Shown: positions 1 through 64,000 of the stretch, piece by piece
How positions within the stretch are numbered: position 1 is the first letter of the stretch
Layout of the letters: every line of letters starts with the position of its first letter
The notes under the pieces: generated by a model
What the model saw: the letters and a program-made list of their open reading frames with translations, nothing else
The model's database searches: none
What the model was told of the DNA's origin: nothing
Translations under genes and position numbers: made by a program
Source of the DNA: a virus
Lineage: Duplodnaviria; Caudoviricetes
Reading direction: 5' to 3' (one strand)
DNA: 64,000 bases
Virus record (IMG/VR): IMGVR_UViG_3300031813_000006
Span: 59,598 to 123,597 of that record

Positions 1-2628
1 TTTTAATCTGATCAACTGTTCATACGGTCCTATTTTAGAATTTGTATAAAACCTATTATCAACTACCTGTCTGCCATCTGGATTCTTTACAGGTATCAAT
101 GTTGAAATTCCTTCTTTGATAATCTTATCATAGATTTCTTTATTAGGAATTGCATCCATGTTTGTTTTACCTGTGAAATGCTTTCTTAACCAATCATGAT
201 TTGGTATGATTGTGTACATTGTATAGTTATCATCTCCTGCGGCTACAGCACTAAATCTAACATTAGCTGCTGGAGCATTCTTATCAACTTTCTTATCATT
301 TTTATCATTTTCATCTTTTAAAAGCCTCCTACAATCATTTATATAGTCTTTAAAAATCTTTCTTGAAATCTCACCGTAAACACCTTCATTAGATTTGACA
401 TCATTTTTCAAGATGTTTGCACCACCTATTACATAATGTATATTAGGATTATTCTCTTCTTTATCAAGATTGTCACCAAGTGAAATTAATGAGTTATTAG
501 ACTCTGAAGTATTCCAAGAAGCATCATGACTAAGTTGTACTATATTGGAACCCATTCTACCTCCTGTTTGTTTAGATAAAGCATAGCTTCCATTCCAAAC
601 CTTTATTTGGTAGTTAGGGTCATTAGATAAACCATCAGGATGATTATATAACTCATTGTATTTAGCTTTTGTCTTATTAAAAGCTTCATCAACTTGTTTA
701 TCAGTATAATGAGGGTTGTATTTTTTAAAGGTTGATTTCCATTCATAATCACCCATCAACTCTCCATCATGCTCTCCTCTTCTTCTGATATCTGAATTCC
801 CTTTAACATATAATTGCAAACCTGCTTTTTCTTCATTGGTAAGTAAACCTTTACCTTCATATTCAGCATAATGCTTAATAGCAAGGTTATTACCAGTCAT
901 TAGTTTTGTATAACCTTTCCAAAGTTCACCCTTAAGATTTATGTCATTCTCTTTCTGAGAAAGTTCATTTAATAGTTCAGGACTAAATAAATCTTTTTGA
1001 CTGCCATGAATAAGACCTTGGGCTTTAGCCAATATTTGAATATAATCATTAGGATCAGAATCCAAATGTGGTTTTAATGTGTTTTTAATAGGGTCATAGT
1101 ATTTCCCAAAAATACTAATTAAATTATTTTTAGCATCTGTTTGTTCAGCAGGAGTATGTGTAGAAGTATTTCTACCTCTATAAAAATCAAAGATTTGACT
1201 TAGATATCCAGTAGCAGCTTGTTTATAACCATCTTTACTTTCTCCTAATGCAGACTCAACACTATTTAATTCACTTACAGGGTTTACAGTAGTAGTACCA
1301 ACTCTTATACCTAAGTTTTGATAAACGTTTGCAGAAATGGGACCGTTATTGCTATGATCTACAATCTTATTTTTAGCGGTCAATTTAATCATTTCTAATT
1401 TTTGATTATAGCCAAATTCCTTTTCCATCTCATCTAACTTATATTGATGAGCCATGCTTTGTAATGCAAAAGGATCTCCAGTCATTGAATCTTTATGGGT
1501 CATCATAGAATAATCTGCCGCAGCCTTATAAGCATCTCTTCTGAGATATTCATTTGCTAAAGCACCTTCTATTCTATTTCTTATAACATCTTTATTAGCT
1601 CCTAGCATTGCATTTTTATCTAGGTAGTTTAAAGTTGATTGGTTATGATCTCTGACTGCAGCTATTCTATCTAATTGGTCCTGGTAATCTTGTACTGCAC
1701 CTGTTGCACCTTTAGGATCAACGGATGTATTGTTTTCAAGTTTACTTTTTAGTATAGCATTTTTTGCTGTAAGGGACTGAGTATGACCATCTAAAGAAGC
1801 ATTAGATTGGTTAGCGCGTCTGTCCAATTCTTTAGAGAATGTATTCAGGTACACGTTCTCTGCGGCATCTTCTGAACCATATTGTTGGGCATTACTTTTA
1901 ATAAAGTTCTTTCTATCAACATAAGCTTGCGTCCTAGCATAATCTAATGCTTTAGAATTCTGAGTAGAATGAGCTAATAAAAAGTCAGTTAATGGAAGAA
2001 TTAATTGGTTACCATTACTAGTAGTATGGATATATCCGTCTTTTACATATGAACTAGTGGTTCCTATTCCTAGATCTTTGGCCAATTGTAATGCATCAGC
2101 AGTGGTATCAACCATTGGTGTAAATTTAGGCATTGGCATACCCATGGAACTTTCTCTACTTGCATTTTTAAAGTCATCTGCTCTATAATGAAGAGCTTGA
2201 ACTGCAACATCTGAATAACCTCCTCCGCACTTCTTAGGATCTATACAGTTTCTAAATCCTTCAGCAGTTTGTAATTCATTATGATACTTTTTAGTAAACA
2301 TCATATCATACTGAAGATTTTTATCATCTAGTAATGGTTGAAATACTTTATATGCTGAGTTAACATTTTCTTCAAGAGATAGGTCCATTCCTGCAATCTT
2401 CTGAATATTCTCATGAATATCCTTAAACATCTTGTCTCTATTTTGAGTATTGTCATCCCGGGTTAACGGAGCATTCAATAATGTACCATAGATACCACTT
2501 AGTTTGTTTAAACCTTGTTGATACTGACCTTCTTTCTTTTCCAAAGCCCCTTGATAAAAGTTTAAATCAGGTCTAAACGGTTGAATATCAGGAATATAGT
2601 CATTAGAACCTTGTAAGTAAGATGCCAT
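1..2628 (-). CDS. Large virion cargo/ejection protein, crAss-like (3' end lies outside the window)
   Basis: ATG at 2628 reads MASYLQGSNDYIPDIQPFRPDLNFYQGALEKKEGQYQQG...; absence from the ORF track is consistent with no stop before the edge; follows two other cargo-type genes. Confidence 0.7.
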   Translation of the reverse strand, partial: MASYLQGSNDYIPDIQPFRPDLNFYQGALEKKEGQYQQGLNKLSGIYGTLLNAPLTRDDNTQNRDKMFKDIHENIQKIAGMDLSLEENVNSAYKVFQPLLDDKNLQYDMMFTKKYHNELQTAEGFRNCIDPKKCGGGYSDVAVQALHYRADDFKNASRESSMGMPMPKFTPMVDTTADALQLAKDLGIGTTSSYVKDGYIHTTSNGNQLILPLTDFLLAHSTQNSKALDYARTQAYVDRKNFIKSNAQQYGSEDAAENVYLNTFSKELDRRANQSNASLDGHTQSLTAKNAILKSKLENNTSVDPKGATGAVQDYQDQLDRIAAVRDHNQSTLNYLDKNAMLGANKDVIRNRIEGALANEYLRRDAYKAAADYSMMTHKDSMTGDPFALQSMAHQYKLDEMEKEFGYNQKLEMIKLTAKNKIVDHSNNGPISANVYQNLGIRVGTTTVNPVSELNSVESALGESKDGYKQAATGYLSQIFDFYRGRNTSTHTPAEQTDAKNNLISIFGKYYDPIKNTLKPHLDSDPNDYIQILAKAQGLIHGSQKDLFSPELLNELSQKENDINLKGELWKGYTKLMTGNNLAIKHYAEYEGKGLLTNEEKAGLQLYVKGNSDIRRRGEHDGELMGDYEWKSTFKKYNPHYTDKQVDEAFNKTKAKYNELYNHPDGLSNDPNYQIKVWNGSYALSKQTGGRMGSNIVQLSHDASWNTSESNNSLISLGDNLDKEENNPNIHYVIGGANILKNDVKSNEGVYGEISRKIFKDYINDCRRLLKDENDKNDKKVDKNAPAANVRFSAVAAGDDNYTMYTIIPNHDWLRKHFTGKTNMDAIPNKEIYDKIIKEGISTLIPVKNPDGRQVVDNRFYTNSKIGPYEQLIRLK

Positions 2629-2702
2629 AATATTTAAGTTTCAGTAAATTTAATGATAAATTTTAAAAAGTTAATAAACATTTTGGTTTAAACTTTTAAA
2701 GT

Positions 2703-5700
2703 TTATTGATTTGGAGTGTAACCATATTGAGGCGCCTGTTGGGGTTCTCTCCTACCGGCTGACCCCCATGCATTTAAATATGCTTGATTAGGATCAGGAT
2801 AAGAACTAGGATGTTTACCATACGCGTTTAATACTTGACCCATAGAAATAGAAGGATCTGAAGCATGTAGTTTGGTCCACAAATTAGTTAAATGATCAGA
2901 CTCATCTGGTATATTAGATGGATCAAATGACTTCCTATGGGGATTGAAAACTAAGTTGCCTCCTGTAGAAGGATCTATTTGATAATCAGGATATAAAGAA
3001 TTAAGTACCTGAGTATTAGCTCTATTGGTAATAGCATTAACGTAATTAGACCTAAGAACATCTTTAGCATGCCTTTTAGCATTGTCATAATTCTCATTAG
3101 CTCTAGTGGTATCATCATAAAGTTTAGACGCTAGGCTAGCATTGTATTGATCTGTCTTTTGCATTATATCACCTTTAAGTGAAGAGAATGCATTAGCAGC
3201 CTGTACATTTTGATTTTGTTCTTGAGATAATGTATCTGCTACATGTTTACTAGCTTCACCTTGCATTTGAGAAAAAGAAGCAGCATATTGTCTTGGATCA
3301 CCAAATGCTGCGGCACCCATAGCTCCAATATTAGCAGCTTCCATTACTCCTGCTGCTTGTCTAGTAAAGTCATGGAATGTAGGATCTGGTACATTAGGTG
3401 CAACAGGACGACCCCATGGCATATACTTTTTAAGACTTGCCAAGTTACCTGCGGCTGCTGCGGTATTTATTACATCTTGTTTATAGAATTGAGGATCTCT
3501 AGGTTGAACAGCTTGTGGACTATAAGAAGGTTTTTTAACTTCTTCAGTAACTGGTGCACTTACTTTATTAGCTGGTGTACTTGCATTAAGAGCTGGTGCA
3601 CTAAATGTACCTAATCCCCACATATCATCTTTCCTCCAATGAGCTGATGAAGAAGCATCTCCGGTAAAGTAGTCTTCCTTCATACCCATCTTCTTACCAT
3701 ACTTATTATAAGCATCATGAAACTTGTCTACAGCTCCTTGTATTTTGTTACCATTTTTATCATATGGTGCCCAATCCGGATTTTCTTTAAAGAACCATGC
3801 ATGACGTTGTTTAAAATCTTGTTGTGCTTCAGGGTTATTCCATAATTTTAAAGTATCAAGGTCATGTTGCATTGCCGGTACAAATAGTTGCATTAAATCT
3901 TTTCTAGGTAACCTAGCATCATTACCAGGTAAACCTTGTCTAGCATCTAAAGCTTCCATATATTCTTGACGGTATAAAGGTTTTGCGTCAGCTTCTGGAT
4001 TCTGTATAGGTGTTGCAGATTTCACCGCAACTTGTTTAGGTTGTGGATTAGATTCAGGTTGAACATTGTAATTAGGGTCATATGCAGGATTAGTTTTTAA
4101 TTTATCTAAAGCCCATTTTTCAGGTACATGTGTTTTTGTACCTTTATTTTTATCCTCTGCCATCCAAATATCATTTCCTTTTTCATCTTTTGTCTTATAG
4201 ATTATTTTACCATCAACTCCAGTTTTTCCTCCACTACCAAATCTATTTAAACTTCCACCATCTCTAAAACCTACAACATTTAAAGAATCTACAACAGATT
4301 TATATTTAGGCTGTGTAGTGTTTACAGGTTGTCTAACATTAGATGAATCAATTAATGGAGGACCTACATTATAATATTCTTGTTGTGGTGCATGATACAA
4401 ACTATTAAGAGTATCTTGAACTTGTTGATTAACCACATTATCTGGTATAGAATTAACAGTACCCATTGTTGGAGTATCAGATCCTCTATTCATTGCTTGC
4501 TGACGCATCCATTCTGAAACAGTTGGGCGTATAAAATTCTTTGTTTCACCTAAAGGTATTTGTTTAAGCACGTCTGTTATAGCTTTTGTTTTTTCAGTTG
4601 CATACTTTCCAAATTTCTTTCCAGCAACACCTGCAAGTTGTCCAGCTATTTTACCATATTCTATACCATGTTTTACTGCTTCAGGAATAGCACCAAAAGC
4701 TTTATCAGTGACTGCTGTTGGACCTAAACCTTTTAATGAAGGAAATATTAGGGAGCCTGGTTGTCTTTCACCTACTGGTGCTACAAGTGATGTTTTTGAA
4801 GGAGTTGATGCTTTAAAAGATTCTAATCTCTTAGCAGCCTCAGCTTCTGTCATAGCACCTGATTTAACAGCTTTATCTAATGTCTCTTCTACAGCTTTAC
4901 GTTCTGCTTCTTGTTTGGCAAGACCTGATGTTACATCTTGAATAGCAGCAGTAGTAGCATCTTTACCTAAACCTTTCCATGCCATATTTCCTAAACCACC
5001 TGCTAAGTCACTTACAAAAAGCGGATCTACAAAGTTTAAAGCCGTTGCTGCAGCTCCTGATAGTTGAGGGTTATATCTCTTTACAGTTTGAGAAAATGGT
5101 TCATATAAACCTGTTAAAAGATTATTTAACTCATTTTGACCCATGGTTAAACCAGCACCTAAATAATCCATAATACCTTTAGCTTTCCAAGGGTGTGTTA
5201 GTTTATCCTCATCTTCTAACATTCTAGGGTCTTGAGTAGAATTATCCCAAGGTCTTTGAAATAAATTAGTATGAGTAACTCTATCCCAGTAACCTGAATA
5301 TGGAGCATTTGGATCAAAGCGTTTTTTAACTTCCTCAGGATTCTTATTTGTTGTATTAAATAACATACTAGGATCTGAAAGCATACTGTAAGCACCTATT
5401 AAAGAATTCTTTAAGTCAGGATGTTCTACAGGTTGCTGAGGTTCTTGTTGTGGTTGATAAGGATGTACCTGATGAGAAGGTTTAAGTTCTCTTTGCATTT
5501 GGCTTTGCTTAGCATACCATTCAGCTTGAGCTTGGCGTTTAGCTGCACTATATGGGTCCAATAAATGATCTTCATACTCTTCTTGTGAGTTATATCCACC
5601 ATCTTGCATTAATGCGTTTCCAAAGTTAGCCCATGGTTGAGGACGGCTTCCACCATTAGCCATTATAAAACCATATCTTCCTTGTGGTTGATTTTGTGAC

Positions 5701-6359
5701 TCAGGAGACATATCTTGAGACTCTGCTTCTTGAGTTCCTGGTTTACCTTTAATAGGTAACATCTGAGCCGGATCTATTGCAGCATGCATCAAATACGGTA
5801 ATGACATAGCAGGAATACCTTGAGGGAAGCCTTTCTTTGCTTCTTGAATAAGACCTAACTTACCAAGCTTTAGATTGTAATTAGCAATCATCATTTCTGC
5901 CGTATTCCTTTGTATAGGATCCGTAACTGACGGGTCAGCTAAAATAGCACGGTATTGATTAATATCATACTGTTTAGCAATATCAGCAGGAGTATATTTC
6001 TTATTAGGATTTTTTCCAAAATCCTGCACAGCGGGACCACCAATCTTCATCTTATTTGTGTCAGAGAAGATAAAACTGTCATCAGGTAAATTAAGAGGAG
6101 TTCCACCTTCTGAGTGTCTTTTACCTCCTATTTTATAATGAGCCGCAAGTCCCTGAGCATCAGGAACATAAGCTGTCTCACCCTTTTCAGCTTCCAAATT
6201 AGCATCTTCTCTATCTACTGGTTGAAGAGTAGATTGAGCTGCTAATTCAGGTTCTGCCATCATATTTGGTTTATAGATGGGGTAAATCATATTACCATTA
6301 ACACCTAATCCTTCTTTACGGATCTTTGGAAGCCTAGTGACTTTAACTTTCTTTATCAT
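2703..6359 (-). CDS. Virion cargo/ejection protein (1218 aa)
   Basis: N-terminal EAEKGE...GGKRHSEGG...FIFSD motif typical of crAss-like cargo proteins; Gln/Pro-rich linkers, central hydrophobic helices, helical C-terminus; position after muzzle. Confidence 0.7.
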   Translation of the reverse strand: MIKKVKVTRLPKIRKEGLGVNGNMIYPIYKPNMMAEPELAAQSTLQPVDREDANLEAEKGETAYVPDAQGLAAHYKIGGKRHSEGGTPLNLPDDSFIFSDTNKMKIGGPAVQDFGKNPNKKYTPADIAKQYDINQYRAILADPSVTDPIQRNTAEMMIANYNLKLGKLGLIQEAKKGFPQGIPAMSLPYLMHAAIDPAQMLPIKGKPGTQEAESQDMSPESQNQPQGRYGFIMANGGSRPQPWANFGNALMQDGGYNSQEEYEDHLLDPYSAAKRQAQAEWYAKQSQMQRELKPSHQVHPYQPQQEPQQPVEHPDLKNSLIGAYSMLSDPSMLFNTTNKNPEEVKKRFDPNAPYSGYWDRVTHTNLFQRPWDNSTQDPRMLEDEDKLTHPWKAKGIMDYLGAGLTMGQNELNNLLTGLYEPFSQTVKRYNPQLSGAAATALNFVDPLFVSDLAGGLGNMAWKGLGKDATTAAIQDVTSGLAKQEAERKAVEETLDKAVKSGAMTEAEAAKRLESFKASTPSKTSLVAPVGERQPGSLIFPSLKGLGPTAVTDKAFGAIPEAVKHGIEYGKIAGQLAGVAGKKFGKYATEKTKAITDVLKQIPLGETKNFIRPTVSEWMRQQAMNRGSDTPTMGTVNSIPDNVVNQQVQDTLNSLYHAPQQEYYNVGPPLIDSSNVRQPVNTTQPKYKSVVDSLNVVGFRDGGSLNRFGSGGKTGVDGKIIYKTKDEKGNDIWMAEDKNKGTKTHVPEKWALDKLKTNPAYDPNYNVQPESNPQPKQVAVKSATPIQNPEADAKPLYRQEYMEALDARQGLPGNDARLPRKDLMQLFVPAMQHDLDTLKLWNNPEAQQDFKQRHAWFFKENPDWAPYDKNGNKIQGAVDKFHDAYNKYGKKMGMKEDYFTGDASSSAHWRKDDMWGLGTFSAPALNASTPANKVSAPVTEEVKKPSYSPQAVQPRDPQFYKQDVINTAAAAGNLASLKKYMPWGRPVAPNVPDPTFHDFTRQAAGVMEAANIGAMGAAAFGDPRQYAASFSQMQGEASKHVADTLSQEQNQNVQAANAFSSLKGDIMQKTDQYNASLASKLYDDTTRANENYDNAKRHAKDVLRSNYVNAITNRANTQVLNSLYPDYQIDPSTGGNLVFNPHRKSFDPSNIPDESDHLTNLWTKLHASDPSISMGQVLNAYGKHPSSYPDPNQAYLNAWGSAGRREPQQAPQYGYTPNQ

Positions 6360-6363
6360 ATTA

Positions 6364-6371
6364 CAAAGATA
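6364..6371 (-). promoter_or_regulatory. Bacteroidota-type -7 promoter box (TATCTTTG); others at 20520, 27436, 32737, 40868, 51180
   Basis: TAnnTTTG consensus found just upstream of at least six late-gene starts. Confidence 0.65.
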
Positions 6372-6377
6372 TTAAGA

Positions 6378-9300
6378 TTAATCCAAATATTCAACGGTTC
6401 CACCTTCTGCTAGTATTCTTTCTATTTCATTTTCATCTAAATAATACTCTCCACCTTCTTGAAAACCGCCCATTGCAAAACTTCCACCAAATCTAGCCAT
6501 TGATTGAAACTGAGCAGGGGTTTGTTGATTCTCTCTAAATCTTCCAGAATTGATATCATAATCACCTCTTGAACCTGCATTAGGAGGTATAGCAGTAAAC
6601 GCCATATCAGCATGAGTTCTATTTTGAGCTTGTTGTTGAGCATGTAACATATCAGGTATATTAGCCATGGAAGTTAATGCTTCCATACCGGCCAATCCCC
6701 AATTAACAGTGTCTTCAGGATTATAATGAGTGTGTCTATTGAAACTAACAGTTTGTCCCGGTTGAGTATAGTTTTCATTAAATCCTCTTGGTGCAACTCT
6801 AGGTTGATTTTGAGTTTGCCATCCATCCATAGTAATCTGTTGAGGATCATTAGATGAGGTAGGTCTTTGAATTGGATCTTGGACAAATGAGTTAACACCC
6901 CAGTTACTACCCGCACCTGAAATACTTACTGCATTATTAGGGGTAATTACTGAACCTACGTCAGCTCTTTTTAAAGAACCACCTCTTTTTTTAGAAGATG
7001 TGTTTTCAAATGGAACACCTACTTGAGCAGGAGGTTGATAATTAGCAAAAGTATCTTGTTCTTCAGAAAGAGGTTTATTTACAGGATTGTTTGTAGGTAA
7101 ATTATAATCAGCTTTCTTAGAATAGTTTACAGGTTCTTGGTAAGGTGTTACAGAACCAAATCCTGCAGGTTTTCTAAAGTTCATAGTAATCTGCTTAGGA
7201 GAACTCTTATCTAACCAACCATACTTCATATCAGTACTTGCTAAGTATTGATTAGGATCTAAAGCTTGTAAGTGTTCTGTTTGACCTCTATGAAAAGGAT
7301 GATAAGGAGATTCCATATGATTAGTAGGAATCATTGTATTCATAGGAAACCAAGATGAACTACTATTCTGCCAATGATTTGGTTGAACATTTATATTAGT
7401 AGGATATTGACCTTGTTGAGCATTTCTTGTTTGATAGAAATGACCAGGTGTTCTTCCTGTTTGAATAGGTTGTTGAGGTTGATATTGTGGGTTACCATAT
7501 TGATAAGGATGTGTATTCTGTTGTTGTACATATTGATCATATGTAGGAATATCATTACTACCTCCTCCTTGAAATGTATTAATCATACCATATTTACCTT
7601 TTGGATTCTGTACAGACGCATCATATCCAACGCGTTTATTCATGTTTCTATTAACAGTTTCTTCAAAGAAGGTATTAAAACTTTTACCAACATTTGCATT
7701 ATTACGTGCTTGTTGGGCCGCCAAGTTAAAATTGTTATTAACTCCTTGATATCCAAAGTCATTAGTTTGTCCCGGGGCTGTAGCTAACATTCCTCCTCCA
7801 TCTTGTCTCCAGTCCATTAAACCAGTATTTTCCCATCTTCTTTCTCCACCATAAGCCATTTTACTATAAAAAGAATCAGGTGTAAGATCAGGTATAGAAA
7901 TATCTCCTCCCATAGCATAAGCCATATCAGGATTATAAAAACCACCTTGTTGCATGTAACCACCTGGTTCATACATATATTGATCACCACCTACATTACC
8001 TCCTTCTTCATGTTTCCATTTAGCTGCGTTCCTTGCAAAGTTTGCCATTTGTCTTACATGAGGATCTCTAGAATGCAAAGCTTCTTCTGTAGTTTTACCT
8101 GTACGTTTTTTATATGCTGTAAATCTTCCTTCATGAGATTTCTTAATATGAATTCCACCTTTCTTCATTCCTTCTCCTTGTTGTTCTTGCATTTCTCCAT
8201 GAGATACAATACTGCCGTCAGGCATATGATGAAAGATAGCATGCGGTACAAGTTCTTTATGAAGCGCGTCCATACTCATATTATGAATAAGCTCTAAAAA
8301 GTTATTCTTCTTATCAGTAAAGATATCATTATCTTCAGATTGAAAACCTGAACCACCTTCTTTAGCCATCATTGATGGTATAGAATCCAAATGATTTGCA
8401 CGGTTTGCAGCGTTGCTTCCACCCCATGCTCTTGAGAATGTGTTTTTCATAAGATTTATATTAGAACCACCGCGGGCCATTGTAACTTCATTAATTCTAC
8501 TTCTTTCTGAATAATCAAATGGTTTATGTGATTTATTAAAATGTGTACCACCATGTTTTTCATAATCTACTTGAGAGACAGTGTTATTAACACCATTTAA
8601 TTTATTCCAATAGTTCTCTACATAATCTCTTAATTCTTTATCCTTCTTAAGATCTTCTATATTATTTGCAACAGTTTTTAAATAATTAGGGTCTTTAGGA
8701 TTATAGTGATCCATTTCACCATTTTTCCATCTTAATGCTAAATTATCATATGCATTACCCGGTAAGTTTCTTTGTTGATTAATAATATGTTTTTTATAAT
8801 TTTCAACATCTTTTTGAGTAAACGTTTCATCAAGTGAGTTTGGATTATTTGTCCAATACATCCAACCTTGATCTAATTTTTCATGATCTATTTCATCATG
8901 ATTTTTTTCACCATAATATCTAATATACTCAGGATGAAGTTTTAATGCATAATCCCAATTACTTATTGAAGTAGTTAATGAGTGTGGATCATATGGATAC
9001 GGAATTCCTCTGCCAATATAAGGATCTTCTTTAAAAGTACTTTCTGTCCCTATTGTTCCAATTGGATTCCAAGGACTATCTAATCCTTGTCTATGTGAAG
9101 CCACCATACTTGAATCTAATTCAGCAGTATTTACACTACCTGTATTAAAATTACCATGATGTAACTTTATATTTCTGTTACTTGGAACATATTTATCTCT
9201 TTTATCATTTTGTTTTGCAGTCTCAAAATCTACATTATTAAGTTGAGGTGTAAAACGCGGAACATATTTTTCTTCTGGAGGTAATTGAGATTGTACAAAA

Positions 9301-10919
9301 ACAGCCTTTAATGGGTTATAAGGTTCACCATTAGGTTTTAATAAACCTCCTGTTTGATAAGTATTTACTGCTTCCCAAATTCTAGGTTTCCAAGTAGCAA
9401 AATATGCAGGATTAGGAACACCACCTTGCTGAAATTGAGGAGTATCACTAGGTATTGCCAATCCTGCACCTGTTTGACGATTGGTATTAAACATGTCATA
9501 TTGAGAACTTGATAATACATGGTTTTTATTAGCACTAGGTTTTGCAGAATAACTTCCTACATCATGGTAAGCTATGATTAAATCTTTAGGATCAATCTTA
9601 TAATCTTGTATGATTTTATCAGCCTGAGATTTGATTTGATTAACTGAACCTGCAAAATCTATTGCAACATTCTTACCATCAATTAAAAATACAACACTAT
9701 TTCCTCCAAATTTACCATAGGCATCTTTTGTACCTTTAGGTGAAATGAAATAAGTCTGTTTATTATCTTTAGTATATAATGTTTTAATACTACTATTGAA
9801 TCCTTTAGCGGGACCTTCTGAATTCCAATTGATATCTGTATATCTATATTGACGTAAAGAATCTGCTAGTTTAGGTAATGGTTTCTTTTGATTTTCTAAA
9901 TCTTCTAACTCTGATTTTTTAATGTATTTGATATTAACTTTACCATCAGGTAATTTAGAATATTGTGTAAAATAAGGGTCTGTAATGGTAGAACCAGGGT
10001 TATCAGCTTTCCAAGTTGAAGCTTTATCTCTTTGATGAAACCATTGAGTTTCACTATCATCTACAGGTTTATCTTTTACAATGTCATAATCATATAGAAA
10101 ATGTGCCATATGATTGACATTTGGATATGTTTTATTAACACTTATTGGTTCAGTAGGTACATAATTAAAACCTTTATTGTTATCAAATACATTTATATAA
10201 GATACAAACCCATCTTTTGTTTTACCTAATTGCTTATAAAAAGGTTTAACTTCTGTATCTGGCTTTAATGAATCAGCTGTAGGTTTACTAATGCTATCTT
10301 GTTTAGTTTTAAGATCAACTGTATTGTTTTTAATAGTATCTACTAAATCATGAGCATCTTTTAAACCATATTTTACAAGTCCTCTATTTATTTGATAATA
10401 AATATTACTCAACCAATTATTAGAATCTTCAGAAGGTAAATTAGAATTTTGTGGATTATAACCAATACCTGGACTTCCTGCATTAGTCTGTACAGAATAA
10501 GTAGAAGGTGTTTGTTCTTCAATTACTTTAAGATTAGGGTAATAATCAGGTGCTATAACTTTAAATAATTTCTCCTCAAGTTTATTTCTTTCAGATTTAG
10601 ATGAATTATCATAATTAGGCAACTGTATATAAGAAGGTTGTGCTGAACCACCCCCTTGAAATTGTGGATACTCTGTTACAGAATCCCCAGGAAATTGATA
10701 ATGCATTCCTGGATACATCATCTGACTATTACCTAGATTATCAATACCATGTACTGGATAATCAACTCCTTGCATGGTAATATCACCTGAAGGAATTTTA
10801 GTTATTTGTCCAGGGTATTTCCATTGTCCTTCAGGAGAATACAATACATCTTTACTATAAGGATTTTTAATCCCTTTAGCAGTAGATTCAACTTTTATCT
10901 TTCCTTTATTAAAACTCAT
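6378..10919 (-). CDS. Modular virion cargo protein (1513 aa) with a possible lysozyme/SLT-like domain
   Basis: Long low-complexity protein punctuated by xxGG motifs; contains GIHIKKSHEGRFT...ANFARNAAKWKH module seen in crAss-like virion proteins. Confidence 0.65.
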   Translation of the reverse strand: MSFNKGKIKVESTAKGIKNPYSKDVLYSPEGQWKYPGQITKIPSGDITMQGVDYPVHGIDNLGNSQMMYPGMHYQFPGDSVTEYPQFQGGGSAQPSYIQLPNYDNSSKSERNKLEEKLFKVIAPDYYPNLKVIEEQTPSTYSVQTNAGSPGIGYNPQNSNLPSEDSNNWLSNIYYQINRGLVKYGLKDAHDLVDTIKNNTVDLKTKQDSISKPTADSLKPDTEVKPFYKQLGKTKDGFVSYINVFDNNKGFNYVPTEPISVNKTYPNVNHMAHFLYDYDIVKDKPVDDSETQWFHQRDKASTWKADNPGSTITDPYFTQYSKLPDGKVNIKYIKKSELEDLENQKKPLPKLADSLRQYRYTDINWNSEGPAKGFNSSIKTLYTKDNKQTYFISPKGTKDAYGKFGGNSVVFLIDGKNVAIDFAGSVNQIKSQADKIIQDYKIDPKDLIIAYHDVGSYSAKPSANKNHVLSSSQYDMFNTNRQTGAGLAIPSDTPQFQQGGVPNPAYFATWKPRIWEAVNTYQTGGLLKPNGEPYNPLKAVFVQSQLPPEEKYVPRFTPQLNNVDFETAKQNDKRDKYVPSNRNIKLHHGNFNTGSVNTAELDSSMVASHRQGLDSPWNPIGTIGTESTFKEDPYIGRGIPYPYDPHSLTTSISNWDYALKLHPEYIRYYGEKNHDEIDHEKLDQGWMYWTNNPNSLDETFTQKDVENYKKHIINQQRNLPGNAYDNLALRWKNGEMDHYNPKDPNYLKTVANNIEDLKKDKELRDYVENYWNKLNGVNNTVSQVDYEKHGGTHFNKSHKPFDYSERSRINEVTMARGGSNINLMKNTFSRAWGGSNAANRANHLDSIPSMMAKEGGSGFQSEDNDIFTDKKNNFLELIHNMSMDALHKELVPHAIFHHMPDGSIVSHGEMQEQQGEGMKKGGIHIKKSHEGRFTAYKKRTGKTTEEALHSRDPHVRQMANFARNAAKWKHEEGGNVGGDQYMYEPGGYMQQGGFYNPDMAYAMGGDISIPDLTPDSFYSKMAYGGERRWENTGLMDWRQDGGGMLATAPGQTNDFGYQGVNNNFNLAAQQARNNANVGKSFNTFFEETVNRNMNKRVGYDASVQNPKGKYGMINTFQGGGSNDIPTYDQYVQQQNTHPYQYGNPQYQPQQPIQTGRTPGHFYQTRNAQQGQYPTNINVQPNHWQNSSSSWFPMNTMIPTNHMESPYHPFHRGQTEHLQALDPNQYLASTDMKYGWLDKSSPKQITMNFRKPAGFGSVTPYQEPVNYSKKADYNLPTNNPVNKPLSEEQDTFANYQPPAQVGVPFENTSSKKRGGSLKRADVGSVITPNNAVSISGAGSNWGVNSFVQDPIQRPTSSNDPQQITMDGWQTQNQPRVAPRGFNENYTQPGQTVSFNRHTHYNPEDTVNWGLAGMEALTSMANIPDMLHAQQQAQNRTHADMAFTAIPPNAGSRGDYDINSGRFRENQQTPAQFQSMARFGGSFAMGGFQEGGEYYLDENEIERILAEGGTVEYLD

Positions 10920-11344
10920 TTGATAAAGCGTTTTAAGGTTTGTCTTTTAGTATCCTCTTTCTTCTCATCAATAGCATCTGAATGCCAGGCATTGCAACAA
11001 CCGTCAGCAATAACTTTAGTATCCTGTACTCCCAAGATTTCAAATAAGAGACATTCTGATTCATTCTTTTTATAGTATTCACAATGTTCACATCTAACCT
11101 TTGCATTGATTAAACCGGATTCTTTAGGAGATACATTTGCTTCTACGTGTTCTAGTTCACTTTCTACAGCTGGTCCTCCGGGTACATAAAGTCCACATGA
11201 CATAGTAGGTTCTATCTTAACATTCTTTCCGTGTAAAGAACATACCTTATGATCTGTAATATACATCTTACAAGTCGCACATTGGGCATAATTATGTGTC
11301 TTACTTTTAGGTTCTAAGTAAAGGAAGGTAGCCTTGGTCATCAT
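10916..11344 (-). CDS. Tandem HiPIP-like Cys4 metal-binding protein
   Basis: Two copies of CxxC..C..C pattern: CATCKMY...CSLH...SCGLY and CEHCEYY...CLLF...GCCNAW; overlaps both neighbouring genes by 4 nt. Confidence 0.55.
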   Translation of the reverse strand: MMTKATFLYLEPKSKTHNYAQCATCKMYITDHKVCSLHGKNVKIEPTMSCGLYVPGGPAVESELEHVEANVSPKESGLINAKVRCEHCEYYKKNESECLLFEILGVQDTKVIADGCCNAWHSDAIDEKKEDTKRQTLKRFIK

Positions 11345-14300
11345 CTCTTTGAAGTTAAATTCTTATCTACAATAGCTTTGACAAGCATTTTAGTAGGACC
11401 TGACACAAGTTTTCTTAAAATAACATGTGTTAGATAATGTCTAAACTTCTTCCTTTGAAGAGGCGGCTTGTTATAGTTCAAATTTACGGAATTTAATGAT
11501 CTCTTGTATCCATTAGTTTCCCATAACCAAATAAATCTTTGGGCCATGGCATTACTAGAGTTCATAAACTCTCCTCTATCATCTGTAATATCCCAAAATT
11601 GATTAAATCTATACTTCTGTTCTTTCTTAGTATAAAGGATACTAATTTGGGAATTACCAATAATTGGATATTTAAGTGCAGCAAAAGGATCATTCTTTGG
11701 AGTATCTACTAAAGCTAGTACACCAGATACTTGTTCAGTATTGTGAATTATGGCTTGATCAAATCCATAATCCAATTGATGGAACTTATCATAACCATTG
11801 GTGCCGTATTTATAAGCTTCCATGTAATATTCAATACTTCTTAAGCTATTTACAGTAACACCTGTGGCCGCAACATACTCAACCTCAAAGGGATAGTCAA
11901 TTCCATAGAAATTAGCAAAACTATCTACGCGGAGATTATGTTGATAAAACTGATTGTCTTTGATACTTACAAAAGTGTTCTTACTTGATATCAATAAATC
12001 AGGATGCCAGTCATGGAAAGATAAGAACACCTTTTCTTTAGGGTCATATGATAGTGTCCAAGAAGCGTTTTGAAATATTGCAGGATCTCCTAATTGATAA
12101 GGAGTTTGTCCATCTACCAAAAAAGAATCTGAATCAGCATTATAAACCACTCTACCAGCATATGCAGGTAATAAAGAGTAGTCTTTTTTACAGAAATATA
12201 GTATCTCAATTTGGTTATCATAGACAATTTGGCATCCAATCCCTGCCACAGGATTATCAGTTAAAGGATAATTAGGAAAATCATTAGTTAATGTATATGG
12301 TAAAAACTTCTTTAACCAGAACTTCATATTACTTTGGATACCTATATCTACAATACCACCTGCGTAACTAAAAAGTTTACCTTGATTTTCACACATCCAA
12401 AAGGTTCCAAGAGGAGTATTGATACAACTTAATCTGTTTTGACAAGATCCGTATTCCATAGAATCTTCTACATTGACTATATTTTGACCGGGTTGAGAAA
12501 ACAACCCTCCATCACCTATTGTAAGTTTGGTACCTAAACCTGTTTGTAACTGATCAACCCCTTGATACATTAAAGGACTAGCAGATTCAAACAATATAAT
12601 AACACCACTTTTATTAATAGATTTGATAGTTGTAATCTGGCTAGCAAACGTTTCATAGTTATTAGGAAGAAACACTCTCCAATAATCTTTCTTTTGTTCT
12701 TCTTTTTGAGGAAGAGAGTAGATTAGTTTATAAGGATAGTATGCATAGCATTCCGCAGCAACCAAAGGATTGTAGTTTCTTAATTGAGTATTCCCCCAAG
12801 AGATTAGATTAGAATAAAGTTTAGAAATACTTAATGAATAGTCATATTTAAACAACTCTCCAGCTTTAATAATCTGAGGATTAAATAAACCAGGTAAATC
12901 TGTATAAGATGTAGGATCATAAAATCTATCTGCATCAGTATCATTCCAATCCCTAAATTCAGTATTAACTTCAGATTCTACATAGAAATCTCTAACACCT
13001 GATTGAAATAAATAAAAGTATGCATCATATATGGCAAATAAACCAAATATAGCATTACTTAAGCTTTGAGCACTAAAGATGTTACTACCATTAGCATTTG
13101 CTTGAAGATTATCTAAATTATGTCTACCAGATGGAAGCCCATTATTTAAAGGACTTGTACCTAAACTTAAAAACCATTGAAGAATACCACTTAAAAATTC
13201 ATTAGCTTCAAACTTATTAAAATTAGCCCAATATCTTGGGTAGTTAACCATATAATATTTAGTGTAATCAAACTGGTAACCATCAGGTTGTTGAAACAAC
13301 CAGTCATAAAAATAGAAAAAAGTATTCTTTTCAGTATATCTACATACATATGTATCACCACCAAATATAGGTCCTGTAGAAGAAAATCTATTAGACTGAA
13401 GGTAATTATAAGATGTAATACAAGAAATTGGAACCTCTCTTACAGAACCAATCTGTCCATATTGACCATCAAGTTCTACTTTAAGTGCACCATAATAACT
13501 TGTAGTAGATGTATTAAAAGGATTATTAGGTCCGTAATTTCCAATATTTTGAACAGTATTATCAGTACCGGCGGGATTAGTTAAACCTTTATTTCCAAGA
13601 TCTAATACAACTGATCTATTTCTATAAAGATTGTTAATTCTATAAGCACTACCAAAATCTTGTAATTGGTTTTCTAAATAATTAGCATTCCAAATAGATT
13701 TTCTAATATTGTTATTTAAAGCTGTTGCATTACCTGGAGTAAAATTAGAATAAAAACCATGTGATAAATACCTATAAGCATATTGCTTATAAGGAACCAA
13801 AGCTTCAATTAAATCTAAAGTATCATTAGTACCTAAGGTCCAATAATTACCAAACATCATTACACCCGTTACAGCTCTAATAATAGGATCTTGATAATCC
13901 ATTTTACCCCATTGTTTATTATATTCTACACCACCACCAGATATACCAGGAATTATTGAAGCAATCTGAGCTGCAGTTAAAATACTACCATCAGTACTAT
14001 CAATTCCATATATTGCAGGTATTATAGTAGTAAATAATGAGGTTGTTAATAAATTTGCACCATCAGCTGTACCTTGATAAACACCTATTCCCGTAGGTCC
14101 AGTTAACAATGTCGTATCTGTACCTATACCTGCAGGTCCTGCAAAAGAAAAACCTGTAACTGCTAATTTTGGTGCTATATGTTTATCTGTTCTTGTACCT
14201 TTAACAGCTTCTATAGCAGCTCCCATACCTATCATAGCTGCAATAAAAAATGAAAAATCAGTTATAAGTTTTTGTTTAGGATGGTTAGGGACCTCACTAA

Positions 14301-16365
14301 AAGAACCTAATACAGTACCGTTAATTTCACCATCTAATTTTAATTCTTTTGCAGAAAGAAAAGGATGTCTAAATTGAGTATCAGGAGAATGAAAAGTATA
14401 TACAGAAGGACTTACTGCAGTAGTAGGAGTTGCTGTACGGGGTTTTCCAGTAATGCTTCCTGGATTAGTATCTGTAGTACTTATTGTAGGATCTGCACCA
14501 AGTGGGTTATAAGGATAGTTAGGATAAATACCTTGTCTAGTACTTGTACTACCTTGGGTTAAAGTATATTCCCTAGTGTTATTAATCATTCCTTTGGCAA
14601 TAATGCTTTTATTACCTTCTCTAGAACCTCTTAATATTTCATAACCTACTATATTGGTAATTAGATTACCACTATTATCTAATGGAAAAGCTACGTTAGT
14701 TACTTCAATACCTAATAACCTAATAGTTGTTATACCATTGGAATCTGTAAAGAAGTGGTTTGTCTGATTAAAATTCAATGGATTTCCTACAGAATCATAT
14801 ATGAAATTACCCGGCATTTTATGATGCCTTACTGGAGTACCACATAATGTTCCCCAAACATCAGGCATATTATCAGGATAGTTCTCAGTAGATTCCCAAT
14901 ATCCCATTTGACCTTTTGCAATTACAGTACCTCCATCATCAGTAACTTCTTTAACTGTAGCATAGTTTATATAGTTGGTATCTATATTAGCTGTATTACT
15001 TACTTGCCATAAAGCTGTTTCTCCAAATAGTTTTTCACTAGCATTAAAATTTGTAGAAAGATCAGAAGGTTGAGATGCTCTCCCTGGTATATGATAAGAA
15101 GAAGACTTAGCACCTGTATTGTACACCCATCTTATAAAAAAGCAATATACTTCATCTCTTAAATAAGATGCGTTATTACCACCGGATTTATAATAATTAT
15201 TAAGGTATTCAGTTGATATCCAATTGATTGCAATATTATTAGCTAGTGGCTGATAATTAAAATCAAGATTGCTAGTTGGTCCAACTCTAGCAAGATAGTC
15301 TGATATAGGGAATATAGCATCTGATTTCTCATATTCTGGGGTTATGATAGGGATTAGTTCTATAGGAAGATCCGGTAAAGTAGGATCAATATTGTCAATT
15401 GATATTGTATTTGTTATAGTATCATACAACCCAATAATTTTAGCAGTGGTTTGTAAATTGATATTACTTACTATAACTAGTTGAAACTCACTGAAATAGG
15501 TAGTATCTAAATTAGAAAAATTGATATGTAAAGAACCTGATGAATTATTATGATTAAAAATAGGTTGGATTGATACAGGAGGGAAGTAATCACTCATTAC
15601 TTGACCATTTACTGTATAAGCCCCTGTAACAAAATAGGTCCCGTTTAATAAGTTACCCCCTGAATGACCTAATGAAAGATTGATACAAGGTAATTGCATT
15701 AAACTTGCAAGCCTCATTTTATCACAATCTAACTGATAAGGATCCGCAAGAGTACCTCCAGATGTTACACTTCCACTTTTAGAAATAGGAATGCATGCAT
15801 AACAAGATGGATCATTAAGATTTAAGTTACTTGAATTAGGAAAACCTGTATTTTGACATATCAAAGGTATATTATTAAAATTTATGAATCTGTCAGGATT
15901 GTTACCATCAGCAAAATATACAGACCAAGAACAATCAAAGTTATACTTAGCGGCCCCGGTGATTAAGTTTTCTTTCTTCCAATTCAAACAAGATGTGTCA
16001 ATACACATTTGGTTTGTTAAAGAAGGATTCTGAGGAGAAACTAAAGGAGTATATGTACAATTACTATCATCAAATAAACCTATTTCATTTTTACCGTGAC
16101 TGTCTGTAGAGAATATGTACCATAAATCAGCCAGTTGATGAATTGTCCCAATAATAGTATAAGGTACTACGCTATTAGCACATAGTAGATTACTAGGTTC
16201 TGTACCTAATGTAGTAAGATCTCCTGAAGAAGAAACAGGAGTAGCATTGATTGCGTGAGACCAAGCACCCTCAGGAATAGAAGATTCATTTAAATCTTTT
16301 AACATCCCTTTTACAAAAGAAGCACCTGATGAACTACTTGTATTTTCTTGGTTTTGTTGCGCCAT
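11341..16365 (-). CDS. Tail stabilization/muzzle protein (P22 gp10-like, crAss Tstab)
   Basis: 1674 aa; N-terminal FVKGMLKD...WSHAINA and C-terminal WTLSYDP...FLSFHDWHP motifs; directly after tail tubular gene. Confidence 0.8.
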   Translation of the reverse strand: MAQQNQENTSSSSGASFVKGMLKDLNESSIPEGAWSHAINATPVSSSGDLTTLGTEPSNLLCANSVVPYTIIGTIHQLADLWYIFSTDSHGKNEIGLFDDSNCTYTPLVSPQNPSLTNQMCIDTSCLNWKKENLITGAAKYNFDCSWSVYFADGNNPDRFINFNNIPLICQNTGFPNSSNLNLNDPSCYACIPISKSGSVTSGGTLADPYQLDCDKMRLASLMQLPCINLSLGHSGGNLLNGTYFVTGAYTVNGQVMSDYFPPVSIQPIFNHNNSSGSLHINFSNLDTTYFSEFQLVIVSNINLQTTAKIIGLYDTITNTISIDNIDPTLPDLPIELIPIITPEYEKSDAIFPISDYLARVGPTSNLDFNYQPLANNIAINWISTEYLNNYYKSGGNNASYLRDEVYCFFIRWVYNTGAKSSSYHIPGRASQPSDLSTNFNASEKLFGETALWQVSNTANIDTNYINYATVKEVTDDGGTVIAKGQMGYWESTENYPDNMPDVWGTLCGTPVRHHKMPGNFIYDSVGNPLNFNQTNHFFTDSNGITTIRLLGIEVTNVAFPLDNSGNLITNIVGYEILRGSREGNKSIIAKGMINNTREYTLTQGSTSTRQGIYPNYPYNPLGADPTISTTDTNPGSITGKPRTATPTTAVSPSVYTFHSPDTQFRHPFLSAKELKLDGEINGTVLGSFSEVPNHPKQKLITDFSFFIAAMIGMGAAIEAVKGTRTDKHIAPKLAVTGFSFAGPAGIGTDTTLLTGPTGIGVYQGTADGANLLTTSLFTTIIPAIYGIDSTDGSILTAAQIASIIPGISGGGVEYNKQWGKMDYQDPIIRAVTGVMMFGNYWTLGTNDTLDLIEALVPYKQYAYRYLSHGFYSNFTPGNATALNNNIRKSIWNANYLENQLQDFGSAYRINNLYRNRSVVLDLGNKGLTNPAGTDNTVQNIGNYGPNNPFNTSTTSYYGALKVELDGQYGQIGSVREVPISCITSYNYLQSNRFSSTGPIFGGDTYVCRYTEKNTFFYFYDWLFQQPDGYQFDYTKYYMVNYPRYWANFNKFEANEFLSGILQWFLSLGTSPLNNGLPSGRHNLDNLQANANGSNIFSAQSLSNAIFGLFAIYDAYFYLFQSGVRDFYVESEVNTEFRDWNDTDADRFYDPTSYTDLPGLFNPQIIKAGELFKYDYSLSISKLYSNLISWGNTQLRNYNPLVAAECYAYYPYKLIYSLPQKEEQKKDYWRVFLPNNYETFASQITTIKSINKSGVIILFESASPLMYQGVDQLQTGLGTKLTIGDGGLFSQPGQNIVNVEDSMEYGSCQNRLSCINTPLGTFWMCENQGKLFSYAGGIVDIGIQSNMKFWLKKFLPYTLTNDFPNYPLTDNPVAGIGCQIVYDNQIEILYFCKKDYSLLPAYAGRVVYNADSDSFLVDGQTPYQLGDPAIFQNASWTLSYDPKEKVFLSFHDWHPDLLISSKNTFVSIKDNQFYQHNLRVDSFANFYGIDYPFEVEYVAATGVTVNSLRSIEYYMEAYKYGTNGYDKFHQLDYGFDQAIIHNTEQVSGVLALVDTPKNDPFAALKYPIIGNSQISILYTKKEQKYRFNQFWDITDDRGEFMNSSNAMAQRFIWLWETNGYKRSLNSVNLNYNKPPLQRKKFRHYLTHVILRKLVSGPTKMLVKAIVDKNLTSKR

Positions 16366-17369
16366 TATGATACGTTATTAGTTCCTGGATAATGTCCACC
16401 TGGATATGACTTAAACATGTCATAATATTTTGCATATGCCGCTCTTCTAATCATATCATGATTCTTAGATAATTCAGAGAAGTTAGGTGTATTGACAATA
16501 GTAAATGCATTATTTCTAGCGGCTTTAAGACTAGGTAATACAATTTGTAACTGTTTAGAAACATCTGTACCATCCATCATAAGGTTTTCTAAGATCCTTG
16601 CTTTGATGGCATATTCATAAAATTCATTTAACATAGGATGATCAGGAACCAAAATCTCTCCGTCTTCATTCATAAGAGATCCCATATAGTTGATATAGAT
16701 TTTAGCACAATCCATATTTACCCATAAGAAACCATCTTTAATCCAAGCATGGTTTCTAGGACCTCTATAAACCATTTGACCACCTTGATTCATATGTGAA
16801 TGCTGATGGTGTTTTCTATTAGGATCAGTGGCTGCTACAAAGATGAGAGGTTCATTAATCTCATAATGTCTTGTTTCAAAGTTTACAATCTGTATAAGGG
16901 TGATATCCTGTCCACACTTTGTCAAACAAGTTGGGGTAACAGTATTAGGTAATTGAGTAGGATTACAAAATAAAGGTTCCGGAGTAGTACATGAATTAGG
17001 ATCATCTGGATCCTTATAGAAAGGAACAAAAGGATTATTAGAAGTGTACTGATTAAAAGGAGGTACCTCAAACTCTTCAATATGAGTACCTTGAGGAGGT
17101 GTGGTTTTTACTGTAAAATGACCACATATATTACCAAAATTCATTACATCAAAATCATCTGGTAACCGGACCCGGCCTTTATCTAAATCTAATATTGCTT
17201 CCCTTGTTTGATTAACTCTCAATCCAAGATCATAATTACATCTTCTTGCAACTTTAATAAGTGAACCGGCGTCTATTTTACCTTCCAAAGCAAGAGATTT
17301 CATATCAAGTCTCACATCTTCAAGCAATTGCTCTAGCGTTCTGTAGCGTAATGTGTAGTTAAAATCCAT
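16365..17369 (-). CDS. Tail tubular/ring protein (P22 gp4-like, crAss Ttub)
   Basis: GRVRLPDDF and IYINYMG...DGEILVPDHP...YEYAIK motifs; gene order IHF-ring-Ttub-Tstab. Confidence 0.7.
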   Translation of the reverse strand: MDFNYTLRYRTLEQLLEDVRLDMKSLALEGKIDAGSLIKVARRCNYDLGLRVNQTREAILDLDKGRVRLPDDFDVMNFGNICGHFTVKTTPPQGTHIEEFEVPPFNQYTSNNPFVPFYKDPDDPNSCTTPEPLFCNPTQLPNTVTPTCLTKCGQDITLIQIVNFETRHYEINEPLIFVAATDPNRKHHQHSHMNQGGQMVYRGPRNHAWIKDGFLWVNMDCAKIYINYMGSLMNEDGEILVPDHPMLNEFYEYAIKARILENLMMDGTDVSKQLQIVLPSLKAARNNAFTIVNTPNFSELSKNHDMIRRAAYAKYYDMFKSYPGGHYPGTNNVS

Positions 17370-17379
17370 ATGTCATGTA

Positions 17380-18048
17380 TTATCTGAATGCACTCATCTT
17401 ATTATCAGGGCCCTCCTGAGGGAACTTAATAGTCATACCTAAATCTGAAAGAACTTGTTGTTCTATTTGAGCAAATAAATAACTAGGAACCAATAAAGGT
17501 TGATCATATCTTGCTACACAAGGATCTGCATCACAAGCTACTTTAGACATATCATCTTCAAAAATACCTTCTACGCGTACGGCTTCCCAATCAAGATTAG
17601 GAAAATACAATCTATTATTAAGATACCAATAGTATTTTTGTCTATTGTATTTAAAATTGGTAGTCTTTGTCAAAGATGTATAAGTATCAGGGGTAGTTGG
17701 ATCCACACGGATAGAACCATCTATGGAAGAAACTGTCCTGAATAAAAGACCAAAACTGGCTTCCATTACTCCTGGAATTTCATTTACAGTTCTCATTATA
17801 GTACAATCAGAACTAATACCTCCACAGCATTCCTCTATCTTATCAACAGGTTCCAAGGTCATACAAGGAATAGATCTAAACACACCTGCAAATTTAAGTA
17901 AGTCATTCATAGATTCTTGCTTTCTCATGAAAGCTCTAGCATACTTAAGAATTATACTATAAAGAAACCTATCAGTTAAAAAAGCATCTTCTTTAACTGT
18001 TTTAGTAGTATTCCTAATTCTAGATATTGCATCTCCTATAGTATCCAT
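17380..18048 (-). CDS. Tail ring protein, crAss-like
   Basis: 222 aa; YYWYLNNRLYFPN...VRVEGIFED motif; position between IHF-like and Ttub genes. Confidence 0.6.
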   Translation of the reverse strand: MDTIGDAISRIRNTTKTVKEDAFLTDRFLYSIILKYARAFMRKQESMNDLLKFAGVFRSIPCMTLEPVDKIEECCGGISSDCTIMRTVNEIPGVMEASFGLLFRTVSSIDGSIRVDPTTPDTYTSLTKTTNFKYNRQKYYWYLNNRLYFPNLDWEAVRVEGIFEDDMSKVACDADPCVARYDQPLLVPSYLFAQIEQQVLSDLGMTIKFPQEGPDNKMSAFR

Positions 18049-18049
18049 A

Positions 18050-18652
18050 TTAGTCTAAATCAAATTCATCATAATTAGAAAAATCAATTTTACTATGTTG
18101 TTCTAACTTTAAATCTTCACTGTATGCTGCGCGTTGTCTATTAGTACTGGTACTGGTATCAGCCAACTTATCATAGATAATATACCTTTCCCAATTTTTA
18201 GGATATTCTCTAGATACTAATCTTTTGAACTCTCTGGTAGCTTCATATCTCCAAAGAAATCTATTTTGTACATAATGTTTTCTATCTATGTTAGAATAAA
18301 ATAATCTACCTACTTTACCATTACTATTAAGATTCCTATGATAAACTCTTTTATTAAGTTTGATAGATTCTCCAAAATTGATATTATTCTTATTCTTTGT
18401 TGGGCAACTTACTAATTGTACAAACCCTAATTTACTTGGTAAATCAACTCCATCTACATTTGTAACTATCTCTTCCTGAAGGTGTTGGTTAAAAACAGTG
18501 ATGACATTCTTAATCATCATAGCTGTCATAGAATCAAATTTTCCTGGATTTCTTGTCTTCAATTTCTTCAACATTCTATCCATACTGATCCCTTTACCTA
18601 CAGGGCGTCTTAAACGGGGTGCCTTAAGATCTGGTAGTTTAAAGTCTGCCAT
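18050..18652 (-). CDS. IHF/HU-like protein of the tail module
   Basis: Helical N-terminus then GVDLPSKLGFVQL, resembling the HU/IHF beta-arm; conserved position in crAss-like genomes. Confidence 0.55.
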   Translation of the reverse strand: MADFKLPDLKAPRLRRPVGKGISMDRMLKKLKTRNPGKFDSMTAMMIKNVITVFNQHLQEEIVTNVDGVDLPSKLGFVQLVSCPTKNKNNINFGESIKLNKRVYHRNLNSNGKVGRLFYSNIDRKHYVQNRFLWRYEATREFKRLVSREYPKNWERYIIYDKLADTSTSTNRQRAAYSEDLKLEQHSKIDFSNYDEFDLD

Positions 18653-18720
18653 ATTACAATATACAAAAAATTTATCTATAAAGGTAGTAAAACTTAAGAT
18701 AAATACCTACCGGATTCTAT

Positions 18721-18754
18721 AAAAGAGAAGGCCCAGGTTTCCCTGAGCCTCTCC
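18721..18754 (-). terminator. Rho-independent terminator after fibre genes
   Basis: Minus strand GGAGAGGCTCAGG-GAAA-CCTGGGCCTTCTC followed by a T run. Confidence 0.75.
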
Positions 18755-18792
18755 GCGTATAGTTACATACCTAAACCAACAAGCTGCAACTA

Positions 18793-20073
18793 TTAAAAGT
18801 GATTTACTTCCCTACATACAGTAGCTTGAAAGCTTGGTTTTAAATTATCAAATTTTAATCTCATTATCATTGCTCCATTACTATAAAAAGAAGATGGGGC
18901 AAAATACATACCTGTTTCATGTAAAACAGCCCCATTATAGTAATTATTGGCAACCCCACTAAAAGTAGTTGAACCTCCTAATGATGTAGTACTTACTGAA
19001 GTTGTTCTATGAACCCAGTCAATTTTAAGCATACCTGCTATATTTGAAGATACAGGAGGAGCGTAAATATATCCGTCAGGACCCAATGCTCCATTGCCAA
19101 ATTTTCCGTTTAGTGGTAAGTTGCTTCCTATTGCGGCCAATGTATTAGTTGACCAATCATACTCACAAACATAAGGTGCTTGTCCTGTAGGTATTAAATA
19201 TAATTTTCCATTAGGTGCAATTACACCGCCTACAAATGTAAAGTAAACTCCACCACCTCCACCATAAGTAGTTTGCAATGCAGTTGGTATTGTATATGCT
19301 GTAGATACTCCTGTGGTTGGATTTGTTATTATATAATCTGCAGTATTTGTTATTGAATTAGGAAACCATGCTATATTACCATTTGGCAATAACGTTGGTG
19401 TACCATAAGCATTTTGCCCTACGGAAGCATATGTTGTAAATGTATTACTGTATGGATTAAATTTTACAGGACTTCCTGTTGCTAAATAACCCCCTTCACC
19501 TGTCCAAATCATACCGTATTGATCTATAACAGCACCATTACATCCATTATTATTAGGGTATGTATTTAATTGGCTAGTTTGTTGAGTATAAACATTATAT
19601 ATCCATACTCTTTGGCTTGATTGATATGGAAACATATATATATTTCCATTAGGGTGCATAACCGCACCTTGTACTATGTATGAAGATATATTTGAACCAA
19701 CTTCTCTAAATACGTTGGAAAACGGGTCCCATTGACCCACATAATATGCACCTGAACCATTTGGTATCAAATATAACTTATTATCCGGACCAACTAAAAT
19801 ACCGCCATATCCGCCTCCACTACTATGATTGGAAGTAAGTATTGATGCTCCTGTGAAAGTTGTAGCGTTTGATTTTGTAGAACCAGGATAATCAATAAGT
19901 AGATTTGACGTGTTACTATTTAAACCAACAGGAGCACCATAACCCATCAATTCATTATTCAATAGTTCAGCCATAACTAATGATGGCTTATTGGGTAATC
20001 TCCAATCTAATCTACCATCAACAGTAGTACTACCATATTCAATTTCATTACCGTATCCTAAAGGTTGTAACAT
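18793..20073 (-). CDS. Seven-bladed beta-propeller protein, probable receptor-binding protein
   Basis: Seven repeats such as GGILVGPDNKLYLIP, GAVMHPNGNIYMFP, GGVIAPNGKLYLIP, NGALGPDGYIYAPP; distal to fibre gene. Confidence 0.65.
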   Translation of the reverse strand: MLQPLGYGNEIEYGSTTVDGRLDWRLPNKPSLVMAELLNNELMGYGAPVGLNSNTSNLLIDYPGSTKSNATTFTGASILTSNHSSGGGYGGILVGPDNKLYLIPNGSGAYYVGQWDPFSNVFREVGSNISSYIVQGAVMHPNGNIYMFPYQSSQRVWIYNVYTQQTSQLNTYPNNNGCNGAVIDQYGMIWTGEGGYLATGSPVKFNPYSNTFTTYASVGQNAYGTPTLLPNGNIAWFPNSITNTADYIITNPTTGVSTAYTIPTALQTTYGGGGGVYFTFVGGVIAPNGKLYLIPTGQAPYVCEYDWSTNTLAAIGSNLPLNGKFGNGALGPDGYIYAPPVSSNIAGMLKIDWVHRTTSVSTTSLGGSTTFSGVANNYYNGAVLHETGMYFAPSSFYSNGAMIMRLKFDNLKPSFQATVCREVNHF

Positions 20074-20084
20074 AACAAAAAATA

Positions 20085-20504
20085 TTAATAATCAGTTGCC
20101 CTTGCAATTACGTCATTTTGGTCAGCAGCAGTATTATAAACTGATTGTCCTACAACTAAAGATGTACCTGAAGGGATAAGCAATCCACCTGGATAACTAA
20201 AAACTATATAAGCACCTATTACTGTAGTACTTCTGGTTGCAGAAGGCATTGCTTGTTCGTCTAATAAAGTATAATTAGTTCCATCGTATGTCCAAAGTCT
20301 TATAACCATAGATGATGATAAAGCAGCTGTTGCTTGTGAGTTATGTACCCTTACTTCTTCAATTCTACTACCATTAGAACCCGCTGTTAACAAAGTTGCT
20401 AAGTTTGTTGTAGATGAAGCATCTGATGTTGTATTTGGACCTGTTAATCTTGCCCTACCAATTCTTGGTATTAAGCCGAAAATAGGGTTTGTGTTTTGTG
20501 CCAT
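20085..20504 (-). CDS. Small fibre-associated structural protein
   Basis: 139 aa beta-rich ORF between fibre and propeller genes. Confidence 0.55.
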   Translation of the reverse strand: MAQNTNPIFGLIPRIGRARLTGPNTTSDASSTTNLATLLTAGSNGSRIEEVRVHNSQATAALSSSMVIRLWTYDGTNYTLLDEQAMPSATRSTTVIGAYIVFSYPGGLLIPSGTSLVVGQSVYNTAADQNDVIARATDY

Positions 20505-20528
20505 TTTATTAAGTTTTTACAAATTTAA

Positions 20529-23500
20529 TTATTTAAAGTTAATTGCAGCATAAACTTTTGCTCCAACTGATGCACCTGCTGTAGGTAAAACACCCCAAGA
20601 AGCATTACCTGAAGCATCAGATGTTAAAACATTGCCAGATACAGGCGAGCCGTAAGTGTATTTAAACTGACCTGACATCGTTACTACTCCGGTAGATGTT
20701 GCTAGAGAAATCCAATTTGTCGTACCTGTAAGTGACCCCAATATAACATTTCCTCCCCTAGAAGAAATCATGGTAGTTCCACCAGCGGTATTGTCTAAGT
20801 AAGTTGCCCCAGAAACCCCTGGTGCCAAGTTGCCATAGTTGCCATATCCAGAAGTAACCCATCCATATTCACCTCCACCATTGCTTGCCCTAGACAATCC
20901 ATTCGTAGCTACAAGAATATTTATTCCACTTAATGTTTGAGGCGCTCCAATTGTTAAATATCCTGCACCGGGTGCATGAACGCCTAACATTCCAACGCCT
21001 CCATTGTCCATACAATTAAAAGTCTCGAAGGCGCTAGAGTTGTAAACCCTCAAAGATGCGGAAATAGAACCACTTGTGTTGCCTTGTATCTGAACCTTTG
21101 TATCATTAGTAGGCACAATTCCGAATCCAGTATATCCTCCATCATTAATAATTAAGGTTGCTGTACTAGACGAATTTTGAACCTTTAATGTAACAGTACT
21201 TGTTGTACTTCCAAAACCAGTTATTTGAAATCCTCCACCTGAAACAGCCCTAGCTATTTCAACAGAATTTGATTTAATTACAACGTCTTTAGCATCTGTT
21301 GTACCTAAAAAATTAGTTCCTGGTGTAGTTCCTGAGTTTCCTGTCAATGACCATCCTGAAGCGGCAGCCCAAGTTGGCACCCCTCCTGAAACAGTCAATA
21401 CCTGACCGGTTGAACCGATGGCTAACTTACTTAATGCGTTAGTGCCAGATGCGTAAAGCATATCGCCAGTAGTGTAAGTAGTCTGACCTGTTCCGCCATA
21501 AGTAGGACCAATAGCCGTTCCATTCCATATTGCGGAGGTGAACGTCTGGCCTCCATTAATGTAAGCTACCGTATATCTACTTGAAGATGGACTAAAATAA
21601 AGGTTGGTGCCATCATATTCCATAGCACCAGCCTCTACCGAAGTTAGGTTAGTGCCAGAATTGAACTTCAAAGGCGCTGTTCCCGCTACTGCTGTTCCTG
21701 CTGAAAGGTGAAGTTGGGCTGTTGCGGAACCAGCTGCAATGTTAATGCCTACTCTACTATTTGTAGTGCTTACATTAAGAACGCCTGTAGCACTACTTGC
21801 TGTTCCTAAATTAATGTTTGCTGTGCCTCTAATATTTATATCTTTTCCATTCAAATCTAATATGTATGTAGAGTTTGAAGTGCCAAACGCATTAGAATAA
21901 GCACTACCTGCCGAACCAAAATATCCTTTACCTCCGCTTACCGAATTGCATACCGTTTGAGCAACAACACTATTACTTCCAGCGCCAATATTAATAACCC
22001 CTGAATTTGTATTTGGACTAAGCCCTGTCATTGCGCTAGAGCCAATATTTAAACCACCTATCAATCCTAGCGTACCTGTATCGTCTAATAATGCAGTGTT
22101 GGCGCCACTCGTATTATTTGCTACAAAAGCAAATGTACTAGAACTATTGCCTAATCCATTAAAAGTTAATAAGGTACTACTATTGTTATATGCTCCATTT
22201 AATGCTACATTCTTACCATCTGTTACAGCAAACCCTACACTACCTGAAGAGTTTTTAACTTGGAAAGAATAATTTGCAGATACACTAGATGCTCCAGTAA
22301 CTCTAAATCCTGCACCACTTAAGAACCTTCCTATTTCTGCAGAATTAGCCTTAATAACTACGTCTGTTCCATCTGTTGTACCCAAGAAGTTTGTTCCCGC
22401 TGTTGTTCCGGCATTTCCTGTAGTATTCCAAATACCATTAATATTAATAGCAAGAGCTGGTAATGCTATATGACTATCATTTACACCACCTACTGAAATA
22501 GTAGTTGTAGGAGATGCGCCTGTTCCTGTTTTAACGGCATAAATCTGTAGGACAATCCTATTGGATGAGGAAGCCATAGTGTATGTGGCGCCCAATATAA
22601 ATGTTACATATAAATCTACAATACTTGATGTAAGATTAGATGAGTTACCTGATGTACCTATCACACCTACTAAAGTATTAGTGCTAGTGTATTCTGATAA
22701 TACACCATAAAGATATACTGCACCACTACCTGTCATTCCTGTTGCAGCAGCATGCACATTGATTTGTACAATACCTTCAGGAATTGTAAGGCTTGAAGGA
22801 TAACCTAAATTAGTAACAAACGTATCAACTAAAGTACCTGGGTATGCTGTATTTGTAGTAACACCTGGAAGAACTGTAGAAGATGTTTGAGGAGTTATAA
22901 GCATTTGGTAATCAGAACCAAACGGTGAAGTAGATAACGCTGATTGTAAATAATATACTTGAAAACCAGCTAATGAAGGAGATTGCCAAGTAGCAACACC
23001 ATTTGCATCAGAAGTTAATACAAACCCTGCAGATTGAGTACCATCAGCTAATGTTAAAGCACCTGATGTAGATTGTATAATATGAACTGAAGTAGATGGA
23101 GCATTTGTTCCAATACCTAATCTATGATTAGCAGCATCCCAAAAGAAATTTGAATTACTTTGACTTAAAACACCTGATGCACCTGCATATATAATTGAAC
23201 CTGCAGTTGGTGAAAACCAAGAAGGAGTTGCAGAAGAACCTGAAACAAGAGCTAAACCAGCAGTTGCTGTTCCAGCTAAAACTTGTAATTGAGTAGCATT
23301 ACTATAAACTATACCACCATTACTTGCAGTTAATGCAGCATTTGTACCTCCATTTGCTAAAGGTAATATACCACTAACATTAGATGTTAAAGATATTGTT
23401 GGGATAGTCCATGATAAAACACCTGAACCATCTGTAGTTAATGCTTGACCAGAACTACCTGCAGTAGATGGGAAAGTAAGAGTATATGCAGAACTTCCGG

Positions 23501-26057
23501 TAGCAGGTTGAAAAGTAAGTAAATTAGAAGAGTTTCCATATAAAGCTAAAGTACCAACTGTACCTCCTGTGGCACCACCTATTAAACCACCTTGTGCAGA
23601 AACACTAGTAGTAGTTATAATAGCACCTGTAAAGGTAGAATACCCACCTTGGATATTAAAATATGCATTTTTAGAAGAGGTAGCATAATCAAAGTCAATA
23701 TAATTACCATTAATTGCAGTAAGAGTATGACCAAAAGATAAATTATGAAGACCTAATTGAAGATCTGCTGTGGCCCCGGTATAAGGAACATAACTACTTA
23801 AAGCACTAGATGTAACATATGTAACCCATGATAAGTTACCAGAACCATCATTTGTTAATGCTTGATTACCAGTACTTTGAGCATGAGGAAGAATCAATGA
23901 GAAACTTGAACTTATACCACTAGCAGGTGCAATTAATGTAACAGCATTTGAACCTGCGCTTTCTAAAACTACAGACCCCGTTGTAGTTCCTGATACACCT
24001 GATATAAGAGATGATAAGGAAGTTAAACCTGTAGCGGTAAGTGAATAGGCACCTAATGTTACATTACTATTACCCCCTGTATAAGGAACATAATCTAAAG
24101 CCGCCAAAGAACTGGTTAAATAACTAACCCATGAAAGAGCGCCTGAACCATTTGTTGTAAGAGCTTGACCATTTAAACCAGCATTAACAGGTAAAGTTAA
24201 TGTATAACTACTGGTAAAAGCAGTTGCTTGAATAGCTGCTTGATAATTGTTTGACCCATTGGCAAAATGTAATGAACCATCTGTAGAAGTTGGTACACCA
24301 ATTCTTAAATAATTATTAATATAAGCATTATTATCTACTGCAAATGTACCTACTACATGGGCGCCTCCAAATAATGCAATTTGACCAGACCCAGCATAGT
24401 TCATATCAATATATGAACTACTTGTATTTGCCTGTATAAATTCATTAATAGTTAAATCTTGGGCACCTAAATTTAAAGGAGCTGTTGCACCACTATAAGG
24501 AACATATGTACTAGAAGCTGCAACAGTAGTTAAATAACTACTATTATCATAACTTATAGTTGTACCTGATATTTTTACAAAACCAGTACCTGAAAGTGCT
24601 GTTTGTTTATTAGTGAAAGTGTTCCAATCTGTAGAAGATAGTAACCCGCCTTGAGAAGTTGTTGCGTATTGTGTAGCTAATACAGCTTGAGCAGATGTTA
24701 AATGATAATATTGTCCTGCGGATCCACCTTGTAAACCTGTTAAATCATTATGAGGTATAATTAAAGGAGTTGACATAAAAGATGCCGCACTAGTTCCTGA
24801 ATGATATACTGTAAAAGTTATACCTGTTCCTGAAGTAGTTCCTTTAATTTTAACCAAAAGAAGATCAGTCACACCTACTGTAAAACTTGGTTGAGTAGTT
24901 GTGATGTTATATAAAGTAGGTGATCCTACATTAGAAATATTAATAGTAGCAGGAGATGTAAATAATAATACAGGACTGCTTCCATCAGAATAAGTAGAAT
25001 AAACTTCTACATCTACTGTTGAAGTTACAGCGCTAGATACTGCTAAATACAAATTAAAACTCCAAATACCTCCTGATACAGTACCTAAGTCATTAGCCGG
25101 AACATTAGATACCCATCCTGGACCAATATATTGTGGTGTACCAGTTGTTATAGATTGAGTCCAAGTTCCTTGAGATGCATTCTCAGGCCCGTGTTCCATC
25201 CAATTATAACTACCTATACCTGATGAAGCACCATATAAAAAGAAATTTACTCCGGAACCTACGCCTCCAGATGACCCACTTGTTCCATTTACCCAGGCAA
25301 TACCATTCCATTGAAGAACATTACCTATGCTTGGTGAACTAATTACAACATCACTAAGATCATTAGCCAAAGTAGCCTTGCTTCCACTAAGTACTAAACC
25401 ATGACTATCATATGTAATTCTAGCAAAAGTTCCTGCTGTTATAGTAGATGGTAAAGGAAGATAATTAGCTCCTACCCAGGTAGATACAGCTTGAACTGAT
25501 GGATAAAGTGTATTATTTATTGTACCAAAACTAGTTGCTTTATTTGTAACATTTTCTGGAGTATATCCAATTAATGTTGAAATACTTAAATCACCATATC
25601 CTAAAAGACTATTACCATTAATAGTATGAATATTGGTACCTGAGATTAAAAGATTTTGTTTATTGTTAAAAGTAGTCCAGTCAGTAGAAGATAATAAACC
25701 TCTTACGCCTATTCCAGCTGTAGGAATATTAAAAGTATGGACCCCTGCTAAACTTGAAATACTAAAATCTACGCCATTTGTACTAGTAGCAAAAGCCTGA
25801 ACTTTTTGTACTTGACCATTTAATGTTGTGATACCTGCAGTACAAGTAAGAAACGCAGCTAATACTGTTGACAAATTATCACCAGGATTTACATTACATA
25901 CAGGTACTCCGTTATATATAACACAATCTGTAGAGAATGTTTCACTACATGCTTGAGGTTGATCACAAGCAAGTGATACTGGAATAGTAGTTAATGCAGA
26001 ATCTTCACATCCACAACCTAAACCTAAAGAAGAAGCAGAAATATCACATTTACTCAT
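20529..26057 (-). CDS. Long tail/head fibre protein (1842 aa)
   Basis: Gly/Ser/Thr-rich; repeats YVPYxGxxxxxxLG (x3), GQALTTxGSGxLSW-like (several), WxxTGNxGTTxGTNFLGTTD (x2). Confidence 0.8.
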   Translation of the reverse strand: MSKCDISASSLGLGCGCEDSALTTIPVSLACDQPQACSETFSTDCVIYNGVPVCNVNPGDNLSTVLAAFLTCTAGITTLNGQVQKVQAFATSTNGVDFSISSLAGVHTFNIPTAGIGVRGLLSSTDWTTFNNKQNLLISGTNIHTINGNSLLGYGDLSISTLIGYTPENVTNKATSFGTINNTLYPSVQAVSTWVGANYLPLPSTITAGTFARITYDSHGLVLSGSKATLANDLSDVVISSPSIGNVLQWNGIAWVNGTSGSSGGVGSGVNFFLYGASSGIGSYNWMEHGPENASQGTWTQSITTGTPQYIGPGWVSNVPANDLGTVSGGIWSFNLYLAVSSAVTSTVDVEVYSTYSDGSSPVLLFTSPATINISNVGSPTLYNITTTQPSFTVGVTDLLLVKIKGTTSGTGITFTVYHSGTSAASFMSTPLIIPHNDLTGLQGGSAGQYYHLTSAQAVLATQYATTSQGGLLSSTDWNTFTNKQTALSGTGFVKISGTTISYDNSSYLTTVAASSTYVPYSGATAPLNLGAQDLTINEFIQANTSSSYIDMNYAGSGQIALFGGAHVVGTFAVDNNAYINNYLRIGVPTSTDGSLHFANGSNNYQAAIQATAFTSSYTLTLPVNAGLNGQALTTNGSGALSWVSYLTSSLAALDYVPYTGGNSNVTLGAYSLTATGLTSLSSLISGVSGTTTGSVVLESAGSNAVTLIAPASGISSSFSLILPHAQSTGNQALTNDGSGNLSWVTYVTSSALSSYVPYTGATADLQLGLHNLSFGHTLTAINGNYIDFDYATSSKNAYFNIQGGYSTFTGAIITTTSVSAQGGLIGGATGGTVGTLALYGNSSNLLTFQPATGSSAYTLTFPSTAGSSGQALTTDGSGVLSWTIPTISLTSNVSGILPLANGGTNAALTASNGGIVYSNATQLQVLAGTATAGLALVSGSSATPSWFSPTAGSIIYAGASGVLSQSNSNFFWDAANHRLGIGTNAPSTSVHIIQSTSGALTLADGTQSAGFVLTSDANGVATWQSPSLAGFQVYYLQSALSTSPFGSDYQMLITPQTSSTVLPGVTTNTAYPGTLVDTFVTNLGYPSSLTIPEGIVQINVHAAATGMTGSGAVYLYGVLSEYTSTNTLVGVIGTSGNSSNLTSSIVDLYVTFILGATYTMASSSNRIVLQIYAVKTGTGASPTTTISVGGVNDSHIALPALAININGIWNTTGNAGTTAGTNFLGTTDGTDVVIKANSAEIGRFLSGAGFRVTGASSVSANYSFQVKNSSGSVGFAVTDGKNVALNGAYNNSSTLLTFNGLGNSSSTFAFVANNTSGANTALLDDTGTLGLIGGLNIGSSAMTGLSPNTNSGVINIGAGSNSVVAQTVCNSVSGGKGYFGSAGSAYSNAFGTSNSTYILDLNGKDINIRGTANINLGTASSATGVLNVSTTNSRVGINIAAGSATAQLHLSAGTAVAGTAPLKFNSGTNLTSVEAGAMEYDGTNLYFSPSSSRYTVAYINGGQTFTSAIWNGTAIGPTYGGTGQTTYTTGDMLYASGTNALSKLAIGSTGQVLTVSGGVPTWAAASGWSLTGNSGTTPGTNFLGTTDAKDVVIKSNSVEIARAVSGGGFQITGFGSTTSTVTLKVQNSSSTATLIINDGGYTGFGIVPTNDTKVQIQGNTSGSISASLRVYNSSAFETFNCMDNGGVGMLGVHAPGAGYLTIGAPQTLSGINILVATNGLSRASNGGGEYGWVTSGYGNYGNLAPGVSGATYLDNTAGGTTMISSRGGNVILGSLTGTTNWISLATSTGVVTMSGQFKYTYGSPVSGNVLTSDASGNASWGVLPTAGASVGAKVYAAINFK

Positions 26058-26518
26058 TAGCTGGCGGATTTTATAAAATAATTACTAATACCATCATAAT
26101 AAAACATAACTGATCTACCATTATTATTGATTACCATATTAGAGGTTAAACCTTCTATTTTGGTACCTACACCCGGGATCAAAGTAATATTATTTACACT
26201 GGCATTAAATGCTTCATCCTTTATACAGAATTGAACTAAGTTACCTGTCATTAAATTAGCAGGAGGGAACTGTATAGTTACAGGTCCAACACTTGTATTA
26301 GTTACTCCTAATATATCAGGAATATTATAAGGGGCTATCAAAGCTAGGTTTAAACTGGCAACGTTAACATTCATTCTACTGTATTGAATACAATTAGAAG
26401 GATATGTTTCACCACATGGAGAACCGTTTACACAATTAAGAGCAACAGGTATGGTTGTCAAAGAAGTATCCTGACAACCACAACCTACTGTAACTGATCC
26501 ACATGAATTACAAGCCAT
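26057..26518 (-). CDS. Cys-rich fibre-associated protein
   Basis: N-terminal GCGCQDTSLTTIPVALNC module shared with the 1842-aa fibre; C-terminal IKDEAFNASVNNITL-type beta domain. Confidence 0.6.
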   Translation of the reverse strand: MACNSCGSVTVGCGCQDTSLTTIPVALNCVNGSPCGETYPSNCIQYSRMNVNVASLNLALIAPYNIPDILGVTNTSVGPVTIQFPPANLMTGNLVQFCIKDEAFNASVNNITLIPGVGTKIEGLTSNMVINNNGRSVMFYYDGISNYFIKSAS

Positions 26519-26529
26519 GATCTAAAATA

Positions 26530-27414
26530 TTAGTGTGTTGTTAAAGGAGCTAAATATGCTACTAAACCATTGATATCAATATTAAATCCACCAATAGTTG
26601 TAGGATCCATTGCATCTAATGTAACACTATGAGTTGGGTTAGTAGATGCTTCAGGAACAATAATTGTTTGTGAACCTGAAGTAGCACCATGTAAAGAACC
26701 ATTTGAATTGATAATTCTATAGTCTATAGCGTGATCTCCAGTAGTTACTTTAGAATTGACAAATCTTAATGCAGAAGTACCTAAGAAACTACTATCAGGT
26801 AATACACCACCACCATTTTCAAGATCTAAGAACGTTTGTAAAATCAAAGTACCAGTTGTAGAGATAATTACAGAATAGTATCCACTATATACTAGACATC
26901 CATTTCCAGAAGTAGCATTTGCAGCAACGCGTCTTAATCCAATACCTTTCATTGTATAAACGGTATCAGGAAGATTTCCTGCAGAAATGTCAGCTGATTG
27001 TAAAACAGGACTTCCTAAATTGAAAGTAACATTTCCATTTCCATTAACAACTACTCCAGCATTATCTCCAGCAACACCACCTTGAGCAGGTGTTACATAA
27101 AAAGAATTAGAATATGAAGACTCACTTGAATAAGATGTAGGAGTTGTACTTCCTGTATTCAAAGGAACTACTAAAGAACCTCTAAAATACATTGTCCTAC
27201 CTATAACTCTATATTGAGGAGGAGTTGACATCCATGAAAACCCAACCATATTTTGCCATCCTGAATCTGTAAGGATTGATGATAGCGGAGTCTGCATAGC
27301 TTGAGGGCTAGAAGGTTGATTTCCGTAATTTGCAGGAGGTACTATTGGAATAATAGTATTAGCTGCTAAAGGAAGAGTTGCTGTTAAAAATTGATTGACC
27401 GTTTGATCTGCCAT
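26530..27414 (-). CDS. Tail/fibre-associated structural protein
   Basis: DSGWQNM...PQYRVIGRTMYFRG motif resembles fibre-tip domains; context. Confidence 0.55.
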   Translation of the reverse strand: MADQTVNQFLTATLPLAANTIIPIVPPANYGNQPSSPQAMQTPLSSILTDSGWQNMVGFSWMSTPPQYRVIGRTMYFRGSLVVPLNTGSTTPTSYSSESSYSNSFYVTPAQGGVAGDNAGVVVNGNGNVTFNLGSPVLQSADISAGNLPDTVYTMKGIGLRRVAANATSGNGCLVYSGYYSVIISTTGTLILQTFLDLENGGGVLPDSSFLGTSALRFVNSKVTTGDHAIDYRIINSNGSLHGATSGSQTIIVPEASTNPTHSVTLDAMDPTTIGGFNIDINGLVAYLAPLTTH

Positions 27415-27450
27415 GTTATATAGTTTTTAGATTTACAAATTTAAACAATA

Positions 27451-28998
27451 TTATTGAATTAACCATTTACTACCTCCTGCTGATTGCAACCAATATCCTC
27501 CACCATTGGTTACTACCCAACGGCTTGCGGTTGAAGGAATTGTACTAAATAATACAGGAGTACATAATGGAGGTGCCGGACTAACACTATTAGGATTAAC
27601 TCCAATTTGTAATTTATAAGGTGTACCTGGTGATAGAGCATTGAATATTCCACTAACTAATCCTAAAGCAGGTGTTAAAGTTACAGTTTGAAGAATAGAT
27701 CCTGCATTGTTTAATAAGTAAACAGTGAAAGGACAACCATTAGCAACTGAATTTGTAAATGACCAACTTACATCAGCTAGACCAGGGGTTATAGTTAATG
27801 AAGGACAATTGGCCACATTAACAATAGTATTAACAATTGTTCTATCACACATTAATCCTGTGGTAGTATTTTGCCATAAACCATTCATTGAAAGAACATA
27901 ATCACTAGAAATACTCATATTTGAATTAAGAGTGATTACAATAGGATTACTACTTCTAGCATCATTCAATAATGGGATACCTGTAAGGATTTGAAGATTA
28001 CCAAAAAGATCTGTAATAGTCAATGTACTTCCAGAAGGCATATCATTAAAAGGAGGGTTACCAATTAATGCAGGATTAAGAGTGATTACACCATTAGCAT
28101 AACTAGGATTCAAATGGATAATTACATCATCACAATTATTTCCACAACAAGTTGCTAAATTAGTTACCGCGTTTCTTAAATCACATATGGTGATCATCAT
28201 ATTGTTTATGAAACTAGCAAGATTAGGAACAGGTGAAATCCATCCTGACAGCTGACCTAAGTTAGAACCAGGAATTCCTAGTGATTTAGCTTGAGCTAAT
28301 GTACTAGAACAACCTGAAGATAAGGCGTTTACAACTGATTGAGGATCACCAACTGCAGATTCTAACATACATAATTCAGATGCTACAGCTAATATACCAG
28401 CCTGTAAAGACAAAGTACCTGTAGCAAGATTACAAGAATTAAAGTTAAACGTTACTGTAGGTGGTACATAAGGAGCAGGAGGAGTTGCTGTTTCTAAAGC
28501 AGTAATCCTAGTATTATAGGCTACTAAAGTTGCATTTACTGTAACTAACTGGTCCAACATAGAGCAAACTTGGGTACCAATAGCTCTAGCGTAATCTACT
28601 AAAGTCATTTGAGTTACAGTATCTCCTAAAGGAGTAACTGTTTGAAAACAAGGTGCAATAGTAACTAAACATGTATCAGGACATCCTGTTGATGTTGATC
28701 CAGGTGTAGCACCTTTTAAAGCACATAACTGATTGAGAATGAAGTTAATAAGATCTTCAAAATCTGTTAATGCTGGGCAAATAGGATCAAAACAAAGTAA
28801 TGCAGGAGCAAAGTTAGATAAGTCAACTTGATCTATTAAATTACAAAGTTGTTGAGCTAATTTAGCTGTAACATCACTTATAGAATCCCCAGTGCATAAT
28901 TGAATGCACGGAATATTAGGGCCTTGCCAGATTACACAATTACTTGCTACTGGAGTACACCCTGCTTGATTCTGACTACTTGTTGGTAAACCGGCCAT
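27451..28998 (-). CDS. Cys-rich structural protein with coiled coil and C-terminal FN3-like domain
   Basis: SNCVIWQGPNIPCI module, heptads YNTRITALE, C-terminal FNALSPGTPYKLQI (FN3-like). Confidence 0.6.
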   Translation of the reverse strand: MAGLPTSSQNQAGCTPVASNCVIWQGPNIPCIQLCTGDSISDVTAKLAQQLCNLIDQVDLSNFAPALLCFDPICPALTDFEDLINFILNQLCALKGATPGSTSTGCPDTCLVTIAPCFQTVTPLGDTVTQMTLVDYARAIGTQVCSMLDQLVTVNATLVAYNTRITALETATPPAPYVPPTVTFNFNSCNLATGTLSLQAGILAVASELCMLESAVGDPQSVVNALSSGCSSTLAQAKSLGIPGSNLGQLSGWISPVPNLASFINNMMITICDLRNAVTNLATCCGNNCDDVIIHLNPSYANGVITLNPALIGNPPFNDMPSGSTLTITDLFGNLQILTGIPLLNDARSSNPIVITLNSNMSISSDYVLSMNGLWQNTTTGLMCDRTIVNTIVNVANCPSLTITPGLADVSWSFTNSVANGCPFTVYLLNNAGSILQTVTLTPALGLVSGIFNALSPGTPYKLQIGVNPNSVSPAPPLCTPVLFSTIPSTASRWVVTNGGGYWLQSAGGSKWLIQ

Positions 28999-29055
28999 AA
29001 TTTTATCCCTTTATACAATCTACAAAAAATAATACTAAAATCCTAATGATTTCAG

Positions 29056-29313
29056 TTAAACTTGAGAAACTACTTTGCTACCTGTTAATCTATATAATGA
29101 ACCTAGAGGTAAAGCATTTGCCGCTGATATATCATCAGCAAAATAAGGAAGCTGAGGTAATGATCCTGATATAGCATGTCCCATAATATAACTTTGAATT
29201 TGACCCAAAGTAATAATTTGAGCTACAGAGGTTCCATAAGGAACTACAGGAATTACATCAGAGTTAGTACTAGATGTAATAGGTGTAAGTTGATCTATTC
29301 TTAAAGGTATCAT
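29056..29313 (-). CDS. Small fibre adaptor-like protein
   Basis: 85 aa ORF; RIDQLTPITS...DVIPVV N-terminus like fibre N-terminal adaptors. Confidence 0.5.
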   Translation of the reverse strand: MIPLRIDQLTPITSSTNSDVIPVVPYGTSVAQIITLGQIQSYIMGHAISGSLPQLPYFADDISAANALPLGSLYRLTGSKVVSQV

Positions 29314-29317
29314 ATTT

Positions 29318-31993
29318 TTAAGTATTTGTTGAATTTATTAATGGATTTTCATAACCATACCATAAAATATTACCATCAGACCATAGTAAATATGCTTGAG
29401 GAATAGGTTCATTTCTGCACGGCATTCCTGCAAAAATTGGTTGGCAGCTATGACATGTTTGTGATACAGGGTGATTACATGAATTTATTGGAGAACCACA
29501 TGAATTAGATTCTTGAGTACCTAAACAATATAAAGGATCTATTTTAAAAGATAGATCAGATAAAGATTTTCTAACCCACAATTGAGTAACATCTTTATTC
29601 CATTCACATGTAGAGATACCAAATCTATATTTCTTAGTCACATTCCAATAGGATTGAGCAAAGTTTATATTAGCGTCAATATCACATTTAGTTAAATCTG
29701 TCCTAGTATAATCCTTAACAGGGGCAGGTAGAACTCTTGGTATTGCAGGAAGTGGTACAGGAACCTGTGGTAAACAACAGACACAATCCGCATAAGGGGC
29801 AGAGATTGTTAATATTGTAGGGATGGAATCTGTAGGACAACTGCAATAACTAGGTTCAGATACGGTCCAACATATTGTAGACAAGTAAGTTGTAGTAGAT
29901 GTTTTAACATCTTTTACTACTGAACCTACGTACTTATGTAGATCACTTTTAACAATGATTGGGGCACTAATTGCTTGTCCTGCACAAGGTGTTAAAGTAT
30001 AACAAAGTAATTCATAACAATGGCAACAATCTGCAAACTCTGTTATTAGAGAAGGTAATAAAGGAGTTGTATCAGGTTCTACTAACCAAGTAGAGTTATT
30101 ACAATCAGAAGCTACAGATACTGTCCAACAGTATCCTGGAAATGTAGATATTTTAATTACAGGAGTTAAAGGACTTCCGCTAGCAACATATGCTGAAAAA
30201 TCATCTTTGAATTTTAAAGGTGCATGAGCTCCATTACATTCTGTAAGGATGTAGCATATTGGATTACACTGAACACATGTTGTGTATAATTCTACATTTA
30301 ATGCAGAAGGTGATATGTAATTTACATTTACTCCTGTAGGAGCCGGAAGATTATTTTTAGATATTACTTGCCAGCAATATGGACCTAAATCAGGAGATAT
30401 CTTAATACTTGCAGAGGTTCCTACATAATTTGATAGGTCATAACCTGTGGTATAAGTATTTGATACAGTACCTTGGTTTGAACAAGCCTGTAATGTAAAA
30501 TATGGTTCCGGATTACATATACTGCAAGAACTGTAACTTTGAATGCTAATGTTTGTAAGGAGGGTACTATTAGTACAATGTGTAGAGTAAGTTACTGTCC
30601 AACAGGTATTTACAAATGTAATATTACCTGTGATCTTAATCACTTTATTTACATATTGAGAAAAATTATAACTACTGTCTGGAGTTACTACATATGTTTT
30701 AGTAGGGTCATCACAACTAGTTAATAAAAAGCAACTTTGACATTTACTTGTAGGTGTTATATAACATCCATAGTTTTGTCCACAATTACTTGGTACACTA
30801 CCTGGTGAACAGTTGAACCCTGTATATGCAGGATAAGTTCCTAGATTGGTTAAATTACCATCATCCACTATTGGAAAAATAGGAATGAGAGTTACACCAT
30901 CAGAAGCAGTGACTGTTGCACTACTACTAAGTGGTGGTAATGAATATGTATTTTTAGTACTAAATAACAAGTAAGACGCTAAAGCAGTTTCATCTTTAAA
31001 AGCTTTTAAATCAGCTACTTGAAGAAGACCTGTATTTGAAGAACCATATATCTCAGCACCAAAAATTGCTTGAGCTCCTGTATTTGAACCTTGTAAATAA
31101 ACAGTATAACTTTCACCAGCAACTAACCAGATTGGAAATACATGCCATATCCATGCATTATTAGGGGTAACAACTTCAAAATCAAATAATAAAGTTCCTT
31201 CTAATACACTACCTACTGTATTAGATGTAACTGGGCCGGTACCATATATACCACCAGATATTGAAATCTTTATTAAATCATCTGCACCAAAACCTATATA
31301 ATAAAAACCTGTTGAAGATACTGTTGGTAAGCATTGAGAAAAACCAATGAACCTATTGAAAGGATACATTACAGCTGGAGATGGAGCAGGTGATACACCT
31401 CCATAATTAGGTACTTTTGTCCAAACACCTACATTATCTAATCTACCAAAAGAATATTTTGTAGGATCTGTAATAGGTCCTGCGGTACCTGATGGATTAC
31501 CCCAAACAGTATTTATATCTAAAACAGCAGTTCCATTAAGTGTTACAGCGTTACTATTACTATCTGTAATAGAATTATAACTACCATTTTTAATAGGGTA
31601 AGCACTAAGTGAAGGTTGTGCTCCAACAGGTGTTCCAAATGGAATATTATAAAAAACAGTTCCATTTTTACCATGGATGCCTACTTCTGAATTACCTACT
31701 TGATGAGGAGTTATTGAAGGGTTGCCAAATTGATCTTGATAAACAACTTGACAAACTTGAAAGTAATTACCTGAATTAGCTGCACCAGTAGAGTTAGTAT
31801 CAGTATCATCACCAAGTAACGCACCACTTTGTAAACCAATTCCATTCCCGTCTTTACCAATGCAATCTGTACAATAGGTAGTTGGTCCAGTGCAACCTGA
31901 ACCATCTTGATTAGGAGTATAACCATCTGGGCAACCACATGGGCTATACTGATCAGTAAAAGTTTTGTAACATCTACTCTCTAATGATACCAT
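29318..31993 (-). CDS. Cys-rich repeat structural protein with a PA14-like domain
   Basis: YYIGFGADDLIKISI resembles the PA14 DD motif; four LxxC...YV...IKI...CWxV repeats. Confidence 0.6.
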   Translation of the reverse strand: MVSLESRCYKTFTDQYSPCGCPDGYTPNQDGSGCTGPTTYCTDCIGKDGNGIGLQSGALLGDDTDTNSTGAANSGNYFQVCQVVYQDQFGNPSITPHQVGNSEVGIHGKNGTVFYNIPFGTPVGAQPSLSAYPIKNGSYNSITDSNSNAVTLNGTAVLDINTVWGNPSGTAGPITDPTKYSFGRLDNVGVWTKVPNYGGVSPAPSPAVMYPFNRFIGFSQCLPTVSSTGFYYIGFGADDLIKISISGGIYGTGPVTSNTVGSVLEGTLLFDFEVVTPNNAWIWHVFPIWLVAGESYTVYLQGSNTGAQAIFGAEIYGSSNTGLLQVADLKAFKDETALASYLLFSTKNTYSLPPLSSSATVTASDGVTLIPIFPIVDDGNLTNLGTYPAYTGFNCSPGSVPSNCGQNYGCYITPTSKCQSCFLLTSCDDPTKTYVVTPDSSYNFSQYVNKVIKITGNITFVNTCWTVTYSTHCTNSTLLTNISIQSYSSCSICNPEPYFTLQACSNQGTVSNTYTTGYDLSNYVGTSASIKISPDLGPYCWQVISKNNLPAPTGVNVNYISPSALNVELYTTCVQCNPICYILTECNGAHAPLKFKDDFSAYVASGSPLTPVIKISTFPGYCWTVSVASDCNNSTWLVEPDTTPLLPSLITEFADCCHCYELLCYTLTPCAGQAISAPIIVKSDLHKYVGSVVKDVKTSTTTYLSTICWTVSEPSYCSCPTDSIPTILTISAPYADCVCCLPQVPVPLPAIPRVLPAPVKDYTRTDLTKCDIDANINFAQSYWNVTKKYRFGISTCEWNKDVTQLWVRKSLSDLSFKIDPLYCLGTQESNSCGSPINSCNHPVSQTCHSCQPIFAGMPCRNEPIPQAYLLWSDGNILWYGYENPLINSTNT

Positions 31994-31997
31994 TGTA

Positions 31998-32162
31998 TTA
32001 TTGTTTTGGAGGTACTACTGTACTAATCTTAGTTAAATTTTGTTGATGTATTTTTGCATTGTAAGCATTAACACAATTTGCACAGACAGATCTTCCATCA
32101 GTGGCTATTTTCTTTTGACATCCGCAGGTTAATTGAGCCCCGCAATTAGAACATTGTAGCAT
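31998..32162 (-). CDS. 54-aa Cys-rich Zn-binding peptide (not in ORF track)
   Basis: Translated by hand: MLQCSNCGAQLTCGCQKKIATDGRSVCANCVNAYNAKIHQQNLTKISTVVPPKQ; fills the gap between two genes. Confidence 0.7.
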   Translation of the reverse strand: MLQCSNCGAQLTCGCQKKIATDGRSVCANCVNAYNAKIHQQNLTKISTVVPPKQ

Positions 32163-32177
32163 GTTAGTTGGTTTAGG

Positions 32178-32732
32178 TTAACAAGAAAGGTTATAAAATT
32201 TCGCTAATTTATTTAATCTCTGCCTTGCATAATTATAAATTGCCATACCTGCTTGAGGATTTTGAGCAATCTCTACCTTAGCTTTTGCAGCATCAATTAA
32301 AGTTTTGATAAACTGTGCTTCTCTGATCTTCTGTTCTATTTCAATATCAGGGGCACAATTAGAAATATCCAACTTACACAATACATTCATATAAGTTGTC
32401 ATAATGGTTGCTATTCTTAAATGATTGTATTCTACAAAGACAACCTCATTTGGGGATACACTCCAACGGATTATATAGATACCATCAACTAAAAAGTTAT
32501 TATAATTGTCACAATTACTTTGTTGAATACCAAGATCACAAGCTGTAATATTAGCTGTAAATAATGGGGCCCTATTAGTAATTACAATAGGTAAATTAAA
32601 CCCTGGAGGAGTTATTTCCAAAGTAGGGCAAGTGATGGGTAAAGAAGGAGCATAAATAGATGTATCCACTATATGAATAATGCATGTATTTAAGAAGTCT
32701 GCAATATCTAAACTCAAACTTTGCTTTGCCAT
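32178..32732 (-). CDS. Conserved crAss-like structural (tail hub-type) protein
   Basis: PTLEITPPGF...LVDGIYIIRWSV motifs; context in virion module. Confidence 0.55.
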   Translation of the reverse strand: MAKQSLSLDIADFLNTCIIHIVDTSIYAPSLPITCPTLEITPPGFNLPIVITNRAPLFTANITACDLGIQQSNCDNYNNFLVDGIYIIRWSVSPNEVVFVEYNHLRIATIMTTYMNVLCKLDISNCAPDIEIEQKIREAQFIKTLIDAAKAKVEIAQNPQAGMAIYNYARQRLNKLAKFYNLSC

Positions 32733-32746
32733 ATATCAAAGGTATA

Positions 32747-32796
32747 AAAAAGAATGAGGGAAGGAAGTATTTTACCTCTCCTCCCTCATCTTTTTA
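32747..32796. terminator. Probable bidirectional terminator
   Basis: A run, imperfect ATGAGGGA...CCCTCAT stem, T run, downstream of the 641-aa gene. Confidence 0.55.
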
Positions 32797-32808
32797 ATTA
32801 GAAATTAA

Positions 32809-34734
32809 TTAACTAACAACTACAGTGTAAACTTTAATTTGTGAACATCCTGTTGTTTGATCAGTTACAGCTAAAGTGAAGCTATAAGTTCCTGCAACTG
32901 GTGCAGTACCTGTCAACAATCCGGTTGTAGCATTAATTACACAAGTACCAAAAGTACCGTTGGTGATTTCGTAAACATATGATCCACCACCAACCATGGT
33001 AGCAGCCAAAGATTTACTTACAGCACCGCTAGCAGTTTCTGTAGCGTATGTAGCAAAAGTCCAAGCACCGCAAGCAGCAGGACAAGCAGCTGTTACAGGA
33101 GCATAGATAGTAAGAGTTACACCAGTTCCTGCAGCACCTAACCAAGTTTTCATAGCGGTTTCAAAAGCAGATGAAATACCATTTGTAATAACGTCTAACA
33201 AGTAACGGTCATTATCAAACATTCCAGAAGGGTTATTAAGTCTTGGAACATTATGAAGAATTTGGTAACGTGTATATAAGTTAGCACGTTGAATTGCATT
33301 AGTAACATCATATCCTTGAGTTACTTCGCGGATACGTAAATCTTTACTAGTGTTAAAGTAGTTTTGCATATATGATTCAGAAAGAATCAAATCACGTAAT
33401 ACTTCTTCACCAAGACCCATTGCTTGACGTGGCAAACATTGTGTTTCAACACAAATGCTAGAGAACGTACAAGGATTTCCTATTTCATCAACCATTGAAG
33501 CATAAATGTTCACAGGTTGTTTTTCAAAGAAATCTGAAGGGTAGAAAGTGCAATCTCCAAAACGGGTATCAACAAACGCACCTGTCAAAGACATACCAGC
33601 TGTTTTACCAGTGATATAACCAGGAGATACATAATTATCCCAAGTTGGAATAGCTGTTCCAGTTACTGTAAATGTTGCAAGAACACCTGCTTCACCTTGT
33701 TCAAGTTGAGGGAAACGCAATACATCACCTACTGAATAACCTAAACCAGGAGTTTCTACAACTACAGTTGTAATAACACCACCTGATACAGTTACTGTAG
33801 CAGTTGCACCTGCACCATTATTAGGAGTTCCGTCAAGACCTTGGAAAATTACATTGTAATAAGTTCCATCAGTATAAAGAGTACCACCGTTAGTGATAGC
33901 CAAAGAACTGATACCAGGTTTAGCAACGTTATCAAAATATTCTCCAGTTGTTCCAGGAGCATACCATGCACCACCTAATTGGTCATAAACCACAGGCATA
34001 ATGAAAGGACCTACAATACGGCTATTCATGATTTGGGTAGCCCAACCAATCATAGCAAGAGTTGAATCAACTGGGGTTGGTGCAATGCAACCTGCAGCGC
34101 AACATCCAGTATAATAATCTACTGTCCAATAACCATTACGGCTTAATGCACGTAGTTCAGGAGAACCTTTAACATCAATACGCAAATAATATGTTTCATC
34201 ACATAAGAATTGGAAAGCACAACTTGTGTTAGTTCCCAACGCTGGAGTCAAAGAAGTTCCAGTTTTAGTGAAAGGAGTTGTTCCAATGTGAATTACGTTT
34301 TGATTAGCAGTAACAGGATCAATCCTATTAAAGTTAGATACATAACGTGGGTTAATCAATTTAGACTTGGTAGTCTCTTGATAACCTCCTGCAAAAGGAC
34401 CAATCTTGTCATTTTGATAAAGAGCAGTACTAACTAAATACAAAGGAATACCGTTTATAACTTCAGTAGAAGAATTTCCTACAGCAAGTAATGCACCGTT
34501 TCCATTATTAGTTTGTTGTGAAAATAATCCAAATGAACCAACACCTAAAGCAAAAGGTGCAGCAGTTTGAACTAAGTTTACAGATTGAACACCAGTTTGT
34601 CCATTAACAGTTGGTACACCAGCCGTAATGTCCACATAACCGTGGTCAACTTTTACAGATACACCAGCACTGTAAGACTGAGAAAATTTGGTTCCCACCA
34701 AGATTTTTCTAAACGCGTGATTAAAATAAGCCAT
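32809..34734 (-). CDS. Auxiliary capsid/structural protein with C-terminal Ig-like domain
   Basis: 641 aa; strongly biased codons like MCP; C-terminal TGLLTGTAPVAGTYSFTLAVTD Ig-like motif; position in conserved post-MCP block. Confidence 0.6.
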   Translation of the reverse strand: MAYFNHAFRKILVGTKFSQSYSAGVSVKVDHGYVDITAGVPTVNGQTGVQSVNLVQTAAPFALGVGSFGLFSQQTNNGNGALLAVGNSSTEVINGIPLYLVSTALYQNDKIGPFAGGYQETTKSKLINPRYVSNFNRIDPVTANQNVIHIGTTPFTKTGTSLTPALGTNTSCAFQFLCDETYYLRIDVKGSPELRALSRNGYWTVDYYTGCCAAGCIAPTPVDSTLAMIGWATQIMNSRIVGPFIMPVVYDQLGGAWYAPGTTGEYFDNVAKPGISSLAITNGGTLYTDGTYYNVIFQGLDGTPNNGAGATATVTVSGGVITTVVVETPGLGYSVGDVLRFPQLEQGEAGVLATFTVTGTAIPTWDNYVSPGYITGKTAGMSLTGAFVDTRFGDCTFYPSDFFEKQPVNIYASMVDEIGNPCTFSSICVETQCLPRQAMGLGEEVLRDLILSESYMQNYFNTSKDLRIREVTQGYDVTNAIQRANLYTRYQILHNVPRLNNPSGMFDNDRYLLDVITNGISSAFETAMKTWLGAAGTGVTLTIYAPVTAACPAACGAWTFATYATETASGAVSKSLAATMVGGGSYVYEITNGTFGTCVINATTGLLTGTAPVAGTYSFTLAVTDQTTGCSQIKVYTVVVS

Positions 34735-34816
34735 GTTTTTTTGGTTTTAAATTTATATACAAAGGTTAATTATACATTCAATATACAAAACTTTTAATGC
34801 AAAAACAAGAATAATG

Positions 34817-35521
34817 TTAATTATTTTGTTCTGCAGCACTTTCTTCTCTTCCTTTTTGATTTAGAGATTCTATATCACCTGCTAAAATTGCAACGGCATC
34901 ATCAATGATAACCTCTACAATATCATCTTTTAATCCAGGATCTACATCTGCAGTAGACACTGTTCCAGTATAAGGGTTCATACAACCTGAAACCTGAATT
35001 TTAACGGGTTGTTTATAATAGATTAAATTTGCTGAATAAATATCAAATGCTTGGTTTGTATAGATTCTAATCTTGTTACCAATAAAAGTCATGAATGTTT
35101 CAGCCCATTCAAAACTTGGTTCTTTAAACTTATCAAGTAAGTCATTACTGACATTACCTTCTTCTGTTTCATAAACAGCCATCAGGCGTGGCTCTTTGCA
35201 ACATTCTTTAGTTGCAAAGAGCTCTAACCTTTTGAATGAAAAATAATCTACAGGCATTGATAATGTCTCAGAATAAATAGGTAAGACATTCAAGTTTAAA
35301 GGAGCAGTTGTCATTAGAGCTTGTAAATCATCTACTCTTCTTGAAGACTGCTCATCCCCTTGTTTTAATACATTAGTTCCAGCAAGTTGTCTCCGGCACC
35401 ATTCAACCTGTGCCTTATTGAAAACTTCTACAAATTGCCAACACTCAACATTATCATAATCCAAGCTATCCAGTTTATTCAACCGTTGCTTCATCTTGAT
35501 CATGAGAGTTTGAACATTCAT
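34817..35521 (-). CDS. Head-tail ring protein, crAss-like
   Basis: FNKAQVEW...RRVDDLQAL and YYKQP motifs; post-MCP conserved block. Confidence 0.6.
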   Translation of the reverse strand: MNVQTLMIKMKQRLNKLDSLDYDNVECWQFVEVFNKAQVEWCRRQLAGTNVLKQGDEQSSRRVDDLQALMTTAPLNLNVLPIYSETLSMPVDYFSFKRLELFATKECCKEPRLMAVYETEEGNVSNDLLDKFKEPSFEWAETFMTFIGNKIRIYTNQAFDIYSANLIYYKQPVKIQVSGCMNPYTGTVSTADVDPGLKDDIVEVIIDDAVAILAGDIESLNQKGREESAAEQNN

Positions 35522-35554
35522 TTGCTAGAGTGTTAGGTATTAATTAACAATTAC

Positions 35555-35677
35555 TCATTTTTTTTTTGAACCACCTTTTTTAAAGGCTGCAGGAGCAACC
35601 GCTACTTTAGGGTTCAAACCTACTTTGGTACCTTGTTTTACTTTTGGAGCTTTGCTCACAGCTTTCTTAACAGCCAT
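35555..35677 (-). CDS. 40-aa Lys/Ala-rich basic peptide (not in ORF track)
   Basis: MAVKKAVSKAPKVKQGTKVGLNPKVAVAPAAFKKGGSKKK; preceded by A-rich leader AAAACTAAAAACA. Confidence 0.65.
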   Translation of the reverse strand: MAVKKAVSKAPKVKQGTKVGLNPKVAVAPAAFKKGGSKKK

Positions 35678-35729
35678 TGTTTTTAGTTTTAAATTAGACT
35701 TATTGGTTTATTAATTGTAAAGATAATAA

Positions 35730-35999
35730 TTATTCTGTAATTACAACAGTTGCTCTTGCAATTGCTTGAGCCTGAGTCCAATCTCCTATATCAGAATAAG
35801 AAGGAGTTGTTGTAGAATCCCATAAAACAATTGTTTTAGTAGTTGAATTCAAAGGGCTATTATCATCTCCTAAAGATACATCAGCTAATACAGCTGTTTG
35901 AGTATCTCTCCACTGAAGGATGTTAAAAGAACTAGTTGTTGCAACTACTGCAGGTCTGATAGTTACTGTTGTGGGGTTTGTAAATGGTACAGTTATCAT
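35730..35999 (-). CDS. Hypothetical protein
   Basis: 89 aa ORF co-oriented in operon. Confidence 0.55.
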   Translation of the reverse strand: MITVPFTNPTTVTIRPAVVATTSSFNILQWRDTQTAVLADVSLGDDNSPLNSTTKTIVLWDSTTTPSYSDIGDWTQAQAIARATVVITE

Positions 36000-36001
36000 A
36001 G

Positions 36002-36190
36002 TTATACAGGTATATCATTTTTACCCCAAGGCTTATTAGCTTTTGTTCTGGCATCCCTGTCAGATACACGTCCTTGGTTTTTAATTTGTTGAGCGTAAGT
36101 AGTTGAGGCATAAGCTGCTGGATCCTCCATCATCTTATTATAACCATCTACTAAATCATTAAGGTTTGCACCGGTTTTTTCTTTTGCCAT
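36002..36190 (-). CDS. Hypothetical protein
   Basis: 62 aa ORF with A-rich leader, tightly packed. Confidence 0.55.
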   Translation of the reverse strand: MAKEKTGANLNDLVDGYNKMMEDPAAYASTTYAQQIKNQGRVSDRDARTKANKPWGKNDIPV

Positions 36191-36201
36191 GGTTTTAGTT
36201 T

Positions 36202-37218
36202 TTATTCATTCCAGTGTTTTTCCACTGAATTGAGCATTTTGTGTAAAATTTGATCATTCAACGGATTCTTTAGGAACTCTAATACATCACTAGGATTTCT
36301 ACCCATTAATGCAGATGACTCTACATGATAAATAAACCCATCACTCTTGGTAGCAATAAACTTATAAAAAGTAGCATCTTTGATCAAAGCTCTTAACTTA
36401 AGAGTTTCTATATCCAACACTGCAGTATCAATGAATTGTTGGGCTGCACGTTTCTTATTAGTTTCAGAACCTTCACCATTAATATACTTATCTACTTTAT
36501 CATAGAGTATATCAGTAGGAGTAGATTTTCTATACTGTGGACTATTTGTATCCAATACCTTAGCAACGTACATAAACTTAACAAGATTCTTAGAGAAAAG
36601 CTTCTCCATCTCAGATATCGCTTTATTTTTAAGTTTCTTGTATTCATTGGTGGATACCACAGTATCTTGATATTTATCAAGGTAAAATTTAGGAGGTACC
36701 GCCATAGCCCTGGCTTCTTCATATGATTTACATACTATAGAGAATCCACCTGCTTCAATTGCCATTAATTTAATAAGATCATGTGGATCTTTCTGAGGCA
36801 TCAAGTATAAAGGATCATTACCTACACGGATAGATACTTTACTCCAAAACTGATCATTGTCAGGTTTCAAAAGTTTAACTTTATTCCAAAAATCTGGATC
36901 TTTAGGGTCAATTACATTAGCTGCTAAATCTCTTTCTAATTGAGCAACTACCTCTCTGATATGAGCAACTTTAGCTTCTCTTTGTTCTTCAGGTAATAAC
37001 TTAACTTCTGGAGCAAACTCATTTAACCCACTTACATATCTTTTAATACCATTAAGTTCAATGCAAGCTAATTGTTCTTCATGAAATACTCCGTCATATA
37101 AAGCCATGTTATACTTTTCCAATCCCATATTAGACATTGAAGTGTCAACATAAGTCTTTACTGAAATAGATCCCGTTTTAAGTTGCGGATAACTTTCTAC
37201 AATTGATAAATTGCTCAT
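36202..37218 (-). CDS. Conserved crAss-like head-module protein
   Basis: 338 aa; position downstream of MCP; C-terminal MGRNPSDVLEFLKNPLN motif. Confidence 0.6.
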   Translation of the reverse strand: MSNLSIVESYPQLKTGSISVKTYVDTSMSNMGLEKYNMALYDGVFHEEQLACIELNGIKRYVSGLNEFAPEVKLLPEEQREAKVAHIREVVAQLERDLAANVIDPKDPDFWNKVKLLKPDNDQFWSKVSIRVGNDPLYLMPQKDPHDLIKLMAIEAGGFSIVCKSYEEARAMAVPPKFYLDKYQDTVVSTNEYKKLKNKAISEMEKLFSKNLVKFMYVAKVLDTNSPQYRKSTPTDILYDKVDKYINGEGSETNKKRAAQQFIDTAVLDIETLKLRALIKDATFYKFIATKSDGFIYHVESSALMGRNPSDVLEFLKNPLNDQILHKMLNSVEKHWNE

Positions 37219-37333
37219 GATAATTTAGTTTAGGTTTGTTGGTTGGTTTTGGTTAATCTATACGCTTTTGAGCTGGGTTAGAGTTATGAGCTCTGCCTTA
37301 CGGGGCCTAACATTAGTACCCAGCTTATTCTAA

Positions 37334-37789
37334 TTAATTAAATGCATACCATGTTGTTCCTACATATTGGAATTTCAATGTTGCACCAGAAGCAATAGCA
37401 ACAGCAGTGTTTACACCTGCGTTAGTATTTGATGAAGCGGTAACAATAGATTCTCCAAGAGCAGGAAATACATTCAAAGTATAAGCACCGGCATTAACTA
37501 CAATAACTGGTGCAATTGGACCACAAGGGGTACATGCAGCAGCTGCAGTCAATGAAGGTAATACAGCACTGTCACCAGTTGTAGCTACAGTAGTAACTTG
37601 GTTAAAGTTTTGTATCAATTGTGTAGCACCGGTTTGTCCACCACCTGCTTTTGCAGTAAGGCCAGTCTGAGAACCAGACCAAGCATTAAATACTGCAACT
37701 AATGCATTAAGATGTCCAAACTTTGCCAATTCTTGATCAGGACTATGTTTAATATAGGGATCAGGTTGTGCTGGATAGAACTTGTTCAT
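37334..37789 (-). CDS. Capsid decoration/auxiliary protein
   Basis: Ala/Gly/Thr-rich; AGGGQTGATQL...VTTVATTGDSAVLP...NAGAYTLNVFP; immediately after MCP. Confidence 0.55.
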   Translation of the reverse strand: MNKFYPAQPDPYIKHSPDQELAKFGHLNALVAVFNAWSGSQTGLTAKAGGGQTGATQLIQNFNQVTTVATTGDSAVLPSLTAAAACTPCGPIAPVIVVNAGAYTLNVFPALGESIVTASSNTNAGVNTAVAIASGATLKFQYVGTTWYAFN

Positions 37790-37813
37790 GTCTGTTTTTT
37801 TTATAAAGTTAAT

Positions 37814-37843
37814 AAAATCAGGGGAGAATAGCCTCCCCTGATT
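37814..37843 (-). terminator. Terminator after major capsid gene
   Basis: AATCAGGGGAG...CTCCCCTGATT inverted repeat followed by T run on the minus strand. Confidence 0.7.
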
Positions 37844-37851
37844 AAAATTAA

Positions 37852-39468
37852 TTAGAATGATCCACCAGTGATTGGGTTTCTCATAACAATTTTAAGAACC
37901 TTGGTAGGATCTTTAACCCACAAAGCAGGCATTGTTTGAGTCATCATCACACGGTATCCATTGAAGTTACCATTTGATTGGAAACCTTGGGTACGTCCCA
38001 TGTAATCCATAGTTCCATTTTGGTAGAACCATTTCAATTGATTATCCCAAGAAAGTTTCAACAAGAAGATGTTGTCATTTCCAGTATCAGTAACGTCAAA
38101 AATAACAAAGCTGTAAGAGCTCAATGGACGTCCATCAATGATTGGGTTTTCAATATCATTGGTATGCAAGTTATCAAATGCAGGATTCAATACAAACTTA
38201 ACGTTTGCCAAGAAAGGAATAATGTAACTTGTGTAAGCAAATCCAAAATTCAAATCCATTCCTTTACCAGTGATAGCACCAATTTCAGAAGCATTAACCA
38301 CAAGACCAGATGATACAGCCTCACGTTTAATAGCATCATTAACTAGTTTCATACCTCCAATACCAGTTTGAACAACCAAAGAACGTTTAGGATCTGGACC
38401 TTGGAATTCAACTTTACCAGCATAGAAATTGTAAAGTTCTGATTTAAACAAATCTAAAGAAAAACCTGACTTGTTATAAACACGTTTGAAAGAAGAATCC
38501 AATTGTCTCCAAAGACCCACTGACAAGCGGATATCATCTGGACCATCTTGTTTAATTCTTCCACCATGTCCCCACATCAAGTAGGTTTCAATGTCAGTTG
38601 CTACTTTTGATAAATGAGCTGCTTCTAAAGTAGTCAAGAATGTGCGGTTCAATTGACCATTAGACATTGCTTTTTTAACATATTCCTTACCCATTACAGT
38701 AACCATGTTTTCCATAGAAGTAATAGAAGGGTCAATGTTCTTATCAAAGTTTCTCCAGATTTCAGTTACAGGAACTGTACCATCTGCATTAACTCCACCC
38801 TTGATCATAAGATCTGCACGGCTAGAAATTGAGTAATGTACATGAGCTTCAGAACCACCTACGTAGTTATAGAACTCACGGAAACCTGTAGAAGTACGGA
38901 TGTCAGAGAACCTTTCACCATACTCACCACGTGCAGAACCTTTACGGAACACACGGGTACCTGATGCTAAGTACTTGTTATCCAAGAACTTGTAATTGTC
39001 ATTGTTAACCAATGCAACAGTGTAGATGAAACCATCACCAATAGGCATGATATCATCAGCAGTAATGTGCATTTCAACACCGTTGTATTTGTCATAAGTG
39101 ATGATATCACCATGTCCAAATTCACGTTTGTTTAACTTCAATTTGAAGGTAGTTCCATCAACACCTTTGTTAACATTAAGTGGTTCAATATCTTCAATGA
39201 TGTAAGGAAGATCTTGTACAACTGGTGTTTGCCATTTGTATTCACCACGTGCGTTATCAACCATGATAACGTTTTTACCACCAAAAGATGATAATTGATA
39301 CAAAGGCATTTCTACCTTTTGTGCCATTGCCCAAATGTCTACTGGACCCAAATCCATTGGTTCCGCAGATTTCATCATATTCACTAAGTGGTAAGAGTCT
39401 ACATGGGAAGTAGCCTGATACGCGGTATCTCTTAGGAATATACCATTATTTAATACTGGAGTTGCCAT
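37852..39468 (-). CDS. Major capsid protein (HK97 fold, crAss-like)
   Basis: 538 aa after portal and scaffold-like genes; strongest codon bias in window; EYKWQ, LMWG, GLWRQL, TGIGG, C-terminal WVKDPTK motifs. Confidence 0.85.
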   Translation of the reverse strand: MATPVLNNGIFLRDTAYQATSHVDSYHLVNMMKSAEPMDLGPVDIWAMAQKVEMPLYQLSSFGGKNVIMVDNARGEYKWQTPVVQDLPYIIEDIEPLNVNKGVDGTTFKLKLNKREFGHGDIITYDKYNGVEMHITADDIMPIGDGFIYTVALVNNDNYKFLDNKYLASGTRVFRKGSARGEYGERFSDIRTSTGFREFYNYVGGSEAHVHYSISSRADLMIKGGVNADGTVPVTEIWRNFDKNIDPSITSMENMVTVMGKEYVKKAMSNGQLNRTFLTTLEAAHLSKVATDIETYLMWGHGGRIKQDGPDDIRLSVGLWRQLDSSFKRVYNKSGFSLDLFKSELYNFYAGKVEFQGPDPKRSLVVQTGIGGMKLVNDAIKREAVSSGLVVNASEIGAITGKGMDLNFGFAYTSYIIPFLANVKFVLNPAFDNLHTNDIENPIIDGRPLSSYSFVIFDVTDTGNDNIFLLKLSWDNQLKWFYQNGTMDYMGRTQGFQSNGNFNGYRVMMTQTMPALWVKDPTKVLKIVMRNPITGGSF

Positions 39469-39511
39469 TTCTGTTTTTTGTTTTTAGTTTATTATTATTG
39501 TTTGTTGTTCA

Positions 39512-40837
39512 TTATCTTGAAAAGAAATTGCTTGTTCTTTGAATAGTCCTTTGCTTAGTTGAAGTTGTTTCCTCAATAGGTTGTTGACCAGTTCCTTTTC
39601 TTGAAGCTTCTTCTGTTTTTAAAGTTCTTATAGTAGCAGCTACTTGTTCTTGCTTTCCACCTTCACGCAATTTGGCTTTGTACTCATCAGGGTTAGCTAA
39701 TAACCAAAGAGCTTCTGCAATTAAACCATGATTAGGTTCTACAAATTGATACTTCTCAAGTAAATGACCTAACAAATTAGTAGGACGTCCACTCATAGAA
39801 GGATAATTAGGAGCTACCAAACCATTATAAAGCATACTTTGTGTTTTCTTATCTAACTTAATTCCACCAAGTTCTGCAGGTTTCAAGGTTTCATACACGT
39901 TACTCATGTAAGCTCTTGAGGCATTTTCTTGATTCTTTTTGTTACTTTCTTGTTCAGCTAATTTCTGAGCAACAACTTGCTCATTCATTGCATCCAATTT
40001 TGGCTTAAACTTATTAGCTTTTTCAGCTAATTTTTCCATGTCTTTCCAGCCATCTATCTCTTCCTGAATCTCTACATCATCACCAAATCTAGTTGCACGG
40101 AGATATTCCCTTACAATATGTTCTTGATCTTGTGGATTCTCAGGGTTTAAAGATCTTGTTTCTTCTACTTGAGCAAGTACTCTAAATAAAGTCTTCATAT
40201 CTTTTCCACCATCTGCATGGTATTTAGCAGCTACTTGTAATTCAGGAGGAAGAGATTGGAAGAATTCTACAGGAACTGATTCCCTTATTCTGGCTTCCCT
40301 GTCTTGGTGGTTAGCTTCATAAAGTTCTTCAAAGTCTTTTGTGCTGTATTCTTCAATAGGTTTACCGTCTTCAAAAGGAACCATGATCCCTTTTTCAATA
40401 AACTTTTTAGTAAGTTCAACCATGCTGTCTTTATCCATTTTAGGACGTCCAGCACCTTTATTTTTATCTGTAGGATCATTAGGGTCACTTTTAAATTCAT
40501 CAACAATAGCTTTAAATTGATCAATTTCCTCTGCTGTTGGTACAGGAGCACCTGGTACTATTTGATTAGCAGCGTTTGCAGTAGTAGGATTTGTTTGAGC
40601 TTCTTTAGCAGCTTTAGCGGCTGCGTCTTTTACTGCTTGTGCTTTAAGTGCTTTTTCTTCTTCAGTTTCTTTAGGTGAAGTAAATGACATATCTACTTTA
40701 CTTGGTTTACTAAAGATATTAGGTACAACTGGTTCAGTAGATGTAAGAATATTGTCAGCACCTGGAGTGCCCAATAGAGCATCTAAGTTGTCAATTTCTA
40801 CCCTTTGAATGTTTGTAGCTTCTGTTGTGTCTGCCAT
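39512..40837 (-). CDS. Scaffold-like head assembly protein
   Basis: Acidic, helical 441 aa between portal and MCP. Confidence 0.6.
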   Translation of the reverse strand: MADTTEATNIQRVEIDNLDALLGTPGADNILTSTEPVVPNIFSKPSKVDMSFTSPKETEEEKALKAQAVKDAAAKAAKEAQTNPTTANAANQIVPGAPVPTAEEIDQFKAIVDEFKSDPNDPTDKNKGAGRPKMDKDSMVELTKKFIEKGIMVPFEDGKPIEEYSTKDFEELYEANHQDREARIRESVPVEFFQSLPPELQVAAKYHADGGKDMKTLFRVLAQVEETRSLNPENPQDQEHIVREYLRATRFGDDVEIQEEIDGWKDMEKLAEKANKFKPKLDAMNEQVVAQKLAEQESNKKNQENASRAYMSNVYETLKPAELGGIKLDKKTQSMLYNGLVAPNYPSMSGRPTNLLGHLLEKYQFVEPNHGLIAEALWLLANPDEYKAKLREGGKQEQVAATIRTLKTEEASRKGTGQQPIEETTSTKQRTIQRTSNFFSR

Positions 40838-40943
40838 GTTTTCTATGTTTTAGCTTGTTGGTAAGTACAAAATTAAGATTTAAACCTTAAATGTTTAAGT
40901 TTCAAAAAAAATTTTGCGCCCAATATAGCTATACTAGATTTCA

Positions 40944-43706
40944 TTACTTTTTCTTCTTAGCGTCCTGTGCCTTTTTCTTAGCAGCAACATCATATTTATT
41001 CTTATTAGTTCTAGCAATTTCAAGTGCTTTTTCTGAAGCATCTCTTTGTGCTTGAATCTTTTCTCTTGCAATATTCATTTTATCTTCATGAGCTCTAGAT
41101 TGGTTATCAACCTTTTGCTGATTTAGGTCCATAGTAGATTGATACACTTTGTCTTTTTGTAAAGAATCCATATAATCTACATAATCAGACTGAGCGTTAT
41201 TATTAAAGTCTTTCATGGCCATATAACCTGCAGCACGGATCTCAGCTTCAAGAATATGTGATTGCCTATCTTTTTCATTTTCAGATGCAAGGAATTCAGC
41301 TTTTTGTTGTTCTTCAGCTTGTTTAGCTTTAATCTGTTCTTGTTGCATATTGAACTCATGTTCTTGTTCATCCTTCTTAGCCTTGTCAGCTTTCTCAACG
41401 GAATCTTTAAGGATTTGCTCAATAGTAGCCAAACTGTCAGACTTAATTATATTAGCCAGATCATAGATACTAGCTCCAGTATTAGGATTACTCATGGCCA
41501 TTTGCTTAAGTTGATCTACAACATTACGCATGGAAGCTTTGGTAACTGCAAATACATTGATATCTCTTAATAGTAAATCAGTGCCATTCAACTCAAAGAA
41601 CTTACGTTCTTCATTATTAGTGATATACTGTAGTCTATTAGTTGGATTCTTTGTTTGATAGTACTGGGCCAGATCAGTTCTCATCTGATGTACGCGTGGC
41701 ATTAAGTAATCACTATGTTGAATAAAGTACATTTCTGTTTGAGCAAAAGATGCATTAACTGCTATCTTGGCCCCGGTTGCAGTTGATTGCTCCAGGTTCT
41801 CTCCCATACGTTGTTGATTAACACCTATGATTTCAAAAGCTTGTTGTTTAAAATACTCTCCTAATTTGATACGGGATAACAACCTATTGGTTTGTTCCAT
41901 ATCTAACTTTTGGAAATGAGTATTACCTATAGCATTTTCTGTATTAGCAATAGTACCATCCAATGGCAAGATTTGGAAGTTCTTCATTGCCACAAAAGCT
42001 TTAGCATAATTGTTCTTACCCCAATCTTCTCCTAATGAATGTTTAGGTAATGCATTCTGATCTAACATGATCACAGTACCTAACTCATCAATTAAGATAT
42101 CAGCTATTTGATTGTTAACTATATTATAACCAATTTGATATGGTTTCATTAAGTCAATCATAGCTGTTGACCTGGTATTTCTATCTGTAAATACCGCACC
42201 TTCTACAGGAAGTTTACAACCATAAACTGTACTATCACCTTTAAATTGAAACGGTAGTCTAGATATTGTATTCTTATTGATACCTAGATACATAGGTGTT
42301 ACACCACCGCTATTAGGCATCCCCCAGAAGCTAGGTCTATTAGGTCCAATTTTAACTCCACCCCATGTTTCATTAATCCAAATCCAATCAATATGTTCAC
42401 CAAAGACCAAATTATCTTTATCTTTTCTCTTGATCAGAGTATTGTTATATAATGGTTTATCAGTTATCTTATATGTCTCATCTACTACATCCATAGTAGA
42501 TACTCCATTTTCATCAATCTTGGTTAGATGTCCAACCCGGCGTTGTGATTTCCAATAAGCAGTTGTTACGCGTAATAGGTAACTTGTACCTAAATCCAGG
42601 TAATCTTCTGATTCAGAAGTAATCCAATTCACAATATCACCCCCTACTTGCATGTTATCCCACATAGAAGCATACTGTCTCCATCCTAAAGATGGCATAT
42701 TAGTATTCCATTCATGAGATCTAGTAGGATCATAATAAGTTCCATCATTTTGGAAACCTTGTACAGCCATACCAGCAGACCTAACCGGGTATATAGCCTC
42801 TAAAGATTTAGTCTGATCTTCTGTCATGATATAACCATAACGGTCAATTACATCAGATACAGTCATCATTTCTATTTTACCTACAGCATTTCCTTGGGAA
42901 ATATATCTAGTTTCAGGAGACTTATGATAAAAAGTAAGTACTGGGTTCCACAGTTCTACTTCATAATCATCTTCCATCATTTTAAAATGCCAAAATTCTC
43001 TATCAGTAATTAAAGAATCTCTAAAGCCACGCTCTTCTAATTCTTCCATATGGAAGCGTTCTTTATCTATAGCATACTGATGCTCAGCCCATTGCTCAGG
43101 AATATTTTGATATTTCTTAGTAAAAAAGCTTTGAATTTCAGGAAGTGATTTAATATTGTCAGGAGACATTTGTTGTTTAAAATCATCACTCTCAGGATCT
43201 ACACCCATCTCCTGCATCTTTTGTTGCATCTTTTGTTCTGCATCTGATACCAAAGCATCTTCTATTTGCTGCCTTTTCATCTCAAACATTTCATTGTAAG
43301 AGTAGTCATCAGTGGTTTTGTAGGTGATTTCTGTATTTCTTTTAGCAAATTCTGTCACCATTGTGTTGATGACATTGGGGATAATAGGGTAAAACTTTAA
43401 CTCAAGAGCTCCTGAATCTTCTTTAGTAAGGTTATCAATTAGATCAGAGTATTCATTATTTTCTTCTACTATATAATCCGTCCTATCAATAATCCCTTTG
43501 GCTAATTTATAATTCTTCATCAACCTTCTAGCATTACGTCTCAACTGTTTAAGACCTTGCCATTCTTGCCAATCTATATTCCAAGCAGTCCATTGTTCAT
43601 CTTTTTTATCCCTGGAAATAAATTGAATGGGTTGGATGAGTGTTCCTAATCTATTACCGTCAGCTTTGGCGCCTGACTTTAATTGCATTCCGTTAAATAC
43701 TTCCAT
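40944..43706 (-). CDS. Portal protein
   Basis: 920 aa after TerL; YPIIPNVIN, LMKPYQIGYNIVNNQI, IGVNQQRMG motifs; long C-terminal coiled coil. Confidence 0.85.
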   Translation of the reverse strand: MEVFNGMQLKSGAKADGNRLGTLIQPIQFISRDKKDEQWTAWNIDWQEWQGLKQLRRNARRLMKNYKLAKGIIDRTDYIVEENNEYSDLIDNLTKEDSGALELKFYPIIPNVINTMVTEFAKRNTEITYKTTDDYSYNEMFEMKRQQIEDALVSDAEQKMQQKMQEMGVDPESDDFKQQMSPDNIKSLPEIQSFFTKKYQNIPEQWAEHQYAIDKERFHMEELEERGFRDSLITDREFWHFKMMEDDYEVELWNPVLTFYHKSPETRYISQGNAVGKIEMMTVSDVIDRYGYIMTEDQTKSLEAIYPVRSAGMAVQGFQNDGTYYDPTRSHEWNTNMPSLGWRQYASMWDNMQVGGDIVNWITSESEDYLDLGTSYLLRVTTAYWKSQRRVGHLTKIDENGVSTMDVVDETYKITDKPLYNNTLIKRKDKDNLVFGEHIDWIWINETWGGVKIGPNRPSFWGMPNSGGVTPMYLGINKNTISRLPFQFKGDSTVYGCKLPVEGAVFTDRNTRSTAMIDLMKPYQIGYNIVNNQIADILIDELGTVIMLDQNALPKHSLGEDWGKNNYAKAFVAMKNFQILPLDGTIANTENAIGNTHFQKLDMEQTNRLLSRIKLGEYFKQQAFEIIGVNQQRMGENLEQSTATGAKIAVNASFAQTEMYFIQHSDYLMPRVHQMRTDLAQYYQTKNPTNRLQYITNNEERKFFELNGTDLLLRDINVFAVTKASMRNVVDQLKQMAMSNPNTGASIYDLANIIKSDSLATIEQILKDSVEKADKAKKDEQEHEFNMQQEQIKAKQAEEQQKAEFLASENEKDRQSHILEAEIRAAGYMAMKDFNNNAQSDYVDYMDSLQKDKVYQSTMDLNQQKVDNQSRAHEDKMNIAREKIQAQRDASEKALEIARTNKNKYDVAAKKKAQDAKKKK

Positions 43707-43707
43707 A

Positions 43708-45906
43708 TTACTTTAAGTTTTTAAAAGCACTTCTTTTAACTGTATAATTGGAATCAGGAGATTGACCCCTTCCTCCCATATGATTAAATGCACTCTTAGA
43801 CAATTTATACAAATTTTTTGACTTTTGCAAGTCTTCTTTTGATTCTTCTACTCTTTTTTTCATCCCTCTATTAGCTTGTTGCACTTTTACAAAGGCAATT
43901 AAAGCACAAAAAGAAACTAATCTATCCACGTTTAAACCCTCTTCATAGGCTGCCATTTCTTCCAGAATCATCATATCTGGAATCCTTTCTACCCCATAAA
44001 TGGTTTTTACAATGGTACCATCCGGTTTAGTTTCCTCATCTAAATGTTCTTTTAAGAATTCAATTCCATAACTAAGAAGATGTTGTTTAAACAGTGTACC
44101 GGTATTTCTCCATCCATATTCTTGATATACATTGGCATTAGAACCTATCTCTTTTAAAAAGATCATTTGGGTCTTTGGGACCAGGTACTTTTGCTTCTTT
44201 CTTTCAATCATATGTCTAATAAACAAAGGTACGTTGTTTTCCACTACCGTCCACGCATTATACCATTCAATTATCTTTTCTAATCTCTCATGTGTTTTAT
44301 TAACATCATCAAACCGGCCACACCAAGATGCTACTATTTTGTCACCTTCAATATGGGTTTGTGGTCCATCAGGGGTATTCTTAGTTACCTCTATTGGATT
44401 CTTATAAACAATAATAGAACAAAGGGAGTCTGAAGTAGTTGTCTTTCCTTCAGACACAGGATCCACAGAAGCATAGTAAGTTGCAAAAGGAGCATTTGGA
44501 ATAGGTCTTTCCCAAACTACTAATACCCCTTCTTTATCTTCTGTCCGCATAGATATTGGGAATTCCCTGATAGGATACTTAGTAGATGTTTTAGATTCTA
44601 CTTTTCCTAGAGCATCATAGCTAAGTTCTATAAATTCATACGCGTATGTTTTCTCTTCAATCCTTTGTTTCTGAGCACTGACAAGATGTAAAGGAAATAC
44701 AGAGGCTTTTCTAAATGCAAAAGCTTCAGCTATATTCTTAGGACGTTGAGAGATCCTTAACTGATAAATATCAGGTTGAAGATCTTTTTTCCATATAAGT
44801 CTTTTGTCATCTATGGCTTGAATGGCATCAGCAACTAAAGAGTTACCATAGGAATCTATATAGGGTGGCATAGACCACTGTTCTGGGATGAACAAACCGG
44901 ATACACCAATGGTTCCTTTGTCATCTAAAAGGTTGGTATCCACCGCGTAAATGTTATTAACCTCTGGATATAGAATCATTTGTTTAAGAGGTCCGCACTG
45001 ATCTAAATCACCCACGGATCCAGCTGCTATAAAAACACCAGTAGTAAGATCTCCAGATTGAAGAGCCGGTGTGGCAAATTCATATGTGGCATCCATCTTA
45101 GGGGCAATACCCGCTTCTTCATGAAAGAATATTTTACAAGGTCCCCCTACACCATTAGTAGGATCCTTATCAAAAGTTAATCCTTGAATGGTTCCTTTCA
45201 GACCTACCATGGATTTTTTATTACCCTTTTTAGATTCAATTTGTTGTTGCCACATACCTACTTTACCAGGAGTCATTGGCCGGTACCAAGCAGTATGTTC
45301 ATTTAAGAAAGACATATATTCATTTAAGAACTTCCAAGTTCCTTTTTCATTAATGTAATCTTTATGGCTAGCCCCCATTTTATTAATGGAACCTTCTTCA
45401 AACCAAATCTGATTAATCATTTTAGCAGCGTGATAATAACTAGATGCTATCTGACGTTTCTTTAAGATGGCTATATGTCTATAATGTAATTCAGCTAAGC
45501 ACTCATATAAGGCCATATGATATTGTGCATCCCTTACTTTAGCAAAACCAAATTTAGCAGACTCCTTATCATATATAGGAAGAAAATTTAACCACATGTA
45601 ATAATCTCTAGGAATATACCAGGTGTTTTTATCATTCACAAATATAACCCCTCTTCTACATTTTAATTTCTGATCATCCCAATAGTTAAGAAAATCTTTA
45701 CTCATATAAGGAGCTGCACAATAAATCTTAGTTTTATTCCAGATCCGAGCCTGCTCATTAAACATGTAACTAGTCTCATCAAAGTTATATTCACCAGGGA
45801 TTTTAAACATGCTTAATACAAAATCCCTAAAATCTTGTAAGGTAGCAAATGATCTAAGAGACCATGTACCATTTTTCCATTGTGGTATATCTATGTAGTT
45901 ATCCAT
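43708..45906 (-). CDS. terL: Terminase large subunit
   Basis: Walker A variant LKKRQIASSY, Walker B FFHEEAG, coupling motif AGSVG, RNase H-like YYASVDPV, VENN and NVDR motifs. Confidence 0.9.
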   Translation of the reverse strand: MDNYIDIPQWKNGTWSLRSFATLQDFRDFVLSMFKIPGEYNFDETSYMFNEQARIWNKTKIYCAAPYMSKDFLNYWDDQKLKCRRGVIFVNDKNTWYIPRDYYMWLNFLPIYDKESAKFGFAKVRDAQYHMALYECLAELHYRHIAILKKRQIASSYYHAAKMINQIWFEEGSINKMGASHKDYINEKGTWKFLNEYMSFLNEHTAWYRPMTPGKVGMWQQQIESKKGNKKSMVGLKGTIQGLTFDKDPTNGVGGPCKIFFHEEAGIAPKMDATYEFATPALQSGDLTTGVFIAAGSVGDLDQCGPLKQMILYPEVNNIYAVDTNLLDDKGTIGVSGLFIPEQWSMPPYIDSYGNSLVADAIQAIDDKRLIWKKDLQPDIYQLRISQRPKNIAEAFAFRKASVFPLHLVSAQKQRIEEKTYAYEFIELSYDALGKVESKTSTKYPIREFPISMRTEDKEGVLVVWERPIPNAPFATYYASVDPVSEGKTTTSDSLCSIIVYKNPIEVTKNTPDGPQTHIEGDKIVASWCGRFDDVNKTHERLEKIIEWYNAWTVVENNVPLFIRHMIERKKQKYLVPKTQMIFLKEIGSNANVYQEYGWRNTGTLFKQHLLSYGIEFLKEHLDEETKPDGTIVKTIYGVERIPDMMILEEMAAYEEGLNVDRLVSFCALIAFVKVQQANRGMKKRVEESKEDLQKSKNLYKLSKSAFNHMGGRGQSPDSNYTVKRSAFKNLK

Positions 45907-46424
45907 TATTTTTGGTCATAAGCTGTAAATGAACCTCCGCGCGCAGAACCTTTTTGTTCTTCCATAAGATCTTTATAGGCACCTTTATAAGCATCTCTTA
46001 CCTCATTATATTTAGAGGCCGCATTAATTAAAGCTGTTAGGTTACCATCTCTACCATGGGATATGCTTGTGCTACCCATGTAAGTAGCCAATCTATCAAG
46101 CATGCTTTTAATACCATTAAAAGCTCTTAAGGTTGGGGTTTCATATAAAGTGTGACAAAGAGCTAAAGCTTCTTGAACAACTGTATCTTCTGTTGAAAAG
46201 TCCACACCAACTTCTACAAGGATTAATTCCTCTTTAGTCTCTTCAGGAGTATTAAAGAAAGGATTAATCTCAGGGTTAGGACATGTCATATAAAAGAGAT
46301 ATGAATAAACCTTAATATGGTTTTCAGGATAAGCTTCTTTTACAGCCTTTAGCTTCTTTAAATTATAACAGTGTACACTAGGTATTATAACACCATTCTC
46401 TATATCTATCAAACTAATTATCAT
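45906..46424 (-). CDS. Conserved helical protein, possible terminase small subunit
   Basis: 172 aa abutting terL; ends in ARGG motif; function inferred from position only. Confidence 0.45.
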   Translation of the reverse strand: MIISLIDIENGVIIPSVHCYNLKKLKAVKEAYPENHIKVYSYLFYMTCPNPEINPFFNTPEETKEELILVEVGVDFSTEDTVVQEALALCHTLYETPTLRAFNGIKSMLDRLATYMGSTSISHGRDGNLTALINAASKYNEVRDAYKGAYKDLMEEQKGSARGGSFTAYDQK

Positions 46425-47254
46425 TATTTCTTGGTTTTAATTAGGTGTCTATTACTTTTTACATAGTTAATCATGTCCTGAACTTCTTTCTTATAATAAG
46501 GTAATTCGTGAACCTGTACATCCTTTACTATAAAGTTTCCTTGTTCATCCTTTTTATAAAGAGGATATCCATGGGCATCTTTACCTTCACTTTCAAAAAT
46601 CACATGTTCTATGGTTAACTTACCAGGTTTTAAGTTGTGATTATGTTTTAGAATCATGTACATATACAAACTTAATTGAATACCATAATGTACAATGTGA
46701 CAATCTTCTAGATGAGAAAGTGGACCAGTCATCATTGTAGTAACACCTTCCCAATTAGTGTACCCATTGAAATTTAGTTTCTTATTGGTTTTGTAATCTC
46801 CAATATTAACATGATCATTGATAACTTCTACCCTATCTGATTGTCCACATAATCCTGCAGATACTAGATAAACAAAATGTTCTGGATAAATACCATTAAC
46901 AAGTTTTTGTTCAGGTGCAATTTTAATACCCTCTTTAAATAATGGTTTAAATACAGGAAGTTCTATACCATCTCTTACAATTGTATCACAATCAGTTATA
47001 TCTTTTTCTCTTTGATCATGATACCAGGTACCCATGTCAGTTGCGCGGAAGCCTTCATTATCCCATATATTTCTTATAGATTCCGGATTCATTCCATACC
47101 AAGTAGATTTCTTATTCTTAGAAGAACTGATAGAAGACTTTACAGAATCAAAAGGTTGTTTAAAGTGGCTTACAAAAGTTGTTACACTTAACCAATCTAT
47201 TAAGGTATCTACACTTTTGTATTCATGTTTCTCAGGAGTGAATGTTAGTATCAT
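46424..47254 (-). CDS. PD-(D/E)xK exonuclease
   Basis: SVTT, GTWYH, GQSDRV, GDYKTNK, YGIQLSLY motifs; start moved to MILTF (47254) to avoid a long overlap. Confidence 0.8.
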   Translation of the reverse strand: MILTFTPEKHEYKSVDTLIDWLSVTTFVSHFKQPFDSVKSSISSSKNKKSTWYGMNPESIRNIWDNEGFRATDMGTWYHDQREKDITDCDTIVRDGIELPVFKPLFKEGIKIAPEQKLVNGIYPEHFVYLVSAGLCGQSDRVEVINDHVNIGDYKTNKKLNFNGYTNWEGVTTMMTGPLSHLEDCHIVHYGIQLSLYMYMILKHNHNLKPGKLTIEHVIFESEGKDAHGYPLYKKDEQGNFIVKDVQVHELPYYKKEVQDMINYVKSNRHLIKTKK

Positions 47255-47570
47255 TTTCTTTAGATTTAATTTGTTCATTAATAGCGTTTTCTTCTTCTTC
47301 AGTAACCTCTGCTTTCCAGCGGGAGTCATCACAAGCACTAGATAAAGATCTTAATTTAAAAGCTAAAGAACATCCACAAAGACCACAACATGGATTAGTT
47401 CCTGGTACCATACATTTACTTCCTTCAGTATCTATATGAGGACAAGCCTCACAGATAGCTTTACGTTGGGCAGCAATATCTTCAACATGCTCCGTCTTGA
47501 ACAGAGAGTTTTTTACGCCTTCTAATATTTTGCCTTTTTCTTTCCAGATTTTTATAATAGAGTTCTCCAT
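47232..47570 (-). CDS. Cys-rich Zn-finger protein
   Basis: CEAC...C...CCGLCGC...C...W pattern. Confidence 0.65.
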   Translation of the reverse strand: MENSIIKIWKEKGKILEGVKNSLFKTEHVEDIAAQRKAICEACPHIDTEGSKCMVPGTNPCCGLCGCSLAFKLRSLSSACDDSRWKAEVTEEEENAINEQIKSKENDTNIHS

Positions 47571-47928
47571 GTTTTTTAATTATGTGTTGTTTTTCTAGTT
47601 CATATTCTTTTTTAGTATCTGCAACTAGTTTTTCTAGTTTAGCACAATACTCAACAGCTTCATTGTATCTTTCCATTCTTCCAAACGTTAAAGGTAGTTC
47701 TGACTGTTCTATTTTAGATTTAAGATCCTCATACCTTTTTTCCAATTTTAAATGGTTAATGGTGAACACTCCAAAGTTTATAATCTTGATTCTTAAAAAC
47801 TTTAACGTATTCATTTTGAGTTTAATCTCTTTCCAATAGAAGTCAACTATACAATCAACTAGTTCTTCAGAGTAACCTGTTTCTTCAGCTGTCTTTGCTA
47901 TTAGTTTATTATACTGTTGCTGGTTCAA
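47482..47928 (-). CDS. HU/IHF-like DNA-binding protein
   Basis: LIAKTAEETGYSEELVDCIVDFYW...RIKIINFGVF matches the HU/IHF N-terminal fold. Confidence 0.65.
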   Translation of the reverse strand: MNQQQYNKLIAKTAEETGYSEELVDCIVDFYWKEIKLKMNTLKFLRIKIINFGVFTINHLKLEKRYEDLKSKIEQSELPLTFGRMERYNEAVEYCAKLEKLVADTKKEYELEKQHIIKKHGELYYKNLERKRQNIRRRKKLSVQDGAC

Positions 47929-48280
47929 CTCTTAAGATTTTATAGTTAATAAAAATATTCCCTTCAGTTTGAATGTCAGGAATGTTAAGAGCTATCTTCT
48001 TTTTATTAGATCCTTTCTTTATAATCAAACCTTTCTTTTCAGCTTTAGTAACTGCATTCCTTACAGATTGACTACAGCCAAAAATCTTATTAGAAGAAGC
48101 ATCATTACAAAATTCTCCTAGAGTCTTCTCTCCTGTTAATGCCAGGAGAGTAAGACAACTAAGATCTAAATCAGATATAATTATATCTTTAATATGGCAA
48201 TGCATAGCAAGCTGAAGCTTGACTATACGCCATAAATCCATACGGATTTGTTTATCCACTTGTGTTAATGAAATTGCCAT
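47909..48280 (-). CDS. Winged helix-turn-helix DNA-binding protein
   Basis: SQSVRNAVTKAEKKGLIIK recognition helix and wing. Confidence 0.55.
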   Translation of the reverse strand: MAISLTQVDKQIRMDLWRIVKLQLAMHCHIKDIIISDLDLSCLTLLALTGEKTLGEFCNDASSNKIFGCSQSVRNAVTKAEKKGLIIKKGSNKKKIALNIPDIQTEGNIFINYKILRVEPATV

Positions 48281-48314
48281 GTTGGTTTAGGTTTTCTATT
48301 ACGCTTAATATAAA

Positions 48315-48578
48315 TTAGACTGATGGAGTATCTATCTCTTTCAGAAGTTCTTCAACCTTTTTTCTATCAGTTGAAACTCTTCCTTGGATGTATTTATGAA
48401 CCCCATCTTCAGGAACCTCTTCTAAAGCTTCATCAATTAATGTATCATTAAGTTGATTTAAAGCATCATCTAGGTCCTGGATTATAACTGACATTGGAAC
48501 CTTGTTCTTAGCTATGAGAACTTTAGGCGCTTCTGTATTACTATAAACTATCTGTAGGTCAACTTTTATTTCAGCCAT
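48315..48578 (-). CDS. Hypothetical protein
   Basis: 87 aa ORF in operon. Confidence 0.55.
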   Translation of the reverse strand: MAEIKVDLQIVYSNTEAPKVLIAKNKVPMSVIIQDLDDALNQLNDTLIDEALEEVPEDGVHKYIQGRVSTDRKKVEELLKEIDTPSV

Positions 48579-48580
48579 GT

Positions 48581-49267
48581 TTATAAAGATTTAATTAGTT
48601 CAAGTAATTGAGGTTGTGGTGAGCAATCAAATTTATCCTGACGTACATTGGTATGTGTCCATAATCCTCCGGTACCTTTTAATGCACCTTGGTTAAGTTC
48701 AAAAGCTGTAGCTCCTAGTGGAACTAATTGCTTTAAACCTACTGACAAATCTATAGAATGAACTTTAGCCACATCTAATATCAATGCTTTAAGGCTAACT
48801 AATTGAGCATCAGTATATTTATGATAGTAACGGAACCCTCTAAAAGGTTTACCTAAATCTACTACATCTGATTCTGGAACTGCTTTATTAACGTAGTTTA
48901 AATAGGTACCATTAATAGTCTTTGTAAGTGGTCCGTAGTTACAGATCTCAATAGCAACTGATTCACTATTCAATTGAACATTGTTTGCTGCATTAAGACC
49001 TAGATGGTAGGCCCAATACTTATCATCAAATGCGCGGTACACCTTGCCATCAAAGTCAGTGTTACCATCAGTAGTAGCTTTACCACCAATAACATATGCA
49101 GTAGATACAGGGACATGATGTCCTTCTTTATCTGTTGCTGATTGCCATCCTGAAATAGTCCAGTCAGGACGGTTACCACCTGCAGTATGGTGAATGTAAA
49201 TAGTGTTCTTCTTAACAACTTGTTGAAAGTAAACACCCGGGGTTAATAAGTCATCTGTAAAAGTCAT
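48581..49267 (-). CDS. N-acetylmuramoyl-L-alanine amidase (Amidase_2 endolysin)
   Basis: IYIHHTAG, WAYH, SVAIEICN, LWTH...DKFDC zinc-amidase motifs. Confidence 0.85.
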   Translation of the reverse strand: MTFTDDLLTPGVYFQQVVKKNTIYIHHTAGGNRPDWTISGWQSATDKEGHHVPVSTAYVIGGKATTDGNTDFDGKVYRAFDDKYWAYHLGLNAANNVQLNSESVAIEICNYGPLTKTINGTYLNYVNKAVPESDVVDLGKPFRGFRYYHKYTDAQLVSLKALILDVAKVHSIDLSVGLKQLVPLGATAFELNQGALKGTGGLWTHTNVRQDKFDCSPQPQLLELIKSL

Positions 49268-49271
49268 GAGA

Positions 49272-49925
49272 TTAAAGAGTTAAGGATTTAGAAATGTTAG
49301 GAAATAAGTTCTTAAAGATATCAGAAATTGCTAAAGCAATCTCCCTGTGTTCTAATTGAGTATTCTCAGCACACCTGATTTGCAAATAATGGATCCAACT
49401 TCTTACAGAACCCTTCATGTAAATCTTAGTTTGGGTAGTTAAAGGGAGTACCATACGCGCACATTCTTTAGCCACACCTTTATCTAGAAGGTCTTTATAT
49501 AAACGTTCACTATACATTATATGTTCTTCAATAAGTTTTTGAGCATCTATAATACCTTCTAATGTATTGAACATTTTAGGATTGAAGGATTCTGTAGAGG
49601 ATTGTCTATTCTTTTCAGCTTGTTTTCTTAATTGTACTGGCTCAAATTCTGTAGCCTTAGAATACCTTTGGGAAAATTCCTGAAAAGAAAAGCTTCTGTG
49701 TCTCAAGATTTGTTGAGCAATAGCCCTAGATGTTTCAATTGAAACAGTCATATCAACCATTTCAAATGGGGACCAATGCTTATGTTTAATCAAGAAAGCA
49801 ATCAATCTGTCTGCAGTTTCCATATTCATTTGATTCTCTGGATTGGAAACCCTAGCCGTATATACAATGATCTCTTCAGGTAAAAGATCTACACTAGATG
49901 TATGAGATATAAGTTCTACTTTCAT
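49272..49925 (-). CDS. thyX: FAD-dependent thymidylate synthase
   Basis: HWSPFE and RHRSFSFQEFSQRY signature, TQLEHREIA; start moved to MKVELIS (49925). Confidence 0.95.
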   Translation of the reverse strand: MKVELISHTSSVDLLPEEIIVYTARVSNPENQMNMETADRLIAFLIKHKHWSPFEMVDMTVSIETSRAIAQQILRHRSFSFQEFSQRYSKATEFEPVQLRKQAEKNRQSSTESFNPKMFNTLEGIIDAQKLIEEHIMYSERLYKDLLDKGVAKECARMVLPLTTQTKIYMKGSVRSWIHYLQIRCAENTQLEHREIALAISDIFKNLFPNISKSLTL

Positions 49926-49926
49926 C

Positions 49927-50298
49927 TTAGCTCTTTTTAAGTTTACGGATTTGGTTTTCAGAAAGACCATTGCTGGTTTCTTCTTGTTCTTCTACTGGAG
50001 GTTCTGATGCTACTTTGTTAGTGGGAACTTCAGGCATTTGTGGTTCAGGACCATCTTGTTCTTCAGTGTCTTCATCAGGTTGTTGAGGAGCCATCATTTG
50101 AGCAATTCTCATACGCGCTACTTTATAACGCAGATCTAACTCAGATAATTCCACCATTAAAGTAAGATGAGCTTTCTTTGCTTTAATGTAAGATTCTTCT
50201 TTCTTCCATTGGGCCATGTCAGCCTTTTGAATTTCTTCAACTCTTGCAATATACGCGGCTATTTGCTCAGGAGTTGGTTCTTGATTTTGGTTTGCCAT
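49927..50298 (-). CDS. Hypothetical coiled-coil protein with acidic tail
   Basis: 123 aa ORF. Confidence 0.55.
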   Translation of the reverse strand: MANQNQEPTPEQIAAYIARVEEIQKADMAQWKKEESYIKAKKAHLTLMVELSELDLRYKVARMRIAQMMAPQQPDEDTEEQDGPEPQMPEVPTNKVASEPPVEEQEETSNGLSENQIRKLKKS

Positions 50299-50410
50299 TG
50301 TTATAGGTTTAGGTTTAAACTTTTCAAAGTTAAACTTATTTTAGTTATTATACAAATTAATGACATTAATTTTGAAAATTAATATTGTTTAACCTTACAA
50401 GTTTAAACTT

Positions 50411-50444
50411 AAAAATCCCAAATCTTTTTTAAGGATTTGGGATT
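50411..50444 (-). terminator. Terminator hairpin
   Basis: AATCCCAAATC...GATTTGGGATT inverted repeat with T run on minus strand. Confidence 0.6.
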
Positions 50445-50484
50445 CAACACTTGGCAGTGTAAAGTTTTCCAGGACGGAAAACAA

Positions 50485-50715
50485 TTAATGTTTTATACCA
50501 AAGAAATGATCAAGAAACCAATGATACAATCCAATAAGGATTGGGGTACCAATGATAAGTCCACCGGCAATTTTACCTTTAAGTTTTTCATCTGACTCTT
50601 TATAAGCTTCAAGACTATCAACTCTAGATGCAAGACCTTTTACTCCTGTATTTTGATTACCTACTATTGCAGTGTAGATATCGTCTAGTTTTTTTTCTTG
50701 ATCAGTGGTCATCAT
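50485..50715 (-). CDS. Small membrane protein, holin-like
   Basis: Coiled coil then single C-terminal TM helix IAGGLIIGTPILIGLYHWFL; near amidase. Confidence 0.5.
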   Translation of the reverse strand: MMTTDQEKKLDDIYTAIVGNQNTGVKGLASRVDSLEAYKESDEKLKGKIAGGLIIGTPILIGLYHWFLDHFFGIKH

Positions 50716-50723
50716 TGTTAGAT

Positions 50724-51155
50724 TTATTCAGTTATGAACTCTCTAAGTGCTAATACACTTAAACCTGTAATTTGTTCACTTGAACCAAAATCATCTAATT
50801 TAACCGGATAGATTTCTACATCTACCATTGTCTTTGCTAAAGCGTCTAACAAACTTTCAGTCTCTGCTTTAATTTCTGGTGTAGGGAATACATACACAGA
50901 ACTAGGAACAGTAATACCTTGTTCATTGATTACGTTTTGTGTTTCAGTAACAGGCTTGCCTTCACTGTCTTTACTACAACGTGACTCAAGGATGTTTTGA
51001 CGTGCAGCATCAAATGTATCAATAGCAGCTCCTACAGACTTAATAGTCTTAGCAGCATTCCAAGATACTTTCAACGGAGCCTTAGATTTAGACAACTCAA
51101 TAAGAGTAGGTTGAAAAGATGCTTTTAATTCTAAGTTGGAAATGTTAATAGTCAT
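50724..51155 (-). CDS. Conserved phage protein (DUF1617-like)
   Basis: LIELSKSKAPLKVSW...KDSEGKP pattern; start moved to MTINIS because a TAAATTTG promoter box lies at 51180-51187. Confidence 0.5.
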   Translation of the reverse strand: MTINISNLELKASFQPTLIELSKSKAPLKVSWNAAKTIKSVGAAIDTFDAARQNILESRCSKDSEGKPVTETQNVINEQGITVPSSVYVFPTPEIKAETESLLDALAKTMVDVEIYPVKLDDFGSSEQITGLSVLALREFITE

Positions 51156-51228
51156 AATAATAGTGTTTGTTGGTTTAGACAAATTTAAGTATAATTTCAT
51201 TTGGTTGTACCAACAAAAGTAAAAAATT

Positions 51229-51567
51229 TTACGTCAAAGTATTAATTAAAAATGTAGTGCCAGTAGCTACATAAGTGATAGCACCAATCTGACCATTACC
51301 AGAAAATGTAATTGATTTACCAGCTGGGAGAGACACTCCTAATACGGTACCTGTGGCAGCACCAACATTTTGAATAGTTACTAATACAGAACCTGCAGCA
51401 ATTGTACCAGTAGATGATGAACTGATCACAGCCGGAGTTCTAACAGTTGGATTTGGTCCACCACCAAGGGTAGATGCAATATCTAATAAACCTGTAAGGA
51501 CTGAGAAGTCAAACTTCCAGTTACTTCCTTTGTTGCCTTCGTTGGCATTTCCGTTACCTAATCCCAT
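51229..51567 (-). CDS. Small structural-type protein
   Basis: 112 aa Gly/Thr-rich beta protein, first gene of the late strand. Confidence 0.55.
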   Translation of the reverse strand: MGLGNGNANEGNKGSNWKFDFSVLTGLLDIASTLGGGPNPTVRTPAVISSSSTGTIAAGSVLVTIQNVGAATGTVLGVSLPAGKSITFSGNGQIGAITYVATGTTFLINTLT

Positions 51568-52068
51568 GATATTAAAATTTAGTTATACTACAATATAAAG
51601 AATTATACCATGGGATGCAAGAGAATAATAAACTTTCTTTAGGTAGCTGGATTCTATACAGGATCTAACTGCGCAGTGTATCTGCACACATGCTTTTACC
51701 TAAGCCTGTTATTAGTTATCTACCTTGTGTAAGAAACTATAATTTTGACAGCATGTCATTCAAAAGAAACATTCGCAAAAAGAATAGGTCGGAAGCACAC
51801 TTCTTACAGAATCCTATATAGACAAAACACCAAACCTTAATTATTACCCTAATCATATCTCCCTTAAGGTATTCACTTTAAAATATTTTTCCAAAAATTT
51901 TGGACTGACTAAATGGCCACAAAAATAGTTTGTATTAGAGAGGGGGGTGGATCCTCCCTGCTCCGCCCCCGGGGTATTCTGCTCTCCCCCTAGGGGGTCA
52001 ATCCTACCTAGAAATGTTTCACCTATTAGGGCCAAAACCAGAAAGCATTCTTTTATGAGCCAGGTAAT

Positions 52069-52091
52069 TGCCCCCGTCATGGTTAATGATA
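52069..52091 (+). promoter_or_regulatory. Repeated early motif TGCCCCCG-N10/11-GATA, copy 1 (others 52592, 53240, 53536)
   Basis: Four co-oriented intergenic copies at the start of the plus-strand module. Confidence 0.65.
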
Positions 52092-52119
52092 TTAGTATTA
52101 TTAATTTAAAACATACAGT

Positions 52120-52182
52120 ATGTATCACAAGAGTTATTGGGTTGACGTTACCACGGGAGTGGTAATGCTTCTATTAGATTAA
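52120..52182 (+). CDS. 20-aa leader-like peptide
   Basis: MYHKSYWVDVTTGVVMLLLD with A-rich leader, between motif copy 1 and a hairpin. Confidence 0.35.
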   Translation: MYHKSYWVDVTTGVVMLLLD

Positions 52183-52191
52183 CAACATTCC

Positions 52192-52220
52192 CCCATTGGG
52201 CACAATGCCCAATGGGTTTT
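52192..52220 (+). terminator. Terminator/attenuator hairpin
   Basis: CCCATTGGGCA-CAA-TGCCCAATGGG perfect 11-bp stem plus TTTT. Confidence 0.65.
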
Positions 52221-52244
52221 ACTATCATTTAAAACTTAAACATT

Positions 52245-52544
52245 ATGAGAAACACAACAGTGGCATTGGATCACTTAAAGACAATCTTTAAAAATGTAGA
52301 GGAACTACAAAATAACGTTCAGGAACAACTAAAGTTGTATCTAACACATTATTGTTATCCACCCATTTTTGATAAAGATGAATTTACTACATTATCTAAC
52401 AATGTAATAAAAGTTATTGAAACATTAGATAATCTTTCAGAGGTTAAGGCTTTAATAGAACGTTACCATCTACTTGAAGAGATAACTGAAGAAGATATGA
52501 AGAATGAAGTAGATCTCAATGCATTTGAGAGTGCTTTTATGTAG
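52245..52544 (+). CDS. Early hypothetical protein
   Basis: 99 aa, A-rich leader, followed by terminator. Confidence 0.6.
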   Translation: MRNTTVALDHLKTIFKNVEELQNNVQEQLKLYLTHYCYPPIFDKDEFTTLSNNVIKVIETLDNLSEVKALIERYHLLEEITEEDMKNEVDLNAFESAFM

Positions 52545-52548
52545 TATT

Positions 52549-52577
52549 AAATAAAGGGGTTAAAACCCCTTTATTTT
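52549..52577 (+). terminator. Terminator
   Basis: AAATAAAGGGGTT-AA-AACCCCTTTATTT. Confidence 0.7.
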
Positions 52578-52644
52578 AAATCCAGAGTAAGTGCCCCCGT
52601 CATTGCTTATGATAATTAATAAATAAACAATTAAAAAAACAATT

Positions 52645-53184
52645 ATGAAAAAATTTGTAACAGCATCATTTGCAGGCATTCATTTGAAAAAAGACAAGGC
52701 TACAGGTAAAATTATTACACCACATGAGGTTGGTGGATATATTTACCACGTTGACCCAGGTCAGAACCCAGCACTTGTAAATGAATTCAGAACTGTGTTG
52801 AAAGCACAGAACAAAGAATTTTACAAGGAAACACCTGATGGATTACCAACGTTCCGAAGTAATGAGGAAGCAGATGGTGAAACTATCTATCTAACAATCT
52901 CTATGAATGGACAATCAGTGTTCATAGATGATACTGAAAGATTGATACAGGAAGCAAGGTTCAAAAGCATCACCCGTAAACCACTTATGTATCAGCAATC
53001 TTACTTCAATGCTAAGGGCGCCGCTGATGTAGAACGTGAAGAGCGTGAGGCAGAGATGAAACGTGAGCAACGCAGAGCACAGATGGCCAATTACTCACAT
53101 TCACAACATGCCCAAACTGCGCAACAACCTAACCCTGCACACGCAGTGTTAGAGGATAGCGCAGACGCTAAACTAGATGAGTAA
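52645..53184 (+). CDS. Early protein, paralog of 53639-54097
   Basis: Shared core and C-terminal VLEDSADAKLDE. Confidence 0.65.
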   Translation: MKKFVTASFAGIHLKKDKATGKIITPHEVGGYIYHVDPGQNPALVNEFRTVLKAQNKEFYKETPDGLPTFRSNEEADGETIYLTISMNGQSVFIDDTERLIQEARFKSITRKPLMYQQSYFNAKGAADVEREEREAEMKREQRRAQMANYSHSQHAQTAQQPNPAHAVLEDSADAKLDE

Positions 53185-53223
53185 AAGAAAGGAGAGCCAG
53201 AAATGGCTCTCTTTCTTTTTTTT
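53184..53223 (+). terminator. Terminator
   Basis: GAGAGCCA-GAAA-TGGCTCTC stem with long T run. Confidence 0.8.
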
Positions 53224-53638
53224 GCGTAGCTACCTTACTTGCCCCCGTCACAGGTAAGATATAGTTGGGAAATAAATAAACGTTAACATATAGTTTATTT
53301 ATTTTATTATAAGTTATATAGTATTAATGCTCTAAAATGCTGGAATCTGTACAGAATCCAACTGATGCCTAATGCTCACCGTAAAAACACTTATTTTTCT
53401 CTCTATTCCAAGTGATATTTTATTAATGCTCTGATTTACAATGAGTTAAGTAAAATGGTCTCCAAAATCCCCGGGAAAACACTTTCTAGTAACAGGGTGT
53501 ATAATGACTTTGTGGATTATCTTCTTTACCTCTCTTGCCCCCGGCTTCGCCGGGATATTTGGTGTCAAATATAAAACCCTGAATATCAATCAGTTAATAT
53601 AAAATAAACAGTTAAACAAATCCAAAAACCAAAAACAA

Positions 53639-54097
53639 ATGAAAGCAATTTTGAAAAGTAGCTACAGAAACAAAAAACGTGAAGTAGCATTTATGTATGT
53701 AGTAACAGGTACACCTGCTGAATTGAAAGCTTACCGTATAGCACAGGGAGAATTCTATGCTGAAGATAAGGTAACTTCTCAACCATTATGGTTTACTAAT
53801 CAAGCACACGGTAGATCTTGTGATCTAATCATCACTGACTCAGGTGTTTACGCTGATACATTAGATGAAGATTTAATGAATGCAGAACTTGCTAAACGTG
53901 TAAACACTGATTCAGGTAAGGAGTTAGCAAAACTTGATGCCGCACAAATCTTTGCCAATCTTAAATCTGGCACTAGACAACGTGCTAGTATCACACTAAC
54001 ACCTGAAAATCAAGCAGTTACAAAAACTGAAGTTGAAGAACCGGTATTAGACAACGGTTCAGATGCTAAATTAGATGATGAAACAACACCGTTTTAA
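53639..54097 (+). CDS. Early protein with SSB-like acidic C-terminal tip
   Basis: Ends DAKLDDETTPF, compare bacterial SSB tip DDDIPF. Confidence 0.6.
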   Translation: MKAILKSSYRNKKREVAFMYVVTGTPAELKAYRIAQGEFYAEDKVTSQPLWFTNQAHGRSCDLIITDSGVYADTLDEDLMNAELAKRVNTDSGKELAKLDAAQIFANLKSGTRQRASITLTPENQAVTKTEVEEPVLDNGSDAKLDDETTPF

Positions 54098-54338
54098 TCT
54101 AATTTGAACAGCTGAAACCGCTGAGAATTGAATAGATGAAGTTAAGCTTGACATTGGTACAGTATAACCAAATGTCAAGCACTTCATTTATTTGATTTTA
54201 CTTTAAGTAAACGCTGTAACTACTTGATTATCCACCCTTTACCCATCTAGTATTTTACTATTAATGCTTTAAAACCAAAAAATCAGCACACTATATAGCT
54301 ACATACTCACTCACGTATCTTCTTTAACTTTTTAAATT

Positions 54339-54566
54339 ATGGATACTAATATTACTTTTCTATCTCCTCTCATAGAGACTCTTGTTATTACTATTGAGTA
54401 TAATCTAGGGATACAAGATAAAGAGAAGATAGTTTGTATAGGAGGTAATGTTAAGATCTCTTATGTTAATAGAAGCTTTCTTTATTACTGTATCTTCCCG
54501 GGCAGTAAAGTATTTAAACCTGTTACCCGCGAGAATTTAATCATTCATCTGTCCCATATTAATTAA
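54339..54566 (+). CDS. Hypothetical protein
   Basis: 75 aa ORF on the coding strand. Confidence 0.45.
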   Translation: MDTNITFLSPLIETLVITIEYNLGIQDKEKIVCIGGNVKISYVNRSFLYYCIFPGSKVFKPVTRENLIIHLSHIN

Positions 54567-54572
54567 CATGTT

Positions 54573-54683
54573 ATGCCGTTACTCATTAATCAACCAAACA
54601 ATAAACCTGATAAACAAGATGTTGTTCTTTACTTCCTTATAGGTATTCTTCTAATATTTATTGTTTACCTTCTATGTAAATGA
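54573..54683 (+). CDS. 36-aa single-TM peptide
   Basis: MPLLINQPNNKPDKQDVVLYFLIGILLIFIVYLLCK. Confidence 0.4.
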   Translation: MPLLINQPNNKPDKQDVVLYFLIGILLIFIVYLLCK

Positions 54684-54786
54684 TAGATTCTTTAGAAAGA
54701 TGATAGTAACGCCGGCCCTGTTTGCAATATTATCCAGTATTCTTATCAACCTTCTCACAAATTAAATAACTAAACACTTAAATCCT

Positions 54787-55146
54787 ATGAAACATTTTGT
54801 TGTAAAATCAATAGTAAATGATGCAGTGGTGTTTTACCTATCAGATGATGATGATGATTCATATGGATGGGGTAATGGTTATGTAGTTGTACCTAAAGGT
54901 CATCCTGCATATGGTAAACACTATGAAGAACTCAATCAAATTATTGATGTTCATGGTGGTTTAACCTTTAGTGCATTAGTAACAGACTCTAGACTTGAAC
55001 ATTTTCCAGATTTATCTTCTGAAGATTTGGGTAAGTGGATGGTAGGGTTTGACACTATGCACTATGGTGATGGTAATTCTTTTGCATCTAAAAAAGATGT
55101 AGAAGAAGAAACATTACGTCTCTTTAATCAATTAAAAGAGATGTAA
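54787..55146 (+). CDS. Conserved phage hypothetical protein
   Basis: NGYV...HP.YG...VHGGLTF...W.VGFD..H..D pattern common in phage early regions. Confidence 0.7.
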   Translation: MKHFVVKSIVNDAVVFYLSDDDDDSYGWGNGYVVVPKGHPAYGKHYEELNQIIDVHGGLTFSALVTDSRLEHFPDLSSEDLGKWMVGFDTMHYGDGNSFASKKDVEEETLRLFNQLKEM

Positions 55147-55262
55147 TTAAAAGGTTTGGTGTTATCCTTAAAACACTAATTACCTATTTTTAAGAGATGC
55201 CATCACAATAAAGTGAGGTAGTTAAGACTTAAAAAATAGGCTTATGTATTTTTTCTTTTGTA

Positions 55263-55400
55263 AAGGTTATGTGTTTGAGTTAAAAACACTTTGCATCTGT
55301 CTAAACTAATCCAGGACAGAATGTATTAAAAACGGCTTACTGTGGTTGCAAACACAGTAAGCAGGATTAGTATGTACTTACTTACATAAACCCTAACCTT
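55263..55400 (+). ncRNA. Predicted multibranch pseudoknotted RNA
   Basis: Closing stem AAGGTTA/TAACCTT, several internal hairpins, loop ACTAATCC complementary to GGATTAGT. Confidence 0.45.
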
Positions 55401-55649
55401 AACCAAGAAAGCGGGCCAAATGGCTTGCGTAACTTATCGGAGATCTATAGTAAGATAGACCTCTATTTTATCAGGCAAAGTAGCATAACCTGATGATATA
55501 ACCATAAGCTTTAATAAGTACGTAATTATGAAAAGCAATGCTATTACAGATTTATCCTGTAAATCTAAACCCACTCCTAAGTGATAAATACTTAGGTTTA
55601 ATAGGAACAAAATAGCATACCTATTAAACATTGAGTTTCTAACACTATA

Positions 55650-55688
55650 CCCCAAGATTCTACTTTTATGTAAGTCTTGGGGTTTTTT
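55650..55688 (+). terminator. Terminator
   Basis: CCCCAAGA...TCTTGGGG followed by TTTTTT, with no ORF directly upstream. Confidence 0.65.
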
Positions 55689-55850
55689 ACTCTAAATCAA
55701 TTTAACTAAACTAAATAACTAACTAACTAAATCCTATAAAAATTCAGAGATTTTATCAATAATCTTGAAAAAAACAAAATTAAGTAATTTTTTGCGTAAG
55801 GTAGCATTATTTGCTACTTTATGCAAATAGTTACTTATTTTTAATTTTAT

Positions 55851-55955
55851 TCAGGTGTGGCGGAATTGGTAGACGCACATAAACGAAGAAAAGTGATGAT
55901 TATAACATTGGTCACTCGTAATGTTATAATACAGGTTCAAATCCTGTCACCTGAA
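55851..55955 (+). ncRNA. tRNA-like RNA with Leu-type D arm and intact T arm but no canonical anticodon arm
   Basis: Acceptor TCAGGTG/CACCTGA, D arm GCGGAATTGGTAGACGC, T arm ACAGG-TTCAAAT-CCTGT; no encoded CCA. Confidence 0.75.
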
Positions 55956-55956
55956 C

Positions 55957-56112
55957 TTAATTAGTGTGTAGATGGAAGCAGGTGTGATAACCGCAATTAA
56001 TGAAAGCAGAGATTACTTTTAGTCTCAGAATAATTAATTTAACGGATAACAACATAAACCAACCATGAAATAGGAGGTATTCATAATACCGTTGAAGATA
56101 CACACTAATTAA
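55957..56112 (+). ncRNA. Stem-enclosed structured RNA adjacent to the tRNA-like element
   Basis: Perfect 14-bp terminal inverted repeat TTAATTAGTGTGTA/TACACACTAATTAA with internal hairpins. Confidence 0.5.
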
Positions 56113-56142
56113 CTAATTATCAATCATTTAAACTAAACAACT

Positions 56143-56370
56143 ATGACACTAGAAGAAATCAAATCAAAGTTATGTTTCTATGATCAAAGGAATCCATATA
56201 CTTTATTTGACCCATGTGAACCAGAATCACAACCTATAGATTGTAGTTGTGATAATTGCTTTTATGACAGAACTGAGCTAGCAGAAGAAATACTTATGCT
56301 AAAAGCAGAGTTATCTACAATACAACAATCATTAAAAAAACATATGTCTAAGCATCAAATAAGGAAATAA
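56143..56370 (+). CDS. Small Cys-containing hypothetical protein
   Basis: LCFYDQRNP...CSCDNCFY motif. Confidence 0.6.
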   Translation: MTLEEIKSKLCFYDQRNPYTLFDPCEPESQPIDCSCDNCFYDRTELAEEILMLKAELSTIQQSLKKHMSKHQIRK

Positions 56371-56371
56371 T

Positions 56372-57055
56372 ATGAAACCAAAATTTAAAATCGGAGATAA
56401 GGTAAGAATAAAAAATAAAACAAAAATTTTCACTATTACTGAAATACCAATAAACCCATTTAGTGGGGAAATAAGATATTTTCTTAATAACTCTACAAAT
56501 ACTTTAGCTGAATTAGAATTAGAATTAGAAGAATCACGCAAAATCATTGGTTACAAAGTGCCATTTGATATATTTAACGGTAGTTGGAAAAAAGGAGAGA
56601 TTGTTAGATTTGAAGATGGATTTTATTGGGATAATTACAGTATTAGAGGCAAGTCAGGAACTGTTCCAAAAGAAATAGCTGAAACATGGGAGCCAGTCTA
56701 TGAAGAAGTAAAAGTAGAAAAACCTAAAACAATCTTTGAGAGAGTTAATTCATTTCAGGATGCTCATGATGAGTTGGGATTAAAATTTAAGGATAGAAGG
56801 TATGCTTCTTACAATTCATTTGATAGACTAAAAATTATCTGTAAAGCATTGAATGAAGGATGGGTAGCTGATTGGAATGATGATAAGCAAGAAAAATGGA
56901 GTTTAGGATATAATACTATAACTAAAGAACTATTTGTTGACTGTAGTTTAAGTTTACTTATAACGCAAAAATCATTATACCTTAAATCAAAGGCATTAGC
57001 AAAACACTTAAGCAAGATTGCAGTAAAAGAGTTGCTAGAGTTTTTCTATAATTAA
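56372..57055 (+). CDS. Multidomain Bacteroidota-phage hypothetical protein
   Basis: KFKIGDKVRI N-terminus; ERVNSFQDA...KIICKALNEGWVADW C-terminal domain. Confidence 0.65.
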   Translation: MKPKFKIGDKVRIKNKTKIFTITEIPINPFSGEIRYFLNNSTNTLAELELELEESRKIIGYKVPFDIFNGSWKKGEIVRFEDGFYWDNYSIRGKSGTVPKEIAETWEPVYEEVKVEKPKTIFERVNSFQDAHDELGLKFKDRRYASYNSFDRLKIICKALNEGWVADWNDDKQEKWSLGYNTITKELFVDCSLSLLITQKSLYLKSKALAKHLSKIAVKELLEFFYN

Positions 57056-57207
57056 TCTAATGTTACCACAATTGAGAATGTACAACTTACAAGAGATTAT
57101 GTATTTCACTAATTAACGTGATTAGCTGAACATATCTAAAATGTCTGAATAATGAAGAATCCTTGATCAGATATTGTGGTAACTATTTTTTAATTTAAAA
57201 TCTTATT

Positions 57208-57309
57208 ATGACAACAGGACATCTAATTATTGAGATTTGCATCATTACATTGGCTATTGTAGCTTTTGTTTATTTAATTAATGGAACAATTAAACTATTT
57301 AAAAAATGA
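57208..57309 (+). CDS. 33-aa single-TM peptide
   Basis: MTTGHLIIEICIITLAIVAFVYLINGTIKLFKK; stop overlaps next ATG. Confidence 0.5.
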   Translation: MTTGHLIIEICIITLAIVAFVYLINGTIKLFKK

Positions 57310-57530
57310 CATCAGAACAAGCAGAGGCTTTATTGTCTGAATTAGAGGACAAATTAAGAAATGATAATTCCAGTGGAGTATCAGATCATAATAAAGTTAT
57401 CATTCTTTTTAAAAATGGACCCGGTGATTTCTTCTATTTCTATGTAGATAGGAATAACTTTTTACAACAAACCGGCAGATTTGAAGCCATTAATCAATTA
57501 TTATTTAAACATAATACTTTAGAAAAATGA
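57306..57530 (+). CDS. Hypothetical protein
   Basis: 74 aa, ATGA-coupled to neighbours. Confidence 0.55.
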   Translation: MTSEQAEALLSELEDKLRNDNSSGVSDHNKVIILFKNGPGDFFYFYVDRNNFLQQTGRFEAINQLLFKHNTLEK

Positions 57531-57712
57531 AATTTATCACAGTATCAATTGGATTATTCTGGTTATTAGTAATAACCGGAGAAATTAAATGTATTGTTAA
57601 AGCGTATAACTGTAATTGGAATCCAATAGGAAAAGCAGAGATTCTTTATACAGGTGGTGCTTTGACCGGATTAGGTTCCATCATAGGATGGTTAGATATT
57701 GAAGATAACTAG
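57527..57712 (+). CDS. Small membrane protein
   Basis: 61 aa with two hydrophobic segments. Confidence 0.55.
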   Translation: MKFITVSIGLFWLLVITGEIKCIVKAYNCNWNPIGKAEILYTGGALTGLGSIIGWLDIEDN

Positions 57713-57999
57713 TCTTTACAATCAGTACTTTAATAAGACAAAAGAAGTTATAATAAAACCCTGGTGGCTACATTATTGTAACAAAGATCCTAAGTAGGAA
57801 CCTTAGTTGATTGTAAGAGGACACAGGCAATCCTTATAAACCTGTTTAGTTTCATTTAACCTTTTAATATAATACTTATGGAAGAATTGGAAATTGTAAT
57901 GTTAAATGTAGAGGATTTTAGCCTCTCTCTTAAAGATTTTGAACAGATGTTAAACAGTTAAATTAAAAAACAAATGAGAAAAAACACACATTATTAGCA

Positions 58000-58179
58000 A
58001 TGGCAGCATTTGCAATGGCAAGTAGTCAAGGAAACGCATTAACTGGTTATAATAGATTTACTGGTTCTATTGGACCAATTTATAATCCTACGGCATCAAT
58101 GGGAACTAACCCTATTTATTCACCAACAAGATCTCAAAAAATTAAAAACAAAATCAGAGAAAGACAAAAGAAATCATGA
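58000..58179 (+). CDS. 59-aa basic-tailed peptide, possibly with a frameshifted 5' end at 57974
   Basis: MAAFAMASSQGNALTGYNRF...KIKNKIRERQKKS; stop overlaps next ATG. Confidence 0.45.
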   Translation: MAAFAMASSQGNALTGYNRFTGSIGPIYNPTASMGTNPIYSPTRSQKIKNKIRERQKKS

Positions 58180-58364
58180 ATTATTTTTCTTCATTATTAG
58201 ATAGGAAATCTTTAGAAGGTTTTGATCTACCGGTTAGTCATTTTGTAGTTGCTAAGTCTAATGCAACATTTAAAAGAATTCAGTCAGAAACTCACAAAAG
58301 AGAAATTTCTGTAAAGAATCAAATTGAATTAGTAAGACAAGATGGTATCTTACGCAGGAGATAA
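58176..58364 (+). CDS. Hypothetical protein
   Basis: 62 aa ORF in operon. Confidence 0.5.
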   Translation: MNYFSSLLDRKSLEGFDLPVSHFVVAKSNATFKRIQSETHKREISVKNQIELVRQDGILRRR

Positions 58365-58743
58365 GTTAAAAGCTGTCCATTCATTCATGGTTTTTCCTTC
58401 TGATTTAAACTATAACAGTAGTTTATTTGGAGGAAAAATCATGGCTGAGATGGATATTGCTGCATTAAAAGTATGTAGACGTGCTTTATATGGAACCAAT
58501 GCTTATACAGCAGTTACTGTGAAATTTGACAGTATAATCTTTAAGAAGGCTGCTTATTCAGGTGATCTTATTACTATGACTGCTGAAATTAAAGCATTTG
58601 GTAAAAGTAGTATTACAGTTAAAATAACTGTTACAAAGGAAAATTCACCTACGGGAGAAGTAGAGGAATTTTGTAAGGGAACTGCAATATTTGTTGCAGT
58701 AGATAAAAATAGCAATCCCGTGCCTCATGGATTATCTTTTTAA
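58342..58743 (+). CDS. Hotdog-fold acyl-CoA thioesterase (YciA-like)
   Basis: VFPSDLNYNSSLFGGKIMAEMD...AVTV...FKK...GD...GKSSI...FVAVD matches YciA family. Confidence 0.85.
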   Translation: MVSYAGDKLKAVHSFMVFPSDLNYNSSLFGGKIMAEMDIAALKVCRRALYGTNAYTAVTVKFDSIIFKKAAYSGDLITMTAEIKAFGKSSITVKITVTKENSPTGEVEEFCKGTAIFVAVDKNSNPVPHGLSF

Positions 58744-59044
58744 TAAAACCAAACAAATGAAAAAACCAGAAACAAATGCTCCGGCAAAGAAAACTGCTAC
58801 AAAACCTGCAGTTAAAAAAGAAGCAAAAACAGGTATGAAGATTGTTCATAGGTCTAAACCTAAAAAAGAAAAAGAAAAAGAAGAAATGATTTCTATTTCT
58901 AAAAAAAGACATGAAACTATGCTGTTTTATATCAATGTTTTGGAAGAATCAATTGGATCTTTATTACTTGAGCTTATAAAAGTAGAAGAAAAGCTTTCAA
59001 AGCGTGACAAATCAGTTAAAAAACCTGTTAATAAATCAACTTAA
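58727..59044 (+). CDS. Lys-rich hypothetical protein
   Basis: PAKKTATKPAVKK N-terminus; true start may be the second Met. Confidence 0.55.
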   Translation: MDYLFNKTKQMKKPETNAPAKKTATKPAVKKEAKTGMKIVHRSKPKKEKEKEEMISISKKRHETMLFYINVLEESIGSLLLELIKVEEKLSKRDKSVKKPVNKST

Positions 59045-59215
59045 TTAAAAAACGTAATTAAACATGCAGAATTAATACTTTCTGGAGATACTGTAACTTT
59101 TTATGATATTTTACCTCAGTTATACATTCCAAATTTTGAAAAACCGGTTGAGATTGTTTCAAATATTACAGTAATTCCTCATCTTGCATTATACATGTTT
59201 TAAAACCAAATAATT

Positions 59216-59452
59216 ATGACAAAGAATGACAAAAAAGTAATGAATCTTAAACAAGATATCATTGATGCTGAAGTAGAATTAAATGATGCTCAAGATTATC
59301 TTGACTCTAAAGAATGTGAAATGACAGAAGGAGAAGTTGATTCTCATAATGCATGGTTAAAATACCAACGCGCTCACATTCAATCTTTACATAAACAAAT
59401 CAATACTATATTAGCAGGTGCTAAAGTAGCAGTGTTTGATTATGAATTTTAA
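59216..59452 (+). CDS. Small coiled-coil protein
   Basis: 78 aa followed by hairpin AAGTCCCGGG...CCCGGGCTT. Confidence 0.6.
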   Translation: MTKNDKKVMNLKQDIIDAEVELNDAQDYLDSKECEMTEGEVDSHNAWLKYQRAHIQSLHKQINTILAGAKVAVFDYEF

Positions 59453-59569
59453 AAAAGTCCCGGGTTAATATCCCGGGCTTATTAATGCATCATAACCATT
59501 TTCCAAAGGAATGGCTCTTAGGGATAAGAGAATGCAGATGGATAAAAAGAAATTTATAAAAACCCAAAT

Positions 59570-60454
59570 ATGAAAACAGAAAGTGTATTTTTAGGTGATC
59601 ATGGATTATCATCTTCAGAAGCTAATCATATTGCTAATGTGACTAAAGAATTATCAGTTAACATAGGTAGAGAAATTGAGTCAGTTTCTCTATTTGAAAA
59701 GACAATTACTGATAAAAAAGGAACATATCCTTATAATTTTATTAATCCTATTCCTGAAAACTTTGAAAAAATGTTTTTCACAGAAGGAGAATTGTATGCT
59801 TTATCTGCTTGGTTAAGAGAGGGTATTAAAGCAAAAGATCAAATGATGGAATCTATAAGGAAGTCATCATTGGGTAGTCTAGGTTTTGAGAGATATCCTC
59901 AGCCTGTTTTGAAACCTGTATTATCTCTTCCTGAAGAGCAAGATATGATTGAGCATTTAACTATTGCTGAACGTGCTGAATATCTTAAATATGAATCTTT
60001 AGCCGCACATCTTGGTAAAAAGATTCATAAAAATGGATTACTTGACAGTTGGAAAATGAAGATTTCTGATTCTAAACCTTATTATGCTGAAGTATTTGGA
60101 CAAGAACATGCCACTATTCAATGTAAGGTTTTAATTCCATTAGAAACTATTCAGAAGTTATCCTTAGATCTTCAAAAAGAGTGGAGAGAATATGAGTCTA
60201 AAGTCAATTATTATAAGGCTAAACTCAATAATCTTTACAATGATGAAGTCTCTAGGATTAATACAGCAAATGCTATGATTCATTCAGAGAATAGTAAACT
60301 CATCCAAAATGAGATTAGTACTAATCAGATTATTTATAATCAATATGAAGCCAAGAAAGCTGAATTGATTAAAGAAATATCTGGAAAGAAGATTATTATT
60401 CCTCATACTCTTCAAAGTACTCTTGATTTTATTTTAGCATTTGCTAAGAAATAG
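59570..60454 (+). CDS. All-helical coiled-coil protein of unknown function
   Basis: 294 aa; GLSSSEANHIAN, AWLREGIKAK, EYLKYESLAAHLGKKIH motifs; heptads in C-terminal half. Confidence 0.75.
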   Translation: MKTESVFLGDHGLSSSEANHIANVTKELSVNIGREIESVSLFEKTITDKKGTYPYNFINPIPENFEKMFFTEGELYALSAWLREGIKAKDQMMESIRKSSLGSLGFERYPQPVLKPVLSLPEEQDMIEHLTIAERAEYLKYESLAAHLGKKIHKNGLLDSWKMKISDSKPYYAEVFGQEHATIQCKVLIPLETIQKLSLDLQKEWREYESKVNYYKAKLNNLYNDEVSRINTANAMIHSENSKLIQNEISTNQIIYNQYEAKKAELIKEISGKKIIIPHTLQSTLDFILAFAKK

Positions 60455-60460
60455 CATTAT

Positions 60461-61211
60461 ATTCCCAGTGATAGCAATATCATACTTTATGTAAGAGCTT
60501 AAATGAGTTGTTTTCAACTTAAATATGACATAAAAGAAGTACAAAAGTTTTTACTTTTGGCTGGGATTAATTTTATCTACATAGGTGGGAGCTATAAGCA
60601 TAGAGAGATGTCCTAGTCAGGATACGGAGGCGGTGTTAAATACTTGATAAGGGGACCACAATGTAGAGTTGTTTGAAATTTGATTCCTTATTTAATAAGC
60701 TGATGAAGATTATTATTTACTTGTATAAACTGGGTTATAGCCATAAAATGAAGAAACCAGAATTTAACATAATGACTGACTTACACTTTCAAAGTAAAGT
60801 GAATCTTATTTAATAGGTGAAAAATACTGATTCTGATATACAGATGAATGTTTTTCTTTACATTACAAATTATAGATACTGAACTTCTATAAACTAAAGC
60901 GGCGTAGTGCCCTACAAATTTAATAAGGCATACTCTGACCAGGTGCCTTATTAGAACTCCGCGTTTCTCTCAAACTTAATATAATTGCCATTGAAGTCCT
61001 TACAGAATGAAACACTTCTGATAAATAAGGATGGAGGCAAAACAGTCTTTGTTTGTGTTTGAGCTTTTGAGAGAGAAACGGTCTTTGTTTTAGTTTTTAT
61101 TTTTGTCTACATTCTATAATTTGTAATGACTATTTTAATTTAACATTCTCATGAAACACATTAAAAGAACATTCATTTACATTTTGTACAAAATCTTAGA
61201 TTTATTTCACC
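60461..61211 (+). ncRNA. Large structured ncRNA candidate (~750 nt)
   Basis: No ORF of 60 aa or more on either strand; nested stems of 16, 10, 10, 9 and 7 bp plus many hairpins; strand inferred from context. Confidence 0.6.
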
Positions 61212-61227
61212 GTAAACAACTTAAGAA

Positions 61228-61635
61228 ATGGAAGAAAAATTGATTAATAATCCTTTATATAGATTACAGATCTATTTAAAGATTCATTATCTTCTTACAA
61301 GTAAAGTAGGTGTAGAAAATGACGCGTATCAAGTAGGATTATGTGATCTTGTGGCACATTTAAGTACGTATGACATCAGTGAGTTTCCAGAACTCAATGC
61401 ATACCGTCCTATAGATCTAGATGCCCAATCTTATCCATGGTTTAAGACCCACCAAGAACGGGTTGATGCAGTAGAAACAGCTATTAATAGCATAACAGAC
61501 ATTGTAAATATGCCAATAAACTCATTTGATGATTATAATGACCATAAACATGATTACACATGGCTTAAGATTGTAACATTCATTGGAATTTCTATATTAG
61601 CCATAATGCATTTAGTAGAATTAGCTACTAAATAA
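61228..61635 (+). CDS. Hypothetical protein with C-terminal TM helix
   Basis: 135 aa; WLKIVTFIGISILAIMHLV. Confidence 0.6.
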   Translation: MEEKLINNPLYRLQIYLKIHYLLTSKVGVENDAYQVGLCDLVAHLSTYDISEFPELNAYRPIDLDAQSYPWFKTHQERVDAVETAINSITDIVNMPINSFDDYNDHKHDYTWLKIVTFIGISILAIMHLVELATK

Positions 61636-61639
61636 TATT

Positions 61640-61691
61640 AAATCTAGGTGCTCAATGGGAGCTTTATTGGGTTCAAATCCCACCTGGATTT
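61640..61691 (+). ncRNA. Minimal tRNA mimic lacking the anticodon arm
   Basis: AAATCTAGG/CCTGGATTT stem, GCTC-AATGG-GAGC D-like hairpin, TGGG-TTCAAAT-CCCA T arm. Confidence 0.6.
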
Positions 61692-61735
61692 CTAAATTAA
61701 TAATAAAAAATTAAACAATAAATCTTTAGAAGATT

Positions 61736-62452
61736 ATGAAAATCAAAGACATCAAAGATCCAAAAGTACAGCAAATGGCTGTAGTGGAAGCAATCAAACA
61801 TAACCCAAAAAACACTCTTAAAAATATTTTAAAACTTAACTTAATAGCTGCATTTAATTGGGGTAAATCACCACAAGGATCATTTTTTTGGGATAAGGTT
61901 CTTTTTGAAAAAACACCAAAATACACCGACAAAGATTTGTGGTATAAAGATACAAGTGGTAGCCAAATAATTCAGTGCGAAACACACAATTACAAATCAT
62001 CTCTTGTTGAGCAATGGATAAGACTTGCAACACCAGAAGAAGTTTATAAACACTTAAAACAAAAAGACATGACTAACCCAACTTATGGTAAAAACACCAT
62101 TTATAAACAAGAAGAACCTGAAGTACAAAAAGATGCCTCTACTTTACACAAGCCAATGTGTAATGACTGGGAAACCTACGCTATTCAACTAGAGCAAGAT
62201 GTTAAAGATTTAAAGTTTAAGATTGCCAACCTAGAAGCAAATAAGGATTGGTTATCTTCACAAAACGAGAAGTTAAACAAACTGGTGGATGAGATTGAAT
62301 CCAACTGCGAAGATCAAACAAATCCAAGAATGAAGTTAAATGCTATTCACCGATTAATCTATTTACACCGCAACCCATCCTTAGTAGGCACTACCCATAC
62401 GGTTGAGATTGATGGTAAAAAGTATGAAGTACAAGTAATAAAAAAAATATAA
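61736..62452 (+). CDS. Hypothetical multidomain protein
   Basis: 238 aa; AFNWGKSPQGSFFW motif, coiled coil. Confidence 0.6.
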   Translation: MKIKDIKDPKVQQMAVVEAIKHNPKNTLKNILKLNLIAAFNWGKSPQGSFFWDKVLFEKTPKYTDKDLWYKDTSGSQIIQCETHNYKSSLVEQWIRLATPEEVYKHLKQKDMTNPTYGKNTIYKQEEPEVQKDASTLHKPMCNDWETYAIQLEQDVKDLKFKIANLEANKDWLSSQNEKLNKLVDEIESNCEDQTNPRMKLNAIHRLIYLHRNPSLVGTTHTVEIDGKKYEVQVIKKI

Positions 62453-62536
62453 AAAAGCTATCGCTTAAATCAAATACTTGCGATGAAGCTCTAAAAATTG
62501 TTAAAGTAAAATATTTAATATGAGAACTAAATAAAA

Positions 62537-63055
62537 ATGAAATATAAAATAAAATATTTTTTTGAAAGTTTACTTTTCTTAAAATCTTTAAATTCTCCGT
62601 TTAAACCTTTTAAATTAATCTTTTATTATGGAAATACTTCTATAGGTGTTCCATACTTCTTGCCGAGAAAATGGGTTAAAGATAAAGAAAATGGTCGTTT
62701 AAAATCTGTCCCGAAAAAATTTGGATTTGATTTTTGTTCTTTGGGTTGGAAAACAAAGTGGGATGAGACTGATTTTAGGTTTGAATGGTCTCCTGTACTA
62801 TCATTTGTTTGTTTTAATAAACAGACAGCAATAATTGTGCAAGCACAAGAAATGAGTCAGTATTGGGAAACCTGGCTTTATTACGAAAAATTTACAGATA
62901 AAAATTTAAGCCAAGAAGATAGAGTAAAACAATTGATTAAAGAATGTTCCAATATCTATATAGTTTATAAGAACAACTCACAAGAAACAGTAAACTACAA
63001 TTATTCAATTCTTAAACCCAAATGGCATTACTTATTAAAAAATAATGCTATTTGA
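62537..63055 (+). CDS. Hypothetical aromatic-rich protein
   Basis: 172 aa; LGWKTKW...RFEWSP motif. Confidence 0.6.
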   Translation: MKYKIKYFFESLLFLKSLNSPFKPFKLIFYYGNTSIGVPYFLPRKWVKDKENGRLKSVPKKFGFDFCSLGWKTKWDETDFRFEWSPVLSFVCFNKQTAIIVQAQEMSQYWETWLYYEKFTDKNLSQEDRVKQLIKECSNIYIVYKNNSQETVNYNYSILKPKWHYLLKNNAI

Positions 63056-63130
63056 AAAAAAATAAATTTGATAGATTGAAATAAAATAATATTATTGGTC
63101 TTTGTTATAACCAATTAAAACATAGAAAAG

Positions 63131-63457
63131 ATGTTAGAAGCAAGTGATTTTGATTATTTGTCAAATGAATTTAAAGTAACCAAAGGCAGTATAGGTATTG
63201 ATTTAGTATCATTAAAGAATGATAAATTATCAATTCATATTGGAATTAATGGAGTTAAGTTTGACCGAGATGTATCGAAACTTAGAATGTCTATAGCAAC
63301 AGAACGTGTTGATATTAGGTTACTTGAAAATGTAGAAGTGTCAAAAAAATACATACCAAGAACAAGCGAACAATTATCCGAATTGATTGATGAATTTAAA
63401 TATAAAGGTATTCGTAATGTAAGTAATGAAGATATTTTGAAATTTTTATCAAAATAA
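63131..63457 (+). CDS. Hypothetical protein
   Basis: 108 aa ORF. Confidence 0.55.
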   Translation: MLEASDFDYLSNEFKVTKGSIGIDLVSLKNDKLSIHIGINGVKFDRDVSKLRMSIATERVDIRLLENVEVSKKYIPRTSEQLSELIDEFKYKGIRNVSNEDILKFLSK

Positions 63458-63517
63458 TTTGGTAGAACCAAAATAATTACTTATCTATGTTTCATAACCA
63501 ATTAAAAGATAGAAATC

Positions 63518-64000
63518 ATGAAACAACTATTGATTAAATTAAACGCTTGTCAAGAAGCTAAAGAATGGGCATCAGACAAGACATGGGAAGAGATTTACAA
63601 CACTTGCCATAGAGGTGATTGGCTTTTGTGGCTGCACCAACGAACAAATAAAAAAGACTTGCAAGTAAGAACACTAGCCAAAGGACATTGTGCTAATACT
63701 GTAACGCATTTGATGCAAGACGAGAGAAGCATAGTAGCTATTGATACTGCTATTGCATTTGGTGAGGGTAGGGCGACACGCGCAGAATTAGATTCTGCTG
63801 CTCGTGCTGCTGCTCGTGCTGCGGATGTTGCTTTTAATTCTACTTATTCTGCTTATTCTGCTTCGGAGGCTGCTTATTATGCAGCTGATGCTTCTTATTA
63901 TGCAGCTGATGCTTATTCTGCTTCGGAGGCTGCTAGTGCTGCTGCTAATGCTGCTGAGGCTGCTGCTGATGCTGCTGCTGAGGCTGCTGTTTATGTTGCT
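63518..64000 (+). CDS. Ala-rich repeat protein (Imm5-like phage family), runs off the right edge
   Basis: MKQLLIKLNACQEAKEW...CHRGDWLLWL...DERS...A.AF.EG.AT..EL then AAxAA/AAYY repeats. Confidence 0.7.
   Translation, partial: MKQLLIKLNACQEAKEWASDKTWEEIYNTCHRGDWLLWLHQRTNKKDLQVRTLAKGHCANTVTHLMQDERSIVAIDTAIAFGEGRATRAELDSAARAAARAADVAFNSTYSAYSASEAAYYAADASYYAADAYSASEAASAAANAAEAAADAAAEAAVYVA

Follow-up and report, generated by a model that had tools for sequence, protein, structure and literature searches.

What occupies the roughly 770 bases that follow the gene for a 294-aa helical protein in a phage whose 123,597-bp genome is recorded in IMG/VR? The window, by which we mean the whole stretch of DNA that was analysed, is the final 64 kb of that record. 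The large terminase of this phage shows about 25% identity to its nearest counterparts, which belong to Crassvirales reference genomes and to crAss-like phages of Flavobacterium and Azobacteroides; families for the portal and the major head protein were also detected, and lake and freshwater metagenome runs contain the window stretch. A sequence-only reading had proposed that the gap is filled by one large RNA that partners the upstream protein. We can confirm that 60455-61227 holds no ORF of 60 aa or more, and also that no known family or intron accounts for it, with cmscan against Rfam 15 giving no match in the window at the gathering score and none for 60300-61800 at E values up to 10. ARAGORN found no tRNA in the gap, and the ordinary tmRNA of the source genome lies outside the region of interest (C1:12085-12464).

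Comparison with related loci gives a smaller answer than the one proposed. Positions 60861-61128 of the + strand, 268 nt in the window, are a member of a new covarying structured-RNA family of crAss-like phages. Its elements are 170 to 320 nt long. The one in the window takes up about a third of the gap and lies within a + strand block of small genes. The features of the locus, with the flanking genes taken from the ORF list, are the following.

59570-60454, + strand: gene for the 294-aa helical protein, an ORF that is the conserved upstream neighbour of the RNA
60455-60860, + strand: lineage-specific spacer of 406 nt outside the conserved element, containing the TCCCAG/CTGGGA and TCTACAT/ATGTAGA domains
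60861-60876 with 61113-61128, + strand: closing helix P1, 16 bp, perfectly complementary and present in relatives with unrelated sequences
60921-60953, + strand: hairpin P2, an inverted repeat with a 10-bp stem (arms 60921-60930 and 60944-60953), whose homologous hairpin covaries in the gut/rumen clade
60962-60971 with 61071-61080, + strand: inner helix Px, recognised by pairing and covariation, within a longer inverted repeat at 60959-60974 and 61066-61081
60985-61040, + strand: kink-turn-like hairpin inside Px, as read from the sequence
61045-61070, + strand: hexamer array 1, G-first and U-rich with a period of 6, inside Px on its 3′ side
61081-61112, + strand: hexamer array 2, located between Px and P1 and made up of roughly five G-H-Y-H-U-U units
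61129-61227, + strand: 3′ spacer before the next gene, holding the 3′ halves of the two outermost stems and lacking homologues
61228-61635, + strand: downstream gene for a 135-aa protein

The core formed by 60861-61128 folds much more stably than its composition would suggest, with a z-score of -6.5 and none of 200 shuffles folding as well. Comparative evidence comes from its relatives. Direct searches for these, by blastn of the region against a phage collection, by a single-protein scan of viral contigs, and by a scan for an exact 22-nt pattern, returned none. The loci gathered for comparison, 53 viral and 80 metagenomic, all encode relatives of the protein, and in most of 57 such loci the gene is followed by some 270-470 nt that are free of ORFs. 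An nhmmer comparison found a conserved core common to the window and loci L002 and L003 (44% protein identity), and an iterated profile of the 3′ half located the 3′ motif in at least 95 of 134 loci, a lower bound, from gut, rumen, lake, and ocean metagenomes. The homologues have, downstream of the gene and on the gene strand, a conserved covarying structure that recurs in many phages; in nearly all loci examined, it follows the gene immediately.

Helices P1 and Px were found in 70 distinct elements, with sequences that are unrelated across lineages, with median lengths of 18 and 10 bp, respectively, and both well above shuffles. In structure-blind MAFFT alignments, 98.0% of the P1 cells are paired compared with 70.2% after shuffling, all 18 pairs show compensatory change, and the covariation score is 0.903 against 0.32 for shuffled data. 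For Px, aligned over 28 diverse sequences including the window, the corresponding values are 99.6% against 61.9%, 9 of 9 pairs, and 0.852 against 0.21. When the partners are slid by 1-3 columns, the scores of both helices fall to about 0.05-0.23. Within the window's own clade, RNAalifold recovers P1 and Px, and compensatory changes affect 11 of the 16 pairs of P1, while in the gut/rumen clade the equivalent of P2, located directly 5′ of Px, covaries at 9 of 9 pairs and is 95.5% paired. A covariance model (R1) annotated with P1, P2, Px, and P3 was then trained on 12 members from gut and rumen, the window not being among them. Its first search gave 56 matches, each of which follows the gene directly and shares its strand; in the alignment of these matches, which was fitted by R1 itself, 94.5% of cells are paired and 43 of 43 pairs are compensatory, with slid controls at about 0.1. 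The same model matched the window at 60913-61125 on the + strand (E = 0.0015 in a 1.1-kb search) and aligned Px correctly. The covariation of the element is as strong as in accepted RNA families. Searches of 20 related loci against Rfam 15 retrieved only tRNA and tmRNA matches, all outside the element save one weak tRNA match to a tRNA-like insert in L008, and neither GOLLD nor ROOL was matched in those loci.

The covariation also tells which strand folds. Under symmetric scoring, G·U pairs outnumber A·C pairs in the helices by 167 to 18, and therefore the folded strand is the + strand, which is the transcribed one. Within Px, the hairpin at 60985-61040 has the layout of a putative Kt-7-like kink-turn, with a C-stem (60985-60989/61036-61040), a 3-nt bulge (60990-60992), tandem G·A/A·G pairs (60993-60994 with 61034-61035), and an extended NC stem, and it is the sole such motif in the 123.6-kb genome. 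The signature (a 3-bp C-stem, a 3-nt bulge, GA...GA, and A·G at 3b·3n) occurs in about 38 of 56 elements, but a loose regular expression also matches 26 of 56 shuffled sequences on average, and the support for a kink-turn therefore comes from its conserved position and the covariation of its C-stem rather than from the count. In the aligned rows that we inspected, the position is indeed equivalent, inside Px, and the C-stem variants CCC, GCC, CUC, and UCC each have the matching partner. The same C-stem, 3-nt bulge, and tandem G·A/A·G pairs, with 3b·3n being A·G as in Kt-7, characterise kink-turn ribonucleoproteins such as Kt-7 of 23S rRNA and the box C/D RNAs with L7Ae, as well as those with bacterial YbxF/YlxQ. 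The phage version differs in that it is read from sequence alone, in that some members lack it, other hairpins having been swapped in (for instance, in L002-L008), and in that the phage genome has no L7Ae-family gene.

An unusual part of the element is the pair of arrays flanking the 3′ arm of Px, in which invariant G and U columns recur with a 6-nt period across clades. Among 46 distinct copies of array 2, position 1 is G in 100, 97, 86, 78, and 86% of successive units and position 5 is U in 100, 100, 97, and 93%. Position 3 is a pyrimidine in 97-99% of cases in the first four units and less often later, and in those four units there is practically no G at positions 2-6. The first unit can be written, with percentages, as G100 U97 Y99 Y99 U100 U91, followed by G97. 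We infer that the arrays are unpaired. Their unit equals the consensus reported for B. subtilis CspB, GTCTTTG/T (GUCUUUG), and a cold-shock domain contains six subsites for bases (PMC1904285, PMC7825780). Of the 17 exact heptamers in the 64 kb, only two lie close together, those at 61045 and 61081, which are 36 nt apart. We treat this resemblance as a lead only; the context is U-rich, and in such a context cold-shock domains show low specificity. The phage carries no cold-shock-domain gene, and a binder of that type would have to be a host protein. Other ideas were tried and rejected, namely a pairing of the arrays with J1/2, the stretch that separates P1 from P2, which was no better than in shuffles, a telomerase-like template, given that the ends of the genome fall in coding sequence and lack hexamer repeats, and a Bacteroidetes promoter reading of the TTTG motifs, whose spacing is unfit.

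The protein encoded upstream is conserved but resists classification. It has 36 homologues with 26-46% identity, and the family ranges from 285 to 330 aa among the loci examined. No family in Pfam, PHROG, or NCBIfam was assigned to it. The AlphaFold (AF2) model, with a pLDDT of 90.6, is helical, with two small beta-hairpins and one 50-residue helix. Foldseek against the PDB gave ClyA as the best match, at an uninformative TM of 0.26, and a VIA wide fold search gave Z values of at most 7.5, which is background for helical bundles. BFVD contains a single homologue, itself uncharacterised, and no usable match came from the ESM Atlas. The K, R, and H residues that are conserved in the family would suit nucleic-acid binding.

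The association of this gene with the RNA can also be assessed from the RNA side. A low-complexity pattern scan returned mostly chance matches, with 16 true elements among the 80 loci listed, and in 14 of these 16 the protein gene lies just upstream. Of the other two, one is an element cut off at the end of its locus and the other is L145, in which the RNA is intact (219.6 bits) and two tRNA-Arg genes have taken the place of the protein gene, of which the last 40 codons are left. The RNA therefore cannot strictly need the 294-aa protein, and an obligate RNA-protein pair is doubtful. The notion of a ribonucleoprotein formed by the two, put forward in the sequence-only reading, draws on synteny and co-occurrence, and is weakened by L145. 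RNA and protein are both present in Bajarodcaudo virus 1 (PQ006092.1, with the element at 88010-88217), and both are missing from crAss001 and phi14:2.

Further hints come from the genes nearby. In one large clade, which accounts for 19 of 69 distinct loci, only 8-9 nt separate P1 from the start of a tRNA gene. In gut relatives, the protein gene is closely preceded by tRNA arrays and by an ordinary tmRNA (in L013, at 2593-2975, with the tag GNTSYRVAA); the element itself has no tmRNA match (RF00023/ARAGORN). The tRNA adjacency would agree with an RNA that is transcribed together with tRNAs and matured by the enzymes that process them.

What, then, might such an RNA do? The reading that we favour, and consider reasonably probable, is that of a family of stable scaffold RNAs of crAss-like phages that would be co-transcribed with their neighbours and act in trans through protein binding. 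After co-transcription, the RNA would be released as a stable molecule; in the large clade with a tRNA 8-9 nt after P1, RNase P cleavage would make its 3′ end. This processing argument is not directly transferable to the phage studied here, which has no canonical tRNA gene in the window. Once released, the RNA could act in trans by binding proteins, whether as a scaffold or as a sponge. A single-strand-binding protein whose footprint is 6 nt would place one protomer on each hexamer, and the kink-turn would provide a second docking point. Candidate binders would be the phage's own upstream 294-aa protein or host cold-shock-domain proteins, the latter because the array unit equals the CspB consensus and cold-shock domains have six base subsites. 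A more elaborate version, which we hold only tentatively, is a new phage ribonucleoprotein in which a kink-turn-anchored RNA would use its phased hexamers to load a filament or ring of host cold-shock or 294-aa protomers, one per 6 nt. If that version were true, crAss-like phages would capture a host RNA chaperone, or would protect or route the transcripts of their tRNA clusters.

The alternative that survives best, although we judge it unlikely, is that the element is a cis-acting regulatory RNA, located in a 3′-UTR or leader, that controls the flanking genes, for instance through protein-dependent attenuation, processive antitermination, or a translational operator. Its position between co-oriented genes, ending in many loci 15-170 nt before the next ORF and with no terminator-like site after it, would agree with such a role, and the U-rich arrays could load a regulator. 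Against it, the downstream gene varies by lineage (19 singleton clusters among 56) and is replaced in one clade by a tRNA 8-9 nt away, and in L145 the RNA has persisted after the loss of the upstream gene.

We regard as improbable that the element works as single-stranded DNA, for instance as a replication origin or priming signal in which hairpins would form in unwound DNA and T-rich, G-phased repeats would load a single-stranded-DNA-binding protein or a primase. DNA polymerase A immediately precedes the protein gene in both L008 and the P0016 contig, and GTC is the recognition core of T7-type primases; against the latter, the gut clade has GTTCTT and not GTC. Cold-shock domains bind single-stranded DNA about 10-fold better than RNA (PMC7825780), which also counts for this possibility. 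G·T wobbles are tolerated in DNA hairpins as well, but the sheer number of G·U pairs that P1 and Px accept relative to A·C argues for RNA, as do the kink-turn with its tandem sheared G·A pairs, which is an RNA motif, the constant location of the element on the transcribed strand, and its position right next to tRNA genes.

We consider it very unlikely that array 2 serves as a very short coding region or template of about 16 codons, which would specify alternating small and hydrophobic residues and end near the end of P1. The G-first frame stays open longest (median of 16 codons, where the other two reach 9 and 3), and the invariant G1 and U5 would fit GNN NUN codons. Yet in 23 of the 46 distinct arrays there is no in-frame ATG, GTG, or TTG, and ATG is present in only 12; pyrimidines make up 89% of third positions, compared with 51% for the gene next to the element; the two arrays are separated by 12 or 13 nt, which does not preserve the frame; and the window array contains an in-frame TGA. 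These observations place the constraint at the nucleic-acid level. In addition, the frame runs into the P1 helix, and these phages have a separate, ordinary tmRNA.

The sequence-only reading had instead placed a single nested-stem RNA of about 750 nt, comparable in size with GOLLD and ROOL, at 60455-61211. The inverted repeats that it quoted are all real, including the one at 60844-60855/61165-61176, but the dense nested pairing holds only for the core. The whole 773-nt gap does fold better than shuffles (z of -3.0 on the + strand and -4.25 on the - strand), an excess that the core alone supplies, since the 5′ 406 nt have a z of -0.37, with 35 of 100 shuffles folding as well. The two outermost stems, of 9 and 7 bp, are expected by chance, 47% of flank shuffles giving a perfect complement of at least 9 bp. 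Neither did the proposed start of the RNA 7 nt after the stop codon stand: P1 begins 407 nt after it in the window and in the near-identical lake contig L062, and 1-114 nt after it (mode 38) in relatives. The 5′ 406 nt, which are missing in all relatives and resemble neither any fetched locus nor the rest of the genome, are best explained as an unrelated lineage-specific insertion, which may hold a small unannotated ORF (37 or 46 codons) or be decayed sequence. With the conserved element at 170-320 nt, the outer parts lacking statistical or comparative support, and no GOLLD or ROOL match, a giant RNA is hardly credible, even if nested outer stems do exist.

Returning to a stable scaffold RNA of modest size, several known systems offer partial parallels. 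CsrB and RsmZ, which bind CsrA, and the trp leader bound by TRAP likewise present a short motif at fixed spacing on a structured scaffold; in the TRAP sites of the trp leader, (G/U)AG repeats recur every 5-6 nt. The motif in those RNAs is GGA or GAG, whereas the phage element has a G followed by a U-rich spacer and a partner that is putative only, and it is further distinguished by being phage-encoded and by its kink-turn and long closing helix. Y RNA and YrlA, partners of Ro60, share with it a long helix formed by both RNA ends and genes located among tRNA genes. A tRNA-like module, with a closed acceptor stem and the order T-arm, acceptor, D-arm, occurs in three relatives, L004, L007, and L008, but the window element is without it. 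In terms of the elaborate ribonucleoprotein version, the scaffold of some lineages would accept an insert, a tRNA-like module in circularly permuted order whose acceptor features are of the alanine type. In contrast to Y RNAs, which pair with the ring protein Ro, the phage RNA has a 294-aa helical protein as its neighbour. There is no TROVE/Ro60 gene (PF05731) in the 123.6-kb genome, in a search in which control genomes were positive, and no Rfam match to Y RNA or YrlA in the window or its relatives.

GOLLD and ROOL are also phage-borne, lie near tRNA genes, and have no assigned function, and GOLLD can embed a tRNA, but the phage element is two to three times smaller, has another architecture, and has no Rfam 15 match. 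A parallel in terms of setting is provided by the stable RNAs of phage T4 (species 1 and 2, from rnaC and rnaD), which are non-tRNA molecules of about 120-140 nt encoded in the tRNA cluster and matured by tRNA-processing enzymes. To our knowledge, their function is still not established, and we know of no hexamer arrays or kink-turn in them. The likeness lies in this setting, a stable RNA in a phage tRNA cluster, which for our family we infer.

The RNA family appears to be undescribed. A literature search found no published non-coding RNA of crAss-like phages, and non-coding RNA is not mentioned in the crAss-like genomes paper of Yutin (2021), although the motif could already be included in bulk catalogues of structured RNAs from phages (PMC10690425). 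Few viruses in the human gut are more abundant than crAss-like phages. The family offers biochemistry a defined RNA and protein pair, in which the protein family is of unassigned fold, and the strictly phased repeat leads to a testable prediction, one protein protomer per hexamer. The element also explains a recurrent ORF-free gap in these genomes and corrects at least one overlapping GenBank CDS; in PQ006092.1, the RNA overlaps a coding sequence annotated as hypothetical.

Some relatives of the window phage carry a circularly permuted tRNA-like module inside the RNA element, inserted between its closing helix (P1) and its inner helix (Px), as listed here by position in the fetched loci:

L004:3950-4222, relative with the permuted module
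L008:3918-4183, relative with the permuted module
L007:3936-4253, relative with the permuted module

In all three loci, the module runs from the T-arm through the acceptor 3′ strand, a short linker, and the acceptor 5′ strand to the D-arm and an anticodon-like arm; ARAGORN made no call on any of them. The acceptors in L004 and L008 contain G3.U70 and A73, and their stems covary between these two loci, with CCA also encoded in the L004 module. In the window itself, a 52-nt tRNA-like element lacking an anticodon arm was read by eye at 61640-61691, and on the same reading its 7-bp acceptor stem, one pair of which is a G.U, is accompanied by a D-like hairpin and by a T-loop of sequence TTCAAAT, with both G3.U70 and CCA absent. 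Neither ARAGORN nor Rfam gave a call for this element.

Ordinary tmRNA genes were also found, and in the gut relatives, in which the tmRNA encodes the tag GNTSYRVAA, this gene directly precedes the protein gene.

G000:C1:12085-12464, one-piece ordinary tmRNA in the window phage's own genome record, beyond the window
L013:2593-2975, one-piece ordinary tmRNA in a relative
L016:2177-2559, one-piece ordinary tmRNA in a relative

In L145:1-2547 (IMGVR_UViG_3300045988_009427), the element is intact, while the protein gene 5′ of it is cut to its last 40 codons, and two tRNA-Arg genes stand where that gene would be. In bajarodcaudo virus 1 (PQ006092.1 88010-88217; L061/L263), the element, which scores 179 bits with the covariance model R1, overlaps the GenBank CDS XHH63432.1 (88046-88222), a 58-aa hypothetical protein that is probably a mis-called CDS.

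Just 5′ of the 294-aa gene, a GC-rich hairpin with a T-rich tail behind it (59459-59477) is terminator-like on both strands, and the transcription unit containing the RNA element could begin there. The lineage-specific 406-nt spacer holds two putative short ORFs:

60503-60616, + strand, putative ORF of 37 codons
60673-60813, + strand, putative ORF of 46 codons

Further upstream, a 133-aa ORF (58342-58743) clearly encodes a domain of the 4HBT thioesterase superfamily (E = 2.6e-10), which is unusual among the small phage genes of its block. In the L004/L005 lineage, an ORF of 199 aa that weakly matches reverse transcriptase (RVT_1; L004:1385-1984, L005:75-674) lies about 1 kb 5′ of the protein gene.

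Finally, both ends of the virus record (window 63700-64000 and G000:C1:1-300) fall within coding sequence that is Ala-rich, contains GCT-rich repeats, and is similar, though diverged, between the two ends. The contig probably breaks among paralogous genes of one family, and not where the genome itself ends.
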